Assembly: GCA_902575375.1 (NCBI GenBank)
Contig: CACGRD010000004.1
Location: 375 to 64,374 of the forward strand
Source: an uncultured Alphaproteobacteria bacterium
Lineage (GTDB): Bacteria; Pseudomonadota; Alphaproteobacteria; HIMB59; GCA-002718135
Direction of reading: 5' to 3'
Length of the DNA: 64,000 bases
In this document: piece by piece, positions 1 through 64,000 of the stretch
Layout: each line of letters opens with the position of its first letter
How positions within the stretch are numbered: the stretch's first letter is position 1
The notes under the pieces: model-generated
Seen by the model: only the letters and a program-made list of their open reading frames with translations
Database searches by the model: none
Told to the model about the DNA's origin: nothing
Program-made: the position numbers and the translations under genes

Positions 1-595
1 TGATATTTCTATTTTAAATAGTTTGCCAAATAAAGAAATAAAATCAGGATATGCAGAAATAATTAAACATGCTTTAATTAATGATTATAATTTTTTTTGT
101 TGGTTAGAAAAAAATATAGATAAATTATTTAAACTAAATAAATCTTTTTTAGAAAAAGCAGTTTATAAATCAATAATGATAAAACTTTTTTATGTAAAAA
201 AAGATGAAAAAGAATCCTTATTAAATAGTCACTCTAGAGCAATGTTAAATTTTGGACACACAATTGGTCATGCTATTGAAAGCCACTATAATTATAAAAA
301 ATTTAATCATGGAGAAGCAATTTGTATAGGAATGATTACTGAAGCAAAAATATCTAATTATCTCGGTTTGCTCTCCTCTAAAGAACTTGATAGAATATTA
401 ATACATTTTAAAAAATGTAAGCTCAAAATTTTTGATAAAATAATAAAAGAAAAAAAAATAATAAAAATAATAAGTAAAGATAAAAAAAATTTTGATGATA
501 AGATTAATTTTTCAATTATAAATAAGATTGGAAGTTCTATATTTTACAAAAAACTAGATAAGAATAAAGTTTATAAAATCTTACAGAAAATTTAA
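1..595 (+). CDS. aroB: 3-dehydroquinate synthase, 5'-partial (frame is open to the window edge: DISILNSLPNKEIKSGYAE...)
   Basis: Motifs GYAEIIKHALI, RAMLNFGHTIGHAIE, HGEAICIG, DKK. Confidence 0.95.
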   Translation, partial: DISILNSLPNKEIKSGYAEIIKHALINDYNFFCWLEKNIDKLFKLNKSFLEKAVYKSIMIKLFYVKKDEKESLLNSHSRAMLNFGHTIGHAIESHYNYKKFNHGEAICIGMITEAKISNYLGLLSSKELDRILIHFKKCKLKIFDKIIKEKKIIKIISKDKKNFDDKINFSIINKIGSSIFYKKLDKNKVYKILQKI

Positions 596-1843
596 ATGGC
601 AAGTCTATTTCTTCTTTTTTTACTAATAATTCTTATAATTCTATCAGGTTTTTTATCAGGATCTGAAACTGCAATTACTGCCACTTCTAAAGCAAGAATT
701 TTATATAAGAAAAAAAAGGGTAGTAAAAGAGCTGGTTATGTGCTCGAATTACTAGATAAGAAAGATAATGTAATATCAACATTATTACTATCAAATAATC
801 TAGTTAATATTTTAGCATCTTCTCTTGCTACAGCATTTTTTTATGATCTTTTTGGAGTAGAAGGTATTTTTTATGCAACTTTAATTATGACAGTTGTAAT
901 TGTAATATTTGCTGAAGTTCTTCCTAAAACTTATGCCATTAATAGACCAAATAGAACTGCATTATTAATTGCTCCAATTATTTATTATTTAAATAAAATT
1001 TTATTTATTTTTGTATATGTAATTAATTTAATTGTAAGATTAATTTTTAGAAAAAATGATAATGATATAAAAAATAATGATCTTCAGTCAGAAGAAGAAT
1101 TAAAAGGGGTAATAGAACTATATAAAACTTCTAATCCAGATTATGAGCAAGAAAAAGATATGCTACAAAGCATATTACAGTTAAATGATATAACTGTTGA
1201 AGAAATTTTTACCCATCGAAAAAATATTTACTCAATTGATTCATCTCTAAAAACAAGTGAAATTATAAATAAGATAAATAATTCTAGATATACTCGTATT
1301 CCATTTTGGAAAAACAATCCTGAAAATATTATTGGACTGTTAAATGTAAGAACCTTAAATATAGATTTAAAAAATCATAATGAATCAAAGGAAATTATTT
1401 TTGATAAAATTTCTAATCCATGGTTTATTCCTGAAACAACAAACCTATTAGAACAATTAGTTGAATTTAAAAAAAGAAAAGAGCATTTAGCTTTTGTGGT
1501 TGATGAATATGGTGAATTACTTGGAATAATTACATTAGAGGATATAATCGAAGAAATTGTTGGTGAAATAGTTGATGAAATTGATATTCCTGAAAATAAT
1601 TTTAAACTTAATAATTATGGGAAAATTATAATAAGTGGAGAAAAAAATATTAGAGATTTATATAAAAGCTTTGATTTAGATCCACCAGAAATCGAATCAT
1701 CAACTATTGCAGGATACATTTTAGATATATCGAAGAAAATACCATCTTATGGGGAATCTTATAATGATAATTATTTTAATTTTAAAATTTTATCTCATTC
1801 AAAAAAACAAATATCAAAAGTTGAAATTTCTAAAATTAGTTAA
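596..1843 (+). CDS. HlyC/CorC (CNNM/DUF21 + CBS pair + CorC) Mg/Co transporter-associated protein
   Basis: N-terminal TM segments with SGSETA, LLSNNLVNI and FAEVLPK; CBS motifs YTRIP and VVDEYG..GIITLEDIIEEIVGEI. Confidence 0.92.
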   Translation: MASLFLLFLLIILIILSGFLSGSETAITATSKARILYKKKKGSKRAGYVLELLDKKDNVISTLLLSNNLVNILASSLATAFFYDLFGVEGIFYATLIMTVVIVIFAEVLPKTYAINRPNRTALLIAPIIYYLNKILFIFVYVINLIVRLIFRKNDNDIKNNDLQSEEELKGVIELYKTSNPDYEQEKDMLQSILQLNDITVEEIFTHRKNIYSIDSSLKTSEIINKINNSRYTRIPFWKNNPENIIGLLNVRTLNIDLKNHNESKEIIFDKISNPWFIPETTNLLEQLVEFKKRKEHLAFVVDEYGELLGIITLEDIIEEIVGEIVDEIDIPENNFKLNNYGKIIISGEKNIRDLYKSFDLDPPEIESSTIAGYILDISKKIPSYGESYNDNYFNFKILSHSKKQISKVEISKIS

Positions 1844-2090
1844 TTTTTATCTCTAATGAATGAAGTCCACTTTTAAACTCCTCTTCAAGTAAATTATTTA
1901 TAATTCTATGAATATTGACTCTATTTATGGGTATTTTATTTTTTTTTGTTAAAATAATTTTAATATGTGTCTCATTATTGCCTGTAAAATTGTTATGACC
2001 TTTATGTAAGTTTGAATTATCAACAATTTCTAATAGAAAATTGTCAAATTTATTTGATAATATTTTATCAATTCTTTGCTTACGATTCAT
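1836..2090 (-). CDS. bolA: BolA family protein
   Basis: 84 aa with DNSNLHKGH, ETH, RVNIHR and GLHSLEI. Confidence 0.88.
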   Translation of the reverse strand: MNRKQRIDKILSNKFDNFLLEIVDNSNLHKGHNNFTGNNETHIKIILTKKNKIPINRVNIHRIINNLLEEEFKSGLHSLEIKIN

Positions 2091-2113
2091 TATTTTTAAA
2101 CTATATATTACGT

Positions 2114-2701
2114 GTGGGTAAACATAAAATAGATATTAATAAAAATAGTCTTTCTTGGGAAAAAACTTTTTTTAGAAAATGTGACAAGAATGATTGTAAT
2201 AATGAAGGGAAGTTTAAAGCTCCAAAATCTAGAGTATTATTAAATCAGTATTATTATTTTTGTATGCAACATATTAAGGAATACAATAAGTCATGGGATT
2301 TTTATAAAGGATTATCAGTTAATGAAATTGAAAATTCAATGAGAGAAGATATTATTTGGAACAGGCCATCTTGGCCATTAAAGGGAAATTATAACAAAGT
2401 AATGGATCAAATTAACAATTTTTTTAACGAAGAAATTAATGATTTAAATCCAAATGAACGAGATAATAATTACTTCAGAAATAAGCTGGTTGATGAAAAT
2501 CTTACAAAAGAAGAAAGTAAAGCTCTATCATTATTCAATCTAGATCTACCATTGACATTGGATAAAATTAAAAAAACTTACAAAAAACTAGTGAAAATAT
2601 TTCACCCTGATGTAAATGGTAACGATAAAAAAGCTGAAGAGAAGTTTAAGGAAATAAATAACTCATACAAAATACTATTAAAAAAATTTAAAAATGACTG
2701 A
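2114..2701 (+). CDS. J-domain (DnaJ-like) protein with N-terminal Cys motif; probable start is the in-frame GTG at 2114
   Basis: C-terminal J domain IKKTYKKLVKIFHPDVNG...FKEINNSY; N-terminal CDKNDC...APKSR...FCMQHIKEYNKSWDFY. The ORF-track start (2012) overlaps bolA. Confidence 0.85.
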   Translation: MGKHKIDINKNSLSWEKTFFRKCDKNDCNNEGKFKAPKSRVLLNQYYYFCMQHIKEYNKSWDFYKGLSVNEIENSMREDIIWNRPSWPLKGNYNKVMDQINNFFNEEINDLNPNERDNNYFRNKLVDENLTKEESKALSLFNLDLPLTLDKIKKTYKKLVKIFHPDVNGNDKKAEEKFKEINNSYKILLKKFKND

Positions 2702-3677
2702 TAAAAAAAATATAGAAATATCTCCTAGTATCAAAATTGATCCCAAAGAATTATTTGGGGTCTCCTGTGAGTTTGAGGTTTATAAGTTTAAAGAAAAAAC
2801 TGAATACGTACCAGAAATAGATCAAACATATATTTTTGATCCAGCTACAACTCTTTCAATACTGGCAGGGTTTTCTTCTAATAGAAGAGTTTTGATTCAA
2901 GGATACCATGGTACAGGTAAATCTACTCATATTGAACAAGTAGCTGCGAGACTTAACTGGCCATGCATAAGAATTAATCTAGATAGTCATATCAGCAGAA
3001 TAGATTTAATAGGCAAAGATGCAATTATTCTTAAAGATAATAAACAAGTAACAGAGTTTCAAGATGGTATACTACCTTGGTCTTACAAAAATCCAGTAGC
3101 TTTAGTCTTTGATGAGTATGATGCTGGCAGACCAGATGTTATGTTTGTTATTCAGCGTATTCTAGAGTCAGAAGGAAAGTTAACTTTACTTGATCAATCA
3201 AGAGTAATTAAACCCCACAAATTTTTTAGATTGTTTGCCACGGCTAACACAGTTGGTCTTGGTGATACATCTGGTTTGTATCATGGCACCCAACAAATAA
3301 ACCAAGGTCAAATGGATAGATGGAATATTGTATCAACATTGAATTATCTAAGTAATGATCAAGAAATAAAAATTATTTTAAGTAAAATAAAGAAACTCAA
3401 CAATAAGGATGGCAAAGACATTGTTAAATGTATGGTAGCTACTGCAGATCTTTCGAGATCAGGATTTATTAACGGCGATATTTCAACTGTTATGAGCCCA
3501 AGAACTGTTTTGACATGGGCAGAAAACTACCTTCTATTCAATGATATTGAATATTCTTTTAAACTATCTTTTTTAAATAGATGTGATGAAATGGAGAGAT
3601 CTATCTTACAAGAATATTTTCAAAGATCATTTGGAATTGATATTACTGATGCTAAAGTAGTTAATGTCAAAGAATAG
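2694..3677 (+). CDS. cobS: CobS-type AAA+ ATPase (cobaltochelatase CobS family)
   Basis: Walker [22 protein letters not shown], Walker [31 protein letters not shown]. Confidence 0.95.
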
Positions 3678-5445
3678 TGAAATTATTGAAGATTTTAAAA
3701 AGTCATTAAGTGCAGCAATAAAATCTATAGGAAAAAAAGAGGATATAGAGATTAATTTTGTTAAAGAAAATTCTTCAATTATAGGTAACACTATAAATTT
3801 AACTGAACCAAAAATTGAAAATTTTAATAATAATCTAGAATATATAAGAGCTGAAGCGGACTCTTTTGCACTTGAATTCAGACTGCATTCAAAAGACATA
3901 CACCAAAACTTCTTAAATCAAGATGAATTATCAAACCAAATAATTAATGTTTTAGAGCAGGCACGAGTAGAAGCTATTGGTAGTAATGAATTCAAGGGAA
4001 TACAAAAAAATCTAAAGAGCAAGTATATTAGAGATCTTAAAATAGAAAATACTAAAAAAGATCAAAATTTATTAATAAAAGCATTTAAAAACGTAGCATT
4101 TGAAGAAATTGTTGGAGTAGATTTAGGTGAAAATAATAGTAGTTTTAAAAATATTGTAAAAGAAAAATTAAAAAAGGATTATTCAAACTTTTTTATAGAT
4201 TTAAAGAAATGTTTATACGATCAAGAGAAATATACATCCACAATAGTTGAAAAACTAGATGAACTTGGATTACTTAATAACAATGTAAACAATACTCAAA
4301 GCGATGATATTAATCAAAATGATGAGGATCAAGAAAATGAAAATGAAAATAATGATGAACAAAAAAATGATGAGCAAACTGACTCAAATATTGAAATGCA
4401 AACAAGTGAAACAACGGTTGAGCAGTCAGTTTCATTAGAAGAAAATGATGATATGGGAGAAGAAAGTGGGGATACTGAACTTGATTATTTACCAGATAGA
4501 AAAATTTTAAAGAATTTAGAAAATTATAAAGTTTTTGATTATAATTTTGATGAAATTATTAACGCTGAAGAACTTTGTGATATCAAAGAATTAGAGAAAC
4601 TTAGAAGAAATCTTGATCAACAAGTATTTTCTTTTCAACCATTAATTGTTAAAATTGCCAATAGACTGCAAAGAAAACTTTTAGCTCAGCAAAATCGTCA
4701 TTGGGATTTTAATATGGAAGAGGGTTTTCTCGATACATCAAGATTAGCTAAAATTATTGCTAATCCAAATAATAAATTAAGCTACAAAATAGAAAAGGAA
4801 GTTGAATTTAAAGATACTATTGTGAGTCTTCTAATTGATAATTCTGGTTCAATGAGAGGCAGACCAATTACAGTTGCTGCTCTTTGTTCAGATATTTTAG
4901 CAAAAACATTAGAAAGATGCTTAATTAAATCTGAAATATTAGGGTTTACAACCAAAGCTTGGAAGGGAGGTAACTCTAGAGAAAAATGGATAAAAAATGG
5001 AAAGCCTTCTAATCCAGGCAGGTTAAATGATCTAAGACATATTATTTATAAATCTGCAGACTCACCATGGAGGAGGTCAAAGAAAAATTTGGGATTATTA
5101 TTGAAAGAGGGAATTTTGAAGGAAAATGTCGATGGAGAAGCTTTATCATGGGCTTACAATAGATTATCTTTTCGAAAGGAAAAAAGAAAAATTCTTATTG
5201 TTATAAGTGATGGTGCTCCAGTTGATGACTCAACACTTTCTGTAAATCCAGGTAATTATTTAGAAAAAAATTTGAGAGATATAATTTTTGAAATTGAAAA
5301 AAAAGATGAAATTGAATTAATTGCTATAGGAATTGGGCATGATGTTTCAAGATACTATAGTAAGGCTGTAACAATAATGGATGTCGATCAGTTAGGAGAA
5401 GTTTTACTAAATCAGTTATCTTCTACTTTTCATTTAGATAATTAA
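3664..5445 (+). CDS. cobT: CobT-type vWA protein
   Basis: Acidic linker, [62 protein letters not shown]. Confidence 0.95.
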
Positions 5446-6641
5446 GAATTGAACCATTTCTTTTTTGCATTATCAAAATCATTATTATCAATTGAGCTTC
5501 TAATTTCTTTCATAAGATTATTCATAAAATATATATTATGATTAGTTAGAAGTTGTAATCCTAGTAATTCATGTGCAGAAAAAAGATGATACAAATATGC
5601 CAGTGTAAAGTTCTTACACGTATAGCAATTACACTCATTATCTATTGGGTTAAAATTATTTTTATATTTAACATTTTTTAAGTTTATTTTTCCCTGTTTA
5701 CCTTTTACTAAAGCTGATCCATGTCTAGCAATTCTAGTTGGGCTTACACAATCAAATGTATCAATTCCATCTGCAACAAAATCCCATATATCCCTTGGAT
5801 CACCAATACCTAGCAAATGCACTGGACGAGAAATATCTAATTTAGAAGAAGTAAAACGTACTATATCTTTCATTTCATCTTTATTTGATCCTAAACTACC
5901 ACCAATTGCAATTCCAAAAGTATTGATTTTTTCTGTGTTAAATTCAATGCTTTCTTCTCTTAAATCCTTGTAAATTCCACCCTGAATGATCCCGTACATC
6001 TCTTGTCTACCTGCTGAGCCATTTTTAGGATTATAATTAAGTTTAGAGTTAAACGTATTGATTGATCTTAAAGACCATCTATGACTTCTTAACATAGAAT
6101 CAGATGTATACATTTTATCTACATTGTAAGGAGTGCACTCATCAAAAACTAAGATGAAGTCTGCGCCAAGATTTCTTTGAACCTCTATTGATTTTTCAGG
6201 AGATAACATATGAGTAGAACCATCTATATAAGACTTAAATAATGCACCCTCTTCATTCAGATTTATTAAAGTTTTTTTATTTTTTGAATTTGTTTTTCGC
6301 CCTTTTATTTCATCAGCAACTGAACCATGTCCAAGAGAAAAAATTTGAAATCCACCACTATCTGTTAACATAGGCCCATCCCAACCCGTAAATTTATGAA
6401 GACCTCCATGCTGAGCTATTAGTTCACTTCCTGGTTGAAGCATTAAATGATAAGTATTTGATAATATAATCTGTGAATTATTTTCTTTTGCGTCCTTTGT
6501 AGTAAAAGATTTTAAAGCTGCTTTTGTTGCACAAAATATAAACGCTGGTGTTTTAATTTCACCATGGGGGGTATATATTACTCCAGTTCTTGCATTTGAA
6601 CCACTAGACTTATTTTTAATTGACCAATTAAAATCTTTCAT
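5442..6641 (-). CDS. tgt: tRNA-guanine(34) transglycosylase with a Chlamydia-like pocket motif
   Basis: [34 protein letters not shown], Zn site CNCYTC...HN; pocket motif AIGGSLG. Confidence 0.96.
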
Positions 6642-6661
6642 TAGTTTTTTAAAAACTAATT

Positions 6662-7498
6662 TTAACCCATTTCAGGAGAGGAATTTTTTTCTTGCGGAAT
6701 AAAATACTTGGCTAGATAAACAAAAGGAGTATCGAGAAGAGCTATAAATACTCTTAGTAAATAAACTCCTAAAATGAATGTCATAATAACATCACTAAGT
6801 GGAAAAGGATTAGGATTTAAAATTATCCAAGCAAAAATACTGAAAATTGTATTGTCAATTAATGAAGATACAGCAGTAGAAACATTGTTTCTCAACCAAA
6901 GTAATTTGTTTGAGCTAATAGTTTTTAAATAATTAAAAAACCAAATATCAAAATATTGGCTTATTAAGTAAGCTATCATACTTGCAACAAATATACTTGT
7001 CATTGGAGTAAATAAGATTGCTAAACTATTTTGCACCATAGATACCCACTCACCTTCAGCTGGCTGAATACCAATTGTCACTAACATCAAAATGGTCATC
7101 AGGAAAAAACTGCAAAAACCTATGAGAACATTTGTTCTTGCTTTTTCTTTACCATAATATTCTGACAGTATATCAGTACACAAAAAAGTTGAGGCAAATA
7201 ATATTGTCCCCAAAGCTATTGGACTTGGCTCATAAAATGGAATAATTTTTTCATTTATTGAAGAGAAAAAATTAAAATTAGCTTGTTTTAATACTTGGAT
7301 ATTAGCTGCAATAATTGCTATAGCAGAGTAAACATACAAACCAACATACCCAAATAATCTTAAAAAAACTAGTATGGAAAGAAAACACAATATTAACATA
7401 ATAAACCAAACTACTTCAGTATTTTGATTTGATATTAAGTTAATTATATTTTGAGGTACCGAAGATATTAGAGTTTTAATGCCAGTTAAAACGTCCAT
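6662..7498 (-). CDS. yhhQ: Queuosine precursor transporter (YhhQ/VUT family)
   Basis: Multi-TM protein with ANIQVLK, TDILSEYYG, ASMIAYLISQYFD, WLRNNVST.VS.LIDN and LLDTPF; lies directly upstream of tgt. Confidence 0.92.
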   Translation of the reverse strand: MDVLTGIKTLISSVPQNIINLISNQNTEVVWFIMLILCFLSILVFLRLFGYVGLYVYSAIAIIAANIQVLKQANFNFFSSINEKIIPFYEPSPIALGTILFASTFLCTDILSEYYGKEKARTNVLIGFCSFFLMTILMLVTIGIQPAEGEWVSMVQNSLAILFTPMTSIFVASMIAYLISQYFDIWFFNYLKTISSNKLLWLRNNVSTAVSSLIDNTIFSIFAWIILNPNPFPLSDVIMTFILGVYLLRVFIALLDTPFVYLAKYFIPQEKNSSPEMG

Positions 7499-7505
7499 AA
7501 TTCTA

Positions 7506-7787
7506 TTAAGATGATTTATTAAGAATAGTTTTTTTAAGTTTTTTGGCTTTTAACGGTAATTTTGCATTAGGTGTACTAATTAGAAATTCATCAAACCCAC
7601 CTTTTTTTTCAACTGTTCTAATAGTACTAACAGCAACTTTCATTTGAAATTTTTGACCCAAAACTTCACTAACAAAAGTTATATTCTGAAGATTTGGTTT
7701 AAAACGTCTTTTTGTTCTATTTTTAGCATGACTCACGTTGTTGCCTGTTTGAAACGATTTTCCAGTTAATTCACATCTCATTGACAT
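7506..7787 (-). CDS. rpmB: 50S ribosomal protein L28
   Basis: MSMRCELTGK..QTGNNVSHAKNRTKRRFKPNLQ. Confidence 0.97.
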   Translation of the reverse strand: MSMRCELTGKSFQTGNNVSHAKNRTKRRFKPNLQNITFVSEVLGQKFQMKVAVSTIRTVEKKGGFDEFLISTPNAKLPLKAKKLKKTILNKSS

Positions 7788-7797
7788 AATGAAACTG

Positions 7798-7825
7798 CAT
7801 GTAAATATAAATATTACTTTGTCAA
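7798..7825 (-). promoter_or_regulatory. Putative sigma70 promoter of rpmB-yhhQ-tgt
   Basis: Perfect TTGACA (7825-7820), 16-nt spacer, weak -10 TACATG, 10 nt before the ATG. Confidence 0.4.
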
Positions 7826-7830
7826 GTATT

Positions 7831-8667
7831 CTAAATACTAAATTTATCTATGATATAAGTTGGGACTATTTGATGGTTTTTAATTAAATTATTTATTTGA
7901 GTTAAATCTTTATGAATACCAGATTTTACTAAAACACTATCTATTTCAAAATTATTTGCACCTTTAATGTCATGAAATAATGAATCTCCAATAGCTACTG
8001 TTCTTTTTTTTTCTAGATTAATTTGCTTTGTGGTTTCAGTGTAAATATTTACATCGGGTTTACCTTTTATAATTACATTTCCTCCCATTTTTTTATATAT
8101 TTCACCAATAGCACCCATACAGAAAACATTATTATTACTATTTTTTTCAACTGTTTCAAAGTCAGGGTTTGCACAATACATTGTGATTTCTTTTTTGTAA
8201 GCTACTTCTAATAATGGAATATAGTCTATTGGTTTTAAATTTACAAAAGGAGTACAAGCTAAAATTAAATCTGCTTCTTCTATTTTTTCTACAAAGTCAA
8301 AATTTAAACCATCTCTGAAATCTACACCGTCCTCTTTTTCTTTATCATAAATATGAAAGCAATTTTTTTTATTTTTATCATCTAAAAATTTTTTTTTAAG
8401 TAATTGCCAAATCATTTCTCCACTTGTCAATGTGTTTGTAAAAGATTTTTTTCTAAAACCAAGTTTTGGCAATCTATCTATAGATGACTTTGATCTTTTT
8501 GATGAATTTGAAATTATAAACAAATTTTTATTATTACTATTGAGAATATTAATAGAATTAAAAGCATGATCATATCCAAATGTTCCATCATGCATTACGC
8601 CCCATTGATCAATTATAAAATTGTCATAATCTTTAATAATTTCTTCAATGGAATTTATTGTTTTCAC
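7831..8667 (-). CDS. HAD-superfamily class IIA hydrolase (TIGR01459-like)
   Basis: Motif I IIDQWGVMHDG, ISNSS, CANPD, GKP, AIGDSLFHDIKGA. Confidence 0.9.
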   Translation of the reverse strand: MKTINSIEEIIKDYDNFIIDQWGVMHDGTFGYDHAFNSINILNSNNKNLFIISNSSKRSKSSIDRLPKLGFRKKSFTNTLTSGEMIWQLLKKKFLDDKNKKNCFHIYDKEKEDGVDFRDGLNFDFVEKIEEADLILACTPFVNLKPIDYIPLLEVAYKKEITMYCANPDFETVEKNSNNNVFCMGAIGEIYKKMGGNVIIKGKPDVNIYTETTKQINLEKKRTVAIGDSLFHDIKGANNFEIDSVLVKSGIHKDLTQINNLIKNHQIVPTYIIDKFSI

Positions 8668-8669
8668 TA

Positions 8670-9725
8670 CTAGACCGATTTACCAATAACTTCAGATACA
8701 TTTTTATATCCATCAGTTTTAATCAGGTCGATCAAGTCACCTTTCATACTATTAATTAATTTTGGACCAGAATAAACCAAAGCGGTATATAGCTGAACTA
8801 AAGAAGCACCAGATTTAATTTTTTCATAACAGTCTCTTCCACTTGATATACCACCTACTCCTATTAAAGGTATTTGACCATTTGTTAATTCATACATTTT
8901 TTTCAAAACTAAATTTGAATTGTTATAAAGAGGTATACCACTAAGACCCCCTTTTTTTTCTTTATTTAAGGAAATTAAATTACTCTCTCTTTTTATAGTA
9001 CTATTTGTAAGTATTAGTCCATCTATGTTATTAGCCAAGGAAATTAAAGCTATATCTCTAAGCTGATCTTCATTTAAATCAGGTGAAATTTTAATTAATA
9101 TTGGCTTAGTATTAATATTTTTTATTTCATCTCTTTTGTCTATAATTTTTTTAATTAAATTTTCTATCTTTCCTCGCAATTGCAGGTCTCTCAACCCTTC
9201 AGTATTTGGCGAGGATATGTTTATAGTAATATAACTTGCTAAATCACCTAACTCTTCTAAACCTATTAGATAATCCTCAATAGCTTCACTTGAATTTTTA
9301 TTTTTTCCAATATTAACTCCTACAATCTTATTATTTAAATATGATTTTTGGTGTTTAATTAAATTTTTTTTTACTTCTATAATTCCCTTATTATTAAATC
9401 CTAAACTATTGATGATTGCTTTATCTTCACTTAATCTAAATACTCTAGGTTTAGAATTACCACTTTGTGGTTTTGGAGTGATTGTACCAACTTCAAGAAA
9501 ACCAAAACCAAACGAAAACATTGAATGCATCACTTCAGCATTTTTATCAAAACCTGCAGCAAGTCCTATAGGATTTACAAAATCTAAACCCATTAAATGT
9601 TGTGAAAGAATTGAGTCCTCAATATTTTTTTGTCTTAATTTAAAATATTTTAAAAGATTAATTGTAATAGTATGAGATAACTCGGGCGGTAATAATCTTA
9701 ATATTTTTAAAGAACTATTGTACAA
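8670..9725 (-). CDS. pyrD: Quinone-dependent dihydroorotate dehydrogenase (class 2)
   Basis: GLAAGFDKNAE, GTITPKPQSGN.KPRVFRL, NISSPNTEGLR, KISPD, GASLVQLYT. Confidence 0.96.
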   Translation of the reverse strand: MYNSSLKILRLLPPELSHTITINLLKYFKLRQKNIEDSILSQHLMGLDFVNPIGLAAGFDKNAEVMHSMFSFGFGFLEVGTITPKPQSGNSKPRVFRLSEDKAIINSLGFNNKGIIEVKKNLIKHQKSYLNNKIVGVNIGKNKNSSEAIEDYLIGLEELGDLASYITINISSPNTEGLRDLQLRGKIENLIKKIIDKRDEIKNINTKPILIKISPDLNEDQLRDIALISLANNIDGLILTNSTIKRESNLISLNKEKKGGLSGIPLYNNSNLVLKKMYELTNGQIPLIGVGGISSGRDCYEKIKSGASLVQLYTALVYSGPKLINSMKGDLIDLIKTDGYKNVSEVIGKSV

Positions 9726-9729
9726 TAAA

Positions 9730-11313
9730 TTAATTATCTATTAATTTTTTTAGATAATCAATAGTTTCTCTTAATCCAAATAATTTAAAAAATGATCCTA
9801 GTCTAGGGCCTTGATCCTGACCAAGCATAACTTGATATACTAGTTTAAAAAAATCTTTTAAGTTTTCAAATTCATGCCTTTTTCCTACTTCGTATAATAA
9901 TGTTTGAATATCTTCAGATGAACTGTTTTCAGTAACATCATTTTCTAGAACTTTAATAATATCAATAAATACCTCTTTATTGCTACCATCAATCTCTAAA
10001 AATTTCTTTTTAGGCAAAATAAAATCTTCATAGTAATTAAGAGCAAAATCTATAAGGCGGTCAAATTCAGGATTGTTATCAGCATTAATATTATCATCAT
10101 ATTTATTAATAAAAGACCATATTACTTTTTTATCTTTAGAATTAGAAACATTTACTAGGTTGGTAAGGGTATTGAAATTTATTTCTGATTTAAATTCTTT
10201 TGGTTTTCCTGAATGAATATGCCAAATTGGATTATCATACTGTTTATTTTTATCTAATTTTGAATAAGAATTATAATGAGCAAGATAATCATCTACAGTT
10301 TTAGGAATTATATCAAAGTGAAGCTTCTTTGCTGATTTTGGTTTTTGGAACATATAGAGTGCAAGACTCTCAGGAGATGCGTAACGCAGCCACTCATCTA
10401 CACTAATACCATTTCCAACTGACTTAGAAATTTTTTCACCTTTTTCATCTAAAAACATTTCATAAATTAAATTAGTTGGTGCTTTTTTATTTAATGCTCT
10501 ACAAATCTTAGATCCTAAATCAACACTTTCTGTAAGATCTTTACCGCACATTTCATAATCAACATCAAACGCCATCCATCTCATTGCCCAATCGACTTTC
10601 CACTGTAACTTACATTTTCCATTAATTACTTCTGTTTCAACTAACTTGTTTAAAGATGAATCTTTGTAAATAATTGTTTTTGAATCCATTTTATATTCTT
10701 CAATTTTTACCTGAAGAACCTCACCTGAATTTTCACTTATTGGGAGAAATGGACTATAAGTTTCTTTTCTCTCTGTCCTTAAGGTAGGTAGAATAATATC
10801 TAATATTTTTTGATAGTTTTCAAATATACTTAATATTGTTTCATTAAAATCTCCATTTTGATATTTTTCTGTTGAACTAACAAACTCATAGTCAAAATTA
10901 AATTCATCTAAAAAACTTCTAAGTTTTGCATTATTATGATGTCCAAAACTTTCAAATTTACCAAATGGATCTGGTATGGAAGTAAGTGGCTTACCTATAA
11001 ATTTTTCTAACATTTCTTTATTTGGAACATTTTCAGGAACTTTTCTTAATCCATCCATGTCATCAGAAAATGTGATCAGTTTTGTTGGGCAATCAATAAT
11101 AGAGCTAAATGCATTTTTTACCATTGATGTTCTTACAACTTCACCAAAAGTTCCAATATGAGGTAAACCTGAGGGGCCATAACCGGTTTCTAATAATACA
11201 TATCCCTTGGATGGAATTTTAAAGTTTTGTAAACCACCATTTGTTTTAATGATTTGTAATGCTTCTTTAAAAGGCCAAGATTTTAAGGATTGTACTAATT
11301 TTTGATCAATCAT
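9730..11313 (-). CDS. lysS: Lysyl-tRNA synthetase, class I
   Basis: HIGH-like ETGYGPSGLPHIGTFGEV and KMSKS-like KISKSVGN; KLQWKVDW; GPRLG. Confidence 0.96.
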   Translation of the reverse strand: MIDQKLVQSLKSWPFKEALQIIKTNGGLQNFKIPSKGYVLLETGYGPSGLPHIGTFGEVVRTSMVKNAFSSIIDCPTKLITFSDDMDGLRKVPENVPNKEMLEKFIGKPLTSIPDPFGKFESFGHHNNAKLRSFLDEFNFDYEFVSSTEKYQNGDFNETILSIFENYQKILDIILPTLRTERKETYSPFLPISENSGEVLQVKIEEYKMDSKTIIYKDSSLNKLVETEVINGKCKLQWKVDWAMRWMAFDVDYEMCGKDLTESVDLGSKICRALNKKAPTNLIYEMFLDEKGEKISKSVGNGISVDEWLRYASPESLALYMFQKPKSAKKLHFDIIPKTVDDYLAHYNSYSKLDKNKQYDNPIWHIHSGKPKEFKSEINFNTLTNLVNVSNSKDKKVIWSFINKYDDNINADNNPEFDRLIDFALNYYEDFILPKKKFLEIDGSNKEVFIDIIKVLENDVTENSSSEDIQTLLYEVGKRHEFENLKDFFKLVYQVMLGQDQGPRLGSFFKLFGLRETIDYLKKLIDN

Positions 11314-11767
11314 TTAATTTTGCTCTAATTCTAATTTTTTTACCCAATAACAACTTTAATGAATTTGTGAAATTAAAAATTTCGGATCCTAGTTTATTAA
11401 ATAATTCATTTTCTAAATCTACAATATTATCAATAATATTATTAATTAAATCATTCCCTGCTGCAGTTAAAATTAAACTATCAGATCTTTTATCTTGTGG
11501 TTGTTGTTTTGATATTAAATTCTTTTCTTCTAGTTTAGCAACACGCAAGCTAACAACTGATCTATCAATAGATGCATTTTTACATACATCCTGTTGTGTA
11601 ATACTTATGTTTTCTTCCTGTAATAAATAAATTGTCTCGAGAATAAGATATTCATTTAATGTGATTTGACTCTCTTTTAATTTATATCTTACTTTAGATT
11701 GCCATAAGTTTGATGTTTGCCAAATTAATAATGCTAATCTATTCTCATTAAGAGAAGTGTCTGCCAT
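11306..11767 (-). CDS. MarR-family winged-helix transcriptional regulator
   Basis: 153 aa; ITLNEYLIL, TQQDV, IDRSVVS..VAKLEEKNLI, DKR..LILT..G. Confidence 0.85.
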   Translation of the reverse strand: MADTSLNENRLALLIWQTSNLWQSKVRYKLKESQITLNEYLILETIYLLQEENISITQQDVCKNASIDRSVVSLRVAKLEEKNLISKQQPQDKRSDSLILTAAGNDLINNIIDNIVDLENELFNKLGSEIFNFTNSLKLLLGKKIRIRAKLND

Positions 11768-11773
11768 AGTTTT

Positions 11774-11813
11774 TATACAAACTGTTTGTATACAAATTAA
11801 TAATTTATGTCAA
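11774..11813 (-). promoter_or_regulatory. MarR promoter with overlapping palindromic operator
   Basis: TTGACA (11813-11808)-N17-TACAAA; perfect inverted repeat TATACAAAC-T-GTTTGTATA (11774-11792) overlapping the palindrome TTTGTATACAAA (11785-11796). Confidence 0.65.
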
Positions 11814-11815
11814 TA

Positions 11816-12127
11816 CTATTCTGGTGCAATTTCTATCTCTAGGCCATCAAGCTCTTCAGAAAGATCAATTTGACAAGATAATCTGGAATTATTTTTAACA
11901 TCAAAAGCTTGATCTAGCATAGATTCTTCATCATCATCCATATTTTGTAGCTTGTTTTTCCATTTTTTATCAATATAGACATGACAGGTAGAACAAGCAC
12001 AACATCCTCCACATGAAGCTTCAATATCGTAGCCATTGTCTCTAAGGGTTTCCATTAATGTAAAATTACTATCATATTCAATTTCAGACTTTTTACCTGA
12101 TCTATCTTTGATAATTAACTTCGGCAC
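11816..12127 (-). CDS. fdx: 2Fe-2S ferredoxin (adrenodoxin/putidaredoxin type)
   Basis: CGGCCACSTCHVY ... EESMLD ... SRLSCQI; GTG start. Confidence 0.93.
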   Translation of the reverse strand: MPKLIIKDRSGKKSEIEYDSNFTLMETLRDNGYDIEASCGGCCACSTCHVYIDKKWKNKLQNMDDDEESMLDQAFDVKNNSRLSCQIDLSEELDGLEIEIAPE

Positions 12128-13137
12128 TAAACACCTAATTTTTTCTGAAGCTCTTTAGAAGATGTTGTGTATCTAAAAATGTTTTTCTTATCAGGAAAGC
12201 AATACTTAAATACTTCTTGAGCCATTAAGGCAGACTCGTGAAATCCTGATAGAATAAGCTTAAGTTTTCCTGGATACCAATTTATGTCACCAATCGCAAA
12301 GATTGAAGTTGTAGAAGTTTCAAATTTTTCAGTATCCACTTTAATTAGATTCTCATGTAAGTTTAGACCCCATTCTGCAATTGGACCTAGTTCCATTTTT
12401 AAACCAAAAAATGGTAAAAGATAATCTACTTCAATATTTGATTTTTCATCATCATTTTCGTATTCTAGCATTATTCTACTATCTTGAATTTTAGAAATCT
12501 TTTTTATTTGGCCCTTTAAAAATTTAATTTTTCCTTTTGTTTCTAATTCTTGCATTTTTGAGACAGAATCAGGTGCTGCCCTAAACTCTTTTCTTCTATG
12601 TATTAGAGTTACATTGGAATCCTTAGATAGTTCATTTGTCCAATCCAAAGCAGAGTCTCCTCCTCCTGCAATTAAGATTTTTTTATTCTTAAATATTGAT
12701 TTGTCTCGAATTGCGTAAAAAACATTTTTGTTTTCGAAATTCTCAATATTCTCAATTGGAAGTTTTCGCGGCACAAAACTTCCTGCCCCTGCTGCCACTA
12801 CTATACATTTTGCTTCAACTTTTGTTCCAATATTAGTTTCTACAATCCAACCATATTCTGTTTTAGCAATTTTCTCGACTTGTTGGTTGAGATGAAATTT
12901 AGGTTTAAAAGGGTTTATCTGTTTAATTAAATCGTCAGTTAATTCTTGTCCTGTTACAACTGGTCTTGAGGGAATATCATAAATTGGTTTTTCTGGATAC
13001 AATTCAGCACACTGACCTCCAACCTTATCTAAATTATCAACTAAATGACATTTTATATTTAAAAGACCTAATTCAAATACAGCAAATAAGCCTACCGGAC
13101 CTGCACCTATAATTACTACATCAGTTTTTTCTGTCAT
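12127..13137 (-). CDS. Ferredoxin--NADP reductase (TrxB-like type)
   Basis: IIGAGPVGLF, GGQC.ELYPEKPIYDIP, GGGDSALDW, HRR..FRA, GKLKLILSGFHE; no CxxC. Confidence 0.9.
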   Translation of the reverse strand: MTEKTDVVIIGAGPVGLFAVFELGLLNIKCHLVDNLDKVGGQCAELYPEKPIYDIPSRPVVTGQELTDDLIKQINPFKPKFHLNQQVEKIAKTEYGWIVETNIGTKVEAKCIVVAAGAGSFVPRKLPIENIENFENKNVFYAIRDKSIFKNKKILIAGGGDSALDWTNELSKDSNVTLIHRRKEFRAAPDSVSKMQELETKGKIKFLKGQIKKISKIQDSRIMLEYENDDEKSNIEVDYLLPFFGLKMELGPIAEWGLNLHENLIKVDTEKFETSTTSIFAIGDINWYPGKLKLILSGFHESALMAQEVFKYCFPDKKNIFRYTTSSKELQKKLGV

Positions 13138-13190
13138 ATGAGAAAAATAACAACTTTTTTTATTATTTCTAGGGATTATATATAATCTAA

Positions 13191-14246
13191 ATGAATTACG
13201 CTAATACTTCAAAATATTATAATCCTGCGATTTATATATGGCTGTTAACAATAACCGCAATGGTTTTATTAATTATAGTAATAGGAGGCCTAACAAGATT
13301 AACCGACTCTGGACTTTCTATGACCGACTGGCGTCCAATTTTAGGCGTAATTCCACCACTGAGTTTAGAAAGTTGGTTGGTTGTTTTCGAAATGTATAAA
13401 CAAACACCAGAATTTAAAATAGTTAACAAAAATATGACTTTAAATGAGTTTAAATATATTTTTTGGTGGGAGTGGTTTCATAGAATATTTGCAAGAGCTA
13501 TAGGAATTGTTTTTTTAATACCTTTATTTTACTTCAGTTTTAAAAAGCAAATTCAATCGTCACTTTATATAAGGCTTGGTATTGTCTTTGTGTTTGGTTT
13601 GTTTCAAGCAGTTATTGGATGGTGGATGGTAAAGAGTGGTTTGACTGAAAATCCTTATGTAAGCCCCTATAGACTTACCTTTCATCTTTTAAATGCTCTT
13701 ATAATTTTCTCTATACTATTATGGATAGCAATGGATTACAGGTATTCTTCTAATATAAGTTTTTTGTCTAACCCAAAGACAATTGAATTTTATATTTTAG
13801 TTGCTGTAATCTTAATATTTATTACAATTGCAACAGGTGGATTTATGGCAGGAACAAACTCTGGACAATCTTTTAATACATTTCCGCTAATGAATGGAAA
13901 AATTTTACCTGATGATTACGTTATTGATGATTTAGGTATTTATAATATTTTTGAAAATACAGTTGCAATAAATTTTAACCACCGTTGGTTATCAATATTT
14001 GTTTTTTTTTATATCCTTTTTGTTTGTTTTAAATTTATTAAATTTGATAATAAAAATATATCTAGTACTCTTGTGTATTTAGTTTTATTCTTTCTAACGT
14101 TACAAGTAATATTAGGTATTATAACTCTTTTAAGTAATGTTTATTTACCAGTCGCAAGTTTACATCAAACTAATTCAATTTTGTTATTATCAACTTTATT
14201 AATTAGTTATCATCAAATTAAAATTAGAAAGGTTAAAGATGTCTAA
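13191..14246 (+). CDS. ctaA: Heme A synthase (COX15/CtaA type 2)
   Basis: GGLTRLTDSGLSM.DW, WWEWFHR, GWWMVKSGL, VSPYRLTFHL, FNHR, ASLHQ. Confidence 0.95.
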   Translation: MNYANTSKYYNPAIYIWLLTITAMVLLIIVIGGLTRLTDSGLSMTDWRPILGVIPPLSLESWLVVFEMYKQTPEFKIVNKNMTLNEFKYIFWWEWFHRIFARAIGIVFLIPLFYFSFKKQIQSSLYIRLGIVFVFGLFQAVIGWWMVKSGLTENPYVSPYRLTFHLLNALIIFSILLWIAMDYRYSSNISFLSNPKTIEFYILVAVILIFITIATGGFMAGTNSGQSFNTFPLMNGKILPDDYVIDDLGIYNIFENTVAINFNHRWLSIFVFFYILFVCFKFIKFDNKNISSTLVYLVLFFLTLQVILGIITLLSNVYLPVASLHQTNSILLLSTLLISYHQIKIRKVKDV

Positions 14247-14964
14247 CAAAAATATATTTGTCTTTGGGGGCACGGGTTCTATTGGAAAATCATTATCAAA
14301 AAAACTGAAAAGCAATAACTATGATCCAATAATTATTTCTAGAAATGAAACAGAATTAAAACAATTATCTGAAGAAATTAGATGTGAATACAAAGTGTGT
14401 GATGTTTTAGATTTTAATAAAGTTAAGAGTATTTCAGAAGAATACAAAGATCAATTAAGTGGTATTGCTTTTTGCGTTGGCTCAATAAATTTAAAACCTC
14501 TCAAAATGACTAAAGATGAAGATTTTATTGATTCTTTTAAAATAAATACACTTAGTGCTATAAATGCGATTAAGTTTAATCAAGAAACTCTTGCTAAAAA
14601 TAATGGCAGTATTCTTCTTTATTCAACTATTGCTGTAAAACAAGGTTTTACCAATCACACAGTAATCTCTACCGCCAAAGGTGCCATTGAAGGGCTTACT
14701 CTGAGCTTAGCTGCAGAATTTGCTCCAAAAATCAAAGTAAATTGTATAGCGCCAAGTTTAACTGACGCAAAAATGACACAAAAGATAATTAGTAATGAAA
14801 CTATTAAGAAAGCAATTGAAAATATGCACCCTCTACCCAAAATTGGATCTGGTGATGATTTCTCAGATATTGGAAGTTTTCTATTAAGTGATAAAAATAG
14901 TTGGATTACTGGACAAATATTTCATATAGATGGGGGAAGATCATCATTAAGAATTAAATCGTGA
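14239..14964 (+). CDS. SDR oxidoreductase (atypical: IxxxK in place of YxxxK)
   Basis: FGGTGSIG, HTVISTAKGAIEGL, VNCIAPS, WITGQ..HIDGG. Confidence 0.85.
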   Translation: MSNKNIFVFGGTGSIGKSLSKKLKSNNYDPIIISRNETELKQLSEEIRCEYKVCDVLDFNKVKSISEEYKDQLSGIAFCVGSINLKPLKMTKDEDFIDSFKINTLSAINAIKFNQETLAKNNGSILLYSTIAVKQGFTNHTVISTAKGAIEGLTLSLAAEFAPKIKVNCIAPSLTDAKMTQKIISNETIKKAIENMHPLPKIGSGDDFSDIGSFLLSDKNSWITGQIFHIDGGRSSLRIKS

Positions 14965-15644
14965 AATATATCTTTGTAATTTGTTTATCTGTTTTTTCTT
15001 TTAGCGTTTTTAGTCAACCATTTCCAATACCAGAAGATAAAGAGGTAAGTTATGATGTTATTAGAAAAAAGAAAAATATTGGAAGCTTAATATCAAAATT
15101 TGAAGATAATGAAGATAGTGTCGTTATACATTCAGTCTTAAAGATAAATGTTAAAATTTTATTTATTCCAGCATACAAATTTTATCAAGAAACTAAAGAA
15201 ACTTGGAAAAATGGTGAATTTGTATCAATAGATGGATTTACAGACTTCGAAGATGATCGAGAGTATAAAATAATTGGAAATGATGAAGACAATTTTTTTA
15301 TTGCTAGTGGTATGGATGGAGAATTAAAATTAGATAAAAATATAGTACCATTAAATTATTGGAATATTGAAATGTTAAATGAGAAAGAAGTATTTGACAC
15401 TCAAAAAGGTATTGTAAGAACTATAGAAGTAAAACAACTTGAAGATGAAAAAATAAAAATGAATGACATTGAAATATTAGCTAATAAGTATGTTTTCAAT
15501 GCATCAAAAAATCCAAAAGATAAGGGGCCATTCCCAGAATATACACTTTGGTATTTTGAAAAAGAACTCATGAAAATGGAGTTCAAAAACCCTAATGATA
15601 AAAAAAATATTATAACAATAGTTCGTAATGATTGGGGTCAATAA
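14961..15644 (+). CDS. Exported beta-rich protein (DUF6134-like)
   Basis: Signal peptide; YDVIRKKKNIG, KILFIPAYKFYQ..ETW, PLNYWN, VFDTQKG. Confidence 0.6.
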   Translation: MKYIFVICLSVFSFSVFSQPFPIPEDKEVSYDVIRKKKNIGSLISKFEDNEDSVVIHSVLKINVKILFIPAYKFYQETKETWKNGEFVSIDGFTDFEDDREYKIIGNDEDNFFIASGMDGELKLDKNIVPLNYWNIEMLNEKEVFDTQKGIVRTIEVKQLEDEKIKMNDIEILANKYVFNASKNPKDKGPFPEYTLWYFEKELMKMEFKNPNDKKNIITIVRNDWGQ

Positions 15645-16403
15645 TTGCAAACTATTTGGATTACTGGTGGATCTTCTGGAATTGGTTTTGCTGTTGCACA
15701 AAAATTCTTAGAAGAAAATTGGAGGGTTATAATTTCTTCAAGAAATGAAGACAAATTAAAAAAAGCCGTCGAAAAATTAAAAAATATAACAAGTAATAAA
15801 CAAATCTACTATAAGGCTTGTGATGTAAGTAGGTACAAAGAAGTTGATAGGACGATTGCATACATAGAAAACAAAATATCAAAAATTAATATTGCTCTTC
15901 TAAATGCAACCGCTTACTCACCCAACAAGAATCAAGAATTTGATATAAATAATTACAATTTATTAATAGATGTTAATTTAAATGGAACAATAAATTGCTT
16001 AGATGTCTTGAAAAATTATATGAAGGGTAGAAATAATTTAATATCTATAGTTTCTTCGCCAGTTGGATACAGAGGGATGCCGACAGCAGGTGCTTATGGT
16101 ATGACCAAAGCAGCACAACTAAATTTAGTAGAAAGTTTATATTTTGATTTTAAAAAATTAAATATAAAAATTTCAGTCATTAATCCAGGTTTCATAGATA
16201 CTGAGTCAACGAAGTTAAATTCTTTTAAAATGCCTTTTTTAAAACCTGCAAGTTATGCTGCAAAAAAAATCTTTGAAGGATTAACTGGTAAATACAAATT
16301 TGAAATATATTTTCCTTTTATTTTAGTTTTTTCTTTAAAAATAATGAGATATTTGCCTTTAAAAATTTATGCATTTATTTGGAAAAAATTAGGAAATTTC
16401 TAA
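15645..16403 (+). CDS. SDR NAD(P)-dependent oxidoreductase
   Basis: ITGGSSGIG, LLNA, AYGMTKAA, INPGFIDT. Confidence 0.88.
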   Translation: MQTIWITGGSSGIGFAVAQKFLEENWRVIISSRNEDKLKKAVEKLKNITSNKQIYYKACDVSRYKEVDRTIAYIENKISKINIALLNATAYSPNKNQEFDINNYNLLIDVNLNGTINCLDVLKNYMKGRNNLISIVSSPVGYRGMPTAGAYGMTKAAQLNLVESLYFDFKKLNIKISVINPGFIDTESTKLNSFKMPFLKPASYAAKKIFEGLTGKYKFEIYFPFILVFSLKIMRYLPLKIYAFIWKKLGNF

Positions 16404-17485
16404 TTTAATTCACCAATATAAATTCCAAGACCTTCAGCTACTTTAATTAAAGGATCACTTTTTTGAACAGTTTTTGAGTATCCAGCAACTTGACTAAGCA
16501 TCAAATCTTGTACTCCTCTGTCTTTCCACACAACAACTCTATTAAATTTTTTCTTTGCAATTAAATCAACTGCATAAACTCCAAAGGCACTTGCAATTAA
16601 ACGATCTCTATGTGTTGGTTGAGCACCTCTTTGAACATGTCCTAAAACTGTAACTCTTGTTTCCGAGTCTGTTATTTTATAGATTTCATCACCAAGATAA
16701 TTTCCAATTCCTCCAAGGCGTACCTCTCCATCAACATATTTCACTGTAGCTTTTTTACCGTTTTCTTTTTTTACAGCTTCTGCAACAACGATTAATGCAT
16801 GATTTCTTCCTTTAGACCTAAGTTTCTCAATATGATCAGCGATAGATTTTATTGAATATTGAATCTCGGGAATCAAAATAACATCTGCTCCTCCAGCTAT
16901 TCCTGCATTCAAAGCAATATGACCTGCATCTCTACCCATTACCTCTAAAATCATTACTCTTCTGTGGCTAGCTGCTGTTGGTTGAAGCATATCTAATGCA
17001 TTTGTTGCTACGTCAACTGCAGTATCATATCCTATAGATAGCTCATTATGCTTCACATCATTGTCTATAGTCTTTGGAATACCTACAAAATTTATATTTC
17101 CTTTTTTTGTAATACTTTGAAGGATTTTTAAACTTCCATCTCCACCAATACCTATTAGTGCATCTATTCCTAATTTTTTAAAACCTTCTATAACTAAATC
17201 AGTTGATTGAATTTTTTTTCCATTCCTTATAATTTTTTTAAAAGGGTTGCCTTTGTTATTTGATCCCAAAAAAGTTCCGCCCATCCTCATTAAGCTACCC
17301 TCAAAATTTTGCGGATTTAATTTGATAACGTCCAGTGGTTCTTTCAACAAGCCTAATGTTCCATCCTTTATTCCATAAACTTCCCAATTGTACTTGTTAT
17401 GTGCTCTTAATGTAACAGCTCTAATTACTGCATTTAAACCTGCACAATCTCCACCGCTTGTTAAAATTGCTATTTTTTTTACCAC
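16400..17485 (-). CDS. pfkA: 6-phosphofructokinase, group III, likely ATP-dependent
   Basis: TSGGDCAGLN, GGT.LG, GGDGS, PKTIDND, EVMGRDAG, LGHVQRG. Confidence 0.93.
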   Translation of the reverse strand: MVKKIAILTSGGDCAGLNAVIRAVTLRAHNKYNWEVYGIKDGTLGLLKEPLDVIKLNPQNFEGSLMRMGGTFLGSNNKGNPFKKIIRNGKKIQSTDLVIEGFKKLGIDALIGIGGDGSLKILQSITKKGNINFVGIPKTIDNDVKHNELSIGYDTAVDVATNALDMLQPTAASHRRVMILEVMGRDAGHIALNAGIAGGADVILIPEIQYSIKSIADHIEKLRSKGRNHALIVVAEAVKKENGKKATVKYVDGEVRLGGIGNYLGDEIYKITDSETRVTVLGHVQRGAQPTHRDRLIASAFGVYAVDLIAKKKFNRVVVWKDRGVQDLMLSQVAGYSKTVQKSDPLIKVAEGLGIYIGELN

Positions 17486-17529
17486 AGGGCGCTTATATAC
17501 TATTATTATATATTTAATTATTTATTTTC

Positions 17530-17730
17530 ATGAACGACATAAAAAAACTTATAGAAATTTTAAAAAATTTTGAACAAGAACATAGAGATCTTGATGAAAT
17601 ACTTATAGCACTTCAAGAAAAGAATACTGTAGATTTTTTACAAATTCAAAGGTTAAAAAAAAGAAAATTAATCCTAAAAGATAAAATATTAGAAATTCAA
17701 AATAAGTTAGAGCCAGATAGTATAGCTTAA
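17530..17730 (+). CDS. DUF465 (YdcH-like) small coiled-coil protein
   Basis: EHRDLD...QIQRLKKRKL.LKD.I...PD.IA. Confidence 0.85.
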   Translation: MNDIKKLIEILKNFEQEHRDLDEILIALQEKNTVDFLQIQRLKKRKLILKDKILEIQNKLEPDSIA

Positions 17731-18344
17731 GCTAAAAAACTTTTTAAAAATTTAGGAGCGTTATCCTTTATAAAAGATATTCTTTCCTTAATTCTTGGAA
17801 TTTTTGATATTCTCTTTAGATTTTTATCAATATTTTCTTCAACATGCTTCATTTCTTTTGAAAAAAAAACGAGCAGGGCATTAGTATATACTCCTGATAA
17901 AATCAGTCTTTTTGTATAAAAATTGAAATCTGTTGAATTATCTCCAGCTAAATACCACATTGTACTTACTGAATTGTATAAACTCTTTTTTGATATTTTA
18001 TTATTTGTGGGTAGCAAAAGATGGTTAAAGGTTTTTTTATAAAATTCTTTATCTTCATTTAATATATCAAATCGTAATAATAATATTTTTTTTATTCTTT
18101 TGTTAATTGGAAAATTAATCAAATTAATTTTTTTTAATTTATATTCAAGTTTTTCATTAATATTTTGTAGAGAATATTCTAATAAATCTTTATATCCATC
18201 AGGGAAAAAAAAGAATAAATCATTTTTTTCTATATTTTTTTTTTGTAATTTTGAAAATATTTCTGATGACCATCCTTCAATTGATACAATTTCTTTAGCT
18301 TTTATAAGAATATCTTCTTTTTTTTTATTTTCTGTTTTGTTCAT
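17727..18344 (-). CDS. COQ9 family ubiquinone biosynthesis lipid-binding protein
   Basis: EGWS, FFPDG, MWYLAGDNSTDFNFYTKRLILSGVY; near rpsU. Confidence 0.88.
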   Translation of the reverse strand: MNKTENKKKEDILIKAKEIVSIEGWSSEIFSKLQKKNIEKNDLFFFFPDGYKDLLEYSLQNINEKLEYKLKKINLINFPINKRIKKILLLRFDILNEDKEFYKKTFNHLLLPTNNKISKKSLYNSVSTMWYLAGDNSTDFNFYTKRLILSGVYTNALLVFFSKEMKHVEENIDKNLKRISKIPRIKERISFIKDNAPKFLKSFLA

Positions 18345-18855
18345 TTTTCCAATAAGTTGTTATTTCTTTTTCAAAACCAAAAGCATTTTTATGTGCTAAG
18401 CGTGATGTATACAAAATGCCATTTAAATGATCTACCTCATGTTGTACTACCCTTGCATGTAAGCCTTCAACTTCATTATCAATCACTTTACCATCAAGAT
18501 CAAATCCAGAATATTTAATTTTTTTAAATCTTCTAACCAAGCCTTGCATACCAGGGATAGATAAACATCCTTCCCAATCATCCTCAGTTTCTTTTCCGAC
18601 AGGTGTAAAACTAGGGTTTATTAATGGTGTTATCTCAATTTTATCTTTCTCCTCATTATCAGGATTACGAAATACTATTATTTGCTTTAAAATGTGTACT
18701 TGGGGTGCTGCTAAACCTATACCGTTATAGTCAAGCATTGTTTCAGACATATCATAAACTATTTTTTTTAGAGAATCTGATGAGAATTCTTTTATCTCAG
18801 AACATTCTTTGAGCAAAATGGGATGACCGATTTTTGATATTTTGAGAATAGACAC
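18325..18855 (-). CDS. def: Peptide deformylase
   Basis: GIGLAAPQ, EGCLSIPG, QHEVDHL.G. Confidence 0.96.
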   Translation of the reverse strand: MSILKISKIGHPILLKECSEIKEFSSDSLKKIVYDMSETMLDYNGIGLAAPQVHILKQIIVFRNPDNEEKDKIEITPLINPSFTPVGKETEDDWEGCLSIPGMQGLVRRFKKIKYSGFDLDGKVIDNEVEGLHARVVQHEVDHLNGILYTSRLAHKNAFGFEKEITTYWKNEQNRK

Positions 18856-18911
18856 ATAATAAATATAAGTATTTTTTTTAATATACCAATAGATTAATTC
18901 AATATATCCGT

Positions 18912-18949
18912 TTGCAAATAATATGACTTTATGTTACTAGCCCGACCCA
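18912..18949 (+). promoter_or_regulatory. Putative sigma70 promoter of rpsU with GC-rich discriminator; near-leaderless
   Basis: TTGCAA (18912)-N17-TACTAG (18935, preceded by TG-n), then CCCGACCCA and ATG; no Shine-Dalgarno sequence. Confidence 0.5.
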
Positions 18950-19147
18950 ATGACACTTTTTGTAAATGTAAAAGATAATAATGTTGAACAAGCAATTAGA
19001 ACGCTAAAAAAGAAAATGCAGCGTGAAGGTTTGTATAAAGAAATGAAACTTCGCAAACACTATGAAAAACCTTGTTTAAAACGCGCTAGAGAAAAAGAGG
19101 AAAATATTAGAAGAGCTAGAAAATCCGCAAAAAGAAATAACGATTAA
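18950..19147 (+). CDS. rpsU: 30S ribosomal protein S21
   Basis: [21 protein letters not shown]...HYEKP..KR. Confidence 0.96.
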
Positions 19148-20538
19148 GCTGAAAGACTTTTTACAATATCCTCGCACATTTTTTTTGCATCTCCAAATAG
19201 CATTGTTGTATTATCTCTATAGAATAACTCATTATCAACGCCTGAATAACCAGTTGCCATTGAACGTTTTACAAATAAAACGCTTTGTGATTTTTCTACA
19301 TCTAAAATAGGCATACCAAAAATAGGAGAAGACTCATCTGTTTTTGCAGCGGGATTTGTTACATCATTTGCCCCAATAACAAAAGAAACCTCTGTCATTG
19401 GAAAATCATGATTAATTTCATCTAGTTCTAAAACTTCTTCATAAGGAACATTAGCTTCAGCTAGTAAAACATTCATATGACCTGGCATTCTTCCTGCAAC
19501 TGGGTGTATTGCATATCTTACCTCTATTCCTTCTTTTTTTAATATGTCACCCATTTCTCTTAAAGCATGTTGAGCTTGCGCTACAGCCATTCCATAACCT
19601 GGTACAATAATTACAGAGTCTGCATTTTTCATTATATACGCCGCATCCTCTGCATTACCTTGTTTAACAATTTTATCTGAGTTATCCTTACTAGCACTAG
19701 TGTCTTGCTCGCCACCAAAACCTCCTAAAACAACATTAATAATAGATCTATTCATCCCTTTACTCATTATATAACTTAGTATTGCTCCAGATGCTCCAAC
19801 AAGGGCTCCAGTTATAATTAAGAGATTATTGCTTAAGGTAAATCCTATTCCACAAGCTGCCCAGCCTGAATAGGAGTTTAACATAGAAACGACAACTGGC
19901 ATGTCAGCTCCACCAATAGGAATCACCACAAGAAATCCTAACAATATTGAAATGATAACAATTGTCCAAAAGATTGTTGGAGATTGATTAATTACAAATA
20001 AAACAATTAATAAAATAATTAGTAGAAAAATTAGTGCATTTATAAGGTGCTGAAACTTAAACACTATAGGCTTTCCTGAAATGGTTCCTTGTAATTTTCC
20101 AAAAGCTAAAACCGAACCAGAGAAAGTGATTGCACCAATAAACGTTCCAATACTCATTTCAATTAAACTAGCGGATTTAATTGATCCAACTTTTCCAATA
20201 TTAAAAGCAACAGGATCATAGAATGCAGCAGCAGCAACAAATACAGCTGCTAAACCTACTAGGCTATGAAAAGCAGCTACCAACTGAGGTAATGCTGTCA
20301 TCTCAATTCTGAGCGCAATAAATGAACCTATAGCACCTCCAATAAGTATCGCAGCTCCAATTTCATAATAACTAAGAACTGATTTGAACATTAGCGTTGT
20401 AAACACCGCTATAATCATTCCAATAACACCAAATATGTTACCCATTCTTGAAGATTCAGGATGAGATAAACCTCTTAAAGCAAAGATAAATAATAATGCA
20501 GAAATTAAATATAATATCGCAACCATGTTATCAGACAT
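19144..20538 (-). CDS. pntB: NAD(P) transhydrogenase beta subunit
   Basis: [62 protein letters not shown]. Confidence 0.97.
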
Positions 20539-20855
20539 TATTCTTTTTCCTTTGTTTTTTTAGTTTTTTTCTTAAACATAGAGAGCATTCGATATGTTAC
20601 TAAGAAGCCTCCAAAAATATTAACTGAAGCTAACACAACACCAATTAATCCAAAAATTTTTGATATATCAAAACCTTGAGGACCAGCTGCCAATATTGCC
20701 CCAACTATAATTACACTTGATATTGCATTTGTCACACCCATCAATGGACTATGTAAAGCAGGAGTAACTGACCAAACTACATAATAACCAATGATACAAG
20801 CTAAGAAAAATACTGTTAGTCCAATAACAAAAACTTCTGAAGAATGTGCTTCCAT
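20538..20855 (-). CDS. pntA: NAD(P) transhydrogenase alpha subunit, part 2 (membrane)
   Basis: GYYVVWSVTPALHSPLMGVTNAISS, NIFGGF.VT.RML. Confidence 0.95.
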   Translation of the reverse strand: MEAHSSEVFVIGLTVFFLACIIGYYVVWSVTPALHSPLMGVTNAISSVIIVGAILAAGPQGFDISKIFGLIGVVLASVNIFGGFLVTYRMLSMFKKKTKKTKEKE

Positions 20856-20856
20856 A

Positions 20857-21978
20857 TTAGTTAAATTGCTCCAATCTTACATTCCCGTCATGCGTTAACA
20901 AAACAGAATTAATTATTTCATCGTCAAAATCAAAATTTATTTTTTTATTTTCTTTATCTATTAATAAACTTAAGAAGTTAAAAATATTTTTAGCATACAG
21001 TGCCGATGCATCTTTGGCCACTCTTCCAGGAACATTTCCATAACCAACGATTTTTACTCCATTATGTAATACTATTTCATTCATTTTACTTAAAGGGCAG
21101 TTACCGCCAGCTTCCACAGCCAAATCAATTACTACTGAGCCCGGTATCATTGAAGAAACCATTTCTTCTGTTATTAAAACTGGAGCTTTTTTTCCAGGAA
21201 TAAGAGCTGTACAAATTACAATATCTTGTTTTGAAACTGTTTCTGCTATCAATTGAGCTTGTTTTTTCTTATAATCATCACTCATTTCCTTTGCATAACC
21301 ACCTGCAGTTTCAGCATTTTGAGCTTCATCATCTTCAACCATTATGAATTTACCACCAAGACTTTCGACTTGTTCCTTAGTTGCCGCTCTTACATCAGTG
21401 GCGGACACTACTGCCCCAAGTCTTTTTGCTGTTGCTATAGCTTGTAAACCTGCAACTCCTACACCAAGTATCATAACTTTAGCTGGGTTTACTCTTCCAG
21501 CTGCAGTCATCATCATTGGAAAAGCTTTACCAAATTGCTCTGCTGCATCAATTACACTTCTATAACCAGCTAAATTGGCTTGGGATGATAAAACATCCAT
21601 ACTTTGTGCTCTACTTATTCTTGGTATTAACTCCATACAACATGATGAAATTTTGTTTTTATTTAGATTAGAAAATTCGGATTTATTTTCATATGGATTT
21701 AAAATTCCTACAAGTAATGCATTACTTTTTAAGTTATTTATATCATCAGTACTTGGCATTCTAACACACAAACAAACATCGGCTTTTAAACATTCTGATC
21801 TAGTTACAATTTTTGCTCCAGCTTCTTCATAATTTGAGTTTTGATATCCTGATGTTTCTCCAGCTCCATTTTCAATTATAACTTCAAAACCTAGTCTAGA
21901 AAAAAGCTTTACAGATTCAGGTGAAATGGAGACTCTTGTCTCATTGTTATCATTTTCTTTAATAGCAGATAAGAGCAT
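20857..21978 (-). CDS. pntA: NAD(P) transhydrogenase alpha subunit, part 1 (domain I)
   Basis: ETRVS, PRISRAQSMDVLSSQANLAGY, GVGVAGLQA, TALIPGK.AP. Confidence 0.96.
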   Translation of the reverse strand: MLLSAIKENDNNETRVSISPESVKLFSRLGFEVIIENGAGETSGYQNSNYEEAGAKIVTRSECLKADVCLCVRMPSTDDINNLKSNALLVGILNPYENKSEFSNLNKNKISSCCMELIPRISRAQSMDVLSSQANLAGYRSVIDAAEQFGKAFPMMMTAAGRVNPAKVMILGVGVAGLQAIATAKRLGAVVSATDVRAATKEQVESLGGKFIMVEDDEAQNAETAGGYAKEMSDDYKKKQAQLIAETVSKQDIVICTALIPGKKAPVLITEEMVSSMIPGSVVIDLAVEAGGNCPLSKMNEIVLHNGVKIVGYGNVPGRVAKDASALYAKNIFNFLSLLIDKENKKINFDFDDEIINSVLLTHDGNVRLEQFN

Positions 21979-21984
21979 GAGTTC

Positions 21985-23328
21985 TTATATTGCTAGGTTT
22001 GCTAATTTTAAAGCTTTTTGTTGGTTTTCCATTAATTTTTTTGAGTTAAAGTCCTCAATGAGTTCATGGAATATTCTATACCAATTAACTTCAGCTTTTA
22101 AATGCATAAATACTGAGCCTAGTCCTACTGCTGCTCTATCCATAAAGACAAATTCTTTTGGAGGTTTAACACCACCTAATTTTTTTAACTCTTGATGAAC
22201 TTCAGATGCAATTTGTGCACCATAAATGCCACTATCACTTTCTTGTATTTTCTGAACTTTATCTTCCATTAGGGGTGAATATAAAAATCCTGCCCATTTA
22301 TTTAATACTTTTAATTTTTCTTTAGTTATGTCTGTAAATCCCCATTGTTCATAGGCATGAACTGCTTTTGAATTATCTTTTTCTTGAAGAGCAAAGTATA
22401 AATCTATTACACCTTGAATGAAATTACCATTAAATATTCTCATACATCCGAAATCATAAATATTAATGCTAAGATCCTTTTTTTGAACAGAATAATTTCC
22501 TAAATGTGGATCTCCATGAAGAACACCATATTCAAAAAATGGTTTATACCATGCTTTATACATATTTGATGCTAATGTATTTCTTGTTTCTTTAGATGAC
22601 TTTTTAAAATTTAAAATAGGCTCTCCATCAAGCCAACTCATGGTCAGCAGTCTCTTTGTAGATAATTTATCATAGGTTTTTGGTACGTGAACAAAATTTA
22701 TGTTTGAAAAAATATTTCTAAATACTGACATTAATTTTTTTTCTCTTTCATAATCTAGCTCTTCTTTTAATCTGTCAGTAATCTCTTTATATACTTCATC
22801 AGTTTTAATAGCTTTATTATACGACTGATAAATTGAAAAAATCATTTTTAATTGAGAGAGATCTGCACTTACCGCTGAGGTCATATCAGGATATTGAAGT
22901 TTACAAGCTACTATTTCATCATTTTTTACTTTAGCTTTATGAACTTGCCCAAGTGAAGCTGCTCTTGTCGCTTCTTTATCAAACTCTATAAAATTTTTTT
23001 GCCAATCCTGTTTTAATTCTGCTGCCATTCTTCTTTTAACAAACAACCATCCCATAGGGGGAGCATTTGATTGTAAATGCATAAGTTCTTGTGCATATTC
23101 ATCAGGAAGTAGATCAGGTATTGTTGCCGATAATTGTGCCACTTTCATTAATGGTCCCTTAATACTTCCAAGAGCAGCTCTAATTTCAGAGGCATGTTTT
23201 TCTTTATCTAACTTAACTCCTAAATATCTTTGACTTGCAAGTTTAGTGGCTAATTTTCCAACAACACCGCCAACTTTGGCATACCTAGTGAGTTGTTTTG
23301 TTAACGATTTAGCTTCTTTATCTTTCAT
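21985..23328 (-). CDS. ABC1/AarF/UbiB (COQ8-like) atypical kinase
   Basis: KGPLMKVAQ (KxGQ-like), AASLGQVH, VACKLQYP, EELDY..E, HGDPHLGN, DFG. Confidence 0.92.
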   Translation of the reverse strand: MKDKEAKSLTKQLTRYAKVGGVVGKLATKLASQRYLGVKLDKEKHASEIRAALGSIKGPLMKVAQLSATIPDLLPDEYAQELMHLQSNAPPMGWLFVKRRMAAELKQDWQKNFIEFDKEATRAASLGQVHKAKVKNDEIVACKLQYPDMTSAVSADLSQLKMIFSIYQSYNKAIKTDEVYKEITDRLKEELDYEREKKLMSVFRNIFSNINFVHVPKTYDKLSTKRLLTMSWLDGEPILNFKKSSKETRNTLASNMYKAWYKPFFEYGVLHGDPHLGNYSVQKKDLSINIYDFGCMRIFNGNFIQGVIDLYFALQEKDNSKAVHAYEQWGFTDITKEKLKVLNKWAGFLYSPLMEDKVQKIQESDSGIYGAQIASEVHQELKKLGGVKPPKEFVFMDRAAVGLGSVFMHLKAEVNWYRIFHELIEDFNSKKLMENQQKALKLANLAI

Positions 23329-23333
23329 TGATT

Positions 23334-25130
23334 TTACTCTTCTAATTGGTCAATAAAATTCTCAATAACATTAACTCCCTTTTGCCAGAAATCTTTTTTC
23401 TTCGGATTTAATCCAAAAGGTTTTAATAGTTTATCATATGTATCACTACCACCACTCTCTAACAAAGTAATGTATTTGTCTTCAAATTTAGGCAGTTTAC
23501 TTTGGTAAACATTAAAAAGAGAATTAACAAGACAATCACCAAAAGCATATGCATAAACATAAAATGGTGAATGAATAAAATGGGGTATGTAACTCCATAA
23601 ATATTTGTAATCATCATTAAATTTTATTGATGGACCTAAGCTTTTCTTTTGAACATCAATCCAAATTTCACAAATCTCGTCAACACTTAATTCTTTGATT
23701 TTTCTTTGATGATGAATGCGTTTTTCAAACTCAAAAAATGCAATCTGTCTAACAACAGTATTTAGCATATCTTCAACTTTGTTTGCTAAAAGCCCCCTAC
23801 GTTCATTTTCTTTTGTAGTAATAGATAAAAGAGATTTAAAAGTTAACATTTCTCCAAAAACACTTGCTGTTTCGGCAAGAGTCAAAGGTGTTGAAGAGTT
23901 AAAATAAGTTTGTTTTCGTCCTGCTAAATATTGATGAATCCCATGTCCTAGTTCATGAGCAAGAGTTGCTATATCTCTCGCTTTACCCTGATAGTTAACA
24001 AGTATAAATGGATGAACTGATGGAACGGTAGAGGCGGCAAACGCACCAGGAGATTTTCCCGGGTTTACTGGAGCATGTATCCAAGAATTAACAAAAAATT
24101 TATTTACAATATTTCCTGCTCTTTTATCAAAATTTGAATAGGCATCAGTTACAATTTGTCTTGCATCTTTCCAGGAATATATACTCTGTGATTGAAAAGG
24201 TAGGGGTGCATTTCTGTCCCAATACATTAACGATTTCTTTTTTAGCCATTTAGATTTCATTTTATAATAACGATGAGCAATTTTTGGATAATTTTCCTTT
24301 ATTGTTTCAGTTAAAGCTTCTACAACTTCATCTTCTACAACGTTAGATAAATTTCTTGAACTGACTGGATTTGGTAATCCTCTCCATTTATCATTGATTG
24401 ATTTGTCTTTTGCAAGATTATTAGTAATAGATGTAAATAAAGTAATATTATCTTTTAAAACAGCAGATACTACCTCTGCTGATTTTTTACGATTTGATTC
24501 TTTTTTATCAGAAAGAAAATTAAAAATTTCAGCACTGGACAAATTTTTTCCCTTAAATGGAAATTTTAGGGAAGCAATTGTATCGTCAAAAAGTCTAACC
24601 CATGCTGATCTAGAAGTAATACTTTTTTCTTGAAGTAATTTTTCTGTTTTGACATCCAATTGATAAGGTTTGAATTTTCGAATATTTTTTATCCAGTTTT
24701 TGTATATCTTTAGTTTGTTATCAGCATAAATTTTTTTTAAATTTTTTTCAGAAATTTCATTTATCTCAAGACTAAAGAAGACTATTGAGGAAGCAATATT
24801 TGTTATTTGCTCCTGCATTTGTTGATAAAAAATTTTATTTTTTTCATTATTACCATCCTCTGCAACTAATAAGTGTGCATAAGACATAATTTTATCTATT
24901 TTTGTATCAATATCCTCTAATTCAGTAATAGCTTTTAAGAATTGATTAGAACTAAGCTTAGTAATTTTTGATGCGTATTTTTTCTCAAATTTTTTAGTAG
25001 TTGTTCTAAGCTTAATTAAATCGTTACTCAGTTTCTTAGCTTTTGGAGATTCATATAAATCCTTTAAGTTCCAAATTGGTAGTTTTCCAAGGGTATTTTT
25101 TGTTGAATTTTGATAATTTTTTTGTTTCAT
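23334..25130 (-). CDS. pepF: M3B oligoendopeptidase F
   Basis: WNL.DLY, GKSPGAF, HP..LVNY, TLAHELGHGIH, AETASVFGE, PHFIHSPFYVYAYAFG. Confidence 0.92.
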   Translation of the reverse strand: MKQKNYQNSTKNTLGKLPIWNLKDLYESPKAKKLSNDLIKLRTTTKKFEKKYASKITKLSSNQFLKAITELEDIDTKIDKIMSYAHLLVAEDGNNEKNKIFYQQMQEQITNIASSIVFFSLEINEISEKNLKKIYADNKLKIYKNWIKNIRKFKPYQLDVKTEKLLQEKSITSRSAWVRLFDDTIASLKFPFKGKNLSSAEIFNFLSDKKESNRKKSAEVVSAVLKDNITLFTSITNNLAKDKSINDKWRGLPNPVSSRNLSNVVEDEVVEALTETIKENYPKIAHRYYKMKSKWLKKKSLMYWDRNAPLPFQSQSIYSWKDARQIVTDAYSNFDKRAGNIVNKFFVNSWIHAPVNPGKSPGAFAASTVPSVHPFILVNYQGKARDIATLAHELGHGIHQYLAGRKQTYFNSSTPLTLAETASVFGEMLTFKSLLSITTKENERRGLLANKVEDMLNTVVRQIAFFEFEKRIHHQRKIKELSVDEICEIWIDVQKKSLGPSIKFNDDYKYLWSYIPHFIHSPFYVYAYAFGDCLVNSLFNVYQSKLPKFEDKYITLLESGGSDTYDKLLKPFGLNPKKKDFWQKGVNVIENFIDQLEE

Positions 25131-25186
25131 ATTTTATAATTTCGATATAGGTCTAATATCTTAGCTTTGTAGGGAGGATTGAAAGC

Positions 25187-26989
25187 ATGATTGTTAATTT
25201 TGACGAATTTAATAGTATACCGAATGTATTTTATCATCAATCAAATGATCTAAAGGATCAGCCGTATTTATGGAAAAAAGAAAATGATAAATATGTTTCT
25301 TTAAGCTGGTTACAAGTAAAAGAACAAGTTGAAAGTTTAGCAACATACTTAAAAGATCTGGGAATTTTAGAAGGAGATAGAGTATTAATTTTATCAGAAA
25401 ATAGACCTGAGTGGCAAATCACTGATTTAGCAATAATGTCCATTGGAGCAATTTCAGTGCCTGCTTATACAACAAGTACAACCAACGACTATAAATATAT
25501 TATTGAGCATTCTGGTGCTAGATGTGCTATCGTATCTTCACACGAGTTAATGAAAAAAGTTCTACCTGCAATAGAAAAAATTTCACAGTGTCAAAACGTA
25601 ATTAAAATTAATGATGACAATAAAAATTATAAAGAAGTTGTAAATATTTTATCATACAACAAAATTATAAATGACAATTTAGAAAAAAGTAAAAATTCAA
25701 ATGAAATTGAAGAGTTATCTAAAAAATTTAAAAGAAAAGATACAGCTTGTATTATTTATACATCAGGTACTGGAGGCAATCCTAAAGGAGTGATGTTAAG
25801 TCATGGAGCTATGCTGAGAAACTGTGCTTCCTGTGATAAATTACTTGAAAGTCTTACTAGTGATTTAACAAAAGAAATTAGATATTTGTCATGGTTGCCA
25901 TTATCTCATTCATATGAGCATACTTTACAATTTTTAGAAATGGGGCAAGGTGCACAAATCTATTACGCTGAAAGTATAGATAAATTATTAGTAAATATGG
26001 CTGAAGCAGCACCACATTTTATGACAGCTGTTCCAAGGTTTTATGACTCTTTACACACACGTATTTCACAAGGTCTAAAAAGCCAAAGTAAATTAAGTCA
26101 ACGCTTCTTTGCAATTACATTAAATCTAGGAAAGAAAAAATATTTTGGTGAGCAGATGAGCTTCTCTGAAAGATTTGTGAATGGATTGATGGATAGGATA
26201 GTAAGAAAAAAAGTTAAGAAAAGATTTGGTGGAAGTCTCAGAGCATTAATATCAGGAGGCGCAGCTTTAAATTTTGAAGTTGGATTATATCTAAGCGCGC
26301 TTGGCCTTCCACTACTTCAAGGTTATGGACAGACTGAAACAGCTCCTGTTATTTCCGCAAACCCTCCTGAAAAAATTAAATTAGATACTGTTGGAAAAGT
26401 TCTTCAAGGAAATGAAGTAAAAATTTCTGAAGACGGAGAAATTTTAGCTCGTGGGGAGCTAATTATGAATGGTTATTGGAATGATCCTGAATCAACTAAT
26501 AAAACTATAATTGATGGTTGGGTTCATACTGGTGATATTGGTGAATTTGATGATGAAGATTATTTAAAGATAACGGATAGGAAAAAAGATATTATCGTAA
26601 ATGCTGGTGGAGATAATATTTCCCCTTCAAGAATAGAGGCAAAACTAGATATTGAACCTGAAATTGCTCAATCAATGTTATATGGAGATTTCAAAAATTA
26701 CCTAGTTGCAATCCTAGTACCTAATAAAGATTTAGCTTTAGAATGGGCAAAAGAAAATAATCTTGAGGGTGATTTAAATAAAATAATACTAGATTCTTCA
26801 TTTAATAAAAAAATGAAAGATGTTGTAGATAAAGTCAATAAAAGCCTTTCTAATATAGAACAAATAAGAAAATTTATTTTAATTGATCACGAGTTTACAA
26901 TTGAAAACAATATGATGACACCTTCCATGAAAGTAAGAAGGTTTAAAGTAAAAGAGATGTATGGAGAAAATTTAGAAAAACTATATTAA
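25187..26989 (+). CDS. Long-chain fatty acid--CoA ligase
   Basis: YTSGTGGNPKG, QGYGQTE, GWVHTGDIG, ITDRKKDII, TPSMKVRR; GGGAGG ribosome-binding site upstream. Confidence 0.92.
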   Translation: MIVNFDEFNSIPNVFYHQSNDLKDQPYLWKKENDKYVSLSWLQVKEQVESLATYLKDLGILEGDRVLILSENRPEWQITDLAIMSIGAISVPAYTTSTTNDYKYIIEHSGARCAIVSSHELMKKVLPAIEKISQCQNVIKINDDNKNYKEVVNILSYNKIINDNLEKSKNSNEIEELSKKFKRKDTACIIYTSGTGGNPKGVMLSHGAMLRNCASCDKLLESLTSDLTKEIRYLSWLPLSHSYEHTLQFLEMGQGAQIYYAESIDKLLVNMAEAAPHFMTAVPRFYDSLHTRISQGLKSQSKLSQRFFAITLNLGKKKYFGEQMSFSERFVNGLMDRIVRKKVKKRFGGSLRALISGGAALNFEVGLYLSALGLPLLQGYGQTETAPVISANPPEKIKLDTVGKVLQGNEVKISEDGEILARGELIMNGYWNDPESTNKTIIDGWVHTGDIGEFDDEDYLKITDRKKDIIVNAGGDNISPSRIEAKLDIEPEIAQSMLYGDFKNYLVAILVPNKDLALEWAKENNLEGDLNKIILDSSFNKKMKDVVDKVNKSLSNIEQIRKFILIDHEFTIENNMMTPSMKVRRFKVKEMYGENLEKLY

Positions 26990-27276
26990 GTTTTTCCTTT
27001 ATCGAATTTTTCTTTTTGTTCAGAAGTAGATTCAGTTTGAAACTTTGTTTTCCATTCTGGGTATGGCATACCATAGATCATTTCTCGTGCTTCATCGTAT
27101 GAAATTGAAATATTTTTCTTTTCAGCAGCACTAACATACCATTTTGAAAGACAGTTTCTGCAAAAACCTGATAAATTCATTAAATCAATATTTTGTACAT
27201 CTGTTCTATTTTTAAGATGATGAATCAATCTTTCTGCAACATCAGCAAGTAATTCTCTATCAAAATTTTTTGTCAT
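26986..27276 (-). CDS. DUF1244 family protein
   Basis: RTDVQNIDLMNLSGFCRNCLSKWY, IYGMPY.EWK. Confidence 0.88.
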   Translation of the reverse strand: MTKNFDRELLADVAERLIHHLKNRTDVQNIDLMNLSGFCRNCLSKWYVSAAEKKNISISYDEAREMIYGMPYPEWKTKFQTESTSEQKEKFDKGKT

Positions 27277-27331
27277 ATTACTTAAATAAATTATATAAAT
27301 CTTTTTTTGTGCTATATATATATAATAATTA

Positions 27332-28768
27332 ATGAAACGTAACAGAAAAGCTAAAATTTTAGCTACGCTAGGACCTGCATCATCAGATAAAAAAATAATT
27401 GAAGACTTATTTGCTGCTGGATGTGATGTTTTTAGATTAAATTTTTCACATGGTGATTTAGAAACTCATAGAAAAAATTATGAAAATATTAGATCTCTTG
27501 AAGAAAAATACAATCATGCAACATGCATATTAGCTGACTTACAAGGACCTAAATTGAGAGTGGGTACATTTAAGAATACAAAAGAAAATTTAGTCAAAGG
27601 TCAAAGTTTTGTATTAGACCTTTCAAGTGAGCCTGGAGATAATAGTAGGGTTAACTTTCCTCATGAAGAAATTTATGATTTCTTAACACCTAATTCTATT
27701 TTATTAGTAAATGATGGAAGAATAAGATTACAAATTGTTGAACAAAAAAAAGATAGTTTAATTACAGAAGTTTTAAATGATGCTGAAATCTCAAATAACA
27801 AAGGTGTAAATATTCCAGATGTAATTCTTCCTATAGACGCACTTACCAAAAAAGATAAATCTGATCTTATGAAGGCTTTAGATATGGGAGTTGATTGGGT
27901 TGCACTTTCTTTCGTGCAACAAGCAGAGGATATATACAAACTGAAAAAAACAATTAACAACAAAGCACTCGTGATGGCAAAAATTGAAAAGCCATCAGCA
28001 GTAAAGAATATTGATGATATTATAAATGCTGCAGATGGAATTATGATAGCTAGAGGTGATTTGGGTGTTGAAATGCCAACAGAACAAGTTCCAATAGTAC
28101 AAAAAAATATTATAAAAAGATGTAGGCACTTTGGCAAACCAGTTGTTGTTGCTACTCAAATGCTTGAAAGTATGATCGAAAATCTTGTTCCAACAAGAGC
28201 TGAAGCATCTGATGTTGCTAATGCTATTTACGACGGAACAGATGCTGTAATGTTATCTGGTGAGTCTGCTGTTGGAACACGTCCACTAGAAGTAGTAAGA
28301 ACTATGAATAAAATAATAGAAAATGTTGAGAATGATAAAAATAATTATGATTTACAAATTACTCAAGAAAATATTGATGATGTTGATAATACAGATGCAA
28401 TAACTTTAGCAGCTTACTCAATTGCAAAAAAATCAAATGCAAAAGCAATTATAACATTTTCTGTTAGTGGTAGAACAACGACTAGAATGGCTAGGGAAAG
28501 AGCGCCAGTTCAAATTGTTGGATTATCTCCAAATATTAACACTACAAGAAAAATGCAATTATATTGGGGCGTGAACTCCTGTCATACACAAGAAGATGCT
28601 CAAAATGCTCAAGATATGGTTAATATCGCATGTTCAATTGCAAAGAATAAAAAATTAGTACAGCCAGGAGATAACGTCGTTATTTCGGCTGGTGTTCCAT
28701 TTGGAAGTGCTGGTACTACTAATCTACTTAGGTTAGCTGAAATAATTGCTGATAAAGATCTTAAGTAA
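27332..28768 (+). CDS. pyk: Pyruvate kinase
   Basis: KILATLGPAS, FRLNFSHG, DLQGPKLR, MAKIEK, ARGDLGVE, ATQMLESM, DAVMLSGES. Confidence 0.97.
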   Translation: MKRNRKAKILATLGPASSDKKIIEDLFAAGCDVFRLNFSHGDLETHRKNYENIRSLEEKYNHATCILADLQGPKLRVGTFKNTKENLVKGQSFVLDLSSEPGDNSRVNFPHEEIYDFLTPNSILLVNDGRIRLQIVEQKKDSLITEVLNDAEISNNKGVNIPDVILPIDALTKKDKSDLMKALDMGVDWVALSFVQQAEDIYKLKKTINNKALVMAKIEKPSAVKNIDDIINAADGIMIARGDLGVEMPTEQVPIVQKNIIKRCRHFGKPVVVATQMLESMIENLVPTRAEASDVANAIYDGTDAVMLSGESAVGTRPLEVVRTMNKIIENVENDKNNYDLQITQENIDDVDNTDAITLAAYSIAKKSNAKAIITFSVSGRTTTRMARERAPVQIVGLSPNINTTRKMQLYWGVNSCHTQEDAQNAQDMVNIACSIAKNKKLVQPGDNVVISAGVPFGSAGTTNLLRLAEIIADKDLK

Positions 28769-29963
28769 GCTTATTACAAGCTTCTTTTATTCTGTTGCAG
28801 GCATCTTCTAGAATTGTATCACTTGTTGCATAAGATAATCTAAAATAAGGAGATAATCCAAATGCTGCACCATGAACTCCTGCTACACCTTGATCTTCTA
28901 AAAGGTATGTCATAAAATCTTCATCATTGGAGATATGTTTTCCATTTTGTGTCTGTTTTCCAATTATACCCTCGCAGTTTGGATAAACGTAAAAAGCTCC
29001 TTCTGGTTTTTGACATGTAATTCCATCAATATCATTTAATTTATTCAAAACTAAATCTCTACGTTTTAAAAATTTTTTATTATGTTCGTTTATAAAATCC
29101 TGTGGACCACATATTGCTTCAACTGCAGCAGCCATTGTGATTGAAGAAGTTGAAGTTGTGCTTTGTGATTGTATTTTATTCATAGCAGCAATAATCTCTT
29201 TTGGAGCTCCACAATATCCAAGTCTCCATCCTGTCATGCAATATGATTTTGAAACACCATTTAGTGTTAAACATCTGTCTTTCAGTGAAGGCTCAATAGA
29301 AGCAAGAGTATGAAATTCTACTCCGTCATAAACAATTTTTTCGTATATATCATCACACATTATAAGAACATTAGGATGTTTTTTTAAGATAAGCGCTAAG
29401 TCTTCTAACTCTTTTTTTGAATAAACTGAGCCAGTTGGATTACTAGGGCTATTTAACATTAACCACTTTGTTTTGGAGTTTATATTTTTTTCTAATTGTT
29501 CTGGTGTAATTTTAAAATTCTGTGATTGAGGACACTTAACTATAACAGGCTTCCCTTCTGCTAATAAAACAATATCTGGATAACTAACCCAAAAAGGAGC
29601 TGTTATAATAACCTCATCTCCTGGATTAATTGTTGCCATCATAGCATTATAAATAATGTGTTTTCCTCCAACACCACATATGATTTCATCTAATTGATAA
29701 TCTATATTATTATCTTCTCTGAATTTTTTCTGAATTGCTTTTTGTAATTCTGGTGTGCCTTTGCCAGGTACATATTTAGTTTTACCCTCTTCCATCGCTT
29801 TATTAGCTGCGTCTCTTATATTTTTTGGTGTGTTAAAATCTGGCTCACCTGCAGCAAGAACAATTACATCTCTACCCTCGTCCTTCAAAGCCTTAGCTTT
29901 GACATTTATACCGACAGTCATTGAAGGTTTTATTTTACTCAGTCTATCTGCAACAAAATTCAT
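28761..29963 (-). CDS. Aspartate aminotransferase (class I/II PLP-dependent)
   Basis: AGEPDF.TP, LNSPSNPTG, DDIYE, NGVSKSYCMTGWRLG, PEGAFY, FRLSYAT. Confidence 0.9.
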   Translation of the reverse strand: MNFVADRLSKIKPSMTVGINVKAKALKDEGRDVIVLAAGEPDFNTPKNIRDAANKAMEEGKTKYVPGKGTPELQKAIQKKFREDNNIDYQLDEIICGVGGKHIIYNAMMATINPGDEVIITAPFWVSYPDIVLLAEGKPVIVKCPQSQNFKITPEQLEKNINSKTKWLMLNSPSNPTGSVYSKKELEDLALILKKHPNVLIMCDDIYEKIVYDGVEFHTLASIEPSLKDRCLTLNGVSKSYCMTGWRLGYCGAPKEIIAAMNKIQSQSTTSTSSITMAAAVEAICGPQDFINEHNKKFLKRRDLVLNKLNDIDGITCQKPEGAFYVYPNCEGIIGKQTQNGKHISNDEDFMTYLLEDQGVAGVHGAAFGLSPYFRLSYATSDTILEDACNRIKEACNKLT

Positions 29964-30774
29964 TTAAATTATAAAATGTTCAATAATTAGACTAGCACAA
30001 GTTAACAACAAAAAAAATAGCAAAAATTTTTCTTAATACTAACTTATCTATATTTGATGAAACTTTTGCACCAATTCCAGCAGTAAATATACTAGTTATT
30101 GATATAAAAAAAACTATTATAATATTTACGTAACCAAGAGAATAAATGGGAAGTTCATTAATATTTAACCCAGTATATATGAATGTTAATGTTCCTGGAA
30201 AAGCAATTAAAAAACCAAAAACAGCAGAGGTACCAACTGCTTCATGGATTTTTTTTGAAAACATTGTTAAAGTTGGAACACTAAAACTACCACCACCTAT
30301 ACCAATTATTGCAGATAAAAATCCAATAGAAGAGCTTATTACAAAGTTAGTTATATTAGATGATGGTATATCTTTACTTACAATTATGGGGTTTTGTTGA
30401 AACAGCATATTTAATGAAATGAAAAATGCCAGAATTACGAAAAGAATAACTAAATTCTGTCCTGAAATAGAACTCGCTGCAAATGAGCCTACAATTGATC
30501 CTATTATTATTCCTATTGCCCATTTTTTTACAATTATCAAATTTGTATTCTTAAGCTTAATATGAGATCTTATAGATGATATTGAAGTAAAACAGATTAC
30601 ACCTAGTGAAGATGCAACTGCAACATGCATGACAATTTCAGAGCTGTAATCAAGATTAAGTAAAATAAAGTAAGTTACAGGTACAATTATTATTCCACCT
30701 CCAACTCCTAATAATCCTGCAATAAAACCAGAGACTAGACCTGTTAATAAAAAAATAAATATTATTGAAGTCAA
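29964..30774 (-). CDS. Sulfite exporter TauE/SafE family protein; apparent +1 homopolymer frameshift near the C-terminus (A8 at 30010-30017)
   Basis: GLLGVGGG and GIGGG repeats. As given, the ORF stops at 29992; removing one base gives ...AIFLLLTCASLIIEHFII* with the stop at 29964-29966, abutting the next ATG. Confidence 0.85.
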
Positions 30775-30838
30775 ATAATTACCGTATTTTAAGTTTCATT
30801 AATGTAGTAAACAATTTAATATAAAAGTAAATAAGACT

Positions 30839-31966
30839 ATGAAACATGTACATTGGATAGGTAGTGGACTATCTTCTATACCAGGAATTAGAAGATTAGC
30901 TAAAAATTTAGATAATTTTACAGTATGGAATAGAACTTTAGATAAAGCTATAAAGAGTATTGACCATGTAGATAAAAACAATGTGAACGCAAAACATTTT
31001 GATGTTAATTTATTATTTAACGAAACAAATCCAGGTGATATTGTTATTTCTCAACTGCCAGCAAACAAACATTTAGAAATAGCTAAACTTTGTTTAAAAC
31101 ATAAATGTCATTTTGCATCTACTAGTTACCTTAATCCAGAAATAAATGATCTAAATCCAGATGTAAAAAAAGAAAATTTAGTATTTATCAATGAGGTTGG
31201 TTTAGATCCAGGTATTGATCATTTTTTTTCTCATTTACTTGTCAGAGATCTTAAAAAAATATCTACTGAAAAAACAGAAGTAATATATGAATCATATTGT
31301 GGAGGTTTTCCTGCAATTCCAAATGATTTCAAATATAAGTTTAGTTGGTCTCCTGCCGGAGTAATTAAAGCTTTAAACAATGATGCTAAATATATAACAA
31401 AAGGTAAAATAAATACTGTGACTCCTTACAACTCTGTTAGTTCTTATTCAATATCTGATGAAAATTTTGAAGCTTACCCAAACAGAGATTCAACACCATA
31501 TGTAAGTGAATACTTGTTTGATAATAAATGGAAAGTCAAAGAGTTTGTAAGAGGAACTTTGCGACTTGATGGTTGGAAAGAAGCATGGCAAGATATCTTT
31601 TCAATGCTTGAAAATAGATCGGAAAATATAGAAGCTGAAATCAATGAAAAAAGTGAAGAATTATTAAAAGATCATAAATATTTACCTGGGGAAGAAGATC
31701 GCGTTGTACTTTCTGTAAAACTTAAAGCTTTTGAAAATGATAATAAAATTTTCGATAGCTCTTATTTTCTAGATGAAAAAGGAAGTGGTGAAAACACTGC
31801 AATGGGTAAACTTGTATCGATTACTTTATCAGCTGCGATTGATCTAATTATGGATAATAAAATTGAGTCTGGTGTAAAAACTGCACCACATAAAACAGAA
31901 GATATCATGTATTTTTTTAAAATTTTAAAAGATTATAAAATTAATATCCAAAAAGAGAATGGATAA
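30839..31966 (+). CDS. Saccharopine dehydrogenase (glutamate-forming, Lys9/SDH-domain type)
   Basis: GSGLSS, NEVGLDPGIDH, SYCGGFP, YKFSWSPAG, EAYPNRDS, VRGTLR. Confidence 0.9.
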   Translation: MKHVHWIGSGLSSIPGIRRLAKNLDNFTVWNRTLDKAIKSIDHVDKNNVNAKHFDVNLLFNETNPGDIVISQLPANKHLEIAKLCLKHKCHFASTSYLNPEINDLNPDVKKENLVFINEVGLDPGIDHFFSHLLVRDLKKISTEKTEVIYESYCGGFPAIPNDFKYKFSWSPAGVIKALNNDAKYITKGKINTVTPYNSVSSYSISDENFEAYPNRDSTPYVSEYLFDNKWKVKEFVRGTLRLDGWKEAWQDIFSMLENRSENIEAEINEKSEELLKDHKYLPGEEDRVVLSVKLKAFENDNKIFDSSYFLDEKGSGENTAMGKLVSITLSAAIDLIMDNKIESGVKTAPHKTEDIMYFFKILKDYKINIQKENG

Positions 31967-33188
31967 TCAATTTACTTATATTGGTATTGTTAGAGAATCT
32001 AGAAATGATGAATATAGAACTCCTATAGTTCCAGCTCATATTAAAAAGTTCAAAAAAAATAATCCAAATATTAATTTCATTATTCAGCCATCAAATAATA
32101 GATGTTTTTCTGATGAAGAATATGAATTATGTGGTGCTAAAATTAATGAAAATTTAAATGAATGCTCAATCATATTCGGAGTTAAAGAAATTGATCCAAA
32201 TATTTTAATAAATAATAAAACATATCTTTTCTTTTCTCACACTTTTAAAATAGATAAAAAACAAAAAAATATTGGAAAAGATAAAAAAGAACTGCTCTTA
32301 TCAATATTAAATAAAAAAATTAAACTAATTGATTATGAGAATATTAGAGAAAAAAATGGAAATAGATGTTTAGGTTTTGGAAGATTTGCAGGAATTGTTG
32401 GATGTTATAATACATTAAACCTCTTTCTTAAAGTGCTTGGAAAACAATCTCTTACTAGCGCCTACAAAATCAATGACTACGAAAGATTAGTTTTAAATTT
32501 AAAAAATTTATATTTTCCTAAAGCTAAAGTTTTAGTCACAGGTGATGGTAGAGTTTCAAAAGGAGTTATTGAACTTTTAAACCAAACAAACATAAAAGAA
32601 GTATCAAAAAAAGATTTCTTGGAAAAAAAATTTGATGATCCTATTTTTTGTAATTTAGAAACTAAAGATTATGTTATTAATAATTCTTCTACTAATTTTA
32701 ACCTTGAGCATTTTATTAAAAATCCTAGAGAGTATTCAAGCTCTGCTTTACAATATTTAAAAGAAACTAATATATTTATAAGTGCGCATTATTGGGAACC
32801 ATCTTCTGCAAAAATATTTGAGAATGAAGATTTAAAAAATTTACCAAGCCTAAATATTGTTGGTGATATTACTTGTGATATTAATGGCTCTGTTCCAACT
32901 ACAATACGATCTTCAACAATAGAAAAACCAAATTACTGGATTGATAGAAATAATTTAAAAGAAATAGAGGAAAATAATGATGGAATTGCTGTTATGGCAG
33001 TTGATAATTTACCATCTGAATTACCAAGGGACTCAAGCGCTGAGTTTAGTGAAGGTATTATCAAAGAAGTTCTTCCTTTTTTACTAAACGAAGATGATGG
33101 GAGAATATTAAATGGAACTATAACAACGGATGGTAGTTTTTTAGAAAAGTACAATTATTTAAATAATTATATTAATATTAATGAATAA
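31959..33188 (+). CDS. Lysine-ketoglutarate reductase / saccharopine dehydrogenase (lysine-forming; LKR/Lys1-domain, AlaDH/PNT fold)
   Basis: IVRE..RTP..P, IQPS..RCFSDEEY, FGVKE, FFSHT.K, LIDYE, GFGRFAG, DITCD, AVDNLPSELPRDSS. Confidence 0.85.
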   Translation: MDNQFTYIGIVRESRNDEYRTPIVPAHIKKFKKNNPNINFIIQPSNNRCFSDEEYELCGAKINENLNECSIIFGVKEIDPNILINNKTYLFFSHTFKIDKKQKNIGKDKKELLLSILNKKIKLIDYENIREKNGNRCLGFGRFAGIVGCYNTLNLFLKVLGKQSLTSAYKINDYERLVLNLKNLYFPKAKVLVTGDGRVSKGVIELLNQTNIKEVSKKDFLEKKFDDPIFCNLETKDYVINNSSTNFNLEHFIKNPREYSSSALQYLKETNIFISAHYWEPSSAKIFENEDLKNLPSLNIVGDITCDINGSVPTTIRSSTIEKPNYWIDRNNLKEIEENNDGIAVMAVDNLPSELPRDSSAEFSEGIIKEVLPFLLNEDDGRILNGTITTDGSFLEKYNYLNNYININE

Positions 33189-35235
33189 AGCAGAAAAAAA
33201 ACATAATATCATTTCCGAAATAACAACACCTTTTAAAATTGTTAGTGATTTTAATCCAAGTGGTGACCAGCCAGAAGCAATTAATAGTATTGTTAAAAAT
33301 CTAAATGAAGGGGAACAAGAACAAGTTCTTTTAGGTGTCACTGGATCAGGTAAGACTTTTACAATGGCTAAAGTAATTGAAAAAGTTCAAAAACCTACTT
33401 TAATAATGGCACCTAACAAAACATTAGCGGCACAACTTTATGGCGAAATGAAAAATTTATTTCCAAATAATGCTGTCGAATATTTTGTCAGTTATTATGA
33501 TTATTACACACCAGAAGCATATGTACCAAGGACTGATACATATATTGAAAAAGAATCCTCAATAAACGAACAAATTGATCGTCTAAGACACTCAGCTACT
33601 AGATCTTTAGTAGAAAGAAGAGATACAATTATAGTAGCATCAGTTTCATGTATTTATGGTATTGGATCAGTTGATGCTTATTCCTCAATGTCTTTTACTT
33701 TGGATAAAAATCAGTCAATAGGCCGAGAAATTATAATCAGAAAGTTAGTAGAACTTCTATACAAACGTCGTGACATGGACTTTAGAAGAGGTAGCTTTAG
33801 GGCCAAGGGAGATATTTTGGAAATTTTTCCTTCACACTATGAAGATATATCTTGGAAAATATCTATGTTTGGAGATGATATAGAGAGTATAACGCAGGTA
33901 GATCCACTTACTGGAGAGAAGCTCGGAGAACTTGAACAAATAAGAATCTTTGCAAACTCTCATTATGTAACCCCAAAGCCAACTATAAAAAAAGCAATTA
34001 CAATGATTAAAAATGATCTAAAAAAACAATTGGAGATTTTTGAAAAAGAAAAAAAATACTTAGAAAGACAAAGGTTAGATGAGAGAACTACATTTGACTT
34101 AGAAATGATGGAAACTACTGGAAGTTGCAGTGGTATTGAAAATTATTCTAGATATTTGTCAGGAAGACAGCCGGGAGAGCCTCCTCCTACACTTTATGAA
34201 TATATTCCAGAAGACTCTTTATTGTTTATAGATGAAAGCCATCAGACATGTGGTCAAATAGCAGGAATGTACAAAGGTGATTTTTCTAGAAAATCAACTT
34301 TAGCTCAATATGGTTTTAGACTACCAAGTTGTGTTGATAACAGACCTTTAAAAAGAGAAGAATGGGATGCAATGCGTCCACAAACTATATTTGTAAGTGC
34401 AACACCAGGAGATTATGAACTTGAAAAAACAGGTGGCACCTTTGTTGAACAAGTAATTAGACCAACAGGTTTAATTGATCCACCTATAGAGATAAGGCCA
34501 ACTAAACATCAAATTGATAACTTAATTGATGAATGTAAAAAGACTATAGATAAAGGTCATCGTGTTCTAATCACAACACTTACAAAAAAAATGGCCGAAG
34601 ATCTTACTGAATATATCAATGAAGAAGGATTAAAGGTAAGGTATCTTCACTCTGATATCGATACATTAGAAAGAATAGAAATTATTAGAGATCTAAGACT
34701 AGGAGTTTTTAATGTTTTAGTAGGAATAAATCTTCTTAGAGAAGGTTTAGATATTCCTGAATGTGCTTTAATGGCTATATTAGATGCTGATAAGGAAGGT
34801 TACCTTCGTTCAAGAACTAGTTTAATTCAGACTATTGGTAGGGCTGCAAGAAATGTTGAGAGTAAAGTCTTAATGTATGCTGATAACATTACCACTAGTA
34901 TGAAAGAAGCAATCGAAGAGACGGATAGAAGACGAACAAAACAAATAGAATATAACAAAATAAATAAAATTACGCCAATCAGTATTAAAAAGAATATTCA
35001 AGAAATAATTGAGAACACAGCAGAACAAGATCATGTTACAGTTGAAATTGATAATGCTAAAGAATTAGTTGGTAAGGATCTTAATAAACATATTAAAAAT
35101 TTAGAGAAGAAAATGAATGAATTTGCTTCAAAACTCGAATTTGAAGATGCAGCAAGATTACGAGATGAAATTAATAGATTAAAGGCAAAAGAAGTGGGTC
35201 TTTCTAATAAAGTTTTGCAGTTTAAAAAGAATTAA
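33181..35235 (+). CDS. uvrB: Excinuclease ABC subunit B
   Basis: GDQP, LLGVTGSGKTFT, YFVSYYDYY.PEAY, DESH, GINLLREGLDIPE, QTIGRAARN, C-terminal UVR domain. Confidence 0.98.
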   Translation: MNKAEKKHNIISEITTPFKIVSDFNPSGDQPEAINSIVKNLNEGEQEQVLLGVTGSGKTFTMAKVIEKVQKPTLIMAPNKTLAAQLYGEMKNLFPNNAVEYFVSYYDYYTPEAYVPRTDTYIEKESSINEQIDRLRHSATRSLVERRDTIIVASVSCIYGIGSVDAYSSMSFTLDKNQSIGREIIIRKLVELLYKRRDMDFRRGSFRAKGDILEIFPSHYEDISWKISMFGDDIESITQVDPLTGEKLGELEQIRIFANSHYVTPKPTIKKAITMIKNDLKKQLEIFEKEKKYLERQRLDERTTFDLEMMETTGSCSGIENYSRYLSGRQPGEPPPTLYEYIPEDSLLFIDESHQTCGQIAGMYKGDFSRKSTLAQYGFRLPSCVDNRPLKREEWDAMRPQTIFVSATPGDYELEKTGGTFVEQVIRPTGLIDPPIEIRPTKHQIDNLIDECKKTIDKGHRVLITTLTKKMAEDLTEYINEEGLKVRYLHSDIDTLERIEIIRDLRLGVFNVLVGINLLREGLDIPECALMAILDADKEGYLRSRTSLIQTIGRAARNVESKVLMYADNITTSMKEAIEETDRRRTKQIEYNKINKITPISIKKNIQEIIENTAEQDHVTVEIDNAKELVGKDLNKHIKNLEKKMNEFASKLEFEDAARLRDEINRLKAKEVGLSNKVLQFKKN

Positions 35236-36239
35236 TGGAAATTGTATTTTCAGAAACTAACCAAACTGGAATTATTAAACTAAATCGTCCTAAAGCTTTA
35301 AATGCTCTCAATTTAGAAATGGCAAAAAAATTCCATGGCAAATTATTAGAATGGGAAGAAAAAGATAATATCTTAAGAGTATTGTTATTTGGAGAAGGTA
35401 AACATTTTTGTGCAGGAGGTGATGTAAAATCTCTTGTTCTTGCTGGAAAAGAAAACTCTTTAAAACATGATTTTTTTAGAATTGAGTATAAACTTAATTA
35501 TTTAATAAGCCAATTTAGTAAAGAATTTCTTTCAGTTTGGAATGGTGTAGTGATGGGAGGCGGGGTTGGTTTATCAATCTATGGTGATCACAGATTGGCA
35601 ACAGACAATTCAAAATTTGCAATGCCAGAATCTGCCATTGGTTTTTTTCCAGATGTTGGTGGAAGTTATTTTTTATCAAATCTTCCAGGTAACATTGGTA
35701 AGTATATTGGTTTAACGGGTGAGGTTTTAGGGTTAAATGAATTAATTTTTTTCGGATTAGCAACTCACTACTTTAAAAGTAATAAATTAGAAGATGTTAA
35801 AGAAAAATTTATTAAAAGAGGAGAAATTTCACACGATAATTTTGAAGTAAAGAATGATACATATCTAATTAAAAATATGAATTTAATAAATGAACTATTC
35901 AATGGAAATATTCAAACAATCATATCAAATTTAAAAAGTCATAACTCAGAGTTTTCAAAAAAAATTTTAGATATTCTTTTAGCTAAATGCCCAATGAGTC
36001 TTGCGATAAGCACTAAACTTATAGATGATGCAAAAGGTAAATCGTTAAAAGAATGTTTAGAAACTGAATTTCAATTAAGTCAAAAAATAGTATATCGTAG
36101 TGACTTTGATAATGGTGTAAATTCTGTGCTAATTTCAAAAAATCATAATCCTATTTGGGAACCATCAAAAATAGATGAAATAAATATAGAAGATCTAGAT
36201 TTTTATTTTGAAACTCATACTGAAAATCTTTATCTATAA
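35235..36239 (+). CDS. 3-hydroxyisobutyryl-CoA hydrolase-like enoyl-CoA hydratase/isomerase
   Basis: LNRPKALNAL, FCAGGDV, GVVMGGGVG, FAMPESAIGFFPDVG. Confidence 0.88.
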   Translation: MEIVFSETNQTGIIKLNRPKALNALNLEMAKKFHGKLLEWEEKDNILRVLLFGEGKHFCAGGDVKSLVLAGKENSLKHDFFRIEYKLNYLISQFSKEFLSVWNGVVMGGGVGLSIYGDHRLATDNSKFAMPESAIGFFPDVGGSYFLSNLPGNIGKYIGLTGEVLGLNELIFFGLATHYFKSNKLEDVKEKFIKRGEISHDNFEVKNDTYLIKNMNLINELFNGNIQTIISNLKSHNSEFSKKILDILLAKCPMSLAISTKLIDDAKGKSLKECLETEFQLSQKIVYRSDFDNGVNSVLISKNHNPIWEPSKIDEINIEDLDFYFETHTENLYL

Positions 36240-36247
36240 TATTATAA

Positions 36248-38695
36248 ATGAGTAATAAAATTCCTACTTCTGCAAAAGTAGTTGTAATAGGCGGTGGTAT
36301 AGCTGGATGTTCTGTAGCTTATCATTTAGCAAAATTTGGATGGAAAGATGTGATCTTGCTAGAAAGAGATCAATTAACCTCTGGAACTACTTGGCATGCA
36401 GCAGGACTGATTGGTCAGATTGGTGCATCAGCAACCATTACAAAACTTAGAAATTATTCGTTAAATTTATATAAAGACTTGGAAAAAGAAACAGGATTAG
36501 CAACAGGTTTAAAGCAAAACGGCTCTTTAACTATTGCAACAACTAATGATCGATTAGAAGAATTAAAAAGGCAAGCTACTTTTGCTCAAAGATTTAATAT
36601 AGAAGTTAATGAATTAGAAAAAAATCAGATTAAGGATATTTACTCTCTTATAAATACTGATGACGTTGTTGGTGGGATATTTATTCCAAAAGATGGTCAA
36701 GCAGATCCTGTTGGTATAACAAATGTTCTTGCTAAATCGGCAAAAATGTATGGGGCTCAAATATTTGAACATTGTTCTGTAAATAAAATCCTAACTAAAA
36801 ATGGATCAATAGAGGGTGTAGATACAAAACATGGAAAAATTAAATGTGAGTATATTGTTCTAGCATCTGGAATGTGGTCTAGGCAGATAGCAAATGAAAT
36901 TAACGTTAGTATACCGCTATATCCAAATGAACACTTCTATATATTAAGTGAGCCATTAAAAGAAATTTCTAAATCACTTCCAGTTCTTAGAGATTACAAT
37001 AATTGCTTATATCTAAAAGAGGATGCGGGAAAAATTTTAGTAGGAATTTTTGAGCCTAAAGCTAAACCTGCATTTACTGATACGTATAAAGTGCCCAATG
37101 ATTTTTCTTTTGGAGAACTACCTGAAGATTTTGATCATTTTGAACCGCATTTAAAAAATGCTATGAAAAGAATACCAGCCCTTGAAAATGTAGGTATAAG
37201 AAAATTCTTTAACGGTCCTGAAGCTTTTACTCCAGATACAAATTATCTTTTAGGAGAAACACCAGAAATAAAAAACTTTTATGTTTGTTGTGGATTTAAT
37301 AGTATTGGTATTCAAAGTGCTGGTGGTGCAGGTAAGGTAACTGCAGAATGGATGATGAACGGTGAGGTTAATGATGATCTTTACTCCTTAGATATTTCAA
37401 GATTTGAAAAATTTCACTCTGAGACAAAATTTATAACTGAAAGAGTTACTGAGTCATTAGGAGATTTATATGCAATGCACTGGCCTTACAAACAACATAA
37501 ATCTTCGAGAAATATTAAACTACTTCCTTTTCATAATGATTTGAAAAAAGAAGGGGCATGCTTTGGTCAAGTGGCCGGTTTTGAAAGACCAATGTGGTAT
37601 GCTATAAATGGTAACAAACCAGAATATGATTATAGTTATGGCTATCAAAATTGGTATGATTCAGCAAAGTATGAAACAATAAACACAAGAAAAAACGCTG
37701 GTTTATTTGACTTAAGTGCCTTTGCAAAATTTGAAATTAAGGGAGACACTGCCTTCAACGATCTTCAACGATTATGCTGTAATAATATTAAAAATTATCC
37801 CGGTCATACAACTTATACGCAAATGCTTAATTCAAATGGTGGCATTGTTGCCGATTTAACAGTTACTTGTATTGATACTAATTCTTTTCGTATTGTAACG
37901 GGTTCATCTGTGAGAGAACATGATAAAAAACATATTGCAGAAAATTTAAGTAAAACCACAACTTTAATTGATATCACTGAAAGTTTTGCTTGCTTTGGTA
38001 TTTTTGGTCCTAAAAGTAGAGAAATTCTAACAGAAATATTTGGAGAACATTTTTCAAACGACAAGTTTAAATTTGGAACTGCTAAAGAAATATCATTGAA
38101 AAATAATAAATTAATCTTCCAAAGATTATCTTTTGTTGGTGAACTTGGTTGGGAAATTTATGTTCCTATAAATATATCTAGAGAAATTTATTTAGAGTTA
38201 GTTAAAGTTGGAGAAAAATATAACCTTTCACATGCTGGTGCCCATGCACTAGATATCATGAGAATGGAAAAGGGATATTTGCATTGGGGTCATGATATTT
38301 CTCCAGCTGAAAACCCTTTTGAAGCTGGATTAGAATTAACTGTTAAATTAAACAAAAAAACAGATTTTATAGGTAAGGAGGCTTTAAAAACAAAAAATAG
38401 AATTAAAAAGAAACAACTAACAAATTTTGTTTTAGAAAAATCTACGCCAGGAAATCCTCTCTTATTACATGATGAGCCTATTTATTATAAAAATAAAATT
38501 GTGGGTGAAACAACTTCTAGCAATTATTCATTTTGTTATAATAAAAATATGGTCTTTGGATATATAGATTCAGAAATAGATTTAAAAAAATTAAATGGTA
38601 GCAATTTTGAAGTTGAAGTTGCTAAAAATAAATATGTTATGTCTGTTCAATTTAATCCATTGCATGATCCTGAAAATAATTTCACAAAAATATAG
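36248..38695 (+). CDS. GcvT-family FAD-dependent dehydrogenase (sarcosine/dimethylglycine dehydrogenase-like)
   Basis: IGGGIAG, TSGTTWHAAG, NGPEAFTPD, GFERP.W, folate-binding GcvT domain (SFVGELGWE, RMEKGY). Confidence 0.9.
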   Translation: MSNKIPTSAKVVVIGGGIAGCSVAYHLAKFGWKDVILLERDQLTSGTTWHAAGLIGQIGASATITKLRNYSLNLYKDLEKETGLATGLKQNGSLTIATTNDRLEELKRQATFAQRFNIEVNELEKNQIKDIYSLINTDDVVGGIFIPKDGQADPVGITNVLAKSAKMYGAQIFEHCSVNKILTKNGSIEGVDTKHGKIKCEYIVLASGMWSRQIANEINVSIPLYPNEHFYILSEPLKEISKSLPVLRDYNNCLYLKEDAGKILVGIFEPKAKPAFTDTYKVPNDFSFGELPEDFDHFEPHLKNAMKRIPALENVGIRKFFNGPEAFTPDTNYLLGETPEIKNFYVCCGFNSIGIQSAGGAGKVTAEWMMNGEVNDDLYSLDISRFEKFHSETKFITERVTESLGDLYAMHWPYKQHKSSRNIKLLPFHNDLKKEGACFGQVAGFERPMWYAINGNKPEYDYSYGYQNWYDSAKYETINTRKNAGLFDLSAFAKFEIKGDTAFNDLQRLCCNNIKNYPGHTTYTQMLNSNGGIVADLTVTCIDTNSFRIVTGSSVREHDKKHIAENLSKTTTLIDITESFACFGIFGPKSREILTEIFGEHFSNDKFKFGTAKEISLKNNKLIFQRLSFVGELGWEIYVPINISREIYLELVKVGEKYNLSHAGAHALDIMRMEKGYLHWGHDISPAENPFEAGLELTVKLNKKTDFIGKEALKTKNRIKKKQLTNFVLEKSTPGNPLLLHDEPIYYKNKIVGETTSSNYSFCYNKNMVFGYIDSEIDLKKLNGSNFEVEVAKNKYVMSVQFNPLHDPENNFTKI

Positions 38696-38713
38696 TTTTT
38701 TATGATTTAATTT

Positions 38714-39592
38714 ATGAAAAAAATTAAATTATTTTTTTCTATAGTAGTAATTATATTAATAATTTTATCTATCTTTATTTATATTTTTCTAAATAATTTT
38801 GAAAAAGAAAAAATAATTAGTGATATCGAGAAGAAATTAGAAATTAAAATTAATGAAAAAAATAAAACTAAAATCAATATTTTTCCAATTGTAAAGCTTA
38901 ACACAAACTTAGAAATTAAAGATTACAAAAATAATCTATACTTTGATAATATTAGAATTGATATTTCTCAGCCCGTATTTCAAGTTTCAGGAAATTTAGA
39001 TATTCTAATTGATAATTTGAATATTAATAATATTAATTTTAGTGAAGTAAATATTAATGGAAAAGTAAATTATATTGAAAATTATCTTAAATATAGTGAT
39101 AATTTAGAAAATTTATTTGACTCAATTTATAAAATTAATGGAAAAATATTTTTAGAAACAACTAATGAAGAAAAATTTCTTATTTCATTTTTAAAATTAT
39201 TCTTTGAAAAATTAGAAAATCAAAAAAATCAAAAATTTGCATTTTCTGAATTAATAAATGCTTTTGGTAATGAAAGTTCTAATTTTAAAGGCGAAATAAA
39301 TAAAAATAAGAATATTTTAGAAACTAGCAAAATAGAAATTAGTAATAAAAACAACAGAATTCTTATAAAAGGAGAATACAATTACAGTAATAATTTTATA
39401 GATATTACTTTAAACTTATCTCAAAATAATGAAATATATTTAACTACTTTGATTAAAGGAAACTTAAATAATCCTAATATAAGTTTTGATGAAAATTCAA
39501 AATTTTTTCAAAATTCAAACTCAATTGAAAATAATATAATTGAAGAAAGCGTCATTCAATTTTTAAATAATTTTTTTGATTTCAATGATTGA
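38714..39592 (+). CDS. Membrane-anchored hypothetical protein, AsmA-like (tentative)
   Basis: Single N-terminal TM then a beta-rich Asn/Ile-rich body ending IKGNLNNPNI. Confidence 0.45.
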   Translation: MKKIKLFFSIVVIILIILSIFIYIFLNNFEKEKIISDIEKKLEIKINEKNKTKINIFPIVKLNTNLEIKDYKNNLYFDNIRIDISQPVFQVSGNLDILIDNLNINNINFSEVNINGKVNYIENYLKYSDNLENLFDSIYKINGKIFLETTNEEKFLISFLKLFFEKLENQKNQKFAFSELINAFGNESSNFKGEINKNKNILETSKIEISNKNNRILIKGEYNYSNNFIDITLNLSQNNEIYLTTLIKGNLNNPNISFDENSKFFQNSNSIENNIIEESVIQFLNNFFDFND

Positions 39593-40523
39593 CTTATTAA
39601 ATATAGTTAGCAGTGTGTTTGGATATATCCTTTTTGGATTTTTTGTAAATAAATTACAAATACTTCCAAAAAAATATATTGATTATTTTGATTTTACAGG
39701 TTTCAACGTTCTTTTACCTTTAGCTTTAATTATATATTTTTGGCAAGTCTCATTTCCTCAAATTAATTCTATTGGCCTGATCATCTCATTTTTTGCTTCA
39801 GGAATTTTTATATCCATGACTGGATTTTTAATTAGCAAACAATTTTTAAATTTTAAAACAGATGACTCTGCAATTTTTGGATTAGCTGCTTGTTTTGGTA
39901 ACACAGTAGCAATGGGAATACCTCTTATGTATGCAGTTTTGGGTCCAATAAATACAATTCCTTATATGATATTAGTTTTTTTTCATGGTATTGTTCATTT
40001 TAGCTATACTGTTATTATAATAGAAGTTTATAGAAATAGACAAAAAAGCATTGTTGAAATTTTTTATCAAATATTATTAGGTATAATTAAAAATATTGTA
40101 CTTTTTGGAATGATAATTGGTATCATTCTTAATTACTCTAATCTTATTGTTCCATCTATTATGAAAGAGCCCTTAGATATTTTTGTAAACCTTGCTCTTC
40201 CAATGGTTCTCATTTCTTTAGGTCTTGCATTAGGAAATTTTAAAATTAGAGAAAATATTTATGGTGCAATACTATTAACTATCTTAAAAAATTTTATTCA
40301 CCCTATAATTGCATTTTGTTTAGCGAATTTTATACTAGAGCTTGATAATCTTTTAATAATTATTGTTACGATATCCGCAGCTTTACCAAGTGGGTCTCAG
40401 TCATATTATTTTGCATACAGATATAACTCACTAAAAGCAGTAGTTTCTTCAAATGTAGTATTAAGTACGTTTGTTAGTTTTTTTACACTGTCTTTATTAT
40501 TAGTATTTTTTGATATTACGTAG
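39585..40523 (+). CDS. AEC (auxin efflux carrier/malate permease) family transporter
   Basis: About 10 TM segments; FGNTVAMGIPL, ALP..LISLG, LKNFIHP, AALPSG; probable ATG at 39585. Confidence 0.85.
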   Translation: MIDLLNIVSSVFGYILFGFFVNKLQILPKKYIDYFDFTGFNVLLPLALIIYFWQVSFPQINSIGLIISFFASGIFISMTGFLISKQFLNFKTDDSAIFGLAACFGNTVAMGIPLMYAVLGPINTIPYMILVFFHGIVHFSYTVIIIEVYRNRQKSIVEIFYQILLGIIKNIVLFGMIIGIILNYSNLIVPSIMKEPLDIFVNLALPMVLISLGLALGNFKIRENIYGAILLTILKNFIHPIIAFCLANFILELDNLLIIIVTISAALPSGSQSYYFAYRYNSLKAVVSSNVVLSTFVSFFTLSLLLVFFDIT

Positions 40524-41070
40524 ATTGAGAAATAAATGATTGTATTCTCTCTTTTTTATCCATAGTTTTTACACTAAAAGGAAAAATCTCTAACATCTTG
40601 TCATATACATCAATTGCCTGTTGAAACTGACCCTGATGGATAAAAATTAGACCCATTCCATCAAGAGCACCAAAATGTCTTGGTTCTAATTCAAGAGTTT
40701 TAACGATGTCGTTCATTGATTGATCATAATTACCCATCATAAAATGAACAGTTGCTCTCTTATTCCAACCTTCTGCAAAATTTGGATCTTCTTCAATTAA
40801 ATTATTAAAAAATCTAATTGCAAGTGGATAATTCCTTATATTCATAGCCTGAATACCTTTCTCAAAATATTCAATTACTTTTGGATCATCAACTTCGTAC
40901 CATATATTCCAAATATCTGATATTAAGTTTCTTATCTCTTGCTGATTTTCAGTTTCATACAGTCTTTCAAATAAATAATCCAATCTTGGATCATTTTGGT
41001 CAGCTGTTGCAATATTGCTAACAAATAATAAGCTTAATATTATAATTATTTTTTTAAAAATAGCTTTCAT
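40516..41070 (-). CDS. Exported TPR protein
   Basis: Signal peptide from MKAIFKK (41070); DQNDPRLD.LF, PNFAEGWNKRATVHF, LEPRHFGAL.G. Confidence 0.85.
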   Translation of the reverse strand: MKAIFKKIIIILSLLFVSNIATADQNDPRLDYLFERLYETENQQEIRNLISDIWNIWYEVDDPKVIEYFEKGIQAMNIRNYPLAIRFFNNLIEEDPNFAEGWNKRATVHFMMGNYDQSMNDIVKTLELEPRHFGALDGMGLIFIHQGQFQQAIDVYDKMLEIFPFSVKTMDKKERIQSFISQST

Positions 41071-41287
41071 ATTTAAATGGTTTCTCAGAAAGATTTCTTT
41101 TCTTTTCATGTTTTCGTGTTCTACCTGACACTCTTTTTCTCCAAAGTTTAAAGGATCTAGATTTTAAATTCCTTCTCATTAATTTAATAACTTCAGATTC
41201 GGTCAAGCCGTGAATTCTATTAATCTCTTCAAAGGATGTTTTGTCCGACCAAGCTAATTTTATGACGTTATCTATATTTACTTGCAT
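41054..41287 (-). CDS. TIGR03643/DUF2805 family small protein
   Basis: LAWSDKTSFEEI...GLTESEVIKLMR..LK..SFKLWRKRVSGR..KH; probable ATG at 41287. Confidence 0.85.
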   Translation of the reverse strand: MQVNIDNVIKLAWSDKTSFEEINRIHGLTESEVIKLMRRNLKSRSFKLWRKRVSGRTRKHEKKRNLSEKPFKYESYF

Positions 41288-41327
41288 ATAATAATATATA
41301 ATATTATTTTTCAAAAAAACGATATTG

Positions 41328-41924
41328 ATGATAAAATTATATACATCCCCTACTCCAAATGGCAGGAAAATTAGTATTTTACTTGAAGAATTAAATGCAG
41401 AGTATGAAACTATTCTTGTAGATCTTAGCAAAAAAGAACAGTTTAAAAAAGAATTTTCAAAATTATCTCCTACAAATAAAATTCCCGTAATTGTAGATAC
41501 AGAAAATGGTCAAAGAATTTTCGAATCAGGTGCAATATTAATTTATTTAGCCCAGAAATATAATAAATTTCTAGATAATGAGAATTACTGGGAAATAATG
41601 CAATGGTTAATTTTGCAGGTAGCGTATGTCGGCCCAATGTTAGGGCAGGCACATCAATATTTATTTTATCATCGTGGAAAAAGTAAATTTGCTGAAGAAA
41701 AAACAAAAGGTTATGTAGAACATGTTTATTCAATATTAGAAAAACAGTTAATGGATAAAGAATATATAGTTAATGATTATTCTATAGCTGACATAGCTAT
41801 ATGGCCATGGGTTGATAGATGTGAAAGGCATGAAATTAAATTAGAAGATTATCCAAATATAAAAAGATGGTATGATAAGATGTCAATTAGACCAGCTGTA
41901 ATTAAAGGATATAATGCAGTTTAA
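41328..41924 (+). CDS. Glutathione S-transferase (YfcG/Nu-class-like)
   Basis: TPNGRK, KIP.I.D, FESGAIL.YLA, GPMLGQA, YSIADIAIWPW. Confidence 0.9.
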   Translation: MIKLYTSPTPNGRKISILLEELNAEYETILVDLSKKEQFKKEFSKLSPTNKIPVIVDTENGQRIFESGAILIYLAQKYNKFLDNENYWEIMQWLILQVAYVGPMLGQAHQYLFYHRGKSKFAEEKTKGYVEHVYSILEKQLMDKEYIVNDYSIADIAIWPWVDRCERHEIKLEDYPNIKRWYDKMSIRPAVIKGYNAV

Positions 41925-42671
41925 ATGATAACTTCAAAAAAAATTAAAATATATTATCAGTTCGCAACTGCAAAAGGAAAAACACAGGGTGGTAGTGTAG
42001 AAATTAAAAAAAGAGAAAATTTCATATCAAAATATTTAGGTGAAGATACTTCTGTAAAACTTTCTGTTCCTAATAAAGGACCTGGTTCGATAGAAACAGA
42101 ATATGACGAGGCTATTGCTATTCCTAATGTAATCAAAGGAATCATCAACGCAGAAAAGAATAAATTTGATGTAGCAATTATTAGTTGTTTTTCAGATCCA
42201 GGTTTAACTGCTTGTAGAGAAAAGGTTTCCATTCCTGTGATTGGATCTGGAGAAAATTCAATACTTCTAGCTGGACAGTTAGGTAATCAAATCAGTATTT
42301 TATCTCCTTTATCAGAAAATAAAGAAACTTTTAAAAATAAAATTATGAGATTAGGTTTAGAAAAAAAATATTGTTCTACCAGATCTATAAATACAAAAGT
42401 ACTAAGCTTAGCTAAAGATAAAAAATCAACTTTAGATAAATTAATAAAAGCAGGTAAAAAAGCTGTTAATGAAGATGGCGCAGATATTCTTGTACTTGGA
42501 TGCATGAGTATGGCTTTTCATGATATTACTGAAGTTGTTGAAAAAAAATTAGGTGTACCTGTAATTAATCCTGTAAAAGCTAGTATCTTAATGGCAGAGT
42601 CATTGGTAAAAATGAAATTAGCTCATAGTAAATTAGCTTACCCTACTCCTGCAAAAAAAATAATTTATTAA
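41925..42671 (+). CDS. Asp/Glu/hydantoin racemase family protein (copy 1)
   Basis: GPGSIE; both catalytic Cys motifs, SCFSDPG and LGCMSM; PVINPV; HSKLAYP. Confidence 0.88.
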   Translation: MITSKKIKIYYQFATAKGKTQGGSVEIKKRENFISKYLGEDTSVKLSVPNKGPGSIETEYDEAIAIPNVIKGIINAEKNKFDVAIISCFSDPGLTACREKVSIPVIGSGENSILLAGQLGNQISILSPLSENKETFKNKIMRLGLEKKYCSTRSINTKVLSLAKDKKSTLDKLIKAGKKAVNEDGADILVLGCMSMAFHDITEVVEKKLGVPVINPVKASILMAESLVKMKLAHSKLAYPTPAKKIIY

Positions 42672-42716
42672 TAATAATCCCTTCTAAATAATACATATTC
42701 ATGTATAATATTTTTC

Positions 42717-43472
42717 ATGTCTATTGTTTATCTTGTACCGGGAAATATGACAGGAGGTCCTTATGGACTTAAAGAATTAAAAAGACGTGAAAAACTTTTA
42801 AAGGATTGGTCATTCAATCCATCAAAAGTAAAAGTTTATGATGTTCCAAATGGTGGAAGTTCAATTGAATCTTCATATGAAGAAATCGCCTCTATTATTC
42901 CAGCAGTTGATAGACTGTCTGAAATAACAAAATACGAAAACATAGATGCAGTCATATTAGGATGCTTTGGTGATCCTGGTCTAGATGTTTTTAGAGAAAT
43001 GTTTGATTTTCCAATCATTGGACCAGCTCAAACAAGTATGCATACAGCTTGTCAATTAGGTCATAAATTTTCAGTTATTACTATTTTTGACTCAATGCTA
43101 AACATGGCAGAAAAACAAGTGCATGAATACGGCCTTGATCATCATTTAGCGTCTGTAAGAGCTATTAATATTCCGGTTTTAGAATTGTTAAAAGATTTAG
43201 ATGTTACATATAAAAAAATGTCAAAATTAGCAGATAAAATTGTTAATGAAGATCGCGCGGATGCAATTTTACTAGGTTGTATGACAATGTCTTTTTCTGG
43301 GTTAGATAAAAAAATTGAAAAGAAGACAGGAATTCCTGTTTTAAATGCTGGAAGAACATCATTAAAATTTGCAGAAAGTCTATTATCAATGGATCTCAGT
43401 CACAGTAAGATAACATACCCATTTCCACCAAAGCTTGCAAAAACTCAGAAAGAAAAAAAGAAAAGAGCTTAA
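42717..43472 (+). CDS. Asp/Glu/hydantoin racemase family protein (copy 2)
   Basis: GSSIES, GCFGDPG, LGCMTM, PVLN, HSKITYP. Confidence 0.88.
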   Translation: MSIVYLVPGNMTGGPYGLKELKRREKLLKDWSFNPSKVKVYDVPNGGSSIESSYEEIASIIPAVDRLSEITKYENIDAVILGCFGDPGLDVFREMFDFPIIGPAQTSMHTACQLGHKFSVITIFDSMLNMAEKQVHEYGLDHHLASVRAINIPVLELLKDLDVTYKKMSKLADKIVNEDRADAILLGCMTMSFSGLDKKIEKKTGIPVLNAGRTSLKFAESLLSMDLSHSKITYPFPPKLAKTQKEKKKRA

Positions 43473-43475
43473 TTT

Positions 43476-44468
43476 CTAAGATGTATTATAACTACATCTA
43501 TCAACCCAATGCCCTGGCTTAGCTTCAACTAGACCCATTTTAATTTCGCCACCTTGACATTCATTATTATGTTTTGGACATCTGTCAGCAAATTTACAAC
43601 CTTTATACTCCCTAGTAGCATCAGGAATATTACCTAATATTGGAAGAGGGTCATGAGATTGATTAACATGAGGAACTGGAACAGCCTTAACTAATGCTTT
43701 AGTGTAGGGGTGTAGTGGATTATTAATAACGTCATGTGTGGGTCCATCCTCAACAATACTTCCAAGATACATAACTATCGTGCGTTCACAAACATATTTA
43801 ACCAAAGCTAAATCGTGAGAAATGTAAATCGCCGTAAAATTCATAGATGATTTAGCTTGGTTGAAAGCATTCAAAATACCCGCTCTTACACTAACATCAA
43901 GCATGGACACAGGCTCATCTGCTACTACAAATTTTGGATTAATGATTAGAGCTCTTGCAAGAACTATTCTTTGAAGTTGTCCTCCAGATAACTCATGAGG
44001 GTATTTATATAAATATTCATCTTTATTTTTTAACTTAACCAGATTCATTACATCAGTAATCATTGTTTCAAATTTGTTTGGATCAAAATTTAAAGCTTTC
44101 AATGGCTCTAATAAAATATCTTTTATCGTAAATCGTGGGTTTAGCGAGTCGTAAGGGTTTTGAAAAACAAACTGTAAGTTTCTTTTATATTTTATCAATT
44201 CATCGTTATCTTTAATTTTTGAAATATCTTTACCTTCAAATAAAATTTCACCACTTGTGGGATTTACAAGATTCAATATAAGTTTAGCCAAGGTTGTTTT
44301 TCCACAACCTGACTCTCCAACGATACCTACTGATTCGCCTTGTTGTATTTTGAAAGATACATCATCTACTGCTCTTACTTTAGGTTTTTTTCCAGAAAAT
44401 ATTTCTGAAATATTTCTTGATACATCATAATATTTAGAAACATTATTAAATTCTAAAACAGTACTCAT
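43476..44468 (-). CDS. Dpp/Opp-type ABC transporter ATP-binding subunit (DppF/OppF-like)
   Basis: GESGCGKTT, YPHELSGGQ.QR, VADEPVSMLD, HPYT, C-terminal GCKF..RC...C...C. Confidence 0.93.
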   Translation of the reverse strand: MSTVLEFNNVSKYYDVSRNISEIFSGKKPKVRAVDDVSFKIQQGESVGIVGESGCGKTTLAKLILNLVNPTSGEILFEGKDISKIKDNDELIKYKRNLQFVFQNPYDSLNPRFTIKDILLEPLKALNFDPNKFETMITDVMNLVKLKNKDEYLYKYPHELSGGQLQRIVLARALIINPKFVVADEPVSMLDVSVRAGILNAFNQAKSSMNFTAIYISHDLALVKYVCERTIVMYLGSIVEDGPTHDVINNPLHPYTKALVKAVPVPHVNQSHDPLPILGNIPDATREYKGCKFADRCPKHNNECQGGEIKMGLVEAKPGHWVDRCSYNTS

Positions 44469-44472
44469 AGGA

Positions 44473-45474
44473 TTATTCTTTAATCTCCCATGTTTCTAAT
44501 TTCTTTGACTCTTCAAGTAATTTTTTTTGATCACTAGTTCTCCAACAAATTGCCTCTCTATCTCTATTAACGTATCTGTCTGGTTTATCGTTACATTTGT
44601 TTATTTCAAAAGGACATCTAGCCTTAAATCTGCACCCTGTTGGAGGATTTATTAAATTAGGAGGAGATCCATTAATTGGAACTAGAAAATCATTTGTAGA
44701 ATGAAGATCAGGAAAAGCATTATTTAAACCCATAGTGTAAGGATGATAAGGTTCTTGTAAAATCGACTCAACACCACCCATTTCAACAATTTCACCAGCA
44801 TACATTACTGCAACTTTCTGACAAATATATGCAACTACCGAAACATCGTGTGTAACTAATATTATAGATAAATTTAATTTATGTTTTAATTCATTAAATA
44901 AATCTAAAATTTGTCTTTGCACAATTACATCTAATGCAGTAACTGGTTCATCAGCGATTACAATTTTTGGATCCAAAGCTAATGCCATCGCTATAGCAAC
45001 TCTTTGTTTCATACCTCCACTAAATTGATGAGGAAAATCTCGTAATCTATTTTTATCTATTCCCACTAAATTAAATAATTCTTCTGATCTTTCGTCTGCT
45101 TTATTTTTTGTATAACCACCTCTGATTACTAATATCTCTCTCATTTGATCTATAATTCTATAAACAGGATCGAGAGAATTCATTGCACTTTGAGGAATAA
45201 ATGCAATATCCTTCCACTTAAAATCTAAATCATTTATTTTTTTATCTGCATCTAATATTTTATTATTATTAAAATAAATTTGACCACTAGCTATTTTCGC
45301 GCTGTCAGGATTAACTCCCATTATACTTCTAGCTAATGTTGTTTTTCCACAACCTGACTCACCAACTATACCAAGTAATTCTCCTTGGTTAAGTTTTAAA
45401 GATACATTCTCAACTGCTTTTGCTACAAATTCTTTTCCAACATAATGAATGCTAAGATTTTTTATTTCTAACAT
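44473..45474 (-). CDS. Dpp/Opp-type ABC transporter ATP-binding subunit (DppD/OppD-like)
   Basis: GESGCGKTT, PHQFSGGMKQR, IADEPVTALD, HPYT, GCRF..RC. Confidence 0.93.
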   Translation of the reverse strand: MLEIKNLSIHYVGKEFVAKAVENVSLKLNQGELLGIVGESGCGKTTLARSIMGVNPDSAKIASGQIYFNNNKILDADKKINDLDFKWKDIAFIPQSAMNSLDPVYRIIDQMREILVIRGGYTKNKADERSEELFNLVGIDKNRLRDFPHQFSGGMKQRVAIAMALALDPKIVIADEPVTALDVIVQRQILDLFNELKHKLNLSIILVTHDVSVVAYICQKVAVMYAGEIVEMGGVESILQEPYHPYTMGLNNAFPDLHSTNDFLVPINGSPPNLINPPTGCRFKARCPFEINKCNDKPDRYVNRDREAICWRTSDQKKLLEESKKLETWEIKE

Positions 45475-45476
45475 TT

Positions 45477-46328
45477 TTATTTTTTTATTTTTGGAAACAA
45501 AATTTCTTCATAACCTCTACTTATGAAAAAACCTGCTACAACCATTAAAACTATACAAATACCTGGTGGAATAAACCAGATATAAGCTCCTAAAGAAAGA
45601 GCTTGTGAACTATAAGCATCTTGAAGCATATAGCCCCATGATATAACATCTGATGGACCAAAACCTAAAAAACTTACACTGGCCTCAGTTAGAATTGCCC
45701 AACCAATAGCAATTGATCCATATAAAAAAGACAGAGGTAAAATATTTGGAGCTATATGTAAAAATATTATTCTAAAATTAGAGCATCCTGATACTTTGGC
45801 AGATTCAATATAACCTCTTTCTCTTAATGTAAGAACTTGGCTTCTGATTATTCTTCCTGCATTTGGCCATAATAATAAACCAATTGCTATAACTACATTC
45901 CATGAACTTGGTCCTAAAAAAGCAGCCAACACAATTACAAATGGTAGAAAAGGCAAACCAAGAGCTATGTCTGCAAGTCTCATAATTAAATTATCAATCC
46001 AACCACCGTAAAACCCAGAAATTAATCCTACAATTGTTCCTAATATAGCAACAGCTAGTGCTGCACTTAAACCAACTGCTAATGCATTTCTTGAGCCGTA
46101 AATGAGTTGAGAAAAAATATCTCTTCCATTTGATGTTGTTCCAAGAAAATATTCCCAGCTTGGGGGTAAGTTCCTTGCCAAACCACTACTTGAAAAATTT
46201 ATTCTTAGTGGATCATTAGTTGCAATAAGATCTGCAAATATTGCTACAAGAATAAAAAATAAATATATGCAAACTCCAATGGTAGCATAGTTATTTTCTT
46301 TAAATATTTTATAAATTTCAGCTATCAT
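45477..46328 (-). CDS. ABC permease (DppC/OppC-like)
   Basis: LGTT..GRDIFSQL..G.R, EAA loop YIESAKVSG, HIAPN, EASVSFLG. Confidence 0.92.
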   Translation of the reverse strand: MIAEIYKIFKENNYATIGVCIYLFFILVAIFADLIATNDPLRINFSSSGLARNLPPSWEYFLGTTSNGRDIFSQLIYGSRNALAVGLSAALAVAILGTIVGLISGFYGGWIDNLIMRLADIALGLPFLPFVIVLAAFLGPSSWNVVIAIGLLLWPNAGRIIRSQVLTLRERGYIESAKVSGCSNFRIIFLHIAPNILPLSFLYGSIAIGWAILTEASVSFLGFGPSDVISWGYMLQDAYSSQALSLGAYIWFIPPGICIVLMVVAGFFISRGYEEILFPKIKK

Positions 46329-46329
46329 T

Positions 46330-47316
46330 TTAATTTTTAGTTTTATAACTCACTCTTGGATCTAAAAATAGATACAACAAGTCTGCTAAAAAATTCATTA
46401 ATATTAGAATTGCTGTTAAAAAAATAAATGCACCTTGCGCAAGAGGATAATCACTTGATGATACAGCAAAAACTAATAATCTTCCCAAACCTGGCCAGCT
46501 GAATACTGTTTCAATAACAACATTTCCTCCAAAAGCAAAGCCAACACCAAGTGTAAAAGCAGTTGCAACTGGCAAAAGTGCGTTTCTGGCCGCATGATAA
46601 ATAACTATCCGCCAGCTAGATAAGCCTTTCATTTTTGACATTGTAACAAAGTCTTCTTGCATAACTTCAAGCATATTCGATCGCATTAATAACAAGGGTA
46701 AACCTTGAAGATAGAGTGCTAATACCAATGAAGGTAAAATAAGGTGATAGTAAAAATGTAAACTTGTTAATTTTGATAAAGTGGTTTCGTAAATTACACC
46801 TGCGGCACTAGTTCCGCCTGAAGGAAAAATATCAAGTTGAAAACTAAAAAAAGCTAATGCAATCATACCTAACCAAAATTCAGGCGCAGATCTTGTTGTT
46901 AAAACTATTGGTATCGAAAATCCCTCAATAAATGTTGCTCTTTTCCAAGCAAGATAAGCTCCAGCAATAACTCCAAAAATATAAGCAATAACCAATGAAA
47001 ATAATGTTAAAATTATTGAATTTGGTAAAGCTTCAATAATCATGTTAATTACAGGTTTGTTATAGGTAAAGGAAAGACCAAAATCTCCTTTTAAAGTATT
47101 AACAATAAATAATGTATATTGTTCAAATAAAGATTTATCTAAACCAAATCGCTTAACTAATAAATCATGTTGTTCATCAGTAAATGTAGTACCGATAAAA
47201 GCTGTAAGAGGCGAACCTGGCATAAGTCTGAACATAAAGAAAATGATAGTAGCTACTATCCATAGTACAAAAAGCATGTACAAAAATCTTCTTACGATAG
47301 ACCAAAAGTCAAACAT
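46330..47316 (-). CDS. ABC permease (DppB/OppB-like)
   Basis: FRLMPG.P, GDFGLS, PEFWLG, DFVTMSKMKGL, HAARNA, ETVFSWPGLG, LDPRV. Confidence 0.92.
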   Translation of the reverse strand: MFDFWSIVRRFLYMLFVLWIVATIIFFMFRLMPGSPLTAFIGTTFTDEQHDLLVKRFGLDKSLFEQYTLFIVNTLKGDFGLSFTYNKPVINMIIEALPNSIILTLFSLVIAYIFGVIAGAYLAWKRATFIEGFSIPIVLTTRSAPEFWLGMIALAFFSFQLDIFPSGGTSAAGVIYETTLSKLTSLHFYYHLILPSLVLALYLQGLPLLLMRSNMLEVMQEDFVTMSKMKGLSSWRIVIYHAARNALLPVATAFTLGVGFAFGGNVVIETVFSWPGLGRLLVFAVSSSDYPLAQGAFIFLTAILILMNFLADLLYLFLDPRVSYKTKN

Positions 47317-47337
47317 TCGCCTCTATACAATATTTAA

Positions 47338-49002
47338 TTAATGTTTCTCTGACACTCCTTCCGGATAGTGCAGTCTTCCATTTTTAACAGTATATCCAGC
47401 ATCTTCTAGAATTTTCTTAGCTAAGTCAATTCCAGTTTCGAACTCAGTAATACCATCTTTGTGGTAAAAACTTAGTGCTGGAGATATATGCGAACCTGCT
47501 TTAACAGCATTACCTGCCCAAGCTGCATTCACCATAACATCTCTATCAATGGCAAGAGAAACTGCTCTTCTGAAATTTACATCATCAAAAGGCGCTCTTC
47601 TATGATTCATAGCCATATACTGAAAGCCAACATCAACAGATTTTACAAGTGTAATATCTCCATCTTCTTCAACAATATTAGCAAGCACTGCTGGGTCACC
47701 TTTATAATCGGTTAAGAAGTTTACTTCACCCTTTCTAAACATACCTAAAGCAGCTTCAACATTTGGAATTTCTTTCATTATCCATCTATTAATTTTAGGT
47801 GGATTGAAATGACCAGAATTAGCTTCTAAGATTACTTGTTCTCTTTGTCTCCAATCAACAAACTTGAAAGGACCAGAGCCAATTCTTTTTTCCTCAATTA
47901 TTGTTTCAGCATTATTACCTGTACCCTTCAAAGAATCAATTATTGGACCATAATAATGTTTAGGAACCAAATTGATTTTTGCTAGAGTTGATGTAAGGAA
48001 AGCAGCATTTGAAGACTTAAGATTAAATCTAACTACATTGTTTCCCATATCTTCCATTGAATCGATATTCTTTACAAATGGAGAATACATTGGAACCATT
48101 TCAGCATCCATTGGAGCTTCAAAAGAGAAAATTACATCTTCTGTAGTTACAGGTTGTCCATCATGCCAGCTCATACCTGATCTAAGAGTAACATCAATTG
48201 TTTGCTCGTTCACCCAATTGAAAGACTCTGCAGCCCATGGTTGAGGAGTTCCATTAGGACCAATTCTAAGTAATCTGTCCCAAACAATTTCAGTAATCCA
48301 TGAATCAGTACCACCTGAAATAAAGAATGGATTGATTGCTTGGATTTCGTCTAAACTCTGAGCTACTAAATCATTGTTTCCATTTATTGGTTCAATGTTT
48401 AGATACGTCCAGATATTTTTAATACCAAGACCAGCTTGCTCAATAGCACTACCATCCTTAAATTGCGTATTATCATAAGCAAAGTTCAATAATGGATGAA
48501 CTAAATATGCATTTGCTGCATCATCAGCTAAAAGTTGTTGAGCTTGGTCAACAATTTGTTTCCTAGCATCAGGATCCATAGTTACTCTTTGTTTTTCTGC
48601 AAGTTCATCATAAGCAGAACTTACATAACCAATAAAGTTATATCCCTTTTCTGCAGTTGATGAATGAAAAAGATTGTAAGTAAATTCATCAGGATCACTT
48701 CTTTCAGGACGACTAACCATCTGCCACATCGTTAAATCCCAAGTATCTTCATCAAGTCTTTTATACCAAACTTGATCAGCCATTTGTGGCCAAGGTACTG
48801 CATTTACAGTAATATCTAAGCCTAGCTCATTTAATGTTTGTGCTATTATTAAAGCCGCAGTATGCGGAGCTGGTCCAGCAGCTTGCTCTCTCGCCCAAAG
48901 TTTCATACTTCTTACTTCTTCTGCTGATGCAGAACTAACTAAAAAAGGTAAAATCAATGAGGAAATAAGACCAGCAAAAATAGCTATTAGTTTTTTTCGC
49001 AT
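47338..49002 (-). CDS. Family-5 (DppA/OppA-like) solute-binding protein, apparently circularly permuted
   Basis: GGAGG 5 nt upstream of ATG 49002; Sec signal ending SASA|EE. The family-5 signature (PQPWAAESF...TLRSGMSWHDGQPVTTEDVIFSF) lies mid-protein, while canonical C-terminal motifs lie at the N-terminus. Confidence 0.9.
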   Translation of the reverse strand: MRKKLIAIFAGLISSLILPFLVSSASAEEVRSMKLWAREQAAGPAPHTAALIIAQTLNELGLDITVNAVPWPQMADQVWYKRLDEDTWDLTMWQMVSRPERSDPDEFTYNLFHSSTAEKGYNFIGYVSSAYDELAEKQRVTMDPDARKQIVDQAQQLLADDAANAYLVHPLLNFAYDNTQFKDGSAIEQAGLGIKNIWTYLNIEPINGNNDLVAQSLDEIQAINPFFISGGTDSWITEIVWDRLLRIGPNGTPQPWAAESFNWVNEQTIDVTLRSGMSWHDGQPVTTEDVIFSFEAPMDAEMVPMYSPFVKNIDSMEDMGNNVVRFNLKSSNAAFLTSTLAKINLVPKHYYGPIIDSLKGTGNNAETIIEEKRIGSGPFKFVDWRQREQVILEANSGHFNPPKINRWIMKEIPNVEAALGMFRKGEVNFLTDYKGDPAVLANIVEEDGDITLVKSVDVGFQYMAMNHRRAPFDDVNFRRAVSLAIDRDVMVNAAWAGNAVKAGSHISPALSFYHKDGITEFETGIDLAKKILEDAGYTVKNGRLHYPEGVSEKH

Positions 49003-49116
49003 ATATACCTCCAAAAAAAATTATAATTAATTGTATGCATATTAGAGTACATACTTAAAGTCTTTTAATGTCAATGTTTGAGTGATTAAAAATCAACGCT
49101 AATATTCAATTTAGTA

Positions 49117-50109
49117 TTAGATTTTAATATTTGATTTTCCTATTTTCTTTGGATTTTCAATAAAATCATGCGCTTTGTACGCGCGGTCAAAACTAAACGT
49201 TTCTATGTTTGGATGAATAATTTTATTTTTTTCCATTAGTTTGTTTATATAATTTCCAATCATAGAAATATTTTTATTATTTTGAAGAAAAGCTTGTACA
49301 ATTTTAATATTTATACCTTTTGGGGCATAGCTATAATAATCAAATTTAGGCTTAATTATACTCGACGAAGAATAAGAACAAACAATACCATTATTTTTTA
49401 TAATTTTTGGAATTAGATTTATATTTTTACCAAAATCAACTTCTATAACCCTATCAACTAATAGGCCCTTAGTGAATTCATTAACAATATTGATAATTTC
49501 AATTTCGGAAAGTTTTTTATAATTTAAAACTAAATCAGCGCCTAAATTTTTACAGATATTTTTTTTAGCAGCATTACTAACTGTAGTAATCACTTTCAAT
49601 CCATTTAATTTTGCAAATTGTATTGCATAATTACTGACTGCTCCAGCTCCACCTGAAATAAATACAAATTTTTCACTATATTTTTTTTCTGAAAAAACTG
49701 AATAGTATGCAGTGGCTACTGGCACGCCTAGTATTGAAGATTTTGAAGCGGAGATATTATTTGGAGTGAATATCAATTTATTTTTATTTAATTTATAATA
49801 TTGAGCACAAGTTCCATATTGTTGGTTCTTTGAACCTCCGCAAATCCAAAATTTTTTTCCAATTAAATTTTTATAATTAGGATTCCCTACTTCTACTACT
49901 TTTCCAGATCCATCCGTATGGGGTATAATAAATTCTTGATTAAGTTTTTTTGATATCCATCCAGATCGTTGCTTAGTGTCAGCAGGATTAACACTTGAAT
50001 ACAAAATTTCCAAAACAACTTCATCTTTTTTGACTTGAGGATCATCAAATGTTCCAGATTTCAAAACTTTTTTTGCTTCTCCAGTTTGCTCATAATAAAT
50101 TGCTTTCAT
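49117..50109 (-). CDS. NADPH:quinone reductase / zeta-crystallin-like MDR
   Basis: MKAIYY..TG, VNPADTK.RSG, IPHTDGSG, ISGGAGAVS.YAIQFAK, EVDFG. Confidence 0.85.
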   Translation of the reverse strand: MKAIYYEQTGEAKKVLKSGTFDDPQVKKDEVVLEILYSSVNPADTKQRSGWISKKLNQEFIIPHTDGSGKVVEVGNPNYKNLIGKKFWICGGSKNQQYGTCAQYYKLNKNKLIFTPNNISASKSSILGVPVATAYYSVFSEKKYSEKFVFISGGAGAVSNYAIQFAKLNGLKVITTVSNAAKKNICKNLGADLVLNYKKLSEIEIINIVNEFTKGLLVDRVIEVDFGKNINLIPKIIKNNGIVCSYSSSSIIKPKFDYYSYAPKGINIKIVQAFLQNNKNISMIGNYINKLMEKNKIIHPNIETFSFDRAYKAHDFIENPKKIGKSNIKI

Positions 50110-50145
50110 TTTATAATGATATAAAATAATTTGATCTTTATCAAC

Positions 50146-50206
50146 GATGACAAATTATCATCACTAAAATGATAAATTTCTACTTCATTTAATTTTATAA
50201 AGTAGA
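50146..50206. promoter_or_regulatory. Cluster of inverted repeats in the divergent promoter region (candidate operators)
   Basis: GATGA-N7-TCATC (50146-50162), TTATCAT-N7-ATGATAA (50155-50175), TCTACTT-N14-AAGTAGA (50179-50206). Confidence 0.4.
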
Positions 50207-50218
50207 TATAGAATAATT

Positions 50219-51925
50219 ATGGATGAAATACTAAAACAAGTTAATGTAGACAACGCTTGGGATCTTGTCGAAGTTTATTCAAAAATGGCAAGATGGAAAC
50301 CAGATGATGTTAATAAATCATGTGATGAAATTACTAACAGACTTGATAAGTTTGGAGTCGAATATAAAGTATATAATCCTGAGCTCTACTTAAGCATACC
50401 TTATACAGCAAGTGTTAAATTAAGTAGCGGAGATACACTTCATGCTAAACCACCAGCTTATAGTATAAATTGTGAAGAAGGTATAACTGCTAAATTGCAT
50501 TATGTTCCAGCCCATTTTAAAAAAGATATAGAAAATCTATTTGATAAATCTCAAGATAAAGAAGCATCAACACCAGATAAAGTAAGAGGAAAAATAATTA
50601 TTTCTGAAGGTTTTGCTTTTCCAGGTAAAATTCAAGATTTTGAAAAAGCAGGTGCTGTTGGCGTAATAGCTGTAAACCCTGGAGTTGATATACATTGGGG
50701 AATTTGCACATCTATATGGGGAATGCCGGAATACGATAATATAGAAAACAAACCTAATATTCCTGTTGTTGCCGTAAATTTAGATGATGGAAAAAAGCTG
50801 ATAGAATTATCAAAAAATAATGAAGAGGCTACTCTATTTACCAAGCTTGAGGAAGGATGGTTTAATCAAAAAATACCTGAGGTAACTATTAAAAGTGATA
50901 ACAACAGCAAAGATTTCATTTTATTACATGGACACTATGATTCTTGGGACGTAGGTGTTGGAGATAATGCAACTGGAGATGCAACAATGCTAGAAATAGC
51001 TAGATTGCTTCAAGAGAATAAAAGTAAGCTTAATAGATCAGTAAAAATAGTTTGGTGGCCTGGACATTCTACAGGAAGATATGCGGGCAGTACATGGTAT
51101 GCAGATAATTTTGGAATTGAACTAAGCAATAATTGTGTAGCACAAATTAATTGTGATTCACCTGGATGTAGGTGGGCTGATACATTTGATCATTTATCAG
51201 TAATGACTGAAGCTGAGGACTATGTTCACAAAATTATTAAAGGTGTAGCTAATATCACACCTGTATGTGAAAGACCTCACAGAGCTGGTGATTATTCATT
51301 TAATAATATCGGAATTAGTAGCTTTTTTATGTTGAGCTCTACAATGACTCCTGAACTTAGAAAAGAAAAGGGTTATTATGCCGTAGGAGGTTGTGGAGGT
51401 AATATAGCATGGCATACGGAAAATGATATATTAGAAATTGCTGATAAAAAGAATTTAGAAAGAGATATTAAAGTTTATGCAGCAAGTATAATTGAACTAA
51501 GCACATGCAAATATTTACCTTTCAATTGGCAGGCTTCAGCCAATGAATTTGAAAAAGTTTTAAATAATTATCAAAAAAATTGTGGTGACAATTTTGATTT
51601 AAGTGAAGCTATTTCTGCTGCAGATGATTTTAAAAATAAGATTAAAAGTTTTTATGAAAAAATTAATAATGACAGTCTAGATCCTGGAAAAGCTAATGCT
51701 ATAATTATGAAACTAGCACGAATTTTAGTCCCTCTTAATTACGCTAGAAACCCAAGATTTTCTCATGACCCTGCTGTACCAATTCCGCAATTACCTGTCT
51801 TATCTCTATGTGATGAGTTCGCTGAAGCTCCTAAAGATAAATATGGATTTATAAAAAATCAACTTGTTAGAGGTAGAAATAGAGTTGTAGACGCTTTAAA
51901 CGAAGCTGGTAATTTACTAGAATAA
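50219..51925 (+). CDS. M28 family metallohydrolase with PA domain and non-canonical active site
   Basis: HGHYDSW..GVGDNATG; WPGHSTG in place of WxAEExG; INCDSPG; WHTEND. Confidence 0.85.
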   Translation: MDEILKQVNVDNAWDLVEVYSKMARWKPDDVNKSCDEITNRLDKFGVEYKVYNPELYLSIPYTASVKLSSGDTLHAKPPAYSINCEEGITAKLHYVPAHFKKDIENLFDKSQDKEASTPDKVRGKIIISEGFAFPGKIQDFEKAGAVGVIAVNPGVDIHWGICTSIWGMPEYDNIENKPNIPVVAVNLDDGKKLIELSKNNEEATLFTKLEEGWFNQKIPEVTIKSDNNSKDFILLHGHYDSWDVGVGDNATGDATMLEIARLLQENKSKLNRSVKIVWWPGHSTGRYAGSTWYADNFGIELSNNCVAQINCDSPGCRWADTFDHLSVMTEAEDYVHKIIKGVANITPVCERPHRAGDYSFNNIGISSFFMLSSTMTPELRKEKGYYAVGGCGGNIAWHTENDILEIADKKNLERDIKVYAASIIELSTCKYLPFNWQASANEFEKVLNNYQKNCGDNFDLSEAISAADDFKNKIKSFYEKINNDSLDPGKANAIIMKLARILVPLNYARNPRFSHDPAVPIPQLPVLSLCDEFAEAPKDKYGFIKNQLVRGRNRVVDALNEAGNLLE

Positions 51926-51936
51926 TTTTTCTTTTA

Positions 51937-52803
51937 ATGCCATCAAAATTCATTGGATTGGCATTTATTTTAATTTCAATTTTTTTTGCCTCTTTAATGA
52001 TCATTTTAATTAAATTGTTATCTGAGGATATGAATATTTTTAGTATTTTATTCTACAGAGGTTTTTTTGGATTTGTTTTATCATTATTTTTTTTTATTAA
52101 AATTGACTTTAGAGAATTAAAAACAAAAAAAATTCATATTCATTTGATTCGATCAATAATTAATGCGCTTGCTTTATATTTTTGGTTTACATCCCTAACA
52201 TTATCTTCTCTGGCAGATGTTTCAGCAATAGGTAATTCAGCTCCAATCTTTGCTACTTTTTTAGCAACATTATTTATGAAAGAAAAAGTTGTACTTTTAA
52301 GAATTATTGCAATTTTTTTAGGTTTTATAGGAGTAATTATAATTTTAGATCCAAGCTTTAATGATATTGAAAAAGGTCACTACTATGCATTAATGTCTGC
52401 TATTTTGTGGGGTTTCCTCGTGATTTATCTAAAAAACTTAAGTAAAACTGAAAATTATTTCTCAGTTATTTTTTATTTTCAGTTATTTTTATTTATTTTT
52501 TTTGGCACAGTTTTTTTTAGTTACATAGTGATACCAAATACATTTAATTTTGTTTTAATATTACTTATGGCTTTATTTGGTAATATATCTCAAATTTCTT
52601 ATTTCCAAGCATTGAAATATAAAGATGTAAGTTTTATCTCTCCTTTCGAATATCTACGATTTATATTTATTACAATTTTTGGAATTCTATTTTTTAGTGA
52701 ATTTCCAGAAATCTCTACTTATATTGGCTCTTTAATTATTTTTGTAGGAATTTTAATTATTAATATTAATATAAAAAAAATTTCAAATAGTTTTAAATTA
52801 TGA
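51937..52803 (+). CDS. DMT/EamA family transporter
   Basis: 10 TM; ILFYRG, HLIRS, APIFATFLA...KEKV, PFEYL, FFSEFP. Confidence 0.88.
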   Translation: MPSKFIGLAFILISIFFASLMIILIKLLSEDMNIFSILFYRGFFGFVLSLFFFIKIDFRELKTKKIHIHLIRSIINALALYFWFTSLTLSSLADVSAIGNSAPIFATFLATLFMKEKVVLLRIIAIFLGFIGVIIILDPSFNDIEKGHYYALMSAILWGFLVIYLKNLSKTENYFSVIFYFQLFLFIFFGTVFFSYIVIPNTFNFVLILLMALFGNISQISYFQALKYKDVSFISPFEYLRFIFITIFGILFFSEFPEISTYIGSLIIFVGILIININIKKISNSFKL

Positions 52804-53801
52804 AATCAAAAATTAAATTTAATTTTAGAAAAAAAATATGGAGATTAAAAGAAGAGTTTAAAACTTCCAATAGAAGAAATGACACCAACCAAGTTGTAAC
52901 GATTGAAGCAATTATAAAAAAAGACAATATTATTGGTAGAGGAGAAAGTACTCCTTACTATCGATATGGAGAAGATATCAATAATTCTTTATATGAATTA
53001 TCAAAAATTAAGACATTTATTGAAAATGGAATTACAAGAAAAAAATTACAAGACTATATGAAACCTTCTAGTGCTAGATGTGCAATTGATTGTGCGCTTT
53101 GGGATATAGAAGCAAAAGAAAAAAATAAAAGAATCTGGGATATACTAAAAATAGAAAGAAAGCCTCAACCTCTAAAAACTCTAGAAAGTTATGGAATTAG
53201 GCCATTAAACATACTTAAAAAAAATATAATAGATGATAATTATCCTGAATTTATAAAAGTTAAAGCCAATAGAAATAATGTATTAGATATAGTCAAAACT
53301 GTAAACCATACCTCAAAAAACTCTAAATTAATAATCGACTTTAATGAAAGTTTGAAACCTAGTGACATAATACCGTTAAGTAAAAAATTAAAAAAAAATA
53401 ATGTAGTATTACTAGAACAACCATTACATGAAAAACAAGATGAAATTTTATCTACATTTAAACATGAAATTCCAATAGGAGCTGATGAGTCATGTCATAC
53501 AAGTGAGGATGTTCTTAAGATAAAAAACAAATACGACTTCATTATTATTAAACCGGGTAAATCAGGAGGTTTAACAGAAGCTTTGAAAGTAAATAAAATA
53601 GCAAAAAAACATAACCTAAAAACTATGATTGTGTGTATGTTTGGTTCTTCTCTTGCGGTGGCTCCTGCATATGTTTTGGCATTAGATGGAGCTACATATA
53701 ATAATATTGAAGTACCAAAAATAATGTTAGATGACAGAAAATTTAAAATTGAGTGTCACGATCAACTAATTTATGCTCCAGATAAGAAATTATGGGGTTA
53801 A
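52800..53801 (+). CDS. Enolase-superfamily dipeptide epimerase / N-acyl-amino-acid racemase (AEE/DgcA-like, divergent)
   Basis: GRGESTPY.RYGE, ARCAIDCALWD, KVK; metal ligands IDFNE, EQP, ADES; K..KSGGLTEA; CMFGSSLA.APA. Confidence 0.87.
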   Translation: MKSKIKFNFRKKIWRLKEEFKTSNRRNDTNQVVTIEAIIKKDNIIGRGESTPYYRYGEDINNSLYELSKIKTFIENGITRKKLQDYMKPSSARCAIDCALWDIEAKEKNKRIWDILKIERKPQPLKTLESYGIRPLNILKKNIIDDNYPEFIKVKANRNNVLDIVKTVNHTSKNSKLIIDFNESLKPSDIIPLSKKLKKNNVVLLEQPLHEKQDEILSTFKHEIPIGADESCHTSEDVLKIKNKYDFIIIKPGKSGGLTEALKVNKIAKKHNLKTMIVCMFGSSLAVAPAYVLALDGATYNNIEVPKIMLDDRKFKIECHDQLIYAPDKKLWG

Positions 53802-55018
53802 GAAAAAGAGTTTTTGATTATTTCTCCGTCCTTAATTATTAACATTAAATTTTTATCATTATCGTTAAAGACATTTATATCGTTTATGGGATTTTTTTTG
53901 AGAACAATTAAATCAGCAAATGCCTCTTTCTTTATTGTTCCAATTTTGTTTCTCATATTTAAAATTTCAGCATTAATTGAAGTTGCTGATCTTAATACAT
54001 CAATATTTTTTTGATAATAACTTCTTAAAACCAATTCGTTACTTTGTTTTTTTAAGTATTCTCTACCATGAAGATCAGACCCCAAACCTAATTTAACGCC
54101 AGCTTTAAAACAATTCTGAATAGCTTTTGATCTAAGTTTATTTACTTTTTTTACTTTCTGTAAAGAAGCAGAGGACAAGCCTAATCTTTTAGAATTTTTT
54201 TCAATCAGATGTCCTGCTGATAAAGTTGGTACAACATAACTACTTGTTTTAGCAATCTGTTTAGCTGTCTCAAAAGTTATTAGACTACCATGTTCAATTG
54301 ATCTTATACCAAGTTTTAAACACCTTTTTGCTCCTTCATCGGTATGACAATGTGCCATTACATAGCTATCTCTTCTATTTGCCTCTTCAACACAAATTTT
54401 TATTTCTTTATCACTAAAGTGATTCATATTAATAGGAGCTAAATTTGTTGATACTCCGCCTGTTATAATTAATTTGATATGAGTTGCTCCTTTTCTAAAT
54501 TCTTCTCTGACTACTTTTCGCATTTTATCAGGACTATCGACAACTTGAGTAATATTTCCATCATATTCACAAACACAATTATCTATAAAATTATTCTTTC
54601 GCATATCACCATGTCCACCAGTTTGTGTAATAGCTTTTCCAGGATAGAAAAATCTTGGTCCCTGAAATAACCTTTCATCTAAAGCCATCTTTATTCCAAT
54701 GTCTCCTCCTCCTGCATCTCTTACAGTCGTAAAACCTCTAAAAAGAGTATCATTCAAAATATTATGAGCATGAAACGCAATATAATTTTTTGGATATTTA
54801 TCTGAAGAGTAGAAATCGTAATTTGGTGTGTTTGCATGAAAATGTGCATCAATTAACCCAGGCATTACAAAATAATTTTTAAGATTAATTTTATTTGTAT
54901 CTTTTGATGATTTTAAATTAACGCCTATATTTTTAATTTTGTTATTCTTAATAAGTATAGAATTTTGATTTATTATTTTTTCACCATCAAAAATTTTTGC
55001 GTTTTGTAAAAGAATCAT
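53798..55018 (-). CDS. Amidohydrolase-superfamily metallo-dipeptidase/carboxypeptidase (COG1228, prolidase-like)
   Basis: PGLIDAHFH, GFTTVRDAGG, QTGGHGD, IKL..TGGV, MAHCH, SIEHG, GSD; probable ATG at 55018. Confidence 0.87.
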   Translation of the reverse strand: MILLQNAKIFDGEKIINQNSILIKNNKIKNIGVNLKSSKDTNKINLKNYFVMPGLIDAHFHANTPNYDFYSSDKYPKNYIAFHAHNILNDTLFRGFTTVRDAGGGDIGIKMALDERLFQGPRFFYPGKAITQTGGHGDMRKNNFIDNCVCEYDGNITQVVDSPDKMRKVVREEFRKGATHIKLIITGGVSTNLAPINMNHFSDKEIKICVEEANRRDSYVMAHCHTDEGAKRCLKLGIRSIEHGSLITFETAKQIAKTSSYVVPTLSAGHLIEKNSKRLGLSSASLQKVKKVNKLRSKAIQNCFKAGVKLGLGSDLHGREYLKKQSNELVLRSYYQKNIDVLRSATSINAEILNMRNKIGTIKKEAFADLIVLKKNPINDINVFNDNDKNLMLIIKDGEIIKNSFS

Positions 55019-55019
55019 A

Positions 55020-56201
55020 TCATTGAGTTGCAATTGAAATTGCTAATTCACATGAATCTTCATACTCTTTAATATCTAGGTATTCATCTAAACTGTGAGG
55101 ATTGTAATGACCATTTCCAAAAGTTATAGTTGGAATACCATTTCTAATCAGCCAATTTGCATCAAGACCACCGTTTACAGCTACAGTTTTCGAATTTATA
55201 CCGATTTTATTTGCTGATTCTTTTGCGATTTTAATTACTTCTAAATTATCATCCAGTTTAAAAGGAAAGTAATCTAAGCTTTTTTTAAATTTAATTTGAG
55301 CTTTTTCATTTTGCGAGTTTTTGACTATTTCAGATGCTGCAATAAAATTGTTTTCATATTGGTTTGTGATTTCACTAATAAAATCTTGATCCATGCTCCT
55401 AGACTCACCGTTAATCTTCACATAATCAGTAACTTGATTAGTTGAAGAACCAGCGCAATTTCCATCATGATCACCATAATAACCAATATTAGAAGTTCCT
55501 TTTAATCCATTTTTTTCTACTAATCCAAACCATCCATCTTCATACGTTTTACTAAGAGCAATAGAAGCAATTATTGAAGATGAAATACCTTTATCAGGTG
55601 CGACACCTGCATGTGATCCTTTCCCGATAATTTCTACTGACCATCTTTCAGCTCCAACTGCAGATGTGATAATTTCATATGGTGATGATCCATCAGTATT
55701 GAAGCCAATTTCAGGTGATCCAAGATCTTTTTTATCGACATTTCTAGCGCCCCAAAGCCCACTTTCTTCTCTAACAGTAAATAAGCATGTTAAGGGTGTA
55801 TACTCTACATTATTCTGAAACAAAAATTTTAAAAGATTAACTAAACAAGAAACACCACCTCTATTATCAGCTCCTAAAGCCGTATCATTTTTAGCAATAA
55901 TTTTTCCATTATTAATTATTGGTTCAGCTCCCTTACATAAAGATACTGTATCAAGATGTGTTGAAAAAAGTTTCCTCTTACCTGGCTTAGTGCCGGGAAG
56001 TTTTACAATTAAATTTCCTGTCTCAGTAAATAAAGGAATTTTTTTATTAGCCTCATCAAAAAAAATATATTCTTCAGGCACTCCATATTTAATTAATTTA
56101 TCTTTCACGCTTAAAGCGATATTTTTTTCATATCCAGTAACACCTTCAATAGATAGAAATTCTATAACGTTTTTTATGTTTTCACTTAGATTACTGGTCA
56201 T
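55020..56201 (-). CDS. M20 peptidase (peptidase T-like)
   Basis: THLDTV, LGADNRGG, FTVREESG, GKGSHAG.APDKG, GGLDAN, PHSLDE. Confidence 0.87.
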   Translation of the reverse strand: MTSNLSENIKNVIEFLSIEGVTGYEKNIALSVKDKLIKYGVPEEYIFFDEANKKIPLFTETGNLIVKLPGTKPGKRKLFSTHLDTVSLCKGAEPIINNGKIIAKNDTALGADNRGGVSCLVNLLKFLFQNNVEYTPLTCLFTVREESGLWGARNVDKKDLGSPEIGFNTDGSSPYEIITSAVGAERWSVEIIGKGSHAGVAPDKGISSSIIASIALSKTYEDGWFGLVEKNGLKGTSNIGYYGDHDGNCAGSSTNQVTDYVKINGESRSMDQDFISEITNQYENNFIAASEIVKNSQNEKAQIKFKKSLDYFPFKLDDNLEVIKIAKESANKIGINSKTVAVNGGLDANWLIRNGIPTITFGNGHYNPHSLDEYLDIKEYEDSCELAISIATQ

Positions 56202-56224
56202 AAATAAAAAATATCACAATTATA

Positions 56225-56830
56225 CTAATTATCGAATAAAATATAAATTGCAGTTAATACTAGCAATATTGCCAATGATATTTCAATTATTTTTTTTAAA
56301 TTTTCATTTTTTAAGTAGTTTCTAATAATACTACCGCCGATAGCCCAAATACTAATTGATGGTAGATTTATAATTGTTGACATAAAAACCATAAATAAAG
56401 TTCCAACTAAAATATTTTCTTGTTCAGGATAGAAAGATGAAACAGCTGTTGTACAAATAACCCATGCTTTAGGATTAACAAATTGAAAAATAATTGCCTC
56501 AAAATACGTAAGTGGTTTAGCTGACTCAGTCGAGTTTTTTATATTTAGCGATCCAAACATTTTATAAGATAAATACAATATATACACAGCACCAATATAT
56601 CTTAATACATCTAGTATTATTGGAAACTTTACAAACAAAGCGCCTAAACCTAGACACACAAGACATAATTGCAAACCATGGCCGGAAGGAATACCAAACA
56701 AGTTAGGTATAGTTTTAAAAAAACCAAACTTTATTCCTGAAGTGGTTAAGATTGTATTGTTAGGACCGGGTGTAACGTACATTACAAAATTATATACGCT
56801 TACAGCTAAAATTAGTTCCCAAGTTATCAC
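56225..56830 (-). CDS. LysE/RhtB family amino-acid exporter
   Basis: TPGPNN, G..FGF..T.P, GAVYILYL, FQFVNPKAW. Confidence 0.9.
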   Translation of the reverse strand: MITWELILAVSVYNFVMYVTPGPNNTILTTSGIKFGFFKTIPNLFGIPSGHGLQLCLVCLGLGALFVKFPIILDVLRYIGAVYILYLSYKMFGSLNIKNSTESAKPLTYFEAIIFQFVNPKAWVICTTAVSSFYPEQENILVGTLFMVFMSTIINLPSISIWAIGGSIIRNYLKNENLKKIIEISLAILLVLTAIYILFDN

Positions 56831-56835
56831 AATTT

Positions 56836-57321
56836 TTAATCTCTAAAATTAATAAATTGTATAGGTATTCCAATATTTGAACTTTCAATTAATTGAATAA
56901 CTGATTGTAAATCATCTTTTTTCTTTCCATCGACGCGTAGCTCATTACCATTAATTTTGACCTGAACTTTGATCTTTGAGCTTTTCACATCAGCTATTAG
57001 TTTCTTGCATATGGATTGATCAATACCTTCAATCAAATCGTAAATTTGCTTTATTTTATTTCCACCAGCTTTTTCTAATTCCTTTTTCGTTAAGCAAAGA
57101 GGATCAACTTTTCTTCTAACAAAATGCGTAACTAGCATATCATTAACCTGGCCTGCCTTCATTTCATCATCTGTTAATACTACTATTGAATTCTCTTTTT
57201 TTTCTATTGATGTATTGGATCCTTTAAAATCATAACGTGTAGTTATTTCTCTTGTAGCGTTACCAATCGCATTATCAATCTCTTGATGATCTAATCTACT
57301 TACAACATCAAAACTAGGCAT
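56836..57321 (-). CDS. yajQ: YajQ family nucleotide/c-di-GMP-binding protein
   Basis: MPSFDVVS, EIDNA, RYDFKG, RVDGKKKDDLQ, QFINFRD. Confidence 0.95.
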   Translation of the reverse strand: MPSFDVVSRLDHQEIDNAIGNATREITTRYDFKGSNTSIEKKENSIVVLTDDEMKAGQVNDMLVTHFVRRKVDPLCLTKKELEKAGGNKIKQIYDLIEGIDQSICKKLIADVKSSKIKVQVKINGNELRVDGKKKDDLQSVIQLIESSNIGIPIQFINFRD

Positions 57322-57327
57322 GGTAAT

Positions 57328-58290
57328 TTATCCTATGACATCGTCATCAGAGTCTGGCAACTGTTTTTTGGTACTTAATCTTCCAAGCTTTTTCATTTTT
57401 TCAACTTTTTTAGTCAAACTGCCTGATCCTTCTTGTAATCTTTGTCGCGCTTCATCCATTTTTGTTTTAGCTAAATCTAAAGACTGATTTGCTTTAATGA
57501 ATGATTCATAAACACTTACAGTTTTGTCATAAATATCAGAGGCTGCCGACGCAATATTCTTTATTGTTTTAGACTGCTTATCAACTCTCCACATATTTTC
57601 TACAGCCTTTAAGAGAAATGGAAGTGTTGATGGACCAACTATAATAATTTTTTTATTCCAAGATTCTTCAATTAATTTATTGGCTTCATTATAAAGTGTT
57701 AACAAAGCCGGTTCGATAGGTATAAACATTAGCACATTATCAATAGTATTTATTCCATATACTTTTGAGTAGTTATCTTGACTTAAATTACGAATAGAAG
57801 ATTTTGTTGCATCAAGAAATTTTTTTAAAAAAATTTTTTTTCTCTCTTCATCATTTGTATTTGAGTAATCGTGCCAAGATTCTAAAGAGACCTTTGAGTC
57901 GATAATAATATGGCGATTACCAGGCATATGCACGACAACATCTGGTTTTTGTAAATTACCATCTTTATTTCTAAAAGTTTTTTGCGTTGAATATTCTTCA
58001 CCTTCTCTCAAACCAACACTATCCAAAATATTTTTTAATACAAATTCACCCCAAGGCCCTTGTTGAAGTGCTCCACCTCTTATTAATGTATTTTCAATTC
58101 TATCTTGTGCAAGATTAAAATTTTGAAGAGACTGTTGAATAGATTGCATATGATTTTTTAAGGAAATGAGATCTGTATTTTCCTTAATGTCAGTTTTGTC
58201 TTTACGTAAAAAAATTATTAAAGATAGAAAGCCTATACCAACAAAGAAACCAATTATAAAAATAAAGTAAAAATTCTCAAACATAATCAA
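57328..58290 (-). CDS. rmuC: DNA recombination protein RmuC (short form)
   Basis: N-terminal TM; QGPWGE..L..IL..GL, PDVVVHMP, IIDSKVSL, LMFIPIE, GPSTL. Confidence 0.9.
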   Translation of the reverse strand: MIMFENFYFIFIIGFFVGIGFLSLIIFLRKDKTDIKENTDLISLKNHMQSIQQSLQNFNLAQDRIENTLIRGGALQQGPWGEFVLKNILDSVGLREGEEYSTQKTFRNKDGNLQKPDVVVHMPGNRHIIIDSKVSLESWHDYSNTNDEERKKIFLKKFLDATKSSIRNLSQDNYSKVYGINTIDNVLMFIPIEPALLTLYNEANKLIEESWNKKIIIVGPSTLPFLLKAVENMWRVDKQSKTIKNIASAASDIYDKTVSVYESFIKANQSLDLAKTKMDEARQRLQEGSGSLTKKVEKMKKLGRLSTKKQLPDSDDDVIG

Positions 58291-58709
58291 TAAATTAGAA
58301 AATAAAAATATATAAATAAGTACCTAGCAACTTTCCCAATAGATACAAATATTAAAAAAAATAAAACGTTGTATCTAAAAGTACCTGCAGCAAATGCAAT
58401 AGGATCACCAATAAATGGAACCCAAGACAATAATAATGACCATTTTCCATATTTTTTAAAAATACTAGTAGCTTTTTGAAGTAAATATTTATTAACTGGA
58501 AACCAGGATTTATTCATAAAATAATTTATAAAGTAACCAAATATCCAACTAATTAAAGATCCTAAAATATTACCTAATGAAGCAAAGATTAATAATATAA
58601 AATTATTGTATTTTTCAGATAAAAATAATGTTGATAAATATGTTTCTGAAGCAAATGGAAAAAAAGTACCTAAACTAAGACAAAAAATGAATAACGACAG
58701 GTATATCAA
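58287..58709 (-). CDS. YqaA/DedA family membrane protein
   Basis: PFASE, ASLGNILGS, YGKWSLLLSWVPFIGDP, GKVARY. Confidence 0.88.
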   Translation of the reverse strand: MIYLSLFIFCLSLGTFFPFASETYLSTLFLSEKYNNFILLIFASLGNILGSLISWIFGYFINYFMNKSWFPVNKYLLQKATSIFKKYGKWSLLLSWVPFIGDPIAFAAGTFRYNVLFFLIFVSIGKVARYLFIYFYFLIY

Positions 58710-58758
58710 AGTAATTATTAATTCTTATTAATGTTAATATTATGATATCTATCAGTTT

Positions 58759-59910
58759 ATGATGAGTTTTCCAAAAGAAGAATATCTCAAGAGATTAGAT
58801 AATATTCATAAAAAATTAGAAAATGAAAATATAGATGCAATTGTTATTACTTCTCCTGCAAATTTTAGATACTTTTCCGGATTAGATAGTAACTTTTGGG
58901 AAAGCCCTACAAGACCTTGGTTTTTAATAATTTCAAAAAATGGGAAAATCAAAGCCTTAGTCCCATCTATAGGTTTATCGGCAATTGAAAGTACGTTTAT
59001 TAAAGATATAGAAGTATGGCAATCACCTAATCCAAAAGATGAAGGTACGTCATTATTAAAGAAAATCATTAAAACATTTCCAAAAAATTCAAATATTGGT
59101 TTTGAATTAGGTATGGAAACATACTTAAGAATGAGTATTGAAGAATTTTTAAAAATTAAAAAAGATTTACAAGAATATAATTTTATTGATTCTACTAATA
59201 TTGTTTGGAGTCTTAGAAAAATTAAATCTGATCTCGAAATCAAAAATATTGAAAAAGTTTGTTCTATTACAAGTAAAGTTTTCAATAATTTAATTAACAC
59301 AATAAGTTTAGGTATGAGTGAAAGAGAAATTGCAAAAATATTTAAAAAAGATCTTATTAATAATGGGGTTGATTACATAATGTATCTTTCATGTGCATCA
59401 GGAATAAATGGTTATAATCAAATAATTTGTAATCCAAGTGAAAAAAAAATAGGTGACGGTGATATTCTAATTATTGATACTGGTTCTACCTTAAATGGAT
59501 ATTACTGTGATTTTGATAGAAATTTTGGATTTGGAAATATCAATCAAAAATCTTTAGATGCCTATGACAAATTATGGAATGCTACAGAAAAAACTTTAGA
59601 AATAATTAAGCCAGGTATCAGCTGTAAAGAAGTTTATGAATCACTAAGTAAAAATTTGTTTTCAAGTAATGTTAAAAGTAGTGTTGGAAGAATGGGGCAT
59701 GGTTTTGGTCTTCAACTTACAGAACCGCCAAGTATTATGATTGGTGATAATACAATTTTAGAAAAAAATATGATCTTAGCCTTAGAGCCTTCAATCGAAA
59801 TTGAAAATGATTTGATGTTGGTTCATGAAGAAAATATTTTAATTACTCAAAATGGTAATAGATTATTGAGCTCAAGAACTCCTAAAGAATTGCCTGTAAT
59901 TAATGTTTAA
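58759..59910 (+). CDS. M24 Xaa-Pro peptidase family protein (creatinase N-domain + M24)
   Basis: NFRYFSG, LRKIKS..EI; metal ligands IDTG, CDFDRN, GHG.G, LEP, HEE. Confidence 0.88.
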   Translation: MMSFPKEEYLKRLDNIHKKLENENIDAIVITSPANFRYFSGLDSNFWESPTRPWFLIISKNGKIKALVPSIGLSAIESTFIKDIEVWQSPNPKDEGTSLLKKIIKTFPKNSNIGFELGMETYLRMSIEEFLKIKKDLQEYNFIDSTNIVWSLRKIKSDLEIKNIEKVCSITSKVFNNLINTISLGMSEREIAKIFKKDLINNGVDYIMYLSCASGINGYNQIICNPSEKKIGDGDILIIDTGSTLNGYYCDFDRNFGFGNINQKSLDAYDKLWNATEKTLEIIKPGISCKEVYESLSKNLFSSNVKSSVGRMGHGFGLQLTEPPSIMIGDNTILEKNMILALEPSIEIENDLMLVHEENILITQNGNRLLSSRTPKELPVINV

Positions 59911-59933
59911 TTATTATTTTAACTTAAAAGTTA

Positions 59934-61289
59934 TTAGTATTTGGAAAAATTTTCCATTATTGCAGCAGCATATTTTATACCTTTTATATAGTTTTCAACT
60001 TTAATATTTTCGTCTGGCGCATGAAGATTTGCACCGGGATTAGCAAAACCGGTTAATACACATGGCATCCAAACATGTTTCAATATAGTTCCTTCTGCTG
60101 AAACACCATTTACAACAGGTTTTTCACCAAATACTTCCTCTGCAGCTTTAATGATAGCTTGAGATATATCTTCTTTAACAGAAATTTTGTAAGGAGGCTC
60201 TGCTGCATCGAAAGCTTTTACCTCAAGATGACCAAACCCATGTTCAATCAAATGATTTTTTAGTTTTTTTATACATTTTTGTGGATTCATATTTGGAAGT
60301 AAACGAAAATCTATTCGAACTTTCGCTTCGCTTGGTACGATTGTTTTGTGTCCAGGACCTGTGTATCCTGAAATCATTCCTTGAATATTTGCAGTTGGCT
60401 CATATGTTCTGGCTTTAATAGCCTCAACTCCATCTCTATTTAAAACAAAATTCTCAATACCAAATTCTGATTTTAATGCTGATAAATCTACCCTTTCATT
60501 TTTTTCATTTAGTAAATTTATTTCTTCCTCTCCTAATTCGTATAATCCTTCGTACCAATCCTTAATTAATATTTTTCTATCTCTTGTCATAATAGTTGAT
60601 AAGGCATGAACTAATTCCCATGGAGGACTAGGTACAAGTGGAAAATTAAGAGAGTGAATATCTTTTTTTCCTCCTCTTGCGATTAATTCCACAAATAAAA
60701 CTGATTTTAAACCAAGCTCTACCTCCGGCACTTTAGCAAATTCATCAACTGTTCCATCTAGGCAGTGCATTCCATCAGCCTCTAACAGTTTTTTATTTTT
60801 TTCAACCCACGGACCAAGATGAACGGAACCTATCTCTTCTTCACCTTCATAGAAAAATTTTAAATTTAAAGGAACTTCACCTCTTACTTTTAAAAATGCT
60901 TTTGCTGCTTTATTAAAAGCTAATAAACCACCTTTGTTATCTGTAGCACCTCTTCCATAAATTACATTATCAACTAAGGCGCCAGACCATGGACCTCCGT
61001 GTGACCACGCTTCAATAGGTTCTGGTGGCTGAACATCATAATGAGAATAACAAAACATTGTTTTTTTTGAATTTGAAGATTTTAAATGTCCAAAGACTAA
61101 AGGAGGACCATCTGGTATCTCATGTAATTCAGCGGGTAAGCCATCCTTGTGCATTTTCTCAACAACATAATTTGCACATTCTTCTAAACCTAATTTTTGA
61201 GCAGATACTGAAGGCTTTCTTATAAATTCTTGCAAATCTTTTATATATTCGTCAACATTATCATCTATATATTTATATATATCTTTCAT
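59934..61289 (-). CDS. M20 dipeptidase (CNDP/Dug1-like)
   Basis: SHYDVQP, YGRGATDNKG, EGEEEIGS, DIHS, GYTGPG.KTIVP, DFRL.P, HAPDE. Confidence 0.9.
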   Translation of the reverse strand: MKDIYKYIDDNVDEYIKDLQEFIRKPSVSAQKLGLEECANYVVEKMHKDGLPAELHEIPDGPPLVFGHLKSSNSKKTMFCYSHYDVQPPEPIEAWSHGGPWSGALVDNVIYGRGATDNKGGLLAFNKAAKAFLKVRGEVPLNLKFFYEGEEEIGSVHLGPWVEKNKKLLEADGMHCLDGTVDEFAKVPEVELGLKSVLFVELIARGGKKDIHSLNFPLVPSPPWELVHALSTIMTRDRKILIKDWYEGLYELGEEEINLLNEKNERVDLSALKSEFGIENFVLNRDGVEAIKARTYEPTANIQGMISGYTGPGHKTIVPSEAKVRIDFRLLPNMNPQKCIKKLKNHLIEHGFGHLEVKAFDAAEPPYKISVKEDISQAIIKAAEEVFGEKPVVNGVSAEGTILKHVWMPCVLTGFANPGANLHAPDENIKVENYIKGIKYAAAIMENFSKY

Positions 61290-61997
61290 TTTTTATCCTT
61301 ATTAGATAAATCCCATGCATTGACATGCTTTCCTATAAGATGTTTATATTTTCCAGAAGCTAATTTCAAAAAAGCTGGAGTCAATTCAATTGGATCTAGC
61401 CATTTCTTTTTATATTCATCAGTATAGTTTTGTTCTGACATGGGAGTATTCATAAACATTCCAGGAGTAATAGTAAATACTTGAATACCAATGCTAGAGC
61501 CTTCAATAGATAAACTTTTCATTAAACCTTCTAAACCATGTTTTGCTGCACAATAGGCACTTTCATTATCAAAACCTTCTACACCAGCACGAGATGAAAC
61601 AAAAATTATTATGCCTCTTCCATTTTTTTTCATATTATCCCAGACAAATTTAGATAAATGAAATCCACTATTTAAGGAAATATTAAGTACATCATTCCAA
61701 TATTTTTTTGTCAGTATTTTCAAATGATTTTGGGATAAGAATTGCAGCATTATGTATTAAAATATCAATTGATTTTTGTTCTTTAGATAAATTAAGAAAT
61801 AATTTTTCTAAATTATCTATTTTGCTTAAATCGCACTCAATATTTTTTGCATTAGGAATATTATTTTTTATAAGTTTTTTATAATCAATATCTAATAAAA
61901 ATAAATTAGCTTTTTTTTCTGAAAAAGCTTTTGAGACTGCGAAACCTAAACCATCTGCTGCTCCAGTAATAAGGATATTTCTGTTTGAAAAATCCAT
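61286..61997 (-). pseudogene. SDR oxidoreductase split by a +1 homopolymer frameshift (T7 at 61703-61709); may be a sequencing error
   Basis: N-half has ITGAADGLG...HNAA and C-half has VSSRAG...AYCAAKHG...ITPG. Deleting one base joins them as ...ENTDKK-YWNDVLN..., a 236-aa ORF. Confidence 0.8.
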
Positions 61998-61999
61998 TT

Positions 62000-63067
62000 T
62001 TATAAATCAATCCATTTTCTTTCTTTTGTAGATTGGAAAACTGCATCAACAACAAGTTGATTTTTTAATCCATCTTCAAATGTTGAACCTTCGTTCAAAG
62101 ATCGGTTTTCCTTAATAGCTGAAGTTAATTCTTCTAACAAACTAACTACTGAAACATTCCAAATACCTTTATTAACACCATCAAGTGATGCGTTAGGATC
62201 TTCAAAAGATAATTTTTTAAAATCTTCTCCTTTTTTTGCAAATAAAATTTCTTCTGTCTTGTCTTCTAGAATAATGGTACCTTCTGATCCAAAAATTTGA
62301 GTTTTATTGCCTAAAGAATGACTAACAACACCGCTCATAAAAACATTAGCGAGACCACCATTTAATAACTCTAAAGAAAAGTAAGATAAATCATCGGCAG
62401 TAGCTTGCCATTTTTCTTTACTATTTTTATCTATTCTATCTTTTACTATTGTTAAAGCTTGTCCAAATACTGATTTTATTTCACCACACCACCATCTTAT
62501 CAGGTCTACTTGATGTGATCCATTTGCACCCATTCTTCCCCCACCTCTGCTACTTAGACTCCACCAATCATCTTTTAGTCTTGATGATGGATCCAACCAA
62601 CTATTAGATACATTTAAAATATTTATGTGTTGAATTTTGCCAATTTCTCCACTTGAAATCCATTCTCTAATTTTTTTTCTATTTGGATTAAATCTTAATT
62701 CATGATCAATCATATGAATTTTATTATACTTTTTTGCAGTTTCTAACATTTGGGTCGCCTCTTCAGCATTCATAGCAGTAGGCTTTTCACATAGAACATG
62801 AGCTCCTTTTTGAAGAGATTTTAAAGTAATTGGTGCATGCAAATCTGTAGGAGTAGCTATACAAACTAAATCAAGCTCATTTTCTTCAATCATTTTTTCC
62901 CAATTATCGTAAAAATTTTTTATATTAAATTTTTCAGCACAGGATTTAGCGCTTTCTAATCTATTTGAAGATAGACATGTTACTTCAACTCCTTCTATGT
63001 GATTTAAAGCAGGTAAATATGCAGCTTTTGCAAAACTTGCTCCTACTATTCCAATTTTAAGCGTCAT
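62000..63067 (-). CDS. Gfo/Idh/MocA family oxidoreductase
   Basis: Probable start MTLKIGIVG at 63067 with AGGAGG upstream; DLVCIATP..LH, HVLCEKP, RFNP, GGG....GSHQVD. Confidence 0.9.
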   Translation of the reverse strand: MTLKIGIVGASFAKAAYLPALNHIEGVEVTCLSSNRLESAKSCAEKFNIKNFYDNWEKMIEENELDLVCIATPTDLHAPITLKSLQKGAHVLCEKPTAMNAEEATQMLETAKKYNKIHMIDHELRFNPNRKKIREWISSGEIGKIQHINILNVSNSWLDPSSRLKDDWWSLSSRGGGRMGANGSHQVDLIRWWCGEIKSVFGQALTIVKDRIDKNSKEKWQATADDLSYFSLELLNGGLANVFMSGVVSHSLGNKTQIFGSEGTIILEDKTEEILFAKKGEDFKKLSFEDPNASLDGVNKGIWNVSVVSLLEELTSAIKENRSLNEGSTFEDGLKNQLVVDAVFQSTKERKWIDL

Positions 63068-63957
63068 TATTCTACCTCCTTTAATCTTGGATCTAAGTAA
63101 TCTCTTAACCAATCTCCAACAATGTTGAATGCTAAAACAGTGAGTAAAATTGCCATTCCTGGAAAGAAAGGCATCCACCATCTTTTAGCAAATATATGAT
63201 CTCTACTCTCTGCCAACATAGCTCCCCATGTTGGAATTTGAGGTGGAACCCCGAGACCTAAAAAGGAAAGAGCTGCTTCTGCTAAAATAACACTTGCTAC
63301 ATTAAATGAAGCAATAACAATTAAAGGAGCAAAAATATTAGGAAGTATTGAACCAAACATGATGCTAAAATTATTTACTCCTAATGCTTTTGCAGCTTCT
63401 ACATACTCTTTTTCCTTTTGAGAAATTGTCTGAGCTCTTGCAATTCTTGCATATGTAACCCATTGACCTATACCCAGAACTATAATTAAATTTATTAACC
63501 CTTCACCTAAAACAACAAGAAATAGAATAGCTAAAAGTATAAATGGAAAGGCAAGTTGTATATCAGCTAGACGCATTATTATATCATCTATCCATTTTCC
63601 ATAATATCCTGCATAAACACCTAAAGCTGTGCCTAAAATTCCACCAACAAGTACGGCTGAAAAACCAACAATTAAAGATACTTGAGCCCCAAAAATAAGT
63701 CTTGAAAATGAATCTCTTCCTAAAGCATCAGATCCAATTAAGTATTTCATGTTTCCTTGTTTGTCTAGGGTTAGTGGAGGGGCTACCCTTTCCATAATAT
63801 TATTTTTATTTGGATCAAAAGGTGCAAGTTGTGATGCAAATATTGCGATTGCTATAATTATAAATAACCAAATTATAGATGTTAAAGCCCACTTATTTTT
63901 TATAAGTGCAAATAAAAAATCTTTTATATTTTGATTATTTGTTTTTTTACTGTTCAT
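63067..63957 (-). CDS. ABC permease (DppC/OppC-like) of a second peptide-type ABC system
   Basis: GSDALGRD.FSRL..GA..SL, MRLADIQLAFP, EYVEAAKALG, EAALSFLGLG, GDWLRD.LDPR. Confidence 0.93.
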   Translation of the reverse strand: MNSKKTNNQNIKDFLFALIKNKWALTSIIWLFIIIAIAIFASQLAPFDPNKNNIMERVAPPLTLDKQGNMKYLIGSDALGRDSFSRLIFGAQVSLIVGFSAVLVGGILGTALGVYAGYYGKWIDDIIMRLADIQLAFPFILLAILFLVVLGEGLINLIIVLGIGQWVTYARIARAQTISQKEKEYVEAAKALGVNNFSIMFGSILPNIFAPLIVIASFNVASVILAEAALSFLGLGVPPQIPTWGAMLAESRDHIFAKRWWMPFFPGMAILLTVLAFNIVGDWLRDYLDPRLKEVE

Positions 63958-64000
63958 AATTTTATTCTTGGATCTAATTTTGCATAAACTAAATCTGTGA
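63954..64000 (-). CDS. ABC permease (DppB-like), C-terminal end only; gene continues beyond the window
   Basis: Reads TDLVYAKLDPRIKL*, the typical DppB terminus; ATGA overlap with the next permease. Confidence 0.8.
   Translation of the reverse strand, partial: TDLVYAKLDPRIKL

Follow-up and report, generated by a model that had tools for sequence, protein, structure and literature searches.

A natural circular permutant of the family-5 solute-binding proteins in an accessory cassette of a marine alphaproteobacterium

Introduction

How can a solute-binding protein hold all the structural blocks of its family and yet present them in the wrong order, and does the order matter for what the protein does? 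The question is raised by a gene at 47338-49002 (minus strand) of the window, by which we mean the whole stretch of 64,000 nucleotides analyzed here (contig CACGRD010000004.1 of assembly GCA_902575375.1). The host is a marine alphaproteobacterium of low GC content. Few binding proteins have been studied as thoroughly as the DppA/OppA-type receptors, yet annotation with Pfam and NCBIfam hides a permuted topology. A first-pass annotation of the same DNA, made from the letters and open reading frames only, had proposed that the protein is a natural circular permutation of a DppA/OppA-type receptor and that a distinct class of ligand may go with it.

The gene and its parts

The gene is an uninterrupted open reading frame of 554 codons, with its ATG at 49002 and its stop at 47338-47340, and a Shine-Dalgarno sequence, GGAGG, can be read from the sequence at 49008-49012 (minus strand), 5 nt upstream of the start. 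An uninterrupted frame with its own ribosome-binding site had been claimed, and both are where they should be. The product, of 554 amino acids, is a circularly permuted family-5 (cluster C) solute-binding protein, and four parts can be told apart (all on the minus strand). Residues 1-27 (48922-49002) form a predicted Sec signal peptide (MRKK, a hydrophobic core, and ASA before E), judged by eye from the basic-hydrophobic-AxA pattern and hydropathy; there is no lipobox, and pLDDT is <50 for residues 1-24 in the AlphaFold model.

Residues 28-205 (48388-48921) correspond to the canonical C-terminal third (AppA 358-520, DppA ∼342-507), which now comes first. This block carries R38, Q40, R98, E100, R101, and D103-P104, and finishes with the old C-terminal strand NIWTYLNIEP. 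A short linker, residues 206-209 (48376-48387; placed by clade-wide spacing), leads from the old C-terminus to the old N-terminus. Residues 210-554 (47341-48375) are the canonical N-terminal two thirds (AppA 18-359, DppA 1-342), and they finish with the EDAGY helix and then a G-L-H-Y-P hairpin. All the motifs quoted in the first-pass annotation are present in the translation in the order it gave, and the canonical start, which it put at about residue 211 (nt ∼48372), agrees with D211, whose codon begins at nt 48372.

Is the block order really swapped?

The best PDB match is Bacillus subtilis AppA (1xoc), which phmmer finds in two out-of-order pieces: residues 210-542 match AppA 22-349 (i-E 1e-31), and residues 48-175 match AppA 375-494 (i-E 2e-6). 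Similarly, PF00496 is matched with 219.2 bits (gathering cut-off 32.4) in two stretches, model positions 1-285 and 296-366 being met in reverse order. These are the two out-of-order matches that had been predicted for HMMER or a pairwise alignment. Each of the five further family-5 genes in this genome matches PF00496 in a single piece. Taken alone, residues 29-205 match only C-terminal family-5 parts (AppA 375-494 and DppA 406-478), and as a 65-row profile they match DppA 356-479. A search of the ESM Atlas returned PF00496 clusters only.

The window protein is thus a member of PF00496, yet it is not DppA or OppA proper. The canonical N-to-C block order of those proteins is absent, and the scores with the DppA model (NF043070; 97.2 of 1005 bits) and the OppA model (NF011684; 83.2 of 947) are both below the equivalog cut-off.

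The predicted structure leads to the same order. An AlphaFold model built with 85 homologues (pLDDT 90.5, pTM 0.87) was compared with solved structures through two separate structural alignments, one per block. With VIA-align, model residues 203-551 align to AppA 18-359 (Z 25.1, rmsd 6.1, 333 aligned), and residues 210-539 fit open DppA (1dpe, 1-342) with an rmsd of 2.5. A separate model of residues 29-205, hereafter segment A, is of modest quality (pLDDT 69); its residues 29-188 align to AppA 358-520 (Z 8.2, rmsd 6.0, 146 aligned) and the segment also aligns to DppA 342-507 (Z 7.4), Z values of 7-8 lying in a range that can mean a common arrangement. Foldseek also supports this placement of the segment.

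The first-pass annotation had named a colinear full-length alignment to DppA/OppA as evidence that would speak against it. None appeared by sequence (among the 60 listed of 95 matched PDB sequences), by Foldseek (among the rows listed, with TMq ≤0.51 and ≤390 columns), or by VIA-align (in 50 rows, with a model range of ∼203-552). Among the PDB chains matched, there is also no solved structure with the permuted order. Since the two separate matches, AppA 18-359 and 358-520, together cover the reference once, the cut can be placed near AppA 358/359, which is DppA 342-345.

The model predicts a complete three-domain cluster C fold, nearest to open forms. In canonical relatives such as P0248, the last helix of the block is followed by a surface hairpin, and it is here that the cut falls, with LDKLGIKDVDGDGWRELPNG before the cut and TDLVLK after it in P0248; in the permuted protein, the C-terminal end is that hairpin (GYTVKNGRLHYPEG) and the N-terminal start is the next strand. 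The new termini had been placed directly after the EAGY helix. They are near it, but 17 more residues (TVKNGRLHYPEGVSEKH) follow EDAGY as a predicted beta-hairpin in the AlphaFold model, and because the chain continues through this hairpin we place the cut after it. At the other end of the rearrangement, the old C-terminal strand (to residue 205) is joined to the old first strand (from residue 210) by about four residues. From the alignments and the DppA domain layout, the new termini are predicted to lie in the C-lobe, outside both hinge strands, which would be kept, and the old N- and C-termini are predicted neighbors in the N-lobe.

Could it be an assembly artefact?

An assembly chimera, or a single-cell amplification artefact, could place the two halves of a gene in a false order. 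With 55 contigs and 66% completeness, the genome is fragmented, and several contigs from three runs stop near 48300-48390; the listed contigs of the three runs other than X3 break in or near the region, none of them bridging the junction. Of the four runs compared with the window, X3 has one contig, number 21, that by itself covers 47066-49247 and so the whole gene, gap-free and across the junction, near which no joint is listed. A chimeric join near 48370-48400, the second observation that had been named as adverse, is therefore not what the reads' contigs give. In addition, copies 98.6-99.7% identical are found in four other assemblies (one partial), and the same block order recurs at ∼50% identity in complete genomes and plasmids. 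On the strength of the bridging contig, the near-identical copies, and the homologues in complete replicons, which refute it already by having the same order, we reject a chimera and give it next to no probability.

In the RNA runs, contig coverage is fuller over the binding-protein gene than over its neighbors, and two contigs end at 49003; these runs were found using this gene, and their contigs cannot show transcription level or start.

With sequence, predicted fold, hundreds of homologues, and an independent contig across the junction in support, we regard it as practically certain that the window gene is a natural circular permutant of a family-5 solute-binding protein.

How widespread and how old is the permutation?

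The same order is seen in 120 of the 120 best homologues listed. At 50% clustering, the best 150 representatives comprise 136 permuted, 2 canonical, and 12 one-segment proteins. In GTDB, 417 stretches are related to the query, complete genomes among them; 80 loci were kept, and those with both segments were checked for block order. Among plasmids, 3110 records match, of which 55 are covered to at least 80% in one place, and the haloarchaeal plasmid members include HVO_RS00095 of Haloferax volcanii pHV3. Permuted members could be named from Alphaproteobacteria, Trueperaceae, Bacillota, Tissierellia, Bathyarchaeia, Methylomirabilia, and haloarchaea.

For the trees, the two segments were aligned separately and the alignments then joined; 503 sequences were classed by order, and 270 (138 permuted, 132 canonical) were kept once near-copies had been thinned and partial rows dropped. 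All but four of the permuted rows (134/138) form one clade (FastTree 0.89), and a 20-row sample of this clade has an SH-aLRT of 100 both with LG+G4 and with a mixture model (quick searches). Single-segment trees are poorly resolved, the clade being absent with segment A and having a support of 0.315 with the second block, segment B. Counted from P205 to N224, the spacing across the junction is 19 residues in 100 of the 133 clade members and within 17-22 in every one; beyond the last helix, the tail has a median length of 15 residues. This conservation of junction spacing and tail length fits one origin.

Four archaeal permuted proteins (P0348, P0355, P0371, and P0372) fall apart from the clade in free trees; they are cut at the same place and have a C-terminal anchor. 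One joint clade is not rejected by an AU test (p-AU 0.577; the constrained tree is 5.56 log units higher), so we do not claim convergence, that is, independent origins with the same cut. The permutation may have arisen once, long ago, in an ancestor of the bacterial and archaeal clade. In one further permuted protein, P0336, the cut is at a different place, close to the first hinge.

The nearest canonical group in the trees is made up of archaeal-type proteins, but most of the canonical rows stem from a single search that started from P0248, so that sampling of the nearest canonical relatives is uneven. A tandem-duplicated precursor was looked for among 7991 candidates: none is doubled, and the three longer matches, two of them of confirmed canonical order, are fusions to other domains, which makes for weak evidence. 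Our literature searches, which reached few subscription journals, found no description of permutation in family-5 binding proteins, although an earlier mention is possible. Passages of PMC2588589, PMC2238938, and PMC2265533 do not concern permutation of family-5 proteins, and the same searches found nothing on HVO_B0021 (a locus tag that we inferred), on DppA Asp408/Arg355, or on the neighbor enzymes.

Did the permutation spread because it is useful? Moving the termini, and the lipid or membrane tether along with them, from the N-lobe to the C-lobe might have altered docking, opening dynamics, or export and so have driven the spread of the clade. Several observations are in keeping with this: junction and cut are conserved across a very diverse clade, the second archaeal group has the identical cut place, the N-terminus is lipobox-like in 59 and Tat-like in 61 of 134 members (crude pattern), and in canonical archaeal-type neighbors the old C-terminus often carries a membrane anchor. 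However, a conserved order is expected without selection once the termini have moved, the AU test above does not split the two groups into independent origins, and the permeases are ordinary DppB/C types. Moreover, the window protein has no tether, so that moved termini cannot matter for anchoring here. We judge an adaptive permutation improbable, and think it very likely that the capture-and-dock mechanism is unchanged; the importer mechanism itself is probably ordinary. The permutation would then be largely neutral, leaving capture and docking intact and changing only the lobe to which a signal peptide or lipid anchor is tied.

What surrounds the gene?

The permuted gene leads a dppB-C-D-F-type operon on the minus strand, followed by genes for a DppB-type permease (46330-47316; PF00528 and PF19300), a DppC-type permease (45477-46328; PF00528 and PF12911), a DppD-type ATPase (44473-45474), and a DppF-type ATPase (43476-44468), both ATPases with PF00005 and PF08352. 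A comparison of the permease scoop loop proved too gappy to use: the E41 column has Asp in 70 of ∼80 rows, Arg is not among the five commonest letters of the R42 column, and the window gene reads Gly.

The operon is part of an accessory cassette of 13 genes and 14.3 kb (41925-56201) between a GST gene and a LysE-like gene. On one side are two plus-strand genes with PF01177, for a hydantoin/allantoin-racemase-like protein (41925-42671; 3qvj, E 1e-24) and a second hydantoin-racemase-like protein (42717-43472). On the other side are, in order, a Zn-ADH-fold NAD(P)H quinone-oxidoreductase-like protein (49117-50109, minus strand), a PA-domain M28 peptidase without a signal peptide (50219-51925, plus), an EamA-family transporter (51937-52803, plus; PF00892), an enolase-superfamily racemase/epimerase with the N-acetyl-D-Glu racemase DgcA as nearest model (52800-53801, plus; 289 bits, cut-off 400), an amidohydrolase nearest to the Xaa-Pro dipeptidase model (53798-55033, minus; 229 bits, cut-off 500), and an M20 peptidase-T-like protein (55020-56201, minus; 178 bits, cut-off 274). 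The cassette therefore holds three racemase/epimerase genes and three amide hydrolases (M28, M20, and amidohydrolase). No neighbor enzyme reaches a specific NCBIfam cut-off, and so their substrates are guesses. The M28 protein reads WWPGHSTGRY where solved M28 enzymes read (G/A)AEELGL, and GHS replaces AEE in 88 of 93 copies.

The cassette is optional. In three of three relatives (90-96% complete) with a contig spanning the site, the GST and LysE-like genes are adjacent; in a fourth, the right part of the cassette is present as far as the contig end, and in two further genomes of the genus the M28 end is at a contig edge. Across the 105 genomes of the genus, the majority of them incomplete, 7 have the binding protein and 92 the flanking block (E <1e-30).

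To see which genes travel with the permuted gene, neighbors were counted in 54 related loci, each 19 kb or longer, with the six closest loci left out; the 54 are kin, not independent. A composition-filtered clustering of ORFs gives counts that are lower bounds, since it misses real genes, such as those for the window's quinone-oxidoreductase, EamA, and DgcA-like proteins. In the 54 loci, the partners are M28 (52 of 54), IclR (46), racemase (39), oxidoreductase (38), M20 (29), HyuA (25), and HyuB (25). The IclR and oxidoreductase labels are presumptive, resting on likeness to annotated loci and on motifs. The HyuA/HyuB and IclR genes of the relatives are absent from the window cassette.

Seven distant permuted loci were also read for neighbor genes. 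These include D-aminoacylases, dipeptide epimerases, and DUF1611 at one locus; the creatininase family with M20 or M81; an amidohydrolase with Rid; and a gamma-glutamylcyclotransferase. The H. volcanii and Natrinema members are exceptions, adjoining sugar-catabolic or unrelated genes.

What does the protein bind?

According to PMC12136057, R383 and D436 of DppA (mature 355 and 408) bind the termini of the dipeptide. In a profile alignment at ∼25% identity, E100 aligns with D408 and Q40 with R355, the R355 column lying in a gappy region with R38 only two residues away. The Arg355/Asp408 pair of DppA is thus not kept, and E100, Q40, R38, R98, and R101 are each invariant in 85 of 85 close homologues. 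In the wider clade these pocket columns vary, except for R101 (123/134).

One proposal is that the permutation is real and the protein is a general di- or oligopeptide receptor, with racemases and peptidases that tidy up whatever mixture of peptides comes in. The amine site retains an acid, PepT-like and Xaa-Pro-dipeptidase-like genes are in the cassette, and the best PDB match, AppA, is an oligopeptide receptor. Set against this, the column of the carboxylate-binding Arg of DppA is Gln in all 85, the many invariant polar pocket residues suggest a narrow ligand, and the DppA and OppA model scores are low (97 of 1005 and 83 of 947). In addition, three racemase/epimerase genes, joined in relatives by lactamase-type HyuA/B, travel along, and the genome has five other family-5 receptors. 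We consider a general peptide receptor unlikely, though it is the alternative to take most seriously.

Cluster C proteins bind many classes of ligand, and the cargo could instead be an opine, a sugar acid, a metal chelate, or an aminopolycarboxylate. Sialic-acid, nickel, opine, and mannoside receptors score almost like peptide receptors, several Arg residues would suit a polyacid, and 38 of the 54 loci have a linked quinone-oxidoreductase-like gene. The tightest link, however, is to an amide hydrolase (M28, 52 of 54), and no recurring sugar or metal genes were seen in the close subfamily by the composition-filtered clustering. Such a ligand seems to us more improbable still than selection for the new termini.

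With E100 at the amine site, Gln at the carboxylate-Arg column, and R38, R98, and R101 invariant, the likely cargo is an amide bearing at least one acidic group rather than a plain L,L-dipeptide. As to its class, pocket and neighbors lean somewhat toward a small D-configured, N-blocked, or cyclic amino-acid amide. The idea of a distinct ligand class thus survives for the close subfamily, whose invariant pocket residues are its own and whose catabolic neighborhood is fixed; it does not extend to the wider clade, where the pocket columns vary and the neighbors share only a loose amide/D-amino-acid theme, with exceptions.

Our reading as a whole, to which we give a probability of roughly 0.6, is an old permutation, an ordinary mechanism, and a DppBCDF-type importer of D-, N-blocked, or cyclic amino-acid amides. 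The permuted protein would be the periplasmic capture subunit of the adjacent importer, closing its two lobes around the ligand in the ordinary way and then docking. After uptake, the racemases may invert the D center of the cargo, and the M28, M20, and amidohydrolase enzymes may then release L-amino acids, a step in which ATP-dependent HyuA/HyuB lactamases might also join in relatives. A bolder suggestion, which we hold only tentatively and think rather doubtful, is that the old permuted cluster C branch as such, in bacteria and archaea alike, is an uptake arm for D-, N-acylated, and ring-closed amino-acid amides, and that in this streamlined marine host the cassette, with its His-Ser M28 and three racemases, may be an undescribed pathway by which peptides that are damaged or contain D-amino acids are recovered from dissolved organic matter.

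Why is this of use beyond one locus? With a large clade of natural permutants and its canonical neighbors at hand, one can ask cleanly how permutations come about and whether they alter function; the clade also marks a tolerated cut site for the engineering of sensors from cluster C proteins. The cassette, for its part, offers a specific starting point for finding the transporter and enzymes with which ocean bacteria may handle D- or blocked amino-acid compounds.

Comparison with known systems

The systems to compare first are AppA (1xoc), DppA (1dpe, 1dpp, and 8z1y/8z1z), and OppA. The window protein has all their structural blocks at 23-26% identity, and it shares with them the three-domain fold and a signal peptide, both predicted, an operon with two permeases and two ATPases, and an acid at the amine-binding position. 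It differs in that the block order is swapped, the old termini are fused, and the DppA Arg355 column is Gln; the permuted proteins also have a two-residue insertion and an R-x-D-P signature (R in 123/134) in the binding loop.

Nearest in the trees among canonical proteins are the archaeal-type P0248 and P0253 and their relatives (Bathyarchaeia, Hodarchaeota, and Sulfolobales; uncharacterized), a closeness to the permuted clade that partly reflects sampling. They share the hairpin that is cut in the permuted clade, as well as the terminal N-x-W-(S/T)-x-x-x-L-x-P strand that forms its junction, but have canonical order and often a C-terminal Thr/Pro linker with a membrane anchor.

Agrobacterium AgaA and MoaA (6hlx and 6tfq; agropinic acid, a lactam opine, and mannopinic acid) have the same fold (Z 24.0 and 23.1), but canonical order, ∼20% identity to the window protein, and other neighbors. 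We take the AgaA-type family-5 importer to be tied to HyuA/B-type lactam hydrolysis through AgaF/AgaG.

Hydantoin utilization clusters combine the ATP-dependent hydantoinase HyuA/HyuB with a racemase and an M20 amidohydrolase, and DgcN/DgcA form a D-glutamate route. The same enzyme superfamilies recur beside the close permuted subfamily. Here, though, the M20 genes are dipeptidase-, CPG2-, or PepT-like rather than carbamoylase-like, no enzyme passes a specific cut-off, the window cassette is without a DgcN-type gene, and the constant partner is an M28 protein with the GHS motif.

Where does the cassette sit, and has it moved?

The 14.3-kb accessory cassette (window 41925-56201) occupies a fixed site, with a GST gene on one side and a LysE-like gene on the other, and the same site is present without the cassette in three near-complete relatives. 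When the window is compared with L001, a locus from another genome that carries a relative of the permuted binding protein, the cassette is 97-99% identical, whereas identity of the genes to its left falls to 84-95%. This contrast hints that the cassette may have been exchanged recently.

What do the hydrolase and racemase genes look like?

The cassette opens with a tandem pair of hydantoin-racemase-like paralogues (window 41925-42671 and 42717-43472), each containing both Cys motifs (CFxDPG and LGCM); most relatives have one such gene per locus, as against two here. Motif comparison of the PA-domain M28 peptidase, which has no signal peptide (window 50219-51925, + strand), placed GHS where M28 peptidases usually have the catalytic Glu-Glu (AEE), as do 88 of the 93 copies in related loci. 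The HxD, DN, NCD, and WHT motifs are retained in this GHS type, and related loci often hold two to three M28 paralogues. The GHS type may represent an M28 subfamily with a different chemistry.

A short way beyond the cassette lie genes for an M24 peptidase (window 58759-59910, + strand) and an M20 dipeptidase-like protein (window 59934-61289, - strand). The latter belongs to NCBIfam groups PRK06446/PRK08201; these groups also include the M20 whose gene, in other bacteria, is linked to that of the permuted protein.

Is there RNA from the binding-protein gene?

Contigs from two RNA sequencing runs of different studies (X12 and X16) extend over window 47219-49003 and so take in the binding-protein gene. 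Their shared end at 49003, beside the start codon, is a weak hint only.

Which other family-5 proteins are permuted?

Four proteins of the comparison set (P0348, P0355, P0371, and P0372, including one named as Korarchaeota and one as Sulfolobales) are permuted at a cut identical to that of the window protein and carry a C-terminal Thr/Pro linker and membrane anchor. They make up a second permuted group, which need not have arisen separately. Another protein, P0336, has a different permutation site, its chain beginning near the first hinge; its family-5 part is joined in one chain with a CARDB-type domain and a membrane anchor.

A permuted member, HVO_RS00095 (L081:8743-10611), is also found on pHV3 of Haloferax volcanii, upstream of xylose-catabolism genes; this model archaeon offers a tractable test system.
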